IMG/VR virus record: IMGVR_UViG_2740892422_000005
Strand: one strand, 5' to 3'
Source of the DNA: a virus
Lineage: Duplodnaviria > Heunggongvirae > Uroviricota > Caudoviricetes
Length of the DNA: 30,250 bases
In this document: positions 1 through 30,250 of the stretch, piece after piece
Layout of the letters: every line of letters begins with the position of its first letter
How positions within the stretch are numbered: the first letter of the stretch is position 1
Position numbers and translations under genes: made by a program
The notes under the pieces: model-generated
The model's database searches: none
Told to the model about the DNA's origin: nothing
The model's input: the letters and a program-made list of their open reading frames with translations, nothing else

Positions 1-12
1 GGATACCTTTAC

Positions 13-39
13 TGTGTATATAAATAAATTATATACACA
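13..39. promoter_or_regulatory. Perfect 11-bp inverted repeat (TGTGTATATAA / TTATATACACA) around a 5-nt spacer in an AT-rich non-coding stretch
   Basis: Read directly from the sequence: arms 13-23 and 29-39 are exact reverse complements. Function unknown; could be an operator or a hairpin. Confidence 0.3.
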
Positions 40-500
40 TAAATAATGTAAAGGCGTCCTTTTAGATATATCTTATCAAATGTTAATGACTTGAGTGGGA
101 AATATGATTCCAGCAACTTATCATGTGGCTACTTTATAAAAATAATGCCCATATAAAACAACAAGCGAAAAGGATTACGGATAAAAAAGGAGCGAGATGT
201 GCGAACTTGTTATTTTCCATGTTTAATCACCTTAAATAATTGATGATGACGGGATGATTGCATCTGTAATGCTTTTATTGAAATGTTATGATAAAAAAGA
301 ACTTTTGCATAACATTAAAATGTAATTTATCTAATCGTTTTTAATAATAAATGTCGTATTTCTATCCTTGTACCAGCTATTTGATATGTAGTGTTTGTTC
401 ATGCTATGTGGGGCTTTACACCATAGCCAGTTTATTTATACTTTATTCGTCAGCCTGAACAACTGGCATCTGCTGCGCTGCGCCATCGAGAGATTGAGAA

Positions 501-1100
501 ATGGCGCATATACAACTGGTCAAACAAACCTCTTCTGGTTTACTTCTCCCGGCGACGCCGGAGAGTTGCGATTTTTTGCATCAAATCAAAATAGGTGAGT
601 GGATACACGCAGACTTTAAGCGTGTGCGTAACTACGCATTCCACAAGCGTTTTTTCAAACTCCTGCAACTGGGATTCGATTACTGGACTCCGGTCGGTGG
701 GGCGATCACGCCTCGCGAACGAAAACTGGTATCGGGCTTCGTTGATTACCTGTGCGAATCAGTAGGTCGGGAACACACTCCAGCCCTGAGTGATGCCGCA
801 GAGCAATACCTTAATACCGTTGCGACATGCAGAACCCGGGATACGGCATTGCTAAAGTCGTTTGACGCTTTCCGCGAGTGGGTAACCATTCAGGCAGGAT
901 TTTACACCGAGTATATTTATCCTGATGGTAGTCGTGGGCGCAGGGCAAAATCTATCGCATTTGCGAACATGGACGAAACCGAGTTTCAGCAGGTTTATAA
1001 ATCTGTACTGAATGTGCTGTGGAACTGGATCCTGTTCCGTAAATTTTCCTCTCCGGAGGAAGTCGAAAATGTGGCCGCACAGTTACTGGAGTTTGCGTAA
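501..1100 (+). CDS. nin-region phage protein, DUF1367-like (199 aa)
   Basis: ATG at 501, ORF runs to a TAA that overlaps the next start (TAATG). It sits directly upstream of a YbcO-like gene and Q, as in lambdoid nin regions. Family name is from memory, not a search. Confidence 0.5.
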   Translation: MAHIQLVKQTSSGLLLPATPESCDFLHQIKIGEWIHADFKRVRNYAFHKRFFKLLQLGFDYWTPVGGAITPRERKLVSGFVDYLCESVGREHTPALSDAAEQYLNTVATCRTRDTALLKSFDAFREWVTIQAGFYTEYIYPDGSRGRRAKSIAFANMDETEFQQVYKSVLNVLWNWILFRKFSSPEEVENVAAQLLEFA

Positions 1101-1390
1101 TGGTGGATTTACGTAAAGCGGCGCGGGGGCAGATGTGCACCGTCAGAATTCCTGGCTACTGCAATCACAATCCCGAAACATCTGTGCTGGCGCATTACAG
1201 GCTGTCGGGGACGTGCGGAACAGCGACAAAACCACACGATATGCAGGCGGCGATTGCCTGTAGCTCATGCCACGATTTAATCGACGGGAGAGTAAAAACC
1301 AGCGATTACACCAAAGAAGAATTACGCCTGATGCATGCAGAAGGTGTTTTTCGCACACAAGAAATCTGGAGAAAGGAAGGTTATTTATGA
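1100..1390 (+). CDS. YbcO-like DUF1364 family protein (putative nuclease, 96 aa)
   Basis: Translation MVDLRKAARGQMCTVRIPGYCNHNPETSVLAHYRL...CSSCHDLIDGR matches, from memory, the Cys-rich DLP12 YbcO/DUF1364 pattern. Start and stop are coupled to the neighbouring genes. Confidence 0.6.
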   Translation: MVDLRKAARGQMCTVRIPGYCNHNPETSVLAHYRLSGTCGTATKPHDMQAAIACSSCHDLIDGRVKTSDYTKEELRLMHAEGVFRTQEIWRKEGYL

Positions 1391-1929
1391 TTTACCCAAC
1401 AAATACAGGAAAAAGCGGGGAACACCTTCGTCTCACCACGCTGGAAAGTGTCTGGATTCAGGGGAAACTGCGTATGTGGGGGCGCTGGCCGTATATTGGC
1501 GGCGGTAAGACGGGGAATATGTTTAACCAGTTGCTGGCATCCAAAAAATTGACGAAAACAGCCATCAATGAAGCCCTGCGCAGAATGAAAAAAGCGGGAA
1601 TGGATAAAATTGAGCTGGCGATATATTTTCGTGAGATGATCGAAGGAAAGCAAAAAAGCTGGCTGGCGCATTGTACGGATGCGGAGGCGTTATGCATTGA
1701 TCGGGTGATTAGTGAAGTGCTGGCAAAACACCCAGGATTGATTTGTATCCTCCGGCAACGATATGAAGGGAGGGGGATGACTAAGCGTAAAATGGCTGAA
1801 TTGCTGAATGATGCACATCCTGAGTGGTGTTTTAGCACATGCGAAAAGCGAATTGCTAATTGGTTAGCCGTTGCTGAATATGCCCTGTATATTCCCATGC
1901 GAGAATCATTTGCTCAAAAAATAGCTTGA
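1387..1929 (+). CDS. Late-gene antiterminator Q-like protein (181 aa from ATG 1387)
   Basis: The ORF track starts at 1267, but the in-frame ATG at 1387 overlaps the upstream stop (ATGA). It is the last gene before the late promoter, tRNA and lysis region, and has a C-terminal HTH-like segment. Assignment is by position and size. Confidence 0.5.
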   Translation: MIYPTNTGKSGEHLRLTTLESVWIQGKLRMWGRWPYIGGGKTGNMFNQLLASKKLTKTAINEALRRMKKAGMDKIELAIYFREMIEGKQKSWLAHCTDAEALCIDRVISEVLAKHPGLICILRQRYEGRGMTKRKMAELLNDAHPEWCFSTCEKRIANWLAVAEYALYIPMRESFAQKIA

Positions 1930-2104
1930 TTTTTTACGCATAAATTGCTTCAATTCCGGTATGCTTCGCAAAGCTGTATCGCGAGGCGAACCAAGCGCAT
2001 GAACTTTACCAGAACCCGCCATTGAGCGGGTTTTGTTGTTTCTGGGGGGGCATTTCGTTAAATGAAGCTGTGTTGTGCGCAATTAGCTAATAACACGAAT
2101 CGTG

Positions 2105-2125
2105 AATGTATATAATGCGCTTGTT
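2105..2125 (+). promoter_or_regulatory. Candidate late promoter (PR'-like): perfect -10 TATAAT at 2111-2116
   Basis: TATAAT hexamer about 180 bp downstream of the Q-like gene and about 140 bp upstream of the first tRNA. No convincing -35 at 17-bp spacing; Q-dependent late promoters often lack one. Confidence 0.3.
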
Positions 2126-2255
2126 CCTTCGATGGTGTATTCGAATAACGGATTACTGAATACAGCTATCCCATTAAGGGAACACCGCCATCTGCTCATC
2201 GGGAAGAGCCGACCATCATTTAAGTGGTAGTTCGATACCTCGGTGGCGGTTCTGT

Positions 2256-2331
<76 letters not shown>

Positions 2332-2334
2332 TAT

Positions 2335-2409
<75 letters not shown>

Positions 2410-2685
2410 GCATTTGAAATAAGCCTTATTGTATTGCAGCACTGGCGTATTTTTATTACGTGGGAGCAGGTTGTTTCGAAAAAGTATTCTGTTCTCTGGC
2501 TATGATTTGAGGCCAGGTGTAGCCTCAGTGCTGATTTTTTTACGGCAGCAGAATGGTGCATTATCGGTGGAGATTTTGTATTTCCTGGCAGGGCCGGTGA
2601 TGTGCCATCCCGATGTTGTAAACATCGCTAAAAATGACATTGAGATTAATCATATACTAAGCAAAACCTGGAAATACATCCTTTA

Positions 2686-2710
2686 CCGCCTCCACCGGGC
2701 GGTTTTTTTT
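2686..2710 (+). terminator. Intrinsic terminator (tR'-like): CCGCC-loop-GGCGG followed by T8
   Basis: GC stem-loop followed immediately by eight T residues, downstream of the tRNAs and upstream of the lysis genes. Confidence 0.55.
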
Positions 2711-3096
2711 ATTCTGAACCCTAAAAAAAGAAACACGGACACTGATAATGCCCGTGTGGCAATGCCATGTAAGTTAGCGATGAATATGGCGCAAAAAAAA
2801 GCGCGGCCGTCGGATTAACGCCGCGGGACAAAGTCCATGAAGACTCATAAGTATTGGCCCCCTTCTGGGGACATGTTCATACTACTAAGCTTCAGAAGTG
2901 GTTTAAATCATCAAATTAACCTTAATTTTCGATAAGTCTTATTTCATTTCTTTGCGCCACATCTGGCGCGCATCAAATAACGCCACGCAAAGGGCATCTG
3001 CGGATGCCGGTGCTTTTGACGGGGTGTTTTTTACGGGCCGCTGGTGGCCATTTTTTGTTTCCATTACACAGCGCCCGCATCTGCGAGGTGGGGGTT

Positions 3097-3312
3097 ATGA
3101 AATCCATGGATAAGTTAACAACGGGTGTCGCCTATGGCACCTCCGCAGGCAGTGCTGGCTACTGGTTTTTACAGTTGCTCGATAGAGTAACTCCGTCACA
3201 GTGGGCTGCAATCGGTGTGCTGGGTAGTCTGGTTTTTGGCCTGCTGACGTACCTGACAAACCTTTATTTCAAGATTAAAGAAGATAAGCGCAAGGCTGCG
3301 AGAGGTGAATAA
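3097..3312 (+). CDS. S: Class II holin, phage-21 S-type pinholin (71 aa) with dual-start motif
   Basis: [29 protein letters not shown]... starts with the M1-K-S-M4 dual start, has two TM segments and a charged C-terminus. RBS GAGGTGGGGG upstream. The ORF-track start at 3004 is an upstream extension. Confidence 0.85.
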
Positions 3313-3809
3313 TGCCTCCATCATTACGAAAAGCCGTTGCTGCTGCTATTGGTGGCGGAGCAATTGCTATAGCATCGGTGTTAATCACTGGCCCAAGTGG
3401 TAACGATGGTCTGGAAGGTGTCAGCTACATACCATACAAAGATATTGTTGGTGTATGGACTGTATGTCACGGGCATACAGGAAAAGACATCATGCTCGGT
3501 AAAACGTATACCAAAGCAGAATGCAAAGCACTCTTGAATAAAGACCTTGCCACTGTCGCCAGACAAATTAACCCGTACATCAAAGTCGATATACCGGAAA
3601 CAATGCGCGGCGCTCTTTACTCATTCGTTTACAACGTGGGTGCTGGCAATTTCAGAACATCGACGCTTCTTCGCAAAATAAACCAGGGCGATATCAAAGG
3701 CGCATGTGATCAGCTACGTCGCTGGACATATGCTGGCGGTAAGCAATGGAAAGGTCTCATGACTCGTCGTGAGATTGAGCGTGAAATCTGTTTGTGGGGT
3801 CAGCAATGA
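3312..3809 (+). CDS. R: SAR endolysin (lysozyme with N-terminal signal-anchor-release segment, 165 aa)
   Basis: Hydrophobic Gly/Ala-rich N-terminus [20 protein letters not shown] followed by an E...D...T catalytic arrangement (LEG, KDI, WTV), like phage 21 R. Start overlaps the holin stop (TAATG). Confidence 0.85.
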
Positions 3810-4270
3810 ACAGAGTAACCGCGATTATCTCCGCTCTGGTTATCTGCATCATCGTCTGCCTGTCATGGGCTGTTAATCATTACCGTGATAACGCCATTAC
3901 CTACAAAGCCCAGCGCGACAAAAATGCCAGAGAACTGAAGCTGGCGAACGCGGCAATTACTGACATGCAGATGCGTCAGCGTGATGTTGCTGCGCTCGAT
4001 GCAAAATACACGAAGGAGTTAGCTGATGCGAAAGCTGAAAATGATGCTCTGCGTGATGATGTTGCCGCTGGTCGTCGTCGGTTGCACATCAAAGCAGTCT
4101 GTCAGTCAGTGCGTGAAGCCACCACCGCCTCCGGCGTGGATAATGCAGCCTCCCCCCGACTGGCAGACACCGCTGAACGGGATTATTTCACCCTCCGGGA
4201 ACGACTGGTAATAATGCAGGCCCAACTTGAAGGTGCTCAGCAATACATAACCGAGCAGTGTTTAAAGTAA
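3806..4270 (+). CDS. Rz: Rz inner-membrane spanin (i-spanin)
   Basis: ATG 3806 overlaps the endolysin stop. N-terminal TM helix then a coiled-coil periplasmic domain. An embedded +1-frame lipoprotein gene is present. Confidence 0.8.
4026..4211 (+). CDS. Rz1: Rz1 outer-membrane lipoprotein spanin (o-spanin), embedded in Rz
   Basis: 61-aa ORF wholly inside Rz in another frame. Signal peptide with lipobox VVVGC and a proline-rich mature part (PPPPPAW...PPP). RBS GAAGGAG lies 7 nt upstream. Confidence 0.75.
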
Positions 4271-4384
4271 AATCTTAACTACAATATGATTCATTTTGAT
4301 GATTGTTTCATAAGGAACAGTGAAGTAAGATCTAAGAGGAGTTAAATTTTATACAGTATAATCATAATATTGCAGCAAGGTGGT

Positions 4385-4390
4385 TATAAT
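4385..4390 (+). promoter_or_regulatory. Candidate -10 hexamer TATAAT upstream of trkG (second TATAAT at 4357-4362)
   Basis: Two perfect TATAAT hexamers in the AT-rich spacer between Rz and trkG. No clear -35. Confidence 0.25.
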
Positions 4391-4407
4391 TGAAAGAATA
4401 TTTAGAT

Positions 4408-5865
4408 ATGAATACATCTCATGTAAGAGTTGTTACTCATATGTGTGGGTTCTTGGTTTGGCTTTATAGTCTTTCAATGTTGCCACCAATGGTTGTAGCA
4501 TTGTTTTATAAAGAAAAAAGCCTGTTCGTTTTCTTTATAACTTTCGTTATATTTTTTTGCATTGGTGGCGGAGCGTGGTATACAACTAAGAAATCTGGCA
4601 TTCAATTACGTACCCGTGATGGGTTTATTATAATTGTAATGTTTTGGATTTTGTTTTCTGTTATTAGTGCATTCCCTTTATGGATTGACTCAGAACTTAA
4701 TTTAACGTTCATTGATGCTCTGTTTGAAGGGGTTTCTGGAATAACAACAACAGGAGCAACTGTAATTGATGATGTTAGTTCATTACCTCGGGCATATTTG
4801 TACTATCGGTCACAGTTAAATTTTATAGGTGGTTTAGGAGTTATTGTTCTGGCGGTTGCAGTATTGCCATTATTGGGTATTGGTGGTGCAAAGCTTTATC
4901 AGTCAGAAATGCCGGGGCCATTTAAGGATGACAAACTCACTCCCCGCCTGGCCGATACGTCACGGACACTGTGGATAACTTATTCTTTATTAGGTATTGC
5001 TTGTATTGTCTGTTATAGACTTGCAGGAATGCCTTTGTTTGATGCTATTTGTCACGGGATTTCCACAGTTTCGCTTGGTGGTTTCTCAACTCATAGCGAG
5101 AGTATCGGATATTTTAATAACTATTTGGTTGAGCTGGTGGCTGGTTCTTTTTCCCTGCTATCGGCTTTCAACTTCACTCTTTGGTATATTGTTATTAGCA
5201 GAAAAACGATAAAACCTTTAATCAGAGATATTGAACTTCGTTTCTTTCTGTTAATAGCCTTAGGGGTGATCATTGTTACCTCTTTCCAGGTCTGGCATAT
5301 AGGTATGTATGACTTGCATGGAAGTTTTATTCATTCGTTTTTTCTTGCCAGCTCCATGCTCACTGATAATGGTTTAGCTACGCAGGATTATGCAAACTGG
5401 CCCACGCACACGATAGTGTTTTTGCTGTTGTCAAGTTTCTTTGGGGGATGTATAGGTTCAACCTGTGGTGGAATTAAGTCACTTCGATTTCTTATACTTT
5501 TCAAACAAAGCAAACACGAGATAAATCAGCTTTCTCATCCCAGAGCGTTGTTGAGTGTAAATGTAGGAGGGAAGATAGTTACAGATCGTGTAATGAGGTC
5601 TGTATGGAGTTTCTTTTTTCTTTATACTCTCTTCACGGTGTTTTTTATACTGGTGTTAAATGGTATGGGATATGATTTTCTTACATCATTTGCAACAGTG
5701 GCTGCATGTATTAATAATATGGGATTAGGTTTTGGGGCTACTGCATCGTCATTCGGAGTGCTTAATGACATTGCAAAGTATTTAATGTGCATAGCTATGA
5801 TTCTTGGTCGCCTTGAAATTTATCCTGTTATTATATTGTTTTCAGGTTTTTTTTGGCGCTCCTAA
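4408..5865 (+). CDS. trkG: TrkG/TrkH-family potassium uptake membrane protein (485 aa)
   Basis: Polytopic membrane protein with repeated selectivity-filter-like Gly motifs (GVSGITTTGATV, SLGGFSTHS, GLGFGATA). Matches, from memory, the Rac-prophage TrkG starting MNTSHVRVVTH, so the ATG at 4408 is preferred over the TTG at 4390. Strongly AT-rich compared with flanking phage genes. Confidence 0.9.
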   Translation: MNTSHVRVVTHMCGFLVWLYSLSMLPPMVVALFYKEKSLFVFFITFVIFFCIGGGAWYTTKKSGIQLRTRDGFIIIVMFWILFSVISAFPLWIDSELNLTFIDALFEGVSGITTTGATVIDDVSSLPRAYLYYRSQLNFIGGLGVIVLAVAVLPLLGIGGAKLYQSEMPGPFKDDKLTPRLADTSRTLWITYSLLGIACIVCYRLAGMPLFDAICHGISTVSLGGFSTHSESIGYFNNYLVELVAGSFSLLSAFNFTLWYIVISRKTIKPLIRDIELRFFLLIALGVIIVTSFQVWHIGMYDLHGSFIHSFFLASSMLTDNGLATQDYANWPTHTIVFLLLSSFFGGCIGSTCGGIKSLRFLILFKQSKHEINQLSHPRALLSVNVGGKIVTDRVMRSVWSFFFLYTLFTVFFILVLNGMGYDFLTSFATVAACINNMGLGFGATASSFGVLNDIAKYLMCIAMILGRLEIYPVIILFSGFFWRS

Positions 5866-6002
5866 TATATGGCTGATTTATAATTGTGAGTTTAATATTA
5901 TGTTGACTCACTCATTGATCCAATACCTAACTTTACCAGCAACACCTCCGCCCCCAGTAGCACTGGCTGCTGGGGTGCGTTTTATTCATAAAGCAAGGCT
6001 GT

Positions 6003-6794
6003 ATGAGCGAGAAATTAAAGATAGTCTATCGCCCATTACAAGAATTGTCACCGTATGCGCACAACGCCAGGACGCACAGCCCTGAGCAGGTGGCACAACT
6101 GGTAGAAAGTATTAAGCAATTCGGCTGGACTAATCCGGTGCTGATTGACGAAAAGGGCGAAATTATTGCGGGTCACGGTCGTGTTATGGCGGCTGAAATG
6201 CTCAAAATGGATTCTGTTCCGGTCATTGTTCTGTCTGGCCTGACGGATGAGCAGAAAAAGGCGTACCGCCTGGCAGATAATCGCCTGCCGATGAATGCTG
6301 GCTGGGATGAAGATCTGTTGCGGATGGAGCTGTCGGACCTAATCAATGCTGATTTTGATGTCTCCCTGACAGGCTTCATCCCGACAGAAATTGATGAACT
6401 GTTGACGGATGTTTTGCCCGGTACAGGAAATGAGGAGGAGCCGTATACGACGAAAATTGATACGCCTGTTTATGAGCCGTCGGGCGGTAAACCGGATATC
6501 AGTGAACTGTACGACGATACGAAAACTCAGGAGCTGATCAGCCGGATACGTTCGGCGTCCCTTGAGCCTGATATTGAGAAATTCCTCCTGTGTGCGGCAG
6601 AACGTCACACGGTGTTTAATTTCAGCAGAATTGCGGACTATTACGCTCACGCCCCCGCTGAAATTCAGTGTTTTTTCGAGGAGTCGGCGCTGGTGATCAT
6701 TGATTATCAGCAGGCTATTGAAAATGGATTTGTCCGGATGACGCAGCGCATGGTGGAGATCATGCATGGTGGTGAGGAGGAGGAATATGCGTGA
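6003..6794 (+). CDS. ParB-like nuclease-domain (ParB/sulfiredoxin fold) protein with acidic C-terminus (263 aa)
   Basis: N-terminal motif IIAGHGRVMAA and surrounding sequence are typical of the ParB N-terminal domain. C-terminus ends GGEEEEYA. The N-terminus resembles the Rac ynaK fragment as I recall it. Confidence 0.7.
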   Translation: MSEKLKIVYRPLQELSPYAHNARTHSPEQVAQLVESIKQFGWTNPVLIDEKGEIIAGHGRVMAAEMLKMDSVPVIVLSGLTDEQKKAYRLADNRLPMNAGWDEDLLRMELSDLINADFDVSLTGFIPTEIDELLTDVLPGTGNEEEPYTTKIDTPVYEPSGGKPDISELYDDTKTQELISRIRSASLEPDIEKFLLCAAERHTVFNFSRIADYYAHAPAEIQCFFEESALVIIDYQQAIENGFVRMTQRMVEIMHGGEEEEYA

Positions 6795-7719
6795 TGATTT
6801 TTGCGCCTTTATTCTGACTCACGGGCGACCAGACAAAGTTCTGACTTACCGGACGTTGCGTCGTGCTGGCTATACCGGGAAAATTTTTATCGTTGTTGAT
6901 GATGAAGATAAGACACGGCATCAGTACATGGCTGAATTTGGTGAACAGGTGCTGGTGTTTTCCAAAGCCGATATCGCCAGTCGTTTTGACGAAGCCGATA
7001 ATTTCTGTGACCGCCGCTCAATTTTTTACGCCCGTAATGCCTGTTTTGACCTGGCAAAACTGGTCGGGTGTAAATACTTCATTCAGCTCGATGATGATTA
7101 TCACGAGTTCCAGTTTCGGGTGGATCGCAACTATGACCAGGCCTATTTTCCGATAAGGAAACTGGATGCGATCCTTTCTGAAATGCTGGCGTACTACGAA
7201 TCAATACCTGCTCTTTCCATCGCTATGTCGCAGGGCGGGGATTTTCTTGGTGACAATGGCGGCCATGCTTCGTGGGTGAAACGCAAGGCAATGAACAGCT
7301 TTATCTGTTCGGTTGATCGACCGTTCTCATTCATGGGGCGCATTAACGAGGATGTGAATACGTACACGAATCTCGGTCGCTGTGGTGAATTGTTTATGAC
7401 GATCGGTGCTGTCCAGTTAGGGCAGAAACAGACGCAGAAAAACAGCGGCGGAATGACCGAGCTGTATCTGGATTCCGGAACCTACGTTAAAAGTTTTTAC
7501 TCCGTCATGTATGCGCCGTCGTGCGTAAAAATTTCACTGATGGGTGCCAGCCATAAACGCATTCACCATCAGGTCACCTGGAACAACGCTGCAGTAAAAA
7601 TCCTTCACGAAAAATACAGGAAGAAGACACCCTGCATATCAATGGGGGTGACAAATGATTCCGTATTCGAAAGTCGAGTCTCTGGCAGCGTGCCGGATGA
7701 CTGCACAACAAATCGCTGA
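6787..7719 (+). CDS. GT-A-fold glycosyltransferase-like protein with DxD motif (310 aa from ATG 6787)
   Basis: Start ATG 6787 follows RBS GGAGGAGGA and overlaps the ParB-like stop. Has FILTHGRPDK (strand 1), IVVDDEDK and QLDDDY (DxD) in GT-A order. No TM segments. Substrate unknown. Confidence 0.5.
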   Translation: MRDDFCAFILTHGRPDKVLTYRTLRRAGYTGKIFIVVDDEDKTRHQYMAEFGEQVLVFSKADIASRFDEADNFCDRRSIFYARNACFDLAKLVGCKYFIQLDDDYHEFQFRVDRNYDQAYFPIRKLDAILSEMLAYYESIPALSIAMSQGGDFLGDNGGHASWVKRKAMNSFICSVDRPFSFMGRINEDVNTYTNLGRCGELFMTIGAVQLGQKQTQKNSGGMTELYLDSGTYVKSFYSVMYAPSCVKISLMGASHKRIHHQVTWNNAAVKILHEKYRKKTPCISMGVTNDSVFESRVSGSVPDDCTTNR

Positions 7720-7906
7720 CGTTCTGGATGTTGATCTGAACCGACTGAAAGAAAATCGGGAAGCAATGACAGATTTTTATGCGGCCATCCGTAAGGGCAG
7801 AGCGAAAGGTGAAGCCGAGTTACGAGCGGCATTGTTTAAGCTTGCCAGAAAAGGGGATGCCTTTGCTCTGCGCGAACTACTCAGGGTGGATAAAAATCAG
7901 GACTAA
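7655..7906 (+). CDS. Small phage protein (83 aa), possible HTH DNA-binding, packaging-associated
   Basis: ATG 7655 follows RBS GGGGGTG. Overlaps the 3' end of the GT-A-like gene by 65 nt in another frame. Basic and helical (AAIRKGRAKGEAELRAALFKLARKG). Lies just upstream of the terminase genes. Confidence 0.4.
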   Translation: MIPYSKVESLAACRMTAQQIADVLDVDLNRLKENREAMTDFYAAIRKGRAKGEAELRAALFKLARKGDAFALRELLRVDKNQD

Positions 7907-7909
7907 CTG

Positions 7910-9004
7910 ATGAGCAGACCGGACTGGGGGGCGTTGCAGCAGGAGTATATTGCTGAATACACCCGCTCCGGTATATCTCCGGTGGCATGGTGTGAAGCAA
8001 GGGGACTGAATTACGCAACAGCCCGTCGTTACATCAAAAAAACTCCGAAAAATGCGCAGACAGAAATGCGCAAAACTGCGCAAAAAAGTGCGCAGAAAAA
8101 ATCTGCGCAGACTGCACAAAAGCGGAACGAAAAATCTCAGGAAAAAAAGCCAGTATTCGATGCGGGCCTGAATGAGGGCGACGCGGAGGAATTTTCGTTC
8201 TGTCCCGATGAATTCGGCATTTCTGACCAGCAGGCTAAGTTTGCGATGCTTGTTGCTCAGGGTAAAAAGCCGACAGAGGCGTACCGACTAGCCGGTTATG
8301 AGGGGCAAGGTGCGACAGCTAACAGCAACGCCAGTCGTATGCTTAGAAATGCCAGGGTTTTTCGCGCTATCAGCTACTTCCGCAATCAGTACCAGAAACG
8401 CTATACCGCAGACCTGGATTTACTAGTGAGTCAGTTGATGGCCATTGTCCTGGCCGACCCCAATCAACTTGCACAATTTCGCCGTGTTAACTGCCGTTAT
8501 TGCTGGGGCGAGAATCATCTCTACCAGTGGCGCGATATAGCAGAATTCGACAAGGCAGCGGCGCAGGCTTCCAGAGATGGCAAACCCGAACCGGAATATG
8601 GAGGCCTCGGCTTTGTTGATAACGCCATACCCAATCCGGACTGCCCGAAGTGCTGCGGTGAGGGAACGGGACAGCTTTATATGGCTGATACCACTCTGCT
8701 TGATGGGGATGCGCGGCAATTATATGCAGGGGCAAAATTCGGAAAATTCGGCGTTGAGATCCTGCTGGAGGATAAGGCTGCCGCCCGGCGTGAATTGTTG
8801 CGTTTGCTTTCTGCTGGCGGGGCTTTATGTGCAGATAAGCGGCTACAGGAACTGGAAATTGAACGGCGCAGAATGGAAAACCAGAAGCTGCGCAAAGAGA
8901 TCGAAACGGTGGAAGATAATGAACATCCCCAGCCCGTGGCGATCAAAATTAATGTGGTTGATGCCAGAGTAAGGAGTGATGAAGATGATCTCTCCGACGC
9001 TTAA
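7910..9004 (+). CDS. Putative terminase small subunit (N-terminal HTH, low-complexity AQK linker, C-terminal Cys4 zinc ribbon; 364 aa)
   Basis: Sits immediately upstream of and overlapping the large terminase. N-terminus GISPVAWCEARGLNYATARRYIKK is HTH-like. C-terminus has CRYC...CPKCC. A lysine-rich linker is encoded by the TGCGCA repeat array. Confidence 0.55.
   Translation: MSRPDWGALQQEYIAEYTRSGISPVAWCEARGLNYATARRYIKKTPKNAQTEMRKTAQKSAQKKSAQTAQKRNEKSQEKKPVFDAGLNEGDAEEFSFCPDEFGISDQQAKFAMLVAQGKKPTEAYRLAGYEGQGATANSNASRMLRNARVFRAISYFRNQYQKRYTADLDLLVSQLMAIVLADPNQLAQFRRVNCRYCWGENHLYQWRDIAEFDKAAAQASRDGKPEPEYGGLGFVDNAIPNPDCPKCCGEGTGQLYMADTTLLDGDARQLYAGAKFGKFGVEILLEDKAAARRELLRLLSAGGALCADKRLQELEIERRRMENQKLRKEIETVEDNEHPQPVAIKINVVDARVRSDEDDLSDA
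8053..8118 (+). repeat. Array of five perfect palindromic hexamers TGCGCA plus one TGCACA variant, spaced 10-15 bp, inside the putative small-terminase gene
   Basis: TGCGCA at 8053, 8067, 8077, 8089 and 8104; TGCACA at 8113. Extended consensus about AAAnTGCGCA(G/A)A. Candidate pac site by analogy to the P1 pac hexamer repeats in pacA. Confidence 0.4.
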
Positions 9005-10286
9005 TGTGCCTCAGGCGCGATTTCTTTCAATGCCCCATAAATTTAAAGCCTATATTGCTGGTTTTGGCTCGGGCAAAACATGGGTTGGGTGTGGCGGCAT
9101 ATGCAAGGGGATTTGGGAGCATCCAGGTATAAATCAGGGATATTTTGCGCCAACGTATCCCCAAATTCGCGATATTTTTTACCCTACAGTGGAAGAAGTT
9201 GCTGCTGACTGGGGATTGAACGTAAAAATTAATGAGGGAAATAAAGAGGTTCACTTTTATTACGGACGCCAGTATCGGGGAACCACTATCTGCAGATCGA
9301 TGGAGAAGCCACAAACGATCGTCGGTTTCAAAATTGGTAATGCGTTGGTGGATGAACTGGACATTTTGCCGAAGGAAAAAGCCAGAACGGCGTGGCGCAA
9401 GATAATTGCACGTATGCGTTATAAGATTGATGGACTTCGCAACGGTATTGACGTTACAACCACGCCGGAAGGATTCAAATTTGTCTACGAGCAGTTTGTT
9501 AAAGCCGTGCGTGAAAAAACAGAGCTGGCCTCACTGTATGGTCTGGTGCAGGCATCTACTTTCGATAATGAAAAGAACCTGCCAGCAGATTACATTCCTT
9601 CGCTTCTTGAATCATACCCTCCAGAGCTGATTAAAGCCTATCTTCGAGGACAGTTTACTAACCTGACAAGTGGTACTGTTTACCATCAGTTTGACCGGAA
9701 ACTGAATAATTGCGAAGAAGTGGAGCAGCCAGGGGAGCCGATTTATATTGGGATGGATTTTAACGTTGGAAAGATGGCGGGAATCGTCCATGTGCTGCGT
9801 TTGGGGCTTCCATGTGCGGTAACTGAAATCATCAATGCCTACGATACGCCGGATATGATCCGCATCATTAAAGAACGCTTCTGGCTGTATGATGGGAATG
9901 ATTACCGGAAAGTGAGGGAAATTTATATTTATCCAGATGCTTCCGGGGATTCCAGAAAATCAAGTAACGCAAGTACGACGGATATAGCCCAGCTTAAGCA
10001 GGCTGGTTTTAACGTTGTGGTGAACAGCTCGAACCCGCCAGTAAAAGATCGCGTTAACTCAATGAATGCAATGTTCTGCAATGCCAATGGTGAGCGTCGC
10101 TATAAAGTTAATGTGAAGCGTTGCCCGTTATATGCCGAATCTCTGGAGCAACAGGTCTGGGATGAGAAGGGGGAGCCTGATAAAAAATCTGGCAATGATC
10201 ACCCGAATGATGCCGGAGGTTATTTCATCGTTAAGCAATTCCCTATTGTCAAACCGACCGGAAGAGTCACATCACTTCGGATTTAA
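8985..10286 (+). CDS. Terminase large subunit (ATPase/nuclease)
   Basis: Walker A-like AYIAGFGSGKT near the N-terminus and acidic nuclease-type motifs toward the C-terminus. ATG 8985 lies 8 nt after RBS AAGGAG; the ORF-track start at 8976 is a GTG inside the RBS. Confidence 0.85.
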   Translation: MISPTLNVPQARFLSMPHKFKAYIAGFGSGKTWVGCGGICKGIWEHPGINQGYFAPTYPQIRDIFYPTVEEVAADWGLNVKINEGNKEVHFYYGRQYRGTTICRSMEKPQTIVGFKIGNALVDELDILPKEKARTAWRKIIARMRYKIDGLRNGIDVTTTPEGFKFVYEQFVKAVREKTELASLYGLVQASTFDNEKNLPADYIPSLLESYPPELIKAYLRGQFTNLTSGTVYHQFDRKLNNCEEVEQPGEPIYIGMDFNVGKMAGIVHVLRLGLPCAVTEIINAYDTPDMIRIIKERFWLYDGNDYRKVREIYIYPDASGDSRKSSNASTTDIAQLKQAGFNVVVNSSNPPVKDRVNSMNAMFCNANGERRYKVNVKRCPLYAESLEQQVWDEKGEPDKKSGNDHPNDAGGYFIVKQFPIVKPTGRVTSLRI

Positions 10287-10288
10287 TT

Positions 10289-11695
10289 ATGGCTGATATA
10301 TCAACACCCAACCTCGACTATAACGATATGCTGGAGGCGTGGGATATTAACGACGCACTGATGGGCGGTACGCTTGAAATGCGCAGGCAGGGGGAAAATT
10401 ATCTCCCAAAATGGCCTAACGAAGATGAAGACGCTTATAAAAAACGCCTGTCTGTGGCTACGCTACTTCCTGTGTATGAAGAAAGCATCAAGCAAAATAT
10501 TGGGCGCATATTTGCAGAGCCGACAGTATTGAGTGAGGAAACGCCGGCAAAAATCAGGGAATATGCAGAAAATATCGACATGGAGGGGAGCCGACTGGAT
10601 GTGTGGGCGCAGCAATTTTTCAGCCTCGCATTTCAGTATGGTGTGGCACATGCGCTGGTGGACTATCCACGAACGGATATGAAAGAGATTCGGACAAAAG
10701 CCGATGAAAACGCGACCGGTGGTCGTCCGTACGTTACGATGCTGAATCCACGCCAGGTTATTGGATGGAAATCGAAAGTTGAAAAAGGGAAAGTTGTTCT
10801 CACTGATTTGCGTATAAAAGAGGTCATCATTATTGATGGTGATGATTTCGGGCAGAAGAAGGTGGAGCAGATCCGCCATATTATGCCCCGTCGAGTTGAA
10901 ATTTATCGACGTAGCGAAGGCACTAATGGCGAATCTGTCTGGACGCTTCATGAGTCATGGAATACCAGCCGTGATGATATTCCTCTGGTAACACTGTACA
11001 CGAAGAAAACAGGATTTATGCGTGGTACACCGCCATTGCTTAATCTTGGCTTGCTGAATATCAAGCACTGGCAAAGCCAGAGCGAGCAGGACAATATTCT
11101 TCATGTTGCCCGCGTTCCATTACTGGTGGCCTACGGGCTGGACAGGAATGAAGAACTGACGGTTGGTGCATCCACCGCTACGATTTTTGAGGACAGAACA
11201 AAAAATGGCCTCGAATATGTTGAACATAGTGGCGCAGCGATAGAATCTGGCGAAACATCACTTGAGAAGCTGGAAAATCAGATGCGTCATGCCGGCGCTA
11301 AACTTCTGCGTGCTGAAAATACATCCACCAAATCTGTTGATCAGACTAATGAAGAGCGAATGCAGGAAAACTCGCCGCTTTATACAATGGCGAACTCCCT
11401 CGAAGATGCCCTCGATAATATTCTCCAGATAATGGCGGAATGGATCGGAGAGAGTTGCGGTGGCAATGTGGATGTGCGCACTGAACTGGATGTATCTGCC
11501 CAGGTGTTTGACTCATCCTCCGCGCTGGCTGTTCAGTCATTGCGTCAGGGCGGTGATATACGTCAGATTGATGCGGTTCGGGTGTTGCAGGCGTTGAAAT
11601 TTATCGATCAGGATTCCCGTCCAGAGGAAGTGATCGATGAATTAAAAAATCAGAGTGTAATGCTGATGGAAATCAATGATGCAAACCGTGAATGA
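10289..11695 (+). CDS. Portal protein (468 aa)
   Basis: Size and position directly after the large terminase, tightly coupled to neighbours. Acidic C-terminal region. Confidence 0.7.
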   Translation: MADISTPNLDYNDMLEAWDINDALMGGTLEMRRQGENYLPKWPNEDEDAYKKRLSVATLLPVYEESIKQNIGRIFAEPTVLSEETPAKIREYAENIDMEGSRLDVWAQQFFSLAFQYGVAHALVDYPRTDMKEIRTKADENATGGRPYVTMLNPRQVIGWKSKVEKGKVVLTDLRIKEVIIIDGDDFGQKKVEQIRHIMPRRVEIYRRSEGTNGESVWTLHESWNTSRDDIPLVTLYTKKTGFMRGTPPLLNLGLLNIKHWQSQSEQDNILHVARVPLLVAYGLDRNEELTVGASTATIFEDRTKNGLEYVEHSGAAIESGETSLEKLENQMRHAGAKLLRAENTSTKSVDQTNEERMQENSPLYTMANSLEDALDNILQIMAEWIGESCGGNVDVRTELDVSAQVFDSSSALAVQSLRQGGDIRQIDAVRVLQALKFIDQDSRPEEVIDELKNQSVMLMEINDANRE

Positions 11696-12791
11696 ACGGC
11701 TGCGTGATGAATCAATTGCTCATGCAGTCTGGATATCCCGCTATAGCACTGGCGTGGCTGCCAGAATGGTGAAAATACTGAATGACAGCGATGCGGAACT
11801 TACTGCTCGCCTGCTGATAGCACTGGACAGCCTCGATCCAGGTAGTTTTACCGTTAAGCGCCTGGAGTCACTTCTGGCGAGCGTCAGAGAGGTTAACCGC
11901 ACTGCTATTAACAGCATGTTTACCAGTCTCTCCGGAGAGCTGAACGAGCTGGCAATTTATGAGGCTGGTTATCAGTTAAGTCTGTTTGATTCTATGCTAC
12001 CTGATTTTGTTGCTGATGTTCACCCTCTGGTTGGTATCTCTCCTGATGCACTTTATGCCGCTGCAATGGCGCGACCATTCCAGGGACGACTGCTCAGTGA
12101 GTGGGCCTCAGATCTTGAAGCGGATCGGCTCAGACGCATAACAAATACAGTGCGTCAGGGTTTTTTGCTGGGGGATACCAATGAGCAGATCGCAAGAAAA
12201 ATTCGGGGACATGTCAGTAAGGGATTTCAGGATGGCGCATTGCAGATGAGCCGGGCTAATGCGGCCAGCATTGCAAAAACAGCGGTTGGACATCTTGCTG
12301 CTACTGCCCGTGAGAGTTTTGCCAGCGCGAATAATGATTTGATTAAGGGTAAGCAATGGTTATCAACGCTTGATAATCGTACTACGCCACAATGTCGAAT
12401 CAGGGATCGCCTCAAATATACGCTGAATAATAAACCTGTAGGTCACAGCGTGCCTTATTTGCAGGGGCCGGGAAAAATTCATTTCTGCTGCCGCTCAACG
12501 GAAACGTTCATTCTGAAATCAGCGAAGGAACTGGGTATTGATGTTCGCGATATTTCCCCGGCTGAGCGGGCCAGCATGGATGGCGTGGTGGCCGGAGATA
12601 CAACCTACAGGGAATGGTTTTTGCGTCAGCCTTACACCAGACAAAAACAGATTGTGGGGGAAACCCGAGCAAAGCTGATTCGGGATGGTGGTATGTCGCC
12701 AGATGAATTTTACACCGATAAAGGCGAATGGCTGACGCTGAAGCAGCTCCGTGAGCGTGATGCACAGGTATTCAGAAAAGCAGGGATTTAA
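11676..12791 (+). CDS. Head morphogenesis protein (Mu F / SPP1 gp7-like minor head protein)
   Basis: Follows the portal with an overlapping start. Conserved central region (GHLAATARESF...LDNRTTPQCRIRD) as in Mu F-like proteins. Confidence 0.65.
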   Translation: MMQTVNERLRDESIAHAVWISRYSTGVAARMVKILNDSDAELTARLLIALDSLDPGSFTVKRLESLLASVREVNRTAINSMFTSLSGELNELAIYEAGYQLSLFDSMLPDFVADVHPLVGISPDALYAAAMARPFQGRLLSEWASDLEADRLRRITNTVRQGFLLGDTNEQIARKIRGHVSKGFQDGALQMSRANAASIAKTAVGHLAATARESFASANNDLIKGKQWLSTLDNRTTPQCRIRDRLKYTLNNKPVGHSVPYLQGPGKIHFCCRSTETFILKSAKELGIDVRDISPAERASMDGVVAGDTTYREWFLRQPYTRQKQIVGETRAKLIRDGGMSPDEFYTDKGEWLTLKQLRERDAQVFRKAGI

Positions 12792-12810
12792 ATAAATCAT
12801 TTATTACAAC

Positions 12811-12836
12811 AGGCTACCTTCGGGTGGCCTTTTTTA
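12811..12836 (+). terminator. Intrinsic terminator-like hairpin (AGGCTACC-TTCG-GGTGGCCT + T6)
   Basis: 8-bp stem with one G-U pair, UUCG tetraloop and a T-run, right after the head morphogenesis stop. Confidence 0.5.
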
Positions 12837-12895
12837 TTGCTGCGATCCGGATGGTGAGCAGCGTAACTGTCGGAAGACTTAAACCAGGTACTAAT

Positions 12896-13660
12896 ATGAA
12901 ACTGAAAACGGTCGAGATTAACGGAAAACAATACGCAGAAATTGATACTGCTGGCCTGCCAGTTTATGTGCACGACGATGGTAAAGAAATTGGCTTCGAT
13001 GCACCGCTGGCGACAAAAAAAATTACAGAGCTTAATGGCGAGGCAAAAAATCATCGCCTGGCTAAAGAAGCTGCAGAGGAAAAACTGGCTAAGTTTGCCG
13101 CTATCGAAGACCCGAAGAAGGCGATCGAGGCACTGGAAATGCTGTCAAAAATCGACCAGAAAAAGCTGATCGATGCGGGACAGGTTGACCAGGTTAAGGC
13201 AGAAATTACGAAAAATTTTCAGCAGCAATTAGATGAAGAAAAGCAACGCTCTCAGATGCTGGAGAAGCAGCTTTACGATTCTATGATTGGCGGTAGTTTT
13301 GCGGGTTCAAAATATATTGCCGATAAAATTGCGATCCCGGCAGATTTATTACAAGCCCGCTTCGGGCAGGCATTCAAAGTGGAAGAAGGGAGGATCGTTG
13401 CTTATGACGCTTCCGGCAACAAAATTTATTCCCGCGCGAAGCCTGGCGAACTGGCGCAGTTTGATGAGGCGCTGGAGTTCCTTGTCGAAAATTACCCTCA
13501 GAAAGACTACATCCTGAAAGCCAGTGGCAACAATGGCGGCGGCTCCCGTCCGACACAGCATGATATTGGTCAGAAAACGATGAAACGCTCTGCTTTTGAT
13601 GCACTGGATGTTGCAGGTAAGCAAAACGCATTGAAAGACGGTATCACAATCGTTGATTAA
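12896..13660 (+). CDS. Putative scaffolding protein (254 aa from ATG 12896)
   Basis: Helical, charged, coiled-coil-like protein between the morphogenesis and capsid genes. The ORF-track start at 12824 would overlap the terminator hairpin, so the ATG at 12896 is preferred. Confidence 0.5.
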   Translation: MKLKTVEINGKQYAEIDTAGLPVYVHDDGKEIGFDAPLATKKITELNGEAKNHRLAKEAAEEKLAKFAAIEDPKKAIEALEMLSKIDQKKLIDAGQVDQVKAEITKNFQQQLDEEKQRSQMLEKQLYDSMIGGSFAGSKYIADKIAIPADLLQARFGQAFKVEEGRIVAYDASGNKIYSRAKPGELAQFDEALEFLVENYPQKDYILKASGNNGGGSRPTQHDIGQKTMKRSAFDALDVAGKQNALKDGITIVD

Positions 13661-13758
13661 CACATTTGTCAGCTTCCGGATGGGAGCTGGTGTCAGGGCT
13701 GGATAGCTCATTACTCCATCTATTCACAATTACGCAAATTTTTAAGGAATATTTAATT

Positions 13759-14898
13759 ATGGCTGGAAATACCCTGACCGGGTTGATCCCGACTATTTAT
13801 ACCGCCCTGGATGTTGTATCCCGTGAGCAGGTAGGTTTTATCCCTGCGGTAGCAAAAAACGCAAAAGCTGACGCCGCAGCAAAAGATCAGACGGTAACCG
13901 CGCCAGTTGCGCCTGAGGCGAAAACCGAAGATATCGTACCGGGGCCGTCAGCTCCGAATACCGGTGATCAAAATATTGGCACTGTTGATGTAAAAATTAC
14001 TAAATCCAAAATGGCACCGGTTAAATGGAATGGTGAAGAACAACTGGCTCTTGGCCCTTCAGGGACTTACAACACCATTCTGGCTGATCAGTTCAAGCAG
14101 GCTTTTCGCGCCCTTGCAAACGAGGTTGAGGCTGATCTTGGTGCGTTGTATTTCGGTGCTTCCCGCGCCGTGGGAACCGCAGGGACAACGCCGTTTGGTG
14201 TTAAAGATGATCTTTCTGATGCTGCTCTGGCTCGTCAGGTTCTGGAGGATAACGGCGCACCGACAACCGATCTGCAGATGGTGCTTGGCTCCACTGCCAT
14301 TGCTAATTTGCGCGGAAAACAGTCTGTATTGTTTAAAGTGAATGAATCCGGCACTGAACAGCTACTGCGTGAGGGCGTGTTGGGGCGTCTGGAGGGATTC
14401 AATATTCACAGTTCGGCAGGTGTGAAACGAGCGCCAAAGGTTGCTGCAACTGGTTATCTCGTGAATGGAGAGAAAAAAGAAGGCGATGTTCTTATTTCCA
14501 TTGATACTGGTTCGGGGAGTATTTCTGCAGGTCAGATTGTTACGTTCGCTGGTGATCCGAATCAGTATGTTGTGGCAGCAGCGACCAGCAATCTGATTAC
14601 TCTTGCAGCGCCCGGACTGCGTCAGGATCTGGCCGATGATACTGCCATCACAGTTGTTGGGGCCTTTACTGCAAATATGGCGTTTGATCGCAACGCGTTT
14701 CTGCTGGCATCCCGTACTCCGGCAATGCCGGAAGGTGGCGATAATGCTGATGATGTAATGAATGTTACGGACCCGATTTCAGGGATTACGTTCCAGATTG
14801 CACTGTATCGTCAGTATCGCCAGGTGCGCTATGAAGTTGGACTGGCATGGGGTGTTTCATCAGTGAAGCCGGCACATGGTTGTCTGATTCTTGGTTAA
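13759..14898 (+). CDS. Major capsid protein (379 aa from ATG 13759)
   Basis: ATG 13759 follows RBS AAGGAA. Largest head ORF, followed by a strong terminator. The track's upstream extension from 13666 lacks an RBS. Confidence 0.65.
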   Translation: MAGNTLTGLIPTIYTALDVVSREQVGFIPAVAKNAKADAAAKDQTVTAPVAPEAKTEDIVPGPSAPNTGDQNIGTVDVKITKSKMAPVKWNGEEQLALGPSGTYNTILADQFKQAFRALANEVEADLGALYFGASRAVGTAGTTPFGVKDDLSDAALARQVLEDNGAPTTDLQMVLGSTAIANLRGKQSVLFKVNESGTEQLLREGVLGRLEGFNIHSSAGVKRAPKVAATGYLVNGEKKEGDVLISIDTGSGSISAGQIVTFAGDPNQYVVAAATSNLITLAAPGLRQDLADDTAITVVGAFTANMAFDRNAFLLASRTPAMPEGGDNADDVMNVTDPISGITFQIALYRQYRQVRYEVGLAWGVSSVKPAHGCLILG

Positions 14899-14908
14899 AC
14901 ATTCAAAC

Positions 14909-14928
14909 GGGGCTTCGGCCCCATTTTT
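14909..14928 (+). terminator. Intrinsic terminator (GGGGC-TTCG-GCCCC + ATTTTT)
   Basis: GC stem with UUCG loop and a T-run, 11 nt after the capsid stop. Confidence 0.55.
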
Positions 14929-14940
14929 AATGGGGGGCAT

Positions 14941-15117
14941 ATGGCCGGATTAACTAAAGAGCAAAGAGCACAGCGTGAAGCCGCACAAAAAACGCAAATT
15001 GAGTTAGTGGTTATGGTGACCGATTATCAGATGTTTCCCGGCGCACCAACTATCGCTAATGTTCATCCTGATGAAGTTGACAACTGGAAGGCTATGGGCT
15101 GGAAAACTCAGGAGTAA
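14941..15117 (+). CDS. Small conserved-position ORF (58 aa), not in the supplied ORF track
   Basis: ATG 14941 to TAA 15115-15117, checked codon by codon with no internal stop. Preceded by a G-rich RBS-like run. Fills the gap between capsid and head-tail genes. Translation MAGLTKEQRAQREAAQKTQIELVVMVTDYQMFPGAPTIANVHPDEVDNWKAMGWKTQE. Confidence 0.35.
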   Translation: MAGLTKEQRAQREAAQKTQIELVVMVTDYQMFPGAPTIANVHPDEVDNWKAMGWKTQE

Positions 15118-15120
15118 CAC

Positions 15121-15516
15121 ATGATCACTTACGTGACCTGTGATGACGTTGATAATGCGTTTGGGAACGCCTGGACGAGTGAGAACGCTAAAAATAAAGC
15201 TGTTTTAATGGCTAATGCCTGGCTTAATGGCTTCAACCTGAAAATTAACCCATCCCGTATTCCGGAAGAGGTAAAACTTGCGGGAGCATATGCAGCCAGA
15301 ATTGCCTCATTCGGTAAGTTGTTTCAGCAGAAAAATGATTCTGGCGTTGTTATCAGTAAAGCCGTGTCGGCTGACGGGGTCAGTGTATCGAAATCATTTT
15401 CTGAGTTGCCAGCAAACAGCACTGCATTGCTTGAACCCGATTTACAGCTTGCGATAGCACTGCTGAAACCGTACGGACTTAGTCGCTCACAAGTCAGGGT
15501 TGTGAGGGGGGGATAA
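15121..15516 (+). CDS. Head-tail connector / DNA-packaging protein (gp6-like)
   Basis: Position and size. N-terminus MITYVTCDDVDNAFG resembles head-tail connector N-termini. Stop overlaps the next start (TAATG). Confidence 0.45.
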   Translation: MITYVTCDDVDNAFGNAWTSENAKNKAVLMANAWLNGFNLKINPSRIPEEVKLAGAYAARIASFGKLFQQKNDSGVVISKAVSADGVSVSKSFSELPANSTALLEPDLQLAIALLKPYGLSRSQVRVVRGG

Positions 15517-15899
15517 TGGGGCTTCGTGAAGAGATTCAGTCAGAGGTTGCCGCTGCTTTTGATGAGGATTTAGCGGACGCCGTGAGTGATTTTTCTGGTT
15601 CTTACGTTACGCACCGGCACTGGGATCCTGTGACGGAAACTGGCGGCGAATCCACCGCAATCTATACCGGGCGAGGCGTGTTGACACGTTATAAGCTGGG
15701 CAGAATTGATGGGATTAATATTTTGCATGGTGACCTTAAATTAACCGCTCTGGTATGCGAGGTTACGGATAAACCAGCTGTCGACCATATTATTGAGATT
15801 TATGATCCTGTATCAAGGCAGTTACAACGATACGAGGTAATTACAGCAAGTGTAGATCCTTCCGCATCAGTTTACTCTATCCAGTTAAGGAGAGCGTAA
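15516..15899 (+). CDS. Head-tail joining / head closure protein
   Basis: Position in the conserved head-tail module, translationally coupled on both sides. Confidence 0.4.
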   Translation: MGLREEIQSEVAAAFDEDLADAVSDFSGSYVTHRHWDPVTETGGESTAIYTGRGVLTRYKLGRIDGINILHGDLKLTALVCEVTDKPAVDHIIEIYDPVSRQLQRYEVITASVDPSASVYSIQLRRA

Positions 15900-16280
15900 A
15901 TGGCAAAGGCATGGGATATAGAACCGTCAATATTTGCCGGGATGATTGAGGAAGATGTAGGGCTGAAGATTCGCTACATCGCTATTCAGATTCTTACTGC
16001 TATTGATATTGCTGCTCCGGTTGATACCGGACGTTTCAGAAATAACAACCTGGTGTCGTTACAGCATCCCGATTTTGGTATATCTGATAACGTGGATCCG
16101 AACGGTACGATTGCTGTTCAGCGTGGGATCGGGGTTATTTCGAAAGCTGCAAATTACGGGGTTATTTATATCCAGAATAACCTTCCTTATGCAGAGGCTC
16201 TTGAAAACGGTCATTCACAACAAGCGCCAACTGGCGTGTATGCCAACGCTTTTCATGGTGTTTTACAGGCTTACAAATGA
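15900..16280 (+). CDS. Tail component, HK97 gp10-like neck protein
   Basis: Position and size (126 aa); hydrophobic, Ile-rich N-terminal region. Confidence 0.45.
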   Translation: MAKAWDIEPSIFAGMIEEDVGLKIRYIAIQILTAIDIAAPVDTGRFRNNNLVSLQHPDFGISDNVDPNGTIAVQRGIGVISKAANYGVIYIQNNLPYAEALENGHSQQAPTGVYANAFHGVLQAYK

Positions 16281-16669
16281 CGTTTACTGAAATCAGAAAT
16301 ACGGTTATTTCCAGAATGACGGCACAGACGATTATTGATGGAAAAGACGTATTGTATCCGAACGGGCCAACGTTCGATCCTTCCGGTAAGTTAATCTGGG
16401 CGCGGTTAAGTAATATTCCCGGGCAGGCTGGAGTTAATGAAATTGGCGCGGGGCCGGTTGTTTATCGCACGGGGATAATCATTATTCAGTTATTTGTCCC
16501 CGCAGGTTCTGGTTCAAAACTCATTACTGAGACAGCCGATAAATTGCGGGAACTGTTTGAGTTTCAGGATGACGATCGTCTCAGTTACCAGGCTGTTTCC
16601 TCAATAGCCGTTGGCGAAAAGAATGGCTGGTTCCAGCTTAATCTTCAAATTCCATATCGCGCGCTCTAG
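16277..16669 (+). CDS. Tail terminator / tail completion protein
   Basis: Position immediately upstream of the major tail protein, size 130 aa, start overlaps upstream stop (ATGA). Confidence 0.45.
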   Translation: MTFTEIRNTVISRMTAQTIIDGKDVLYPNGPTFDPSGKLIWARLSNIPGQAGVNEIGAGPVVYRTGIIIIQLFVPAGSGSKLITETADKLRELFEFQDDDRLSYQAVSSIAVGEKNGWFQLNLQIPYRAL

Positions 16670-16695
16670 CGCAATTAATGACATAGGAGGCTCCT

Positions 16696-17658
16696 GTGAG
16701 TTCAGGTGCAAAGGTTATCTCGGCATTTATCCGGGAGACAGTTGCAGGCACCACGCCAGCAAGTGGTGACTGGAGTTTATTAAAACGCACAAGCTGGGGA
16801 GTAAAACCCACCCAGAATAAAGGCGAAAATAATGAGATCGGCGGCTCCCGGATGGCTCAGGGGGCGACGTCTGGCACTGTGGATGTCGGCGGTGATGTCG
16901 GTACCAAATTTCGCTGGGGTCAACATGATGATTTTCTTGCATCCTGTTTCGGCGCGGAATGGTCAGGCGATTCTCTGACAATGGGGAATGAGCGAATAAC
17001 ATTTTCTCTGGCGACCTATGCGTCCGATGTCGGAATTGCCTCTGTCGTCAGAGGAGCGCAGGTTGGCTCATGGAAAATGCAGATCCCTAACGACGGCGAT
17101 ATTACAGCGACCGTAACCTTTGCCGGGCTGGACTGGGAATCAAAGGCCGATGATACGAATTTTATCAAAGGCGAACCTGTGGATAGTGCAGGAAAGCTAC
17201 GCTATTCGTTTAAGGAGGTTTCAGCGGTAAGCCTGAATGGTGTTGCCGGAGGTAACGGTTTTTGTATCGACAGTTTTGATATTCAGTTCGATAACAAACT
17301 CCAGACACAGCGTTGTATCGGGACTGGCTCGCCTTATGCAGGAGCAAATATTCCGACTACTTTTACACCGTCCGGTACGGTGACGCTTTCGTGGTCTAAA
17401 TCCGCGTGGGAAATCTGGAGTAAAACACTGACTGGAGAAACAGTTCCGTTCAGCTTCACGCTTTCGAATGGAGAGGGGGCATACACTTTCAGTTTCCCGA
17501 AGGTTCAGGTGTCAGGTGAATGGCCTGATGGGGGGAATACCGACATTATCCAGGTTCAATTGAGCATTACCGCAGCAGATGAAGCACCTACGATAACCAG
17601 AAAAAAAAACTCCCCGGCTGCCGTGATCGCAAAAGCCAGTGCTGAGGCGATTAGTTGA
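16696..17658 (+). CDS. Major tail (tube) protein, GTG start
   Basis: GTG 16696 lies 5 nt after a perfect AGGAGG. 320-aa Gly/Thr/Ser-rich beta-type protein, followed by a strong hairpin and the tail chaperone genes. Confidence 0.7.
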   Translation: MSSGAKVISAFIRETVAGTTPASGDWSLLKRTSWGVKPTQNKGENNEIGGSRMAQGATSGTVDVGGDVGTKFRWGQHDDFLASCFGAEWSGDSLTMGNERITFSLATYASDVGIASVVRGAQVGSWKMQIPNDGDITATVTFAGLDWESKADDTNFIKGEPVDSAGKLRYSFKEVSAVSLNGVAGGNGFCIDSFDIQFDNKLQTQRCIGTGSPYAGANIPTTFTPSGTVTLSWSKSAWEIWSKTLTGETVPFSFTLSNGEGAYTFSFPKVQVSGEWPDGGNTDIIQVQLSITAADEAPTITRKKNSPAAVIAKASAEAIS

Positions 17659-17670
17659 TTTTCCGTTATT

Positions 17671-17697
17671 CCCCCTGTGGTACTGAACTACAGGGGG
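17671..17697 (+). promoter_or_regulatory. Strong 11-bp stem-loop (CCCCCTGTGGT / ACTACAGGGGG, loop ACTGA) with no U-tract
   Basis: Read directly from the sequence between the major tail stop (17658) and the chaperone start (17707). Its 3' arm overlaps the chaperone RBS (GGGGGA). Confidence 0.4.
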
Positions 17698-17706
17698 ACG
17701 CATTGA

Positions 17707-18168
17707 ATGAGGTTATGGATGTTTATTCTTAATCAGAAAATTATCATCAGTGGAGAACGCTGGTTTACGCCAATGAAGGACTTAAAACCTGTAGACGGGT
17801 TAAAACTGTTGGTGGCAAGCAGCGATAACGATCAGTATCGCTCCCGTAATGCATTAATCCGTCGCCACATTGAGAAAATGGATGCCAGTTTGCACGTCGG
17901 AACGAAGGAGTTTGATATTTCAAAGGTTTCCGAGGTGGATTCTGTTGATGATTTACTCATTGATAATGCGGCTCGTTATCTGCTGAAAGACTGGAAAGGG
18001 GTTGGTGAACTGGTTGATGGTGTTGAGGTTGTACTGGAATATACGCCAGAACGAGGGATCGCGCTGCTTAAGCAGAATCCAGAGTTGTACTGGCAGCTCC
18101 TTGCAGAAGCAGCTAGCATCGCCCAGGGAAAAGAGCAGCAGAAGCAGGATACGATAAAAAAGCCATAG
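17707..18168 (+). CDS. Tail assembly chaperone (G-like)
   Basis: ATG 17707 lies 8 nt after GGGGGA. Acidic 153-aa protein ending ...DTIKKP* with a slippery heptamer at its 3' end. Confidence 0.65.
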   Translation: MRLWMFILNQKIIISGERWFTPMKDLKPVDGLKLLVASSDNDQYRSRNALIRRHIEKMDASLHVGTKEFDISKVSEVDSVDDLLIDNAARYLLKDWKGVGELVDGVEVVLEYTPERGIALLKQNPELYWQLLAEAASIAQGKEQQKQDTIKKP

Positions 18169-18497
18169 CTGCCCAGCGGTGGTTATCTGAGTTCGGGGGA
18201 GAAAAGGGTGAAAAGGCAAGATGGAAGCGAGAAAAACTCAGGTTGCCGCCGCTCCTGGAGCCAGAAATAGACCCCGTTGTCCGTGAGTTATTGTATGCGT
18301 ATTCAGTAATGTCTCGTTCTAGGCGTTATGCAGGCATGTCCGGGGTTCCGCTGCCTTTGTCAATATCTGACATACACGACTATTTAAAAGCACACCCAAT
18401 ATTGATAGATAGTGATGAATTTGAAGCAGTGATCTTTGCGCTGGATGACCAGTATGTTTCTCAATCCAAAACTTTTGATGGGATATTGATTAATTAA
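17707..18497 (+). CDS. Tail assembly chaperone G-T fusion made by -1 programmed frameshift at A_AAA_AAG (18156-18162)
   Basis: The -1 frame is open from the slippery site, translated by hand as KAIAAQRWLSEFGGEKGEKARWKRE..., and joins the 18243-18497 ORF. This matches the lambda G/GT arrangement. Confidence 0.55.
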
Positions 18498-18550
18498 TTT
18501 TATGCTTTGGCAATTAATTGTATGTACATAGTTTTATGTGAAATTGATAG

Positions 18551-18579
18551 TTGACTATAAAATGTGGTCGATATTTTAA
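18551..18579 (+). promoter_or_regulatory. Candidate sigma70 promoter for the Ail/Lom-like moron (-35 TTGACT at 18551-18556, AT-rich -10 region around 18572-18579)
   Basis: Near-consensus -35 TTGACT. The -10 is imperfect (TATTTT/TTTAAT depending on spacer). Confidence 0.3.
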
Positions 18580-18585
18580 TGCTGC

Positions 18586-18606
18586 CAGCCAGATTAATTC
18601 TGGCTG
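18586..18606. promoter_or_regulatory. 8-bp inverted repeat CAGCCAGA-TTAAT-TCTGGCTG in the 5' leader of the Ail/Lom-like gene
   Basis: Read directly from the sequence, between the candidate promoter and the RBS. Candidate operator or RNA hairpin. Confidence 0.3.
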
Positions 18607-18640
18607 TTATAACAATGATTTGTGAAATAGCGGTGATTTT

Positions 18641-19177
18641 ATGAAAAAAGCAGTGTTGACTACCATTATCGCTTCAGCCTTGTTTGCAACTGGCATTGCA
18701 AATGCTGAATTGATGCAGAATACTATTTCTCTAGGTTATGCACAAAGTCATGTTAAAGTCGCTGGAGAAAGCCTTGATGAGAATCCTTCCGGGGTAAATA
18801 TTAAGTATCGATATGAGCTGGATGATAAATGGGGCGTTGCATCTTCATTTACGTACACACATCAAGAATACGATTATCATTTTGCAGGCTCTAAAATTGG
18901 AAATGAAAAACTGGATTACTATTCACTAGCTGCCGGTCCAGCCTATCGTTTCAATGATTACTTCAGTGCATATGGCTTAATAGGTTTAGCGCATGGACGT
19001 GCTGAAGCGACGATTTTGGGATACTCTGACTCTTTAAGCAAGACTTCGGTTGTATATGGTGCTGGTATTCAGTTTAATCCTGTACCAAATTGGGTAGTTG
19101 ACGCATCCTATGAGTACACCAAATTGGGCGATGTGAAAGTTGGTACCTGGATGACCGGTATTGGTTATCGTTTCTGA
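18641..19177 (+). CDS. Ail/Lom/OmpX/PagC-family outer-membrane beta-barrel protein (178 aa) with signal peptide
   Basis: Signal peptide MKKAVLTTIIASALFATGIANA, family motifs (GYAQS, NIKYRYE, GAGIQFNP) and C-terminal GIGYRF ending in Phe. Distinct from the canonical lom at 28319. Confidence 0.8.
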   Translation: MKKAVLTTIIASALFATGIANAELMQNTISLGYAQSHVKVAGESLDENPSGVNIKYRYELDDKWGVASSFTYTHQEYDYHFAGSKIGNEKLDYYSLAAGPAYRFNDYFSAYGLIGLAHGRAEATILGYSDSLSKTSVVYGAGIQFNPVPNWVVDASYEYTKLGDVKVGTWMTGIGYRF

Positions 19178-19200
19178 TAATTCCTTTCTTCTGTTGTCTG

Positions 19201-19228
19201 GCCCCGCTTTCTAAGCGGGGCTTTTTTT
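19201..19228 (+). terminator. Intrinsic terminator (GCCCCGCTT-loop-AAGCGGGGC + T7)
   Basis: 9-bp GC-rich stem followed by TTTTTTT, 24 nt after the Ail/Lom-like stop and just upstream of the tape measure start. Confidence 0.6.
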
Positions 19229-19243
19229 GTCCGGAGCAACTAA

Positions 19244-22200
19244 ATGACAGAGCAAACTTCACGTCTTGCAATAATTATTGATAGCACTGGAGCGAAAAAT
19301 AATGCTGATAATTTGACCTCCTCCCTGGTCAAAATGACGCAGGCTGGGGCAACTGCTGCAAATAGCGCAGGGAAAGTGACTAGGGCAACAGAAGATGAGA
19401 AGAACGCGCTCGCAAAATTAAAAGCAGCTATTGATCCTGTTGGTGCCGCAATTGATACTGTCGGTCGGCGCTATTCTGAATTAAAGAAATACTTCGACAA
19501 AGGGCTTATTCATAAAGAAGAATATGAATTTCTTTCCCGTAAACTTAATGAAACTACAGCGGAATTGAGCGGGGTTGCGCAAGCGCAGAGAGAAGCCGAG
19601 AAGGCCGGAAAACTTGCTGCCGCCCAGCAGGAAGCGCAGGCTCAGGCCTTTCAAAGAATGCTGGACAAGATCGACCCTCTGGCTGCGGCGCTAAGACATC
19701 TTGAACAACAGCAGGATGAACTTAATGCTGCGTTTGCATCCGGGAAAATAAATGGTTCTCAGTTTGAGAATTATAGCCGAAAAATACAGGAAACACGGCG
19801 AGAGCTTACCGGAGAGGCTCAGGCAGAGCGAGAAGCAGCAAAAGCGCATGATGAACAGGTTGCTGCTTTGCAACGTCTGATTGCTCAACTTGATCCTGTC
19901 GGAACTGCTTTTAATCGTCTGGTAGAACAACAGAAACAGCTCAATGAAGCAAAAGCTAAGGGGATGCTTTCTCCTGAAATGTATGAGGAGCTTTCTGGAA
20001 AACTTCGTGCTATGCGGAGTGAGCTTGAGGTTACTCAATCGCAATTAAGCAAAACCGGAATGTCGGCAAAACAAACGGCTTTTGCTATGCGCATGTTGCC
20101 TGCACAAATGACGGATATTGTTGTTGGGTTGTCCACTGGTCAGTCGCCATTTATGGTGTTAATGCAGCAGGGCGGCCAGCTAAAAGATATGTTCGGTGGG
20201 ATTGGCCCGGCGATCAAAGGTGTAGGTTCTTATGTGCTGGGATTAATTAATCCTTTTACCCTGGCCGCAGCAGCCGTTGGCGTCTTAGGGCTGGCTTACT
20301 ATAAAGGCTCTCAGGAGCAGGACGAATTTAATAAATCTCTTATTCTTACCGGAAATCAGTTGGGGACAACCAGCGGGCAATTGGCCGATATAGCTCAACG
20401 TGCCGGGAATGCGGCTGATTCGACAACTGGCGCTGCGGCGGTAGTATTAAAACAGCTTGTGCGTTCGGGAAAGGTAGCGAGCAGTTCGCTGGAGCAAGTG
20501 ACGACAGCGATAGTAAAAACGAGCGAAGTAACAGGAATATCAACCGAACAACTGGTTAATGACTTCAATGAAATTGCAAAGGATCCTGTCAGTGCTATAT
20601 CAAAACTTAATGATCAGTACCATTTTCTGACACTTGCGACTTATAACCAGATTAAGGCGCTACAGGATGAAGGGAACCAGCAGGAGGCTGCTCGTATTGC
20701 GACGGAAGCATATTCATCCTCAATGATTCAACGTTCCAGCCAGATTAAAGAAAATCTTGGTTATCTTGAGACTGCATGGAAAGCTGTCGCAGACTCCGCA
20801 AAATGGGCATGGGATTCCATGCTGGATATTGGCCGTGAGGCCTCCCTTGATCAAAAAATCTCAGATGTTCTCCGTCAAATTGATGAAATAGAAAAAAATA
20901 CCCGACCCGGAGTTTTCGGGTTAGGTGGCATTGGAGATGGCGGAGCTCAAAATAAAAAGCTGGCACGATTAAAGCAGCAATTGGGCGTACTTCAAGCAGA
21001 AAAAATTGCTCAGGACGTACTAAATTCATCAATAAACGATTACAACAAGCGACAACAGGAAGGAATTGAACTCAGACAGAGAGCAGATGCTTTTTCAAAA
21101 CAATATCAAACCCGGGAGCAGCAGAGAGCTAGTGAACTTGCAAAACTGGAAAAGCTAAAGAATCAGTATTCAAAGGAAGAATATAATAATCTTATCGCTC
21201 AAATAAATGAGCGTTATAAAGAACCAAAGCAACCAAAGGCGAAAGGTTATTCGGATGATGCTGCCCAACGAATGATTGATCATCTGAATCAACAGAATGC
21301 GTTACTAAGTTCACAAGCTGAATTGACCGTTAAATTAAGTTCCTCTGAACAGGAACTGGTTAAGTGGCGTCAGCAGATTGCCGACCTGGAGTCACGACCG
21401 TCATCGAAATTAACCCAGGATCAGAAATCGCTTCTCTTACACCGGGAAGAAATAACTGCGTTGATGGAGAAAAATGTTGCGATTGAAAAAAATAACAGGC
21501 TAATCAAGGAATCCGCCGAAATAGCTGCATGGCGTGATTCATTGCAGGCTTCGATTGATAATCGTCAACAGGGGTATGACATTCAGATTGCTGGTTATGG
21601 GTTTGGCGATAAAAATCAGCAACGCCAGCAGGAATTACTGCGGATTGAACGTGAATATAACAATCAGCGTCTGCAACTTGAACGTGACTATGCAGATAAA
21701 TCCCGTGGAATGTCAAATCATGTTTTTCAGGAGAAAATGCAGGCTCTGAATGATGCTCTGGAACGAGAAAAAGAAATTGTCAGCCAGAAAAACGAGCAGC
21801 TCGATATTCAGGCAGGAGACTGGATTAGTGGTGCCTCCCAGGGATTCAATAACTGGCTGGATGACACTAAGGATATCGGTGCGCAGATAAAATCAACCAC
21901 GACTCAGATGTTTGATGGGATGACCGATGCGCTAGGTGATTTTGTCACGACAGGCAAGGCAAATTTTCGTTCTTTCGCTACTTCCGTGATTTCGGATCTT
22001 AGTCGAATTGCATTAAAGGCTTCAATTACTGGGATTTTCGACAGCATTGATAACAGTTCTTCTGGTGGGATTTTAGGAACTATCGGGAGTGCTATTAGTA
22101 AATTTATTCCGAATGCAAAGGGCGGTGTGTATGAGTCTCCGTCATTGAGTACATATTCGAACGGTATTTATGACTCCCCACAATTTTTTGCTTTTGCAAA

Positions 22201-22477
22201 AGGAGCTGGTGTTTTTGGCGAGGCTGGACCGGAAGCTATTATGCCATTAACGCGAACTTCCGATGGTTCTCTTGGTGTCAGAGCTATTAATAGTAAAAGT
22301 GGTAATGGAGGCAGAGATATTACCTATGCACCTGTATACCAAATCACTATTCAAAATGACGGCCAGAATGGAGAGATTGGTCCTCAGGCAATAAAAGCAC
22401 TTATGGGGATGGTTGATCAGCGGGTGCAGGGCACTCTGTTAAATATGCGCCGTGATGGAGGAATGTTAAGTGGCTAA
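19244..22477 (+). CDS. H: Tail tape measure protein (1077 aa)
   Basis: Very long alpha-helical, coiled-coil-rich protein between the chaperone genes and M/L. Hydrophobic Gly-rich central segment. Confidence 0.85.
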
Positions 22478-22808
22478 TACGGAAGAATTTTACTGGTTAC
22501 CAGAGGATGGAATGAAAACAGAAAATAAGCCATCGATAAAAACTGTAAGATTTGGCGATGGTTATGAACAACGAAGCCCAAACGGACTTAATCATGCTCT
22601 GCGTGTTTTTACCTGTGATTTCAGGGTTGAGGCGAATGAACGTAATTCATTTGAACTGTTTCTAGTTCGGCATGGAGGCTATAAATCTTTTTTTTGGCGC
22701 CCGCCGGGTATTAACAGAAAAATCAGAGTGGTGTGTCGAACGTGGTCAGCGACAGAACATATCACCTATACCGATTTTTCGTGTCAGTTTGACGAAGTGG
22801 TGATTTGA
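22470..22808 (+). CDS. M: Minor tail protein M
   Basis: GTG start after RBS GGAGGAA. Contains [12 protein letters not shown] and FFWRPP, which match lambda gpM as I recall it. Confidence 0.8.
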
Positions 22809-23506
22809 TGCAGGATATTCCACAGGAAACACATCATGAGACGACACGCCTCACTCAGTCAGCCCAGGTGGTGCTCTGGGAAATCGATCTGACAGAGGTC
22901 GGTGGTGAACGTTATTTTTTCTGTAATGAGCAGAACGAAAAAGGTGAGCCAGTCACCTGGCAGGGGCGGCAGTATCAGGCATACCCCATTCAGGGGACGG
23001 GATTTGAACTGAACGGCAAGGGCAGTGCAGCCCGTCCGACACTGACGGTTTCTAACCTGCACGGCATGGTCACCGGGATGGCGGAAGACCTGCAGAGTCT
23101 GGTCGGCGGAATGGTGGTCAGGCGTAAGGTTTACGCCCGTTTTCTGGATGCGGTGAACTTCGTCAACGGAAACAGCGACGCCGATCCGGAGCAGGAGGTG
23201 ATCAGCCGCTGGCGCATCGAGCAGTGCAGCGAACTGAGTGCGGTCAGTGCCTCTTTTGTACTGTCCACGCCGACGGAAACGGATGGGGCCGTTTTTCCTG
23301 GGCGCATCATGCTGGCTAATACCTGCACCTGGACCTATCGCGGTGATGAGTGCGGTTATCACGGTCCGGCGGTCGCGGATGAATATGACCAGCCAACGTC
23401 CGATATCACGAAGGATAAATGCAGCAAATGCCTGAGCGGTTGTAAGTTTCGCAATAACCTCGGCAACTTTGGCGGCTTCTTTTCCATTAACAAACTTTCG
23501 CAGTAA
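22808..23506 (+). CDS. L: Minor tail protein L (Fe-S cysteine cluster)
   Basis: Near-identical to lambda gpL as I recall it (MQDI..., CSKCLSGCKF...). ATG 22808 overlaps the M stop (TGATG); the track's 22805 start is a TTG. Confidence 0.85.
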   Translation: MQDIPQETHHETTRLTQSAQVVLWEIDLTEVGGERYFFCNEQNEKGEPVTWQGRQYQAYPIQGTGFELNGKGSAARPTLTVSNLHGMVTGMAEDLQSLVGGMVVRRKVYARFLDAVNFVNGNSDADPEQEVISRWRIEQCSELSAVSASFVLSTPTETDGAVFPGRIMLANTCTWTYRGDECGYHGPAVADEYDQPTSDITKDKCSKCLSGCKFRNNLGNFGGFFSINKLSQ

Positions 23507-23510
23507 ATCC

Positions 23511-24254
23511 ATGACAGAGACAGAATCAGCGATTCTGGCGCACGCCCGGCGATGTGCGCCAGCGGAGTCGTGCGGCTTCGTGGTGAGAACACCGGAGGGA
23601 GAAAGATATTTTCCCTGCGTGAATATCTCCGGTGAGCCGGAGGATTATTTCCGGATGGCTCCGGAGGACTGGCTGCAGGCCAAAATGCAGGGTGAGATTG
23701 TGGCGCTGGTCCACAGCCACCCCGGTGGTCTGCCCTGGCTGAGTGAGGCCGACAGGCGGCTGCAGGTGCAGAGTGATTTGCCGTGGTGGCTGGTCTGCCG
23801 GGGGACGATTCATAAGTTCCGCTGTGTGCCGCATCTCACCGGGCGGCGCTTTGAGCACGGGGTGACGGACTGTTACACGCTGTTCCGGGATGCTTACCAT
23901 CTGGCGGGGATTGAGATGCCGGATTTTCATCGCAAGGATGACTGGTGGCGTCACGGGCAGAATCTCTATCTGGATAATCTGGAGGCCACAGGGCTGTATC
24001 AGGTGCCGTTGTCAGCGGCGCAGCCGGGCGATGTGCTGCTGTGCTGTTTTGGTTCATCGGTGCCGAATCATGCCGCTATTTACTGTGGTGACGGCGAGCT
24101 GCTGCACCATATTCCTGAACAACTGAGCAAACGAGAGAGGTATACCGACAAATGGCAGCGACGCACACACTCCCTCTGGCGTCACCGGGCATGGCACGCA
24201 TCTGCCTTTACGGGGATTTGCAACGATTTGGCCGCCGCATCGACCTTCGTGTGA
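23511..24254 (+). CDS. K: Tail tip assembly protein K (JAMM/MPN plus NlpC/P60 domains)
   Basis: MTETESAILAHARRC... with JAMM motif HSHPGGLPWLSEAD and NlpC/P60-type Cys and His. Very close to lambda K from memory. An internal in-frame Met (MAPEDW, about 23655) is an alternative start. Confidence 0.8.
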   Translation: MTETESAILAHARRCAPAESCGFVVRTPEGERYFPCVNISGEPEDYFRMAPEDWLQAKMQGEIVALVHSHPGGLPWLSEADRRLQVQSDLPWWLVCRGTIHKFRCVPHLTGRRFEHGVTDCYTLFRDAYHLAGIEMPDFHRKDDWWRHGQNLYLDNLEATGLYQVPLSAAQPGDVLLCCFGSSVPNHAAIYCGDGELLHHIPEQLSKRERYTDKWQRRTHSLWRHRAWHASAFTGICNDLAAASTFV

Positions 24255-24793
24255 AAACGGGGGCTGAAGCCATCCGCGCACTGGCCACACAGCTCCCGGC
24301 GTTTCGTCAGAAATTGAGCGACGGCTGGTATCAGGTACGGATTGCCGGGCGTGATACAGGTGAAACGGAATTATCAGCCCGTCTTAATGAACCGCTGGCA
24401 AATGGTGCTGTGATCCATATCGTGCCGCGTCTGGCAGGAGCCAAAAGTGGCGGTGTGTTTCAGGCTGTGCTGGGGGCGGCTGTTATGGCGGTTGCTATAT
24501 GGATGCCGGGGGTAGGAATTATGGCGAGTAATCTGCTGTTTTCTCTCGGTGCCAGTATGACGCTTGGCGGTGTTGCACAGATGCTGGCCCCTAAACCCAA
24601 AACCCCCCGCACACAGACAACGGATAACGGCAAACAGAACACCTATTTTTCTTCACTGGATAATATGGTTGCCCAGGGCAATGTCCTGCCCGTTCTGTAC
24701 GGTGAAATGCGTGTGGGGTCACGTGTGGTTTCTCAGGAGATCAGCACGGCAGACGAAGGGGACGGTGGTCAGGTTGTGGTGATTGGTCGCTGA
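24152..24793 (+). CDS. I: Tail tip assembly protein I
   Basis: MAATHTLPLASPGMARICLYGDLQRFGRR... is close to lambda gpI from memory. Overlaps the 3' end of K by about 100 nt in another frame. Confidence 0.85.
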   Translation: MAATHTLPLASPGMARICLYGDLQRFGRRIDLRVKTGAEAIRALATQLPAFRQKLSDGWYQVRIAGRDTGETELSARLNEPLANGAVIHIVPRLAGAKSGGVFQAVLGAAVMAVAIWMPGVGIMASNLLFSLGASMTLGGVAQMLAPKPKTPRTQTTDNGKQNTYFSSLDNMVAQGNVLPVLYGEMRVGSRVVSQEISTADEGDGGQVVVIGR

Positions 24794-24812
24794 TGCAAAA
24801 CATTTTATGTGA

Positions 24813-24833
24813 AACCGCCTTCGGGCGGTTTTG
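24813..24833 (+). terminator. Terminator-like hairpin (AACCGCC-TTCG-GGCGGTT + TTG)
   Basis: 7-bp stem with UUCG loop between I and J. The U-tract is short and partly inside the stem. Confidence 0.35.
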
Positions 24834-24850
24834 TCGTTTATGGGGGCTGA

Positions 24851-28251
<3,401 letters not shown>

Positions 28252-28270
28252 ATTTTATAACCCATATACG

Positions 28271-28294
28271 GGCGCCAGAAATGGCGCCTTTTTT
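28271..28294 (+). terminator. Intrinsic terminator (GGCGCC-AGAAAT-GGCGCC + T6)
   Basis: GC stem and T-run 20 nt after the J stop. Confidence 0.5.
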
Positions 28295-28318
28295 ATTGCA
28301 GAAAAGCGAGAGGTAATT

Positions 28319-28918
28319 ATGCGTAAAGTTTGTGCAGCCATTTTGTCCGCAGCCATCTGTCTGGCCGTATCCGGTGCGCCTGCATGGGCATCTGAACATC
28401 AGTCCACGCTGAGCGCGGGGTATCTTCATGCCTCGACGAACGTTCCCGGCAGCGATGATCTGAACGGGATTAACGTGAAATACCGTTATGAGTTTACGGA
28501 TACACTGGGGCTGGTGACGTCATTCAGCTATGCAGGAGACAAGAATCGCCAGCTGACCTGTTACAGCGATACCCGCTGGCATGAAGATTCCGTGCGTAAC
28601 CGCTGGTTCAGCGTGATGGCGGGGCCGTCTGTGCGCGTGAATGAATGGTTCAGCGCGTATGCGATGGCGGGTATGGCTTACAGCCGTGTTTCGACTTTCT
28701 CCGGAGATTATATCCGCGTAACTGACAACAAGGGGAAAACGCACGATGTGCTGACCGGAAGTGATGACGGTCGCCACAGCAACACGTCTCTGGCGTGGGG
28801 AGCTGGCGTGCAGTTTAACCCGACCGAATCCGTGGCCGTTGACGTCGCTTATGAAGGCTCCGGCAGCGGTGACTGGCGTACCAACAGTTTCATCGTGGGT
28901 GTAGGTTATAAATTCTGA
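28319..28918 (+). CDS. lom: Lom outer-membrane protein (Ail/Lom family), canonical lambda position
   Basis: MRKVCAAILSAAICLAVSGAPAWASEHQSTLSAGYLHAS... is close to lambda Lom from memory. Signal peptide, C-terminal GVGYKF. Confidence 0.9.
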   Translation: MRKVCAAILSAAICLAVSGAPAWASEHQSTLSAGYLHASTNVPGSDDLNGINVKYRYEFTDTLGLVTSFSYAGDKNRQLTCYSDTRWHEDSVRNRWFSVMAGPSVRVNEWFSAYAMAGMAYSRVSTFSGDYIRVTDNKGKTHDVLTGSDDGRHSNTSLAWGAGVQFNPTESVAVDVAYEGSGSGDWRTNSFIVGVGYKF

Positions 28919-28944
28919 TTAGCCAGGTAACACAGTGTTATGAC

Positions 28945-28971
28945 AGCCCGCCGTTTCAGGCGGGCTTTTTT
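28945..28971 (+). terminator. Intrinsic terminator (AGCCCGCC-GTTTCA-GGCGGGCT + T5)
   Basis: 8-bp GC stem and T-run 27 nt after the lom stop. Confidence 0.6.
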
Positions 28972-28982
28972 GTGGGGTGAAT

Positions 28983-30250
28983 ATGGCAGTAAAGATTTCA
29001 GGTGTACTGAAAGACGGCACAGGAAAACCGGTAGAGAACTGCACCATTCAACTGAAAGCCAGACGTAACAGCGCCACGGTGGTGGTGAACACGCTGGCCT
29101 CAGAAAACCCGGATGAAGCCGGGCGTTACAGTATGGACGTTGAGTACGGTCAGTACAGCGTTATTCTGTTGGTGGAAGGGTTCCCGCCGTCACATGCCGG
29201 GACCATCACCGTGTATGAAGATTCCCGACCCGGTACGCTGAATGATTTTCTCGGTGCCATGGCGGAGGATGACCTCCGTCCGGAGGCACTGCGCCGTTTT
29301 GAGCTGATGGTGGAAGAGGTGGCGCGTAACGCGTCCGCGGTGGCACAGAACACGGCAGCCGCGAAGAAGTCAGCCAGCGATGCCAGCACATCTGCCCGTG
29401 AGGCGGCAACCCATGCGACTGATGCTGCAGATTCAGCACGTACAGCCAGCACGTCAGCCGGACAGGCCGCGACGTCGGCTCAGGAGGCTTTTTCCAGCGC
29501 AGGAACGGCATCAGCAAAGGCCAGTGAGGCCTCAAAAAGTGCTGCCGCCGCGGAGTCCTCAAAAAGCGCGGCGGCCACCAGTGCTGAGGCAGCAAAAACG
29601 TCAGAAGCGGATGCGGCAGCGTCACAACAGGCTGCTGCCACTTCTGCATCCACCGCGACGACGAAAGCGTCAGAAGCTGCCACCTCGGCCCGGGATGCGG
29701 CGGCGTCAAAAGAAGCGGCAAAATCATCAGAAACGAGCGCATCATCAAGCGCCAGTAGTGCCGCTTCCTCGGCAACGGCGGCCGGCAATTCCGCGAAAGC
29801 GGCCAGAACGTCCGAGACGAACGCCAGGTCTTCTGAAACGGCAGCGGAACAGAGCGCCTCTGCTGCGGCAGGCTCAGAAACCGCGGCTGCATCATCGGCC
29901 CGAGAGTCATCAGTGAAGGCAGAGGAGGCCTCAGCCAGTGCCACCGCCGCCGGAAAATCGGCAGAAAACGCTGCATCCTCTGCTGCAGCAGCCACAACGA
30001 AGGCTGGCGAAGCCACTGAACAGGCTGCGGCAGCAGAGGTGTCTGCTTCCGCAGCGAAGACCTCGGAGACGAACGCGAAAGCGTCGGAAACCCGAGCTGG
30101 AACCTCAGAAACGGCGGCCGCATCGTCCGCCCGTTCGGCGGCATCATCAGCATCCTCTNNNNNNNNNNGGTGGCACAGAACACGGCAGCCGCGAAGAAGT
30201 CAGCCAGCGATGCCAGCACATCTGCCCGTGAGGCGGCAACCCATGCGACT
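28983..30250 (+). CDS. stf: Side tail fibre protein Stf, 5' part (runs off the window; interrupted by a 10-N run at 30159-30168)
   Basis: ATG 28983. MAVKISGVLKDGTGKPVENCTIQLKARRNS... is close to the lambda Stf N-terminus from memory, followed by an Ala/Ser/Thr/Glu-rich repetitive region. It has no stop in the window, so it is absent from the ORF track. Confidence 0.8.
   Translation, partial: MAVKISGVLKDGTGKPVENCTIQLKARRNSATVVVNTLASENPDEAGRYSMDVEYGQYSVILLVEGFPPSHAGTITVYEDSRPGTLNDFLGAMAEDDLRPEALRRFELMVEEVARNASAVAQNTAAAKKSASDASTSAREAATHATDAADSARTASTSAGQAATSAQEAFSSAGTASAKASEASKSAAAAESSKSAAATSAEAAKTSEADAAASQQAAATSASTATTKASEAATSARDAAASKEAAKSSETSASSSASSAASSATAAGNSAKAARTSETNARSSETAAEQSASAAAGSETAAASSARESSVKAEEASASATAAGKSAENAASSAAAATTKAGEATEQAAAAEVSASAAKTSETNAKASETRAGTSETAAASSARSAASSASSXXXXWHRTRQPRRSQPAMPAHLPVRRQPMR
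30159..30168. other. Run of 10 N (scaffold gap) inside stf
   Basis: Literal N characters. Sequence after the gap restarts at an earlier point of stf. Confidence 0.95.
30169..30250 (+). repeat. 82-nt exact copy of 29339-29420 (stf codons for VAQNTAAAKKSASDASTSAREAATHAT) after the N-run
   Basis: Compared base by base; identical over all 82 nt. Out of frame with the upstream stf reading frame given exactly 10 N. Confidence 0.9.

Follow-up and report, generated by a model that had tools for sequence, protein, structure and literature searches.

Two overlapping genes from the ORF list occupy positions 6003 to 7719 on the plus strand of the window, that is, the whole 30,250-nucleotide stretch of DNA analysed here. 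The upstream gene, ORF1 (6003..6794, 263 residues), carries the RefSeq name ynaK when intact and is called the adaptor gene below; the downstream gene, ORF2 (6787..7719, 310 residues), encodes a soluble, mildly basic protein of GT-A fold, called the transferase. In this E. coli Rac-like prophage the module follows the lysis genes and trkG, the latter being the moron at this locus, and precedes the terminase genes. A small HTH protein gene (7697..7906, plus strand; 69 residues from ATG 7697, 83 from ATG 7655) sits between the transferase gene and that for a 364-residue TerS; it is a CDS in RefSeq, has a TerS-like DNA-binding fold and matches PHROG 309 'terminase small subunit' (E = 8e-23). The last ~25 residues of the transferase, which are extra relative to most homologues, overlap this next ORF. 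The genes for the small (7910-9004) and large (8976-10286) terminase subunits follow directly 3' of the module on the same strand, with Pfam matches to Terminase_2, Terminase_6N and Terminase_6C across the pair (7910..10286). A search for parS-like repeats around the module returned short, weak ones only.

Adaptor and transferase genes overlap by 8 nt (ATGCGTGA). Within the junction (6774..6794, plus strand), the Shine-Dalgarno sequence GAGGAGGAGG at 6774-6783 is the ribosome-binding site for the transferase, whose ATG (6787-6789) precedes the TGA stop of the adaptor (6792-6794). ATG 6787 is the best start for ORF2; RefSeq uses the same codon, and homologues open with MRDDFCAF. Of 105 non-redundant pairs of neighbouring genes in other phages, 103 show a start-on-stop overlap, the commonest lengths being 11 nt (42 pairs) and 8 nt (35 pairs). 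The coupling of the two genes is far above chance, in agreement with the original prediction that they are translationally coupled.

The transferase and the three segments of its adaptor

ORF2 matches the Pfam family TAGT (PF20691) with 122.3 bits against a cut-off of 27.5, its residues 8-222 covering positions 4-205 of the 205-position profile. It also falls in PHROG 842 (E = 6e-104) and finds TAGT matches in a BFVD search (E = 7e-24). The characteristic motifs comprise R14, D102-D103-D104 (carried by QLDDDY), N187-E-D-V-N191, T216-Q..G-G-M-T224 and R258-I-H-H261, and all invariant residues are intact in this copy. The maximum Kyte-Doolittle hydropathy over 19 residues is 1.25 for ORF1 and 1.08 for ORF2, indicating no membrane segment in either protein; the AlphaFold model is weak for the C-terminal half of the transferase. 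By profile and motif, ORF2 is thereby confirmed as a soluble GT-A glycosyltransferase of the TAGT family, to which the T2/T6 DNA-sugar transferase belongs. The family was already named in Pfam, a point missing from the original prediction, and RefSeq labels the protein 'GREB1-related protein'. NCBIfam gave nothing above cut-off for adaptor or transferase, and PADLOC gave no defence-system match for the transferase. GtrB is a membrane-anchored bactoprenol glucosyltransferase encoded with GtrA and GtrC. A GtrB-type serotype converter was rejected here because ORF2 has no membrane segment and no Pfam match to Glycos_transf_2 or GtrA, and its neighbours are the adaptor and terminase genes. The earlier calls of a soluble GT-A enzyme with a QLDDDY motif, unlike GtrB, therefore stand.

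The adaptor consists of three segments. The first (6003..6407, plus strand; residues 1-135) is a ParB/Srx domain of NTP-binding type with a NAR box (N21), GHGR (57-60) and ADN (91-93), as had been proposed from the GHGR motif. It matches ParB_N (PF02195; 28.9 bits, cut-off 26.3), and the protein belongs to PHROG 620 (E = 1e-90) and is labelled 'ParB/Srx family N-terminal domain-containing protein' in RefSeq. The best Foldseek matches of this domain are ParB-CDP 6sdk, M. xanthus ParB, Noc, PadC and KorB (E about 3e-6), with sulfiredoxin also among the matches. In a profile search against the PDB, IIAGHGR aligns with IIAGERR of Noc, so that the catalytic glutamate of GERR is replaced by histidine. 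Among 103 non-redundant partners, N21, G57 and N93 are the most conserved positions of the domain (99-100%) and R60 is kept in at least 80%; judged from the alignment, conservation in the domain peaks at the putative NTP pocket. Matches to phrog_498 'DNA methyltransferase' (E = 1e-50) and to PADLOC MTase_II (E = 2.5e-38) are confined to the ParB domain, which by sequence is the subtype found fused to phage N6/N4 DNA methyltransferases. The substrate of phage DNA methyltransferases is DNA. A canonical ParB has an HTH domain that binds parS, a C-terminal dimerisation domain and a ParA partner. Identity with a canonical partition ParB was rejected: TIGR00180 scores 38.4 bits, under its cut-off of 58.45, and covers the N-domain alone, the Pfam scan found neither HTH nor ParB_C in the adaptor, and the prophage annotation holds no ParA. 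Some relatives are labelled 'ParB-like partition nuclease' in PHROG.

The second segment is a linker (6435..6482, plus strand) with the conserved motif E-E-P-Y148-T-T-K-I-D-T-P155-V-Y157-E-P-S. It is predicted to be disordered (AlphaFold pLDDT about 29 across residues 137-169). In 117 non-redundant cores, including stand-alone partners, Y148 and Y157 are 100% and P155 99% conserved; residue 149 is T in 79%, S in 18% and N in 2%. The motif may be where the transferase docks, or else a candidate site of sugar attachment. The third segment is an acidic, all-helical C-terminal core (6483..6767, plus strand; about residues 161-255) with the signature FLLxAAERHTVFNF..IADYYAH..ESALVIIDY..AIENGF, for which the AlphaFold model is weak (pLDDT 40-79). 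The adaptor is acidic throughout (pI about 4.8; 4.1-4.7 in all three segments), with a net charge of about -25 and, as originally noted, an acidic tail (HGGEEEEYA). The Pfam scan assigned the core to no family, and a PDB search gave no sequence match to solved structures; the core nonetheless forms 1179 clusters at 50% identity in 1.84 billion representatives, always placed C-terminally.

Co-occurrence, genomic setting and two kinds of adaptor

Each of the 101 non-redundant transferase loci for which 1 kb or more of upstream sequence was available encodes the adaptor core, and a transferase was found in the locus for all 155 non-redundant adaptor clusters; at one locus (L105, 522 aa) ParB domain, core and transferase form an apparent in-frame fusion. 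The pair thus co-occurs across relatives, and the invariant partner of the transferase is the linker motif plus C-terminal core of ORF1, not the ParB domain on which the original prediction had centred. Phages infecting Proteobacteria, Firmicutes, Actinobacteria, Bacteroidota and haloarchaea keep the order of adaptor then transferase, mostly right before the terminase genes, and the module also occurs in virulent phages and an archaeal virus. In most loci the module lies immediately 5' of TerS and TerL; a Terminase_3 TerL is encoded in 65 of 121 non-redundant loci, and an HTH/TerS-like gene of 125 residues follows the transferase in 61 of the 121. The terminases beside the module are of unrelated types (Terminase_3, Terminase_6 and two other large-subunit clusters). 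Because this position is conserved across phyla, the earlier description of the locus as a moron slot is rejected: the pair is a conserved module with which the packaging operon opens, both in phages of archaea and in those of five phyla. For halovirus HHTV-2, a search of the literature yielded no account of DNA modification.

In small complete phages that encode no hydroxylating enzyme, the pair is kept at 38-48% identity together with its start-stop overlap, and in phage c5 it lies directly after the cos site. Degraded copies occur in Ld17 and Ld25A, which belong to the same L. delbrueckii phage set as c5. Some relatives have 2-5 tandem TAGT transferases; the neighbours of others include a UDP-sugar epimerase or CofD-like and MobA-like enzymes. 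Matches were found in 1580 of 5426 complete E. coli genomes, of which 889 cover at least 80% of the query (near-full copies in ~1/6 of genomes); many E. coli copies are thus truncated. It had been suggested that K-12 retains fragments of the locus as ynaK and ydaY. This holds for ynaK, the K-12 remnant corresponding to window positions 5901-6256 only, but ydaY is the 3' end of a tail-region ORF (17707-18168) that was joined to ynaK by an 11.6-kb deletion.

The ParB domain is missing from 35 of 155 non-redundant adaptors (about a quarter), and the two forms differ in their surroundings. ParB-fused adaptors (n = 107) lie by terminase genes, whereas short adaptors (n = 35) lie among genes for primase, DnaB, RecA, clamp loader and PolA. 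A gene for a DnaN-like phage clamp is present in 20 of the 35 short-adaptor loci as compared to none of the 107 loci with the ParB form (Fisher p = 3e-15). Furthermore, an [LM]F peptide stands at the N-terminus in 27 of the 35 short adaptors (for example QFSLF, QQDLF, KQLF or INLFG), against 6.0 +/- 2.1 in shuffled sequences. From the resemblance of this peptide to a Qx[SD]LF-like beta-clamp-binding motif, and from the gene neighbourhood, these short-form relatives may bind the clamp; the window's own adaptor has a ParB domain in place of a clamp-type peptide.

A proposed tethered glycosyltransferase and its candidate acceptors

On balance, we lean towards reading the pair as a DNA glycosyltransferase that is tethered through a clamp or a ParB domain and acts late, leaving the acceptor group unspecified. 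ORF2 would be the catalytic subunit, a DxD-type GT-A enzyme using a sugar nucleotide, and ORF1 its obligate adaptor, whose linker motif and acidic C-terminal core would bind or activate the transferase. The N-terminal module of the adaptor may then fasten the complex to DNA through a sliding ring, by way of the ParB/Srx NTP-binding domain in packaging-adjacent forms such as the present one and, in replisome-adjacent forms, of a short peptide with the beta clamp as its presumed partner. Q-dependent late transcription would reach the pair once the lysis genes and trkG had been read, immediately ahead of the terminase. Replicated phage DNA would on this view receive its mark during packaging or a little earlier, with evasion of host nucleases as a plausible benefit. 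Where relatives encode 2-5 transferases in tandem, an epimerase for sugars or further sugar-nucleotide enzymes, the same acceptor could bear longer or different glycans. Counting against this reading, the adaptor is strongly acidic along its length and shows no recognisable DNA-binding domain, an acceptor is not evident, and the invariant linker tyrosines would suit a protein acceptor as well. Phage DNA modification is nevertheless the one among the originally suggested functions that the evidence favours.

To our knowledge, a hydroxylated pyrimidine is the starting point in every well-characterised case of DNA glycosylation by phages, and we know of no GT-A enzyme that glycosylates canonical DNA. 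However, no TET/JBP enzyme, thymidylate-synthase-type hydroxymethylase or C5-methylase is present in the window, in the full annotation of the Rac-like prophage or in the complete 31.8-kb genome of phage c5. Two neighbourhood screens covered 298 neighbour proteins, spanning +/-7 kb in large phages, where a more distant gene could exist; Tet_JBP and Thymidylat_synt were absent from the recurrent families listed (those with at least 2 or 3 members), as was any C5-methylase. A hidden dioxygenase was rejected for the present prophage on its full annotation and for small phages on the c5 genome. The genomic link of the TAGT family to TET/JBP (5mYOX), or to some other supplier of 5-hydroxymethyl-pyrimidine, is not seen here. 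Because neither a TET/5mYOX enzyme nor a hydroxymethylase is present, the acceptor would have to differ from 5hmC and 5hmU. Our more specific proposal, which we regard as possible but tentative, is that the pair may place an undescribed sugar modification directly on canonical DNA, with no prior hydroxymethylation, by way of a sliding clamp, either ParB-type or beta; the site could be an exocyclic amine, a ring or carbonyl position, a phosphate or a DNA end.

The main rival to a DNA acceptor is that the adaptor itself is the acceptor or primer, in the manner of glycogenin, with the sugar on Tyr148 or Tyr157 (or Thr149). Such a role would suit the two tyrosines, which are invariant and lie in an acidic linker predicted to be disordered; additional tandem transferases would then extend the glycan, and the glycosylated acidic adaptor could act at the clamp or on DNA, for instance as a nuclease decoy or packaging factor. 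We nonetheless consider this rather unlikely, since characterised TAGT members act on DNA-linked groups, the ParB subtype is that of DNA methyltransferase fusions, and delivery of an enzyme to DNA explains the alternation of ParB domain and clamp peptide more simply; position 149, moreover, is not always a hydroxyl residue. It is less probable again that ORF2 is an orphaned conventional transferase for hydroxymethyl-pyrimidines, which would need 5hmC, 5hmU or glucosyl-hmC DNA made elsewhere or since lost, and would be idle or decaying here. The naming of the Pfam family for its TET association and the many truncated E. coli copies are in line with such an orphan, and the genes most often found near phage 5mYOX genes encode glycosyltransferases, ParB proteins and terminases (PMC13229309). 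Against decay, the invariant residues are all intact in the present transferase and the overlapping pair is kept in small complete phages without a hydroxylase; the neighbour screen, likewise, did not list the hydroxylating families as recurrent, and an adaptor of its own accompanies this subfamily in every case but is lacking for the T4-like homologue.

The position of the module immediately 5' of TerS and TerL in most loci, its placement directly after cos in phage c5 and the PHROG nuclease label on some relatives would suit a packaging-associated ParB-like nuclease that aids cos or pac cleavage, with the transferase as a modifying accessory. HNH proteins do aid cleavage for some terminases. 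Such a nuclease, one of the functions originally put forward, appears improbable because about a quarter of the non-redundant partners lack the ParB domain, and these lie in replication rather than packaging clusters. In addition, the invariant element is the non-ParB core together with the transferase, the module accompanies unrelated terminase types, and its degraded copies in Ld17 and Ld25A indicate that it is dispensable for packaging. Least probable of all, and in our view very improbable, is a host-directed transferase of lysogenic conversion that would modify a surface polymer, a nucleotide signal or RNA instead of phage DNA or the adaptor. The module adjoins the trkG moron, and phage GT-A enzymes have been likened in structure to TarP-type prophage transferases (bioRxiv 10.1101/2023.12.21.572611); the lack of a PADLOC defence match is neutral in this respect. 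However, the enzyme is soluble; its gene belongs to the late lytic block, after lysis and before terminase; its linkage to a ParB or clamp-type adaptor is absolute; and the module is kept in virulent phages and an archaeal virus with unrelated envelopes.

The significance of the pair lies in a transferase subfamily that is widespread, strongly conserved, consistently without an enzyme to make its chemical handle and always accompanied by an un-annotated adaptor domain. If DNA is the acceptor, this would be a new route to DNA glycosylation, possibly with new chemistry, and the second case, after the thymine dioxygenases, of ParB-like subunits that deliver or activate DNA-modifying enzymes. The alternation of ParB domain and clamp peptide gives the idea of ParB delivery a concrete mechanistic form. 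If an adaptor tyrosine is the acceptor, the result would be a new kind of phage glycoprotein. As the system sits in ordinary E. coli prophages, it is directly testable there, and the outcome bears on phage escape from restriction and on unexplained long-read signals in prophage-derived DNA.

Relation to known systems

The closest characterised enzymes are the beta-glucosyl-HMC alpha-glucosyltransferases of T2/T6 and their T4-like homologues. The T2/T6 TAGT enzyme adds a second glucose to glucosyl-hydroxymethylcytosine in DNA. Membership of PF20691, the GT-A fold and the R, DDD, NED, TQ..GG and HH motifs are common to these enzymes and the present transferase, though at only about 22-24% identity; the homologue from the T4-like Aeromonas phage 65 aligns over the whole catalytic domain (E = 3e-18). 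By contrast, the T4-like enzyme has its own N-terminal extension of 110 residues with no adaptor or ParB gene within 3 kb, and acts on glucosyl-hmC from a dCMP-hydroxymethylase pathway that is absent in the present prophage. Active-site motifs of the form R...DDD...ED are reported as common to phage GT-A DNA glycosyltransferases and the trypanosome base-J glucosyltransferase (bioRxiv 10.1101/2023.12.21.572611), and R14, D102-D104 and E188-D189 match those of the 5mYOX-associated and base-J enzymes by motif. The 5mYOX/TET-associated GT-A enzymes resemble the present pair in being phage-encoded, post-replicative and often near ParB and terminase genes, and their loci sometimes contain tandem transferases and epimerases, as do those of the pair's relatives. 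They glycosylate 5hmC or 5hmU supplied by a neighbouring dioxygenase, whereas the present subfamily has a dedicated adaptor core and no nearby dioxygenase or hydroxymethylase.

For the adaptor, the nearest parallel is with phage ParB-like proteins that have no DNA-binding domain and are required for the action of thymine dioxygenases on double-stranded DNA (PNAS 2026, PMC13229309), the dioxygenase being predicted to dock between the ParB N-domain and the C-domain (PMC13229309). These ParB176-type activators, with an N-terminal ParB NTP-binding domain, a dispensable middle, a required C-domain and no DNA-binding domain, resemble the adaptor in architecture and in neighbourhood, being encoded beside a DNA-modifying enzyme near the terminase. 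Their partner is a dioxygenase, whereas that of the present adaptor is a glycosyltransferase, and the present C-terminal core also occurs without a ParB domain. An idea of targeting by ParB goes back to the founding TAGT paper, Iyer et al. 2013, as that work is cited in PMC8256090 and PMC13229309. Phage fusions of ParB with N6/N4 methyltransferases (PHROG 498, MTase_II) have the same ParB subtype and are enriched in prophages, near packaging genes (PMC12704722). There, however, the enzyme is fused to ParB and transfers a methyl group, whereas the present enzyme is separate, coupled and proposed to dock through an extra core, and would, from its family, transfer a sugar. T4 alpha-glucosyltransferase co-purifies with the gp45 clamp (PMC13216743), a case of a DNA glycosyltransferase tied to the sliding clamp at the replisome that parallels the stand-alone adaptor variants beside a clamp gene; it has a GT-B fold and binds the clamp itself, whereas in the present family the link would pass through a separate adaptor.

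Architecture and identity of the overlapping pair

The late region of this Rac-type lambdoid prophage of E. coli opens with the Q-region genes, followed by holin, lysozyme and Rz (3004–4270), the trkG moron (4390–5865) inserted between Rz and the adaptor gene, the adaptor gene itself (ORF1, 6003–6794, 263 aa), the transferase gene (ORF2, 6787–7719, 310 aa) and then, in order, a small HTH ORF, TerS, TerL, portal, and head and tail genes. The stop/start overlap in the original prediction is as described: the ORF2 start (ATG 6787), preceded by GAGGAGGAGG, lies 8 nt inside ORF1, whose stop occupies 6792–6794. RefSeq agrees with this start, and homologues begin at the same residues. A strong terminator-like hairpin (5952–5975; 10-bp stem with seven GC pairs) is located 3′ of trkG, 28 nt upstream of the adaptor gene; Q antitermination would be needed for late transcription to pass it.

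Downstream, the C-terminal tail of the transferase, absent from most homologues, overlaps the small HTH gene (7655 or 7697–7906) by 23–65 nt. The HTH protein matches PHROG 309 ‘terminase small subunit’ (E = 8e-23) and is encoded beside the 364-aa TerS; thus, this phage has two TerS-like genes. Within TerS (7910–9004), at least three copies of AAAAxTGCGCARA, spaced by 12 or 24 nt (8035–8096), code for a low-complexity KKTPKNAQTEMRKTAQKSAQKKSAQTAQK stretch, and could be a pac-type recognition array or a mere peptide repeat.

Residues 1–135 of ORF1 form a ParB/Srx domain, with a PF02195-type Pfam score just over the cut-off and Foldseek matches to CDP/CTP-bound ParB, Noc, PadC and KorB; its IIAGHGR aligns with IIAGERR of Noc. 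Matches to phrog_498 (E = 1e-50) and PADLOC MTase_II (E = 2.5e-38), which cover this domain only, identify it as the subtype found in fusions with phage N6/N4 DNA methyltransferases. A segment predicted to be disordered (residues 137–169, pLDDT ~29) leads into an acidic helical domain; this C-terminal core has no match in Pfam and none by sequence in the PDB, and its structure model is poor. ORF2 is a TAGT (‘TET-associated glycosyltransferase’, PF20691), scoring 122 bits where the Pfam cut-off is 27.5; a further profile match is to PHROG 842, and the protein's top viral structural matches are TAGT-domain phage proteins. R14, D102–D104 and E188–D189 are the counterparts of the R...DDD...ED motifs that phage GT-A DNA glycosyltransferases are reported to have in common with the trypanosome base-J glucosyltransferase (bioRxiv 10.1101/2023.12.21.572611); the C-terminal half is poorly modeled. 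The locus is already named at the family level, and the original calls of a ParB-like protein and a GT-A glycosyltransferase are sound, as are the features on which they drew (GHGR at 57–60, the EEEEYA tail, QLDDDY containing D102–D104, and no membrane segment). Phage DNA modification, its leading functional guess, likewise holds up as the reading that the evidence favours.

Matches occur in 1,580 of 5,426 complete E. coli genomes, with a near-full copy in 889; RefSeq names in use are ‘ynaK: ParB/Srx family N-terminal domain-containing protein’, and ‘GREB1-related protein’ or ‘hypothetical protein’. K-12 (MG1655) retains only positions 5901–6256 and then resumes at 17817, an 11.6-kb deletion that joins adaptor codon ~85 to the middle of a tail-region ORF (17707–18168). 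Both ynaK and ydaY had been suggested to be fragments of this locus; given the deletion endpoints, ynaK is indeed a stump of ORF1, but ydaY is the 3′ part of the tail-region ORF rather than a transferase remnant. Many other E. coli copies have decayed in various ways: some are interrupted by IS3, others are truncated at differing points or joined to capsid or tail genes. In strain HH194M, the site of the module is not that of Rac but the lambda attachment region (ybhC–ybhB), where a degraded prophage carries it.

The adaptor core as partner of the transferase

The invariant partner of the transferase is the C-terminal core of ORF1. The co-occurrence of the two genes, proposed earlier as a check, was assessed in ~300 viral-contig loci retrieved with profiles of the transferase or of the adaptor core (pattern scans limited to 600 stretches, the best 80 being retained per query), in which ORFs were called mechanically and scored with our own HMMs. 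Every one of the 101 non-redundant transferase loci that include at least 1 kb of upstream sequence contains the core. It is fused to ParB and immediately precedes the transferase in 78, is a stand-alone protein of 125–150 aa in the same position in 11, and is nearby in 11, where another TAGT paralogue or a radical-SAM gene usually intervenes. In the remaining locus (L105:6287–7855), a single 522-aa ORF comprises all three parts (ParB domain, core, transferase), either as a natural fusion or through a sequencing artefact. Reciprocally, a transferase was found in the locus for 155/155 non-redundant adaptor clusters. Of 105 adjacent pairs, 103 show an overlap between adaptor stop and transferase start, measuring 11 nt in 42 pairs and 8 nt in 35. 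The core family is sharply bounded (1,179 clusters at 50% identity, 1,002 below E = 1e-10), always C-terminal, and marked by acidic residues followed by Y148-[TS]-x-K-[IV]-x-x-P155-x-Y157-E-P and then FL..AA.RH..F.[YF]..IA[DE]YYAH...Q.L.E.SALVI[IL]D..AI..G[YF], with Y148 and Y157 invariant in 117 cores.

The order of partner then transferase, with overlapping start and stop, directly upstream of terminase, recurs in Lactobacillus gasseri phage phi jlb1, L. delbrueckii phage c5 (where the pair immediately follows the cos site), Nocardia phage NTR1 and a Porphyromonas phage. The same overlapping pair in archaeal virus HHTV-2 stands farther upstream, ~2.9 kb from the gene annotated as the large terminase subunit, and eight small ORFs fill the interval. 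Transferases of these five are 27–48% identical to the E. coli protein. The original prediction had placed the pair in a moron slot, a reading ruled out by this conserved order and position.

The 107 ParB-fused adaptors stand at the head of packaging operons, with a clamp gene in none of their loci. Of the 121 non-redundant transferase loci, counted over both adaptor forms, 65 have a Terminase_3 TerL after the pair and 61 have an HTH/TerS-like gene there. In 35 short adaptors, an extension of 9–39 residues replaces the ParB domain, and the neighbors are primase, DnaB, RecA, clamp-loader and PolA genes. A DnaN-like sliding clamp gene is present in 20 of these 35 loci (Fisher p = 3e-15), and an [LM]F dipeptide in 27 of the 35 extensions, compared with 6.0 ± 2.1 in composition-preserving shuffles; since the sequences are related, neither count represents independent events. 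QFSLF, QQDLF, KQLF and INLFG are typical, most often with Asp or Gly as the next residue. The bacterial beta-clamp-binding motif is QL[SD]LF, which the short-adaptor peptide seems to resemble. ParB domain and putative clamp-type peptide alike point to a DNA-travelling ring.

Acceptor, mechanism and alternatives

The phage DNA glycosyltransferases known so far, TAGT-type and others, have as their substrates 5hmC, 5hmU or sugars already attached to these bases (PMC13216743; bioRxiv 10.1101/2023.12.21.572611). Neither the full Rac-like prophage annotation nor the complete phage c5 genome (31.8 kb) contains a dioxygenase, a thymidylate-synthase-type hydroxymethylase or a C5-methylase. Tet_JBP and Thymidylat_synt were absent from the recurrent Pfam families (at least two or three members) listed for ±7 kb or less, both among 149 neighbor proteins from 121 non-redundant loci and among 149 further neighbors of stand-alone-type loci; in large phages, base-modifying enzymes may be encoded elsewhere in the genome. 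Recent papers point to a similar gap: solitary TAGT homologues of undefined function have been reported in 288 of 753 transferase-encoding phage genomes (PMC13216743), and ~65% of phage GT contigs are without a 5mYOX (TET/JBP-type dioxygenase) or thymidylate-synthase neighbor (bioRxiv 10.1101/2023.12.21.572611).

Sugar-handling enzymes do recur in the vicinity: a UDP-sugar 4-epimerase, radical-SAM/SPASM proteins, a CofD-like transferase together with a nucleotidyltransferase of MobA-like type, and, behind a single adaptor, up to five tandem TAGT paralogues. Such a set is typical of glycan assembly on a fixed acceptor. Loci with two to five tandem paralogues per adaptor (L152:4794–10218, L156:5731–7849, L131, L096 and L171; five in a 115-kb phage contig) suggest that an oligosaccharide is built stepwise. 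In L153:2398–6140, a 572-aa CofD-like protein (2-phospho-L-lactate transferase family) and a MobA-like NTP-transferase are encoded between stand-alone adaptor and transferase, a hint that the activated donor is of an unusual kind, perhaps phospho-linked. A radical-SAM/SPASM gene lies beside the transferase, or between it and the adaptor, in 8 of 121 non-redundant loci (L131:7851–8807, L177:936–1904 and six others); its product could change the sugar or ready the acceptor.

We consider it somewhat more probable than an even chance that the pair is an adaptor-tethered DNA glycosyltransferase acting just before packaging. The transferase would use a UDP-sugar, as judged from its DxD motif and the epimerase neighbors, and would be active only with the adaptor, whose linker motif and core would dock or activate it. 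The adaptor N-module would keep the complex on DNA, through the ParB-type NTP-gated domain in the window and through the beta clamp in replisome-adjacent relatives. Because the pair belongs to the late transcript, placed after the lysis genes and ahead of terminase, phage DNA would be marked just before packaging. The acceptor in this phage cannot be 5hmC or 5hmU. Weak points of the DNA-tethering mechanism are the acidity of the adaptor (pI ~4.8 in both domains, versus a transferase median of 8.7) and the poor models of the core and the transferase C-half.

An unlikely alternative is that the adaptor is itself the acceptor and, like glycogenin, would receive sugar on a tyrosine, Tyr148 or Tyr157. 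It fits the invariance of these tyrosines within a disordered acidic loop and the occurrence of many transferases with one adaptor; the ParB or clamp modules and the DNA pedigree of the family are less well explained by it. Still less probable is an orphaned conventional hmC/hmU transferase, which is contradicted by conservation of the pair in small complete phages without a hydroxylase. We give little credence to a packaging nuclease with an accessory protein, given adaptors without a ParB domain, the replisome context and independence from terminase type, and least of all to a host-directed or conversion enzyme.

Relation to known systems

New relative to the family-level annotation are the obligate partner of the transferase, an unannotated adaptor core; the fusion of this core to a methyltransferase-type ParB domain or a candidate clamp-type peptide, depending on genomic context; and the absence across the subfamily, within the loci and genomes screened, of the enzyme that normally creates the acceptor. 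That the pair hides a new DNA modification is a realistic if minority prospect. In T4-like Aeromonas phage 65, the TAGT homologue aligns across the entire catalytic domain, yet neither an adaptor gene nor a ParB gene occurs within 3 kb of it. Precedents for the adaptor-tethered mechanism are the gp45 clamp, which co-purifies with T4 alpha-glucosyltransferase (PMC13216743), and the phage ParB-like proteins, themselves devoid of a DNA-binding domain, on which thymine dioxygenases depend for activity on double-stranded DNA, the dioxygenase being predicted to sit between the N-domain and C-domain of its ParB-like protein (PMC13229309).

Follow-up and report, generated by a model that had tools for sequence, protein, structure and literature searches.

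A hexamer array inside a prophage small-terminase gene co-varies with an N-terminal HTH-like module of the encoded protein: a candidate recognition element of pac

Introduction

The recognition of their own DNA by the small terminase subunits (TerS) of pac-type phages is a long-standing gap. In phage P1, hexamer copies are clustered inside pacA, the gene for the packaging recognition subunit; these hexamers (TGATCA/G) are controlled by Dam methylation at GATC and form two groups flanking the cut site. In phage lambda, the R sites of cosB lie near or in the small-terminase gene, where they are read by the N-terminal winged HTH of gpNu1 and anchor the terminase; lambda has cohesive ends at cosN and a large terminase subunit (TerL) of the GpA type.

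A pac site inside the small-terminase gene (terS) has precedents in P22 and SPP1 (PMC9611059) and in Gally, a prophage of Escherichia coli LF82 (PMC9928086). The pac of P22 is one asymmetric 22-bp sequence inside gene 3 and not a repeat array (PMC9611059), and in Gally the virion-read coverage peaks within terS (PMC9928086). The HTH of the SF6/SPP1 TerS binds pac DNA weakly and non-specifically, the box repeats are without effect on binding, and recognition is thought to select intrinsically bent DNA (PMC4737164). A 2022 review covering P22, Sf6, SF6 and SPP1 describes the binding of pac by TerS as weak and for the most part independent of sequence, and as difficult to measure in vitro (PMC9611059).

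Here, we describe a clustered hexamer array in a viral DNA stretch of 30,250 nucleotides (Caudoviricetes; IMG/VR record IMGVR_UViG_2740892422_000005), hereafter called the window. No earlier description of the array was found in the literature, and no publication linking TGCGCA with a terminase was found.

Results and Discussion

The TGCGCA array in the window

The prophage bearing the array is a trkG-carrying lambdoid E. coli prophage. The array lies inside terS, with terL starting at 8976; pac sites are located in or beside the terminase genes (Table 1). As the first-pass annotation had stated, five exact copies of TGCGCA (starting at 8053, 8067, 8077, 8089 and 8104) and one TGCACA (starting at 8113) are found within 66 bp. 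The start-to-start spacings are 14, 10, 12, 15 and 9 bp, giving a range of 9-15 bp in place of the 10-15 bp originally given, and the AAAnTGCGCA(G/A)A context ascribed to every copy strictly fits only copies 1, 3 and 4. Given that the sixth copy is a perfect TGCGCA in many homologues, the TGCACA of the window is regarded as a degenerate copy. The exact copies are in frames 2, 1, 2, 2 and 2. Copy 2 is read as aTG CGC Aaa (M-R-K), shifted by one frame relative to the remaining copies, and does not encode A-Q.

In the whole window, TGCGCA occurs 15 times against 14.5 expected, which is chance level. The probability of five copies in 57 bp is 1.5e-10 per span (Poisson) and ca. 4e-6 when corrected for all positions. 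Synonymous resampling, in which the amino-acid sequence stayed unchanged and codons were drawn at random according to the codon usage of the phage, gave 0.76 TGCGCA on average against 5 observed (P(>=5) = 1e-4). A search for TGCGCA-like sites with at most one mismatch in ca. 700 bp on each side revealed no second cluster resembling the pacL/pacR arrangement of SPP1. A ParB_N gene and a gene for a TAGT-family glycosyltransferase are located upstream of terS (6003-7719).

Table 1. Features of the terS region, with positions in the window
Feature	Position	Strand	Basis or remark
terS, small terminase subunit, 364 aa	7910..9004	+	Pfam Terminase_2, phrog_51, genome annotations
N-terminal three-helix (HTH-like) module, residues 1-44	7910..8041	+	AlphaFold2; proposed hexamer reader
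Linker-coding segment, residues 45-98, Lys/Ala/Gln-rich, predicted disordered	8042..8203	+	pLDDT, pPE4 homology limit
Hexamer array, 5 TGCGCA + degenerate TGCACA	8053-8118	.	Proposed pac element for recognition by TerS
Canonical Terminase_2 HTH region, residues ~103-150	8216..8359	+	AlphaFold2 helices, weak match to Pam5 small terminase, phrog_641 hit
terL, large terminase, start overlaps terS 3' end	8976..10286	+	Terminase_6N (E = 4e-33), Terminase_6C, phrog_2, phrog_10250
Portal protein	10289..11695	+	Pfam DUF4055; phrog_145 portal E = 4e-165
Mu F / SPP1 gp7-like head-morphogenesis protein	11676..12791	+	Pfam Phage_Mu_F; phrog_241 E = 3e-183

Domain organisation of TerS

The identification of the 364-aa product as a small terminase, made initially from the sequence, agreed with a match to Terminase_2 (PF03592; residues 122-321, 36 bits, above the curated cut-off of 26.1) and with a full-length match to phrog_51 'terminase small subunit' (E = 4e-76). 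A long insertion bearing a CxxC...CxxC motif lies within the Terminase_2 match. In 883 complete E. coli genomes, the annotation of the gene is likewise terminase small subunit. The AlphaFold2 model of full-length TerS had a mean pLDDT of 50 and was too poor for a fold search. For residues 1-51, which comprise the N-terminal module (N-module), AlphaFold2 predicted helices at residues 6-20, 24-31 and 35-41 with a mean pLDDT of 78. Residues 44-93 had a pLDDT below 50 and no secondary structure in the model, and the canonical HTH region was modelled with a pLDDT of 76-87 and helices at 106-116, 121-127 and 134-146. This latter region showed a weak match to the DNA-binding region of the Pam5 small terminase (21di_E), and residues 105-162 gave a hit to phrog_641.

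The top Foldseek hits of the N-module were almost all HTH DNA-binding domains (TM up to 0.63), none of them significant (E >= 0.75). At the sequence level, weak matches were obtained to the IS66 TnpA HTH (E = 4e-5) and to a PHROG 'HTH DNA binding protein', the hits in Pfam/NCBIfam (IS66 TnpA HTH, HTH_29 and HTH_23) were below threshold, and a comparison with the PDB yielded spurious hits only and no sequence relative. The assignment of the predicted module to the HTH class is statistically weak. A PHROG comparison indicated that the N-module heads several different TerS families, and no protein of another kind was seen to carry it.

Conservation of the hexamers as DNA

The array is kept in Serratia, where the protein is 53% identical, and in Klebsiella, where the TerS core is ca. 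40% identical, although the copies in the window, Serratia and Klebsiella are spaced differently, are read in different frames and have different residues around them. The frames of TGCGCA are 2, 1, 2, 1 and 2 in Serratia and 2, 2, 2, 1, 2 and 0 in Klebsiella, the latter using all three frames; depending on the frame, the copies in these three arrays encode A-Q, M/L/V-R-x or C-A. The first-pass annotation had named conservation of the array at the DNA level among homologues as a check on its proposal, and the array passed this check strongly. Among 16 diverged lineages, A-Q in the linker is written T-GCG-CA (hyphens marking codon boundaries) in 63 of 66 cases, compared with 14 of 49 elsewhere in the same genes, and GCG accounts for 23% of the remaining Ala codons. 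In the adjoining N-module, third codon positions are only 43-62% identical (about 50%), implying that neighbouring synonymous sites are near saturation. Furthermore, synonymous resampling with the same pre-specified motif gave P <= 5e-5 in five independent diverged lineages. Because of the mixed frames, the T-GCG-CA preference and the near-saturated neighbouring synonymous sites, the array is most unlikely to be a by-product of the AQK linker, and these codon-level comparisons show that the hexamers are under selection as DNA. The dual constraint originally suggested, on DNA and on protein, was thus upheld for the DNA, given that the hexamers are kept among homologues, whereas the case for a constraint on the protein is weak, all three frames being tolerated in the linker.

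Polymorphism within E. coli also involves the array: TGTGCA stands in place of copy 2 in at least 23 loci and TGCGCG in place of copy 4 in ca. 20, and the copy number varies. Copy-number variants consistent with slippage occur in L067-L069. Rac-SA53 has lost the N-module through a deletion fusion, and three of its remaining copies carry unique mutations (TTCGCA, TGCGCT and TGCCCA), a condition that, judged from the sequences, represents decay of the array after loss of its reader.

Covariation of motif and module

Among 129 distinct sequences, the type of N-module predicted the repeated hexamer with zero exceptions. Modules of the type '...ARRYIKK' are associated with TGCGCA (4-8 copies), those of the type '...AKRYIK[IV]' with TGCGAA(T) (4-7 copies, in both orientations and including the palindrome TGCGAATTCGCA), those of the type '...ALRYMAGKKGW' with GGGGCA (4-6 copies, both orientations) and those of the type '...SHT[TA]INN.ARKEGW' with GTGGAAAC (6-7 copies, both orientations). 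Only two positions of the module, both within predicted helix 3, distinguish the TGCGCA group from the TGCGAA group: residue 39 (R vs K) and residue 44 (K/R vs I/V). The covariation of Arg39/Lys39 with TGCGCA/TGCGAAT probably reflects a single evolutionary event. In TerS relatives that do not have the N-module (F116 and Bcep22), no clustered 6-mer rose above the shuffle level, compared with 5-6 motif copies each in the window, pPE4 and L278. The motif thus co-varies with the N-terminal HTH-like domain of TerS, a closer link between array and small terminase than the first-pass annotation had proposed, and the strictness of this covariation points to base-specific reading by the module.

The core of the pPE4 TerS is 94% identical to that of the window, with homology beginning at position 8204, and is preceded by an unrelated N-module with its own motif. 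Conversely, Klebsiella phages carry the same module and a TGCGCA array on a core that is only ca. 40% identical. By these comparisons, the N-module and the linker-coding array form an exchangeable cassette whose two parts are exchanged together. In a reverse scan of IMG/VR for three clustered TGCGCA, with N-modules assigned by HMM, 77 of the 121 arrays adjoined this N-module, two more adjoined truncated copies of it and one was in another HTH-TerS. TGCGCA arrays were also found in unrelated intergenic contexts (L360 and L388) and beside a different HTH type (L278), so that the mapping of motif to module is not one-to-one. An 11.5-kb contig with a P4-type integrase (L325) was considered as a satellite with a pac mimic and rejected, since its array lies beyond the tRNA-like att boundary and is not assignable to the element.

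Packaging type and comparison with described systems

The TerL of the window is of the Terminase_6N/6C type, not the lambda type, and is 42-51% identical to the TerLs of Jerseyvirus and K1G-like phages. The Jerseyvirus SeF1 was called headful by PhageTerm (PMC9409062). F116 and phiC725A, which share a homologous TerS core with the window, are circularly permuted, and in the F116-like phiC725A the maximum of virion-read coverage starts inside its own terS (PMC5217972). Headful packaging of the window phage, predicted at the outset in preference to cos, is supported by this homology of TerL and of the TerS core. No reports on packaging or termini were found in the literature for Rac-SA53, for two sets of near-identical phages (the vB_EcoS-473R12 series and SPF_0923), or for the Klebsiella prophages and the Yersinia vB_YenM phages.

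Among the described systems, SPP1/SF6 G1P belongs to the same TerS superfamily (Terminase_2) and likewise has an HTH followed by an oligomerisation core. The likeness to SPP1/SF6 would extend to a pac that overlaps the start of terS and contains short direct repeats, and to a working model with many HTHs of one oligomer on one DNA segment (PMC4737164, PMC9611059). However, the pac of SPP1 is bipartite (pacL/pacC/pacR) and spans promoters, whereas the window has a single cluster wholly inside the ORF and is therefore not of the SPP1 architecture. Unlike SPP1/SF6, the TerS of the window also has an extra module on the N-terminal side of its canonical HTH.

With P22 and Gally, the locus would share a recognition site within the small-terminase gene of an enterobacterial temperate headful phage (PMC9611059, PMC9928086), but the TerS proteins of both are unrelated in sequence to that of the window. 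A repeated motif around the mapped peak was not found in the Sf6-like terS of Gally, and mapped pac regions thus need not contain repeats. Gally, with its unrelated 140-aa Sf6-like TerS and no repeat array, was rejected as direct proof and serves as an analogy only. The P1 analogy of the first-pass annotation holds for the architecture; it fails for the Dam sites and the bipartite layout, because GATC is absent from the TGCGCA copies and from the spacers between them and the window has one group only. The locus resembles lambda in its several short sites in or next to the small-terminase gene and in the proposed reading of these sites by an N-terminal HTH-like module of the small subunit, but its Terminase_6N/6C TerL with Jerseyvirus-like relatives is not of the GpA type.

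Proposed role and alternative explanations

We consider it likely that the N-terminal domains of an oligomeric TerS, each on its tether, have their cognate binding site in the array and that the array is thereby the specificity element of pac in headful packaging. Several observations weigh against this reading, namely the polymorphism of single copies within E. coli, the weak HTH assignment of the N-module, the non-specific binding of pac by the SF6/SPP1 HTH (PMC4737164), the repeat-free terS of Gally and the TGCGCA arrays in intergenic contexts or beside another HTH type. The Terminase_2 body, which would be a ring of subunits as in solved relatives, would carry the extra three-helix module on a flexible, lysine-rich linker of ca. 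50 residues, and the DNA encoding this linker would hold five or six copies of the module's own cognate hexamer. A single TerS oligomer could then bind several hexamers simultaneously through its tethered modules. Because the tethers would be flexible, irregular spacing of 9-15 bp could be tolerated, and because specificity would arise from multivalency, single copies would be dispensable and could be lost. The array-bound TerS would recruit TerL, the gene for which is immediately downstream; TerL would cut nearby, and unidirectional headful packaging would start. We infer both the physical binding of the hexamers by the N-module and the role of this binding as the start of packaging.

An unlikely alternative, although the one that survives best, is that the N-module binds the hexamers for autoregulation of terS/terL, or for retention of newly made TerS on its own template, and not for the initiation of packaging. 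The covariation and conservation indicate a sequence-specific reader tied to the N-module and not the downstream consequence of binding, and a protein bound to sites within the coding region could block transcription or translation. However, genome recognition for packaging is the only established role of DNA binding by TerS (PMC9611059), and autoregulation by a roadblock would leave the upkeep of five to eight sites unexplained. The N-module was seen on several unrelated TerS families and on no other kind of protein, which also counts against regulation.

It is highly improbable that the repeats act as RNA, with self-complementary or inverted copies folding the terS mRNA into hairpins and so adjusting its translation or stability. 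The predicted folding energy of 8035-8135 was -31.7 kcal/mol compared with -16.0 for shuffles (z = -6.3), a result that was counted against the pac reading, and other TGCGCA-type arrays gave z values of -2.4 to -4.4. In contrast, arrays of non-palindromic motifs showed no unusual degree of structure (Yersinia type, z = -1.2 and -1.6; two of three GGGGCA arrays, z = -0.7 and -1.7), and RNA structure as a general explanation was rejected after these fold tests of several array types. Direct copies are commoner than inverted ones (e.g., ++++-), and TGCGAATTCGCA leaves no room for a loop. An RNA helix would also permit compensatory change, whereas the exact hexamer is kept despite the near-saturated synonymous sites and tracks the type of protein domain.

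Very little credence is given to a third alternative, in which another factor binds or modifies the hexamers; candidates would be a nucleoid protein of the host, a regulator of the phage or the upstream ParB-like/glycosyltransferase pair. The arrays in intergenic contexts outside terS and the presence of the ParB_N and TAGT-family glycosyltransferase genes are in keeping with such a factor, but in phages of Klebsiella, Serratia and Yersinia, which have different upstream genes, the array still accompanies the TerS N-module, and the motif switches with the module even on the 94%-identical core. Least credible is a functionless DNA repeat left by slippage that duplicated a K-x-A-Q unit in a low-complexity linker: the Lys/Ala/Gln-rich, predicted disordered linker, the slippage-consistent copy variants and the deletion or recombination junctions at the array in Rac-SA53 and strain CUWW10 would fit it, but it is already contradicted by the switching of the motif with N-module type, the resampling excess in five lineages and the fixed hexamer synonymous positions beside near-saturated neighbours, and the copies lie in different frames, occur on both strands in sister families and are not tandem duplicates, because the spacers differ in length and sequence.

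Implications for packaging specificity in temperate phages

Returning to the reading of the array as a pac recognition element, the N-module is common: 883 of 5,426 complete E. coli genomes have it, as do many prophages of Klebsiella, Yersinia, Serratia and Erwinia. A broader proposal, for and against which we see the case as evenly balanced, is that a TerS cassette, consisting of an extra HTH and tether DNA that is its own site array, is portable in many proteobacterial temperate phages, that its swapping reprograms packaging and that a residue-base code (Arg39-TGCGCA, Lys39-TGCGAAT) operates. The system offers a testable case, with a small separable domain, a defined hexamer, four motif classes, an Arg/Lys switch and cassette swaps on near-identical cores. 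Once the start and direction of packaging are known, the chromosomal flank mobilised by lateral transduction could be predicted, and the annotation of pac from sequence alone and the design of packageable cargo for phage-based delivery could follow. If the proposed role is true, pac recognition in these phages would be base-specific and multivalent, unlike the non-specific, bend-selecting recognition of SPP1/SF6.

Genomic context of the array

The window carries the late gene region of an E. coli prophage of the lambdoid type, and its features are summarised below. Salmonella phage SPF_0923 and a series of prophage records from E. coli matched positions 7600–10,300 at 99.7–99.9% identity, and 883 complete E. 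coli genomes out of 5,426 contained the first 301 bases of terS. A TrkG/TrkH-type potassium-uptake gene lies beside the late genes as prophage cargo. The overlapping ParB_N and TAGT genes (6003–7719), directly upstream of the packaging genes, may together form a DNA-modification module, but the vicinity of the pair showed neither a TET nor a hydroxymethylase gene. The 83-codon ORF, with its stop 4 bp 5' of terS, matched the middle part of a profile of a different small-terminase family and yielded no Pfam or NCBIfam match. It could represent a displaced terS remnant or a small packaging accessory protein.

Features of the window
Feature	Position	Strand	Evidence
trkG-type potassium transporter gene	4390–5865	+	TrkG/TrkH-type; TrkG annotation in near-identical phage SPF_0923
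ParB_N-domain gene	6003–6794	+	phrog_620; N-terminal part also matches DNA-methyltransferase family phrog_498
TAGT-family glycosyltransferase gene	6766–7719	+	Pfam TAGT (TET-associated glycosyltransferase), E = 4e-35; phrog_842 'beta-glucosyl-HMC-alpha-glucosyltransferase'
83-codon ORF	7655–7906	+	phrog_309 profile positions 145–218 of 319, E = 8e-23
terS	7910–9004	+	Pfam Terminase_2; phrog_51
TGCGCA starts	8053, 8067, 8077, 8089, 8104		
TGCACA start	8113		
terL	8976–10286	+	Terminase_6N/6C
portal gene	10289–11695		
Mu-F-like head-morphogenesis gene	11676–12791		
scaffold-like gene	12824–13660		

Composition of the array and selection on DNA

The first-pass annotation had reported five TGCGCA and one TGCACA in 66 bp inside terS, and this count was confirmed by position. 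TGCGCA occurred at chance level over the window (15 seen, 14.5 expected), and five copies within 57 bp had a Poisson P of 1.5e-10 per span. Under a stricter null, with the amino-acid sequence fixed and codons redrawn from the phage's own usage, the mean was 0.76 copies and P(≥5) was 1e-4. Two details of the original description required correction: copy 2 (8067) reads aTG CGC Aaa (M-R-K), in a frame shifted by one relative to the copies that encode A-Q, and the AAAn...(G/A)A context held strictly in only three copies.

We assembled terS loci using IMG/VR, the GTDB genomes and phage entries of GenBank; the gene was located in 276 of these loci. As the annotation had anticipated, the array was conserved at the DNA level, the hexamer being kept in Serratia and Klebsiella where the protein had diverged. 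Serratia fonticola TerS (53% protein identity) carried five TGCGCA in frames 2,1,2,1,2 at other spacings, and the core of TerS in Klebsiella phage ST846-OXA48phi9.2 was only ~40% identical, yet six TGCGCA were present, using all three frames to encode A-Q, L-R-T and C-A. In five further lineages, the pre-specified motif exceeded synonymous resampling (P ≤ 5e-5 each). Among 16 lineages with N-terminal-domain DNA < 93% identical, the codons for A-Q in the linker were T|GCG|CA at 63 of 66 occurrences, against 14 of 49 elsewhere in the same genes; GCG made up only 23% of other alanine codons, and the adjacent N-terminal domain agreed with the window at 43–62% of third positions, near saturation. 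The repeated motif was found on both strands in sister families, so a protein repeat offers no explanation. These four results (frames, resampling, A-Q spelling and strands) point to a DNA-level feature.

Rearrangement junctions were located exactly at the array in two cases. In Rac-SA53 (2990–3060 of the locus), described as a 'gpO-terS fusion by deletion', the junction fell at hexamer 2; in E. coli CUWW10 (hit H84), homology to the window terS stopped at gene nucleotide 145, the first hexamer. The repeats may be recombination or deletion hot spots.

Covariation of the N-terminal module and the motif

TerS carries an extra N-terminal module (residues 1–44) before the canonical Terminase_2 HTH. 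Among 129 distinct 5' terS sequences, module type predicted the commonest linker hexamer with no exceptions. In the first two, related, module types, only residues 39 (Arg versus Lys) and 44 (Lys/Arg versus Ile/Val) distinguished the TGCGCA group from the TGCGAA group; each lies within the predicted third helix or at its end.

Module types, given by their endings, and linker motifs
Module	Motif	Copies	Orientation
...TARRYIKK	TGCGCA	4–8	palindromic
...AKRYIK(I/V)	TGCGAA(T), including 12-bp palindrome TGCGAATTCGCA	4–7	both
...ALRYMAGKKGW	GGGGCA	4–6	both
...SHT(T/A)INN.ARKEGW	GTGGAAAC	6–7	both

The module-less TerS relatives in F116 and Bcep22 had no clustered 6-mers above shuffle level from −400 to +500 around the start codon, against five to six clustered copies in the window, phage pPE4 and locus L278 in the same test. 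The TerS core of pPE4 was 94% identical, with homology from window position 8204 on, and its module and motif were unrelated; conversely, Klebsiella phages shared module and motif and had a different core. Module and array travel together.

A reverse scan of IMG/VR for three closely spaced TGCGCA returned at least 120 loci and at least 121 arrays among the matches listed, where the module adjoined 77 of 121 arrays. The others comprised 9 arrays that were plain tandem repeats, 21 with the minimum of three copies and 14 further ones with at least four; of these 14, two came from truncated versions of the module-bearing terS locus, one belonged to L278 and two to L360 and L388. L278 encodes a 200-aa TerS (1982–2584) with another N-terminal HTH (...SNRQIAKKHGVAESTLRKRIASGGW), six linker TGCGCA and a TerL-sized ORF directly 3', so TGCGCA can pair with more than one module type. 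The arrays of L360 (1892–1960) and L388 (9752–9830) consist of five to six intergenic TGCGCA on low-GC (35–37%) phage contigs, adjoining genes common to both whose proteins have similar N-termini (MESISIDDYRAM... and MESISLDAYRKM...). No terS lay beside them, and they may be operators of an unrelated regulator. On the 11.5-kb contig L325, two TGCGCA groups of four and then two copies (10006–10166) lie just beyond the tRNA-like att boundary of a P4-type-integrase element, and may belong to this or to another element.

TerS architecture and proposed recognition of the array

The AlphaFold2 model of full-length TerS was poor (mean pLDDT 50), with three short helices in residues 6–42, low-confidence residues 44–93 lacking secondary structure and a confident helical region at 106–182. 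Folded alone, residues 1–51 reached pLDDT 78, with helices at 6–20, 24–31 and 35–41. DNA-binding domains of the HTH class made up nearly all of the top Foldseek matches (DeoR-DBD with operator, Aca1, AraR-DBD, Tc3 transposase, Fis and sigma region 4) at TM ≤ 0.63, none of them significant (E ≥ 0.75), and sub-threshold sequence matches included IS66 TnpA HTH (E = 4e-5), HTH_29, HTH_23 and a PHROG 'HTH DNA binding protein'. The module is likely an HTH. Separately, a long insertion in the Terminase_2 body (8490–8660, residues ~194–250) contains two Cys pairs (NCRYCWGE ... NPDCPKCCGEG) and looks like a zinc ribbon; it was invariant in relatives and kept out to F116 and Bcep22, with low model confidence.

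Small terminases of the Terminase_2 superfamily form HTH-displaying rings (PMC4737164, PMC9611059). In the mechanism we propose, each TerS subunit would bear an added sequence-reading module on a ~50-residue basic tether, and several modules would bind five or six cognate hexamers in 66 bp at once. Tether flexibility would explain the irregular, unconserved spacing, and multivalent binding the tolerated loss of single copies, as seen for copy 2 (TGTGCA in at least 23 loci), copy 4 (TGCGCG in ~20) and copy 6 (TGCACA in the window); copy-number variants also occur. Whichever of the three frames reads it, TGCGCA encodes residues compatible with the linker. Changes of frame are therefore tolerated there, which allows out-of-frame copies (8067, for example) to arise and to be kept. 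Once the modules had bound, TerL would be recruited and cut nearby, starting headful packaging.

In many TerS (P0011, P0018, P0021, P0022, P0025, P0027, P0030, P0035, P0037 and others), the linker frame shifts and is later restored, for example KKLRKMRRQKCAKLRKKCAEK. These variants, mostly from read-archive assemblies, keep the hexamers intact regardless, and may reflect A-run homopolymer errors or real compensated frameshifts.

We weighed several readings of the array, of which function as a pac site appears reasonably probable. That TerS does bind the array for a purpose other than packaging is improbable. Recognition by another binding factor is unlikely, as the array accompanies the TerS module into phages with different neighbouring genes. 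RNA structure is a very unlikely cause: the window array folds well (z = −6.3), but any repeated palindrome must fold, non-palindromic arrays mostly lacked an unusual fold (z = −1.2, −1.6, −0.7 and −1.7), and an RNA helix would neither fix the exact hexamer nor tie it to a protein domain. Origin as a slippage by-product was contradicted by frames, strands, synonymous sites and resampling.

Packaging mode and relation to known pac systems

A pac site in the array had been taken to suggest headful rather than lambda-like cos packaging. The closest named TerL relatives were Jerseyvirus and K1G-like phages (42–51% identity over 97% length), and Jerseyvirus SeF1 was assigned to headful packaging by PhageTerm (PMC9409062). 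F116 and phiC725A, with a homologous TerS core (36% identity), are circularly permuted (PMC5217972). The virion-read coverage maximum of phiC725A begins at position 23,500 (PMC5217972), within its tblastn match to terS (23,221–23,766). A Mu-F/gp7-like head-protein gene lies 3' of the portal gene. By analogy with these TerL and TerS-core relatives and the Mu-F/gp7-like protein, headful packaging is favoured for this prophage.

In the literature we searched, no work on phages bearing the module gives termini, footprint or genetic data, and none mentions the TGCGCA motif in a packaging context. In P22 and SPP1, pac is known to lie inside terS (PMC9611059), and E. coli prophage Gally shows a coverage peak inside terS (PMC9928086), although its TerS is unrelated and its terS has no repeat array. 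In SPP1/SF6, TerS is considered to select bent DNA non-specifically (PMC4737164). The present system differs in its one array lying within the gene, its additional putative reading module and the strict covariation of motif with module.

Follow-up and report, generated by a model that had tools for sequence, protein, structure and literature searches.

At the point where the tail assembly chaperone genes give way to the tape measure gene, a Rac-type E. coli prophage carries a short foreign segment that encodes an outer-membrane beta-barrel related to Ail of Yersinia pestis. We judge it probable, at roughly 60%, that this cassette is a moron, meaning a self-contained and horizontally acquired unit whose barrel is expressed in the lysogen and mainly benefits the lysogen in an animal host. 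The analysis covered one window, which is the whole 30,250-nucleotide stretch of DNA of the IMG/VR record IMGVR_UViG_2740892422_000005. An earlier reading of the sequence (the original prediction) had proposed an Ail/Lom-family gene at this place. The relevant features, all on the + strand, are as follows.

1387-1929 (start approximate), +, Q-like late antiterminator gene (phrog_753 'anti-termination protein Q-like', E=9.1e-76)
17707-18168, +, tail assembly chaperone, G-like, a YdaY homologue outside the cassette (phrog_313 'Tail assembly chaperone', E=2.9e-46)
18156-18162, +, -1 slippery heptamer A_AAA_AAG, read from the sequence and its frames, which would give a G-T fusion
18156-18497, +, T-frame extension of the chaperone, open in the -1 frame (phrog_1189, E=1.4e-30)
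18459-19217, +, foreign cassette, 759 bp in place of 154 bp (BLAST breakpoints against SPF_0923, vB_EcoS-683R6 and K-12 Rac)
18551-18580, +, promoter-like element with -35 TTGACT at 18551-18556 and weak -10 candidates (conserved in alleles; consensus scan negative)
18586-18606, +, palindrome or hairpin in the leader (8-bp arms, 5-nt loop), some 35-55 nt ahead of the ATG (repeat search)
18641-19177, +, Ail-like outer-membrane beta-barrel gene, 178 aa (Pfam, PHROG and NCBIfam matches; AlphaFold2 model)
19200-19229, +, intrinsic terminator with its stem at 19200-19222, of 10 bp (7 G-C), a 3-nt loop and T7 (terminator scan and folding)
19244-22477, +, tape measure protein gene (PF06791 TMP_2, E=2.3e-81; Tape_meas_lam_C, E=1.9e-25)
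28319-28918, +, canonical lom, directly 3' of J (PF06316 across its full length, E=1.6e-121)

The predicted arrangement is confirmed at both ends, in that the Ail-like gene stands between the G-T chaperone genes and the tape measure gene, and a canonical lom with a full-length PF06316 match follows J. The Ail-like gene has a GC content of 41%, compared with 55% for the lom of the same prophage. The chaperone gene is annotated YdaY in related phages and in K-12 Rac, and its T frame also matches PF23812 (Phage_TAC_18) weakly (E=0.0015). The phrog_753 match covers residues 41-218 of an ORF at 1267-1929, and the equivalent Q-like gene in RM10740 is annotated by PGAP with a length of 543 nt.

The encoded protein belongs to the Ail clade

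The product of 18641-19177 is a predicted eight-stranded barrel of the Ail/Lom family and is Ail-like rather than Lom-like. It matches PF06316 (Ail_Lom; E=3.8e-27, 95.8 bits against a cut-off of 23), PF13505 (OMP_b-brl; E=1.2e-27, 97.7 bits against a cut-off of 28.7) and phrog_108 ('Lom outer membrane protein', E=1.7e-46). In an AlphaFold2 model (pLDDT 86.9), eight strands follow the signal helix, and together with the three profile matches this bears out the predicted family. By inspection, residues 1-22 form a predicted signal peptide (MKK, a hydrophobic core, then cleavage within ANA/ELMQ), and the C-terminal GIGYRF is an aromatic beta-signal for BAM. The barrel and the signal peptide that an exported product of this kind should have are both predicted. 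The family name Ail/Lom had already been given to this gene by NCBI's annotation pipeline.

Structure and sequence comparisons place the protein nearest to Ail. The top Foldseek match of the model is Y. pestis Ail (3QRC; TM 0.93-0.94, rmsd 1.3-1.5 Å), with OmpX (1QJ9) at a TM of 0.93. By sequence, Y. pestis Ail is the best solved relative (186 bits), followed by OmpX (107 bits) and Lom (64 bits). Alignment gives the same order, with 56% identity to Y. pestis Ail over the mature protein (3QRA/3QRC/2N2L; E=5e-54), 40-42% to E. coli OmpX and 30% to the Lom of the prophage. Among named homologues, the highest-ranking are the Ail proteins of Xenorhabdus, Photorhabdus, Proteus and Yersinia, which are 52-61% identical. 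The best NCBIfam model is the OmpX equivalog NF006917 (E=5.8e-40), but the score of 136.9 bits falls below the cut-off of 176, and the protein is therefore not an OmpX orthologue. Likewise, the Rck equivalog NF011777 scores 92.7 bits against a cut-off of 258.

A foreign segment fills the junction in few genomes

Homology to relatives with an empty site, as traced by BLAST, ends at 18458 and resumes at 19218. The extent given in the original prediction (18498-19230) therefore captured the cassette but not its left edge, since the relatives place the start of the foreign segment at 18459. The final 13 codons of the T frame (18459-18497) fall inside the replaced segment. Among these empty-site relatives, the Salmonella phage SPF_0923 has been deposited as a complete genome.

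The segment shows several of the features by which a moron is recognized. It is extra DNA between the same two genes, with 759 bp in place of 154 bp at identical flanks. Its composition is deviant, at 38.3% GC compared with 44.8-46.1% in the flanking genes and 48.7% in the whole window. It also has a terminator of its own, with a 10-bp stem and T7 (-18.3 kcal/mol, z = -4.6).

Presence and absence were then compared across genomes. The Ail-like gene is missing from all ten related phage genomes (10/10) and from K-12 Rac. Across 5,426 complete E. coli genomes, the tail module is present in 1,069; the junction is empty in 1,043 of these, with no Ail-like gene, and the Ail cassette is found in 20 (19 plus 1). 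Routine carriage of the gene by related prophages, which would have made it a conserved feature of the structural module, is thus not what these counts reveal. Among the carriers are enterotoxigenic strains from pigs, an isolate from a feral pig and some isolates of human, bovine and yak origin. Given this pattern, the notion that the Ail-like gene is a conserved, non-accessory structural or assembly part of the tail module is effectively refuted: it lies within the tail gene block, and Ail homologues also occur within tail modules of Proteus/Providencia-type phages, but it is absent from 1,043/1,069 E. coli genomes with the same junction and from 10/10 close phage genomes, its product is predicted to be exported to the host envelope as an outer-membrane barrel, and its homologue occupies different slots in other lineages.

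A nucleotide search of the cassette against phage and plasmid collections, including a distant mode, returned no match, and therefore no deposited phage or plasmid can be named as the donor. A 15-nt direct repeat at the left junction (18441-18455 and 19147-19161) was considered as a mark of the recombination mechanism. It was rejected because the right junction (19218) does not fall on the second copy and because one allele of the cassette (allele C, below) lacks the repeat. Literature searches that joined Ail/Lom with prophage and tape measure, or moron with chaperone, tape measure and outer membrane protein, found no papers.

A terminator precedes the tape measure gene in filled and empty junctions

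A strong terminator 15 nt before the tape measure start had been predicted, and the last T of the T7 tract indeed lies 15 nt before the tape measure ATG. An Rfam scan of 17600-19400 yielded only sub-threshold matches, the best being Trp_leader (26.5 bits against a gathering score of 41). These matches were rejected as chance because all are driven by the terminator hairpin.

In the relatives, the empty junction has a terminator at this position too. Transcription into the tape measure gene therefore depends on read-through throughout the lineage, and the insertion did not create that need. The proposal that late transcription must pass this site by Q antitermination holds insofar as read-through is needed and is presumably Q-like, and a Q-like antiterminator gene does lie upstream of the cassette in the same orientation. 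Because a terminator is likewise found at the empty junction, this element alone is no proof of an independent transcription unit.

The leader carries a conserved promoter-like element

The leader (18459-18640) has a GC content of 29%, in agreement with the AT-rich leader that had been described. Support for a promoter within it is divided. The -35 hexamer TTGACT is good, and ATTGATAGTTGACT is identical in all three alleles of the cassette, whose leaders are otherwise 73-86% identical. However, the -10 region is poor. Its candidates are TATTTT at 18572-18577, with a spacing of 15 nt, and TTTAAT at 18575-18580, with a spacing of 18 nt and no A at position 2. No canonical -10 is present, and a consensus promoter scan of the leader found no + strand promoter that passes. 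When the window was shuffled 100 times, 25 of the shuffles contained a relaxed promoter pattern at least once, so the pattern is not rare by chance. The claim that the gene has its own promoter is in this way half supported, and expression in the lysogen is therefore an inference. An AT-rich leader of 29% GC is a typical target of H-NS silencing in E. coli, and the gene may therefore be expressed conditionally or at a low level.

The predicted 8-bp inverted repeat is also found, with arms CAGCCAGA (18586-18593) and TCTGGCTG (18599-18606) that fold at -14 kcal/mol (z = -3.8). Inspection of the leader by eye for CRP- or PhoP-like operators revealed no convincing half-sites.

Alleles and homologues point to a gene that travels with its leader and terminator

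The filled slot exists in three allelic forms, A, B and C. Alleles A and B differ at synonymous sites by a dS of 0.06, compared with 0.23 for the adjacent tape measure gene, and most of their amino-acid differences map to the half of the barrel that faces outward. The backbone that surrounds allele C is 95-100% identical, but the protein of this allele is only 56% identical and has a replaced central part. Even between alleles that differ to this extent, the promoter core and the terminator are kept.

Homologues outside phages carry related elements. The terminator is homologous to the one behind the ail-like gene of C. braakii, with a compensatory change from C-G to T-A in the stem. In the Citrobacter and Salmonella homologues a hairpin occupies the corresponding position, built on other stem sequences. 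Since the terminator and the leader hairpin are common to non-phage homologues, both arrived with the gene, and comparison of these sequences thus shows that leader and terminator were inherited together with it. We considered whether the closest homologues occupy the same slot in other genera, and rejected this because the copies lie elsewhere. The C. braakii homologue is at a prophage edge, the Salmonella homologues are in an island with PapB/AraC/EAL-type neighbouring genes, and the Xenorhabdus-type homologue is chromosomal and adjacent to thrS.

A gene for the lysogen, the phage or neither

We propose that a cassette composed of an AT-rich leader, a promoter-like element, a 5' hairpin, the ail-like gene and an intrinsic terminator was recombined into the G-T/tape-measure junction of a Rac-type E. 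coli prophage, where it would have replaced the 154-bp spacer and the final T-frame codons. In the lysogen, its own promoter would give an Ail-like transcript that ends at its own terminator, and the tape measure gene would stay silent. The lom and bor genes of lambda are expressed in lysogens (PMC7067206). The Ail-like product would be exported by Sec, placed by BAM in the outer membrane of the host and so change the cell surface. The lysogen in an animal host would most likely be the one to gain, by resisting complement, by adhering or through a more robust outer membrane. Once the prophage is induced, RNA polymerase altered by the Q-like protein would pass the terminator, and the Ail-like gene would also be expressed late.

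The barrel could instead serve the phage, which we regard as unlikely. Made massively by Q read-through, it would be a surface modifier that blocks adsorption or entry of related phages (superinfection exclusion), alone or with Lom, or that prevents wasteful adsorption of progeny to lysing siblings. The gene is co-oriented in the late operon downstream of the Q-like antiterminator, and this position, in conjunction with the putative read-through of the terminator, would lead to high late expression. The mostly outward-facing changes between alleles A and B and the replaced centre of allele C form the pattern expected under diversifying surface pressure. Precedents exist as well. Expressed lambda Lom strongly defends against lambda-vir, and other eight-stranded barrels block adsorption; however, OmpX, to which our protein is closer than to Lom, has no defence phenotype in the same study (bioRxiv 10.1101/2025.02.28.640651). 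The archetypal occupant of this slot, HK97 gp15, acts in superinfection exclusion (PMC3594210). On the other side, PADLOC has no match for the Ail-like protein or Lom, a lom is already on the same prophage, and the nearest homologues are not phage-defence loci but chromosomal ail genes of animal- or insect-associated bacteria and a gene of a Salmonella island. If the barrel does serve the phage, then the allelic replacement in this slot would record an arms race with phage receptor-binding proteins, and small Ail/OmpX-type barrels in phage tail modules would in general be adsorption-blocking genes.

Quite improbable, in our view, is that the cassette has no current function and persists, silent or decaying, only because its Rac-type prophage is grounded. 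Its weak -10 and its rarity (20/1,069 genomes with the tail module) would fit such a fate, and J of the window is frameshifted relative to RM10740, so this copy of the prophage may be defective. The dN/dS of the Ail-like gene, at 0.41, exceeds the value of about 0.1 for the neighbouring tail genes, but it is below 1. All carriers examined, namely the 20 genomes listed and 4 IMG/VR contigs, have an intact ORF, and it is intact in three allelic forms. Moreover, the protein retains its signal peptide, its beta-signal and the invariant residues of the barrel, and the promoter core and terminator are conserved in alleles only 56% identical in protein.

The reading we favour, a moron that mainly benefits the lysogen, involves no new kind of element. 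The cassette is an ordinary example, and a clean natural one, with a single slot that is empty or filled, three alleles, and a leader and terminator of its own that come from a non-phage source. If it is expressed, some E. coli gain a surface protein from the clade of the Y. pestis virulence factor Ail, encoded by a mobile prophage of the Rac type in which lom is already present. Expression could then alter the carriers in their resistance to complement, adhesion, envelope robustness or susceptibility to phages.

Comparison with known systems

Y. pestis Ail resembles the protein also in size, in the A/E context of signal-peptide cleavage and in the C-terminal GYRF; the Ail signal peptide is cleaved between Ala and Glu (PMC3417512). 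The genomic settings differ, because ail is chromosomal in Yersinia whereas the gene described here is prophage-borne in E. coli. The extracellular loops EL1-EL3 have diverged, and several Lys/Arg residues are replaced. For example, alignment to 3QRA shows DKNPRG changed to DENPSG, TRRG to THQE and GKAKF to GRAEA, and the net charge of the mature protein is -4, compared with +2 for Y. pestis Ail. Heparin-binding basic patches, HBS-I/II, have been described in EL1-EL3 of Ail (PMC3417512). Given the replaced Lys/Arg residues and the net charge of -4, these patches are not evidently conserved, and with diverged loops and lost basic residues the ligand specificity may differ. Among closely related Ail paralogues of Photorhabdus, some confer serum resistance and others do not (PMC4198210), and long LPS can mask small barrels, with Ail function in E. 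coli depending on LPS core length (PMC3417512). The original prediction had reasoned from the family to serum resistance and adhesion. Membership in the Ail clade stands, but with surface loops diverged from Y. pestis Ail and paralogues of the clade that differ, neither phenotype can be read off family membership.

E. coli OmpX is an eight-stranded barrel of the same superfamily, and differs in that the Ail-like gene is accessory and phage-borne. Lambda Lom and the canonical lom of the window share PF06316 with the Ail-like protein, and both are prophage-encoded barrels co-oriented in the late or tail region; Lom is expressed from the prophage (PMC7067206). The Lom of the window differs from the Ail-like protein in length (199 aa compared with 178 aa), in sequence (the 30% identity given above) and in place, being encoded after J rather than at the G-T/tape-measure junction.

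Proteus/Providencia-type siphophages likewise have Ail-clade genes in their tail clusters, at 53-58% identity in IMG/VR contigs, and an 'attachment invasion locus protein' of Providencia phage PSTRCR_117lys is 37% identical to the Ail-like protein. In those phages, which belong to other lineages and hosts, the slot is different, lying downstream of the tape measure gene and M and before J.

The closest parallel in position is HK97 gene 15, which lies at the same junction of tail assembly chaperone and tape measure genes. This gene was the first 'moron'; it has its own promoter and terminator and a deviant GC content, it is expressed from the prophage, and close relatives lack it (PMC3594210). 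Its product is a small inner-membrane YebO-like protein, unrelated to the Ail-like protein in sequence and cellular location. The original prediction had called the position of the Ail-like gene atypical, and for a lom gene it is, yet as HK97 gene 15 illustrates, it is the archetypal slot for a moron.

An Ail-like gene in the tail block of a Rac-type prophage

The arrangement of an Ail-clade gene with its own leader hairpin and terminator, located between the G-T chaperone and tape measure genes, was confirmed, and its interpretation as a cassette of the lysogenic-conversion type, set in a Rac-type prophage at the classic moron slot, is largely supported. The window represents an E. coli lambdoid prophage of the Rac type that matches the RM10740 chromosome at 99.3% identity over 29.7 kb, where it adjoins ompN and has trkG on board. 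All large genes, from a Q-like antiterminator through the tail fibre, lie on the + strand.

Features of the tail block and related genes in the window
+ strand: Q-like antiterminator (phrog_753, E=9e-76)
16696-17658, + strand: tail tube (PF18906)
17707-18168, + strand: G-like tail assembly chaperone (phrog_313, E=2.9e-46; YdaY in the relatives' annotation)
18156-18162: -1 slippery heptamer A_AAA_AAG, textbook form
Open to 18497 in the -1 frame: T extension (phrog_1189; weak PF23812)
Between the T-frame end and the ail-like ORF: AT-rich gap of 143 nt
18641-19177, + strand: ail-like ORF
Between the ail-like ORF and the tape measure gene: hairpin, then T7
19244-22477, + strand: tape measure gene (TMP_2, E=2e-81), starting 15 nt past the last T of the terminator
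28319-28918, + strand: canonical lom, 3' of J (PF06316, full length, E=1.6e-121)

The ORF, hairpin, terminator, canonical lom and flanking genes named in the original prediction were each located where it had placed them.

Other features of the prophage were also recorded. The well-known Rac accessory gene trkG (4390-5865; TrkH family, E=1e-144) sits in the late operon, with lysis genes on one side and terminase on the other; together with the ail-like gene and lom, it brings the co-oriented cargo genes to at least three. Two tRNA genes, tRNA-Thr(TGT) and tRNA-Gly(TCC), occupy 2256-2409, past the Q-like gene and ahead of the lysis genes. J, the tail tip gene at 24854-28251, is in two pieces (24854-27703 and 27751-28251), having two more bases than the intact 3,396-nt J of RM10740 and thus a frameshift near codon 950, which may reflect a defective prophage copy or a sequence error. 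An IS1 left of the DUF1367 gene in RM10740 is absent from the window (window 1-416 versus 924-2108 of the RM10740 locus, L003), and the window departs from RM10740 in the tail-fibre region after ~30158. These differences place the window in a strain related to, but distinct from, RM10740.

The cassette is rare among related junctions

Both flanks of the gene are matched at ~92% in ten phage genomes (Salmonella phage SPF_0923 and nine vB_EcoS phages), each of which is short by ~600 bp. Homology to these phages and to K-12 Rac ends at 18458 and restarts at 19218, and therefore 759 bp in the window stand for 154 bp in the relatives; the final 13 T-frame codons fall inside the replaced stretch. 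The GC content of the cassette is 38.3% (leader 29.1%, ORF 40.8%), versus 44.8-46.1% for the flanking genes and 48.7% for the window. Of the 5,426 complete E. coli genomes searched, 1,069 have some match to the junction region. The junction is empty in 1,043 and filled in 20, with a cassette identical to that of the window (allele A) in seven, a 91-94% identical version (allele B) in 12, and a third allele (C) in strain S1-INA-02-A. Because the empty junction is common and the cassette rare, the gene is accessory rather than the routine occupant that the original prediction had named as the opposing outcome. The seven identical carriers are five domestic-pig isolates (four of them named ETEC), one feral-pig isolate and one human isolate. 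Searches of deposited phages and plasmids, extended to distant-blastn sensitivity, did not find the cassette; four IMG/VR prophage contigs carry it.

The 'empty' junction is filled by the 154-bp spacer (positions 2260-2413 of the SPF_0923 locus, L001; the same in the ydaY/ynaA interval of K-12 Rac), which includes a 29-codon ORF (L001 2309-2398) ending just 5' of a terminator stem. This spacer could be an older moron's relic or a small gene.

Comparison of the copies supports the view that leader, gene and terminator move together as one cassette. The 3' region aligns with its Citrobacter braakii counterpart (CTCTGTTG..TGGCCC(C/T)GC...GC(G/A)GGGCTTT), including a compensatory C-G to T-A substitution within the terminator stem, and a related hairpin lies 3' of the Salmonella homologue. 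The leader block ATTGATAGTTGACT is identical in all three prophage alleles, and TTGGCT stands at the corresponding position in the Citrobacter and Salmonella copies. All copies have a hairpin ~35-55 nt 5' of the ATG, with unlike stems (CAGCCAGA/TCTGGCTG in the window, CACCA/TGGTG in Citrobacter and TGCGCC/GG(C/T)GCA in the Salmonella type).

Between alleles A and B, dS is 0.06 for ail, whereas the neighbouring tube and tape measure genes give 0.12-0.23. Allele C (185 aa; 2581-3138 of L004, the S1-INA-02-A locus; also in IMG/VR contig L099) occupies the same slot in a phage backbone 95-100% identical to the window. Its central coding part has 40-55% DNA identity and its protein 56% identity to that of the window, but its signal peptide is retained, as are the promoter core and the terminator, a pattern that indicates replacement of the allele inside the cassette. 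On these comparisons, this slot has seen both the spread of the cassette and the replacement of alleles by recombination. A 15-nt direct repeat with 14/15 matching positions is formed by 18441-18455 (CTGGATGACCAGTAT), which ends exactly at the left homology break, and 19147-19161 (CTGGATGACCGGTAT), inside the ail ORF at its 3' end (roughly 0.015 expected by chance). This repeat is absent at the allele C junction.

The product is a predicted Ail-type outer-membrane barrel

Assignment of the 178-aa product to the Ail/Lom family, as originally predicted, is borne out by profile matches to Ail_Lom, OMP_b-brl and PHROG 108, and the NCBI pipeline already names the gene 'Ail/Lom family outer membrane beta-barrel protein'. 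Among solved structures, Y. pestis Ail (3QRA) matches best (186 bits, E=5e-54), followed by OmpX (107 bits) and Lambda Lom (64 bits). In pairwise alignments, the product shares 56% identity with mature Ail, 40% with Y. pestis OmpX and 30% with the Lom encoded elsewhere in the window. By these scores, the protein is far nearer Y. pestis Ail than other solved family members. It falls below the NCBI equivalog cut-offs for OmpX (137 versus 176) and Rck (93 versus 258). Its nearest species-level relative is from C. braakii (68.5% identity), and the named homologues, at 52-61% identity, comprise Ail proteins from Xenorhabdus, Photorhabdus, Proteus, Arsenophonus and Yersinia.

The AlphaFold2 model, for which 27 homologues were aligned (pLDDT 86.9), has an N-terminal signal helix and then eight strands, the two properties that the original prediction had singled out for checking. 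The first Foldseek match is Ail (3QRC; TM 0.93-0.94, rmsd 1.3-1.5 A). The N-terminus (MKK, a hydrophobic core and ANA|ELMQ) and the C-terminal GYRF fit the needs of a putative Sec- and BAM-dependent barrel; Ail is likewise cleaved between Ala and Glu (PMC3417512).

A strong terminator and a candidate promoter

The predicted intrinsic terminator is indeed strong, with a 10-bp stem containing seven G-C pairs, U7 and a folding energy of -18.3 kcal/mol that was matched by no shuffle. The original proposal was that late transcription needs Q antitermination to read through it. In the relatives, the empty junction likewise places a terminator (10-bp stem, -12.8 kcal/mol) immediately 5' of the tape measure gene, and antiterminated read-through is therefore a standing requirement of the lineage that did not arise from this insertion.

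A repeat search located the 8-bp inverted repeat in the leader, which folds at -14 kcal/mol. Transcription starting a few bases past the candidate -10 would place this hairpin at or near the mRNA 5' end. Hairpins at 5' ends stabilise transcripts, such as that of ompA; a role as an operator is also possible.

The promoter is the least secure of these signals. The near-consensus -35 stands, with TTGACT matching five of six positions, and its retention across the three diverged alleles argues for function, short of proof. However, the only -10 candidates are TATTTT (15-nt spacing) and TTTAAT (18-nt spacing, conserved A missing), a consensus promoter scan of the + strand of the leader reported nothing, and a relaxed pattern turns up one or more times in 25 of 100 window shuffles. 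A minus-strand promoter-like site at 18597-18626 (TTCACA, 18-nt spacer, CAGAAT; 9/12 matches) is probably a chance occurrence in AT-rich DNA.

Possible functions of the Ail-like protein

In a lysogen, transcription would begin at the cassette's own promoter, probably weakly or under regulation, and stop at its own terminator, and the barrel would then be exported to the outer membrane. Once the prophage is induced, the Q-like protein would modify polymerase so that it passes the terminator, and the barrel would also be made late. By analogy with its clade, the protein may confer complement resistance, adhesion or outer-membrane robustness. However, its outward loops differ from those of Y. pestis Ail, with several EL1-EL3 basic residues gone and a mature net charge of -4 versus +2, and the basic heparin-binding patches of Ail (PMC3417512) are not evidently kept. 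Some Photorhabdus Ail paralogues confer serum resistance and others do not (PMC4198210), and the functioning of Ail in E. coli is dependent on how long the LPS core is (PMC3417512).

The main rival to such a host-directed phenotype is that the barrel confers phage resistance or blocks adsorption. Expressed Lom gives strong protection from lambda-vir and other eight-stranded barrels block adsorption, whereas the same work saw no defence from OmpX (bioRxiv 10.1101/2025.02.28.640651). The archetypal occupant of this slot, HK97 gp15, acts in superinfection exclusion (PMC3594210). Amino-acid differences among the alleles map mostly to the outward half of the modelled barrel, which would also suit this rival, but PADLOC returned no match.

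Relation to known morons and Ail-clade genes

The cassette is not a new type of element, yet it offers a tidy system to test how morons are expressed and how Ail/Lom proteins function in E. coli. The slot originally described as atypical is so for lom, but it is a classic moron slot, as for HK97 gene 15. The term 'moron' was coined for the G-T/tape-measure slot, and morons are defined by deviant GC together with their own promoter and terminator (PMC3594210). The closest non-phage copies are found in Salmonella, in an island with PapB/AraC/EAL-type neighbours, in C. braakii, at a prophage edge, and in a Xenorhabdus-type genome, at a chromosomal site. Proteus/Providencia-type siphophages also carry Ail-clade genes in their tail modules, but 3' of the tape measure/M genes and before J (53-58% identity in IMG/VR contigs L092-L098 and L103-L105; 37% in Providencia phage PSTRCR_117lys, MW358929.1). 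Ail-clade genes thus seem to settle preferentially in tail modules, where they use several slots.
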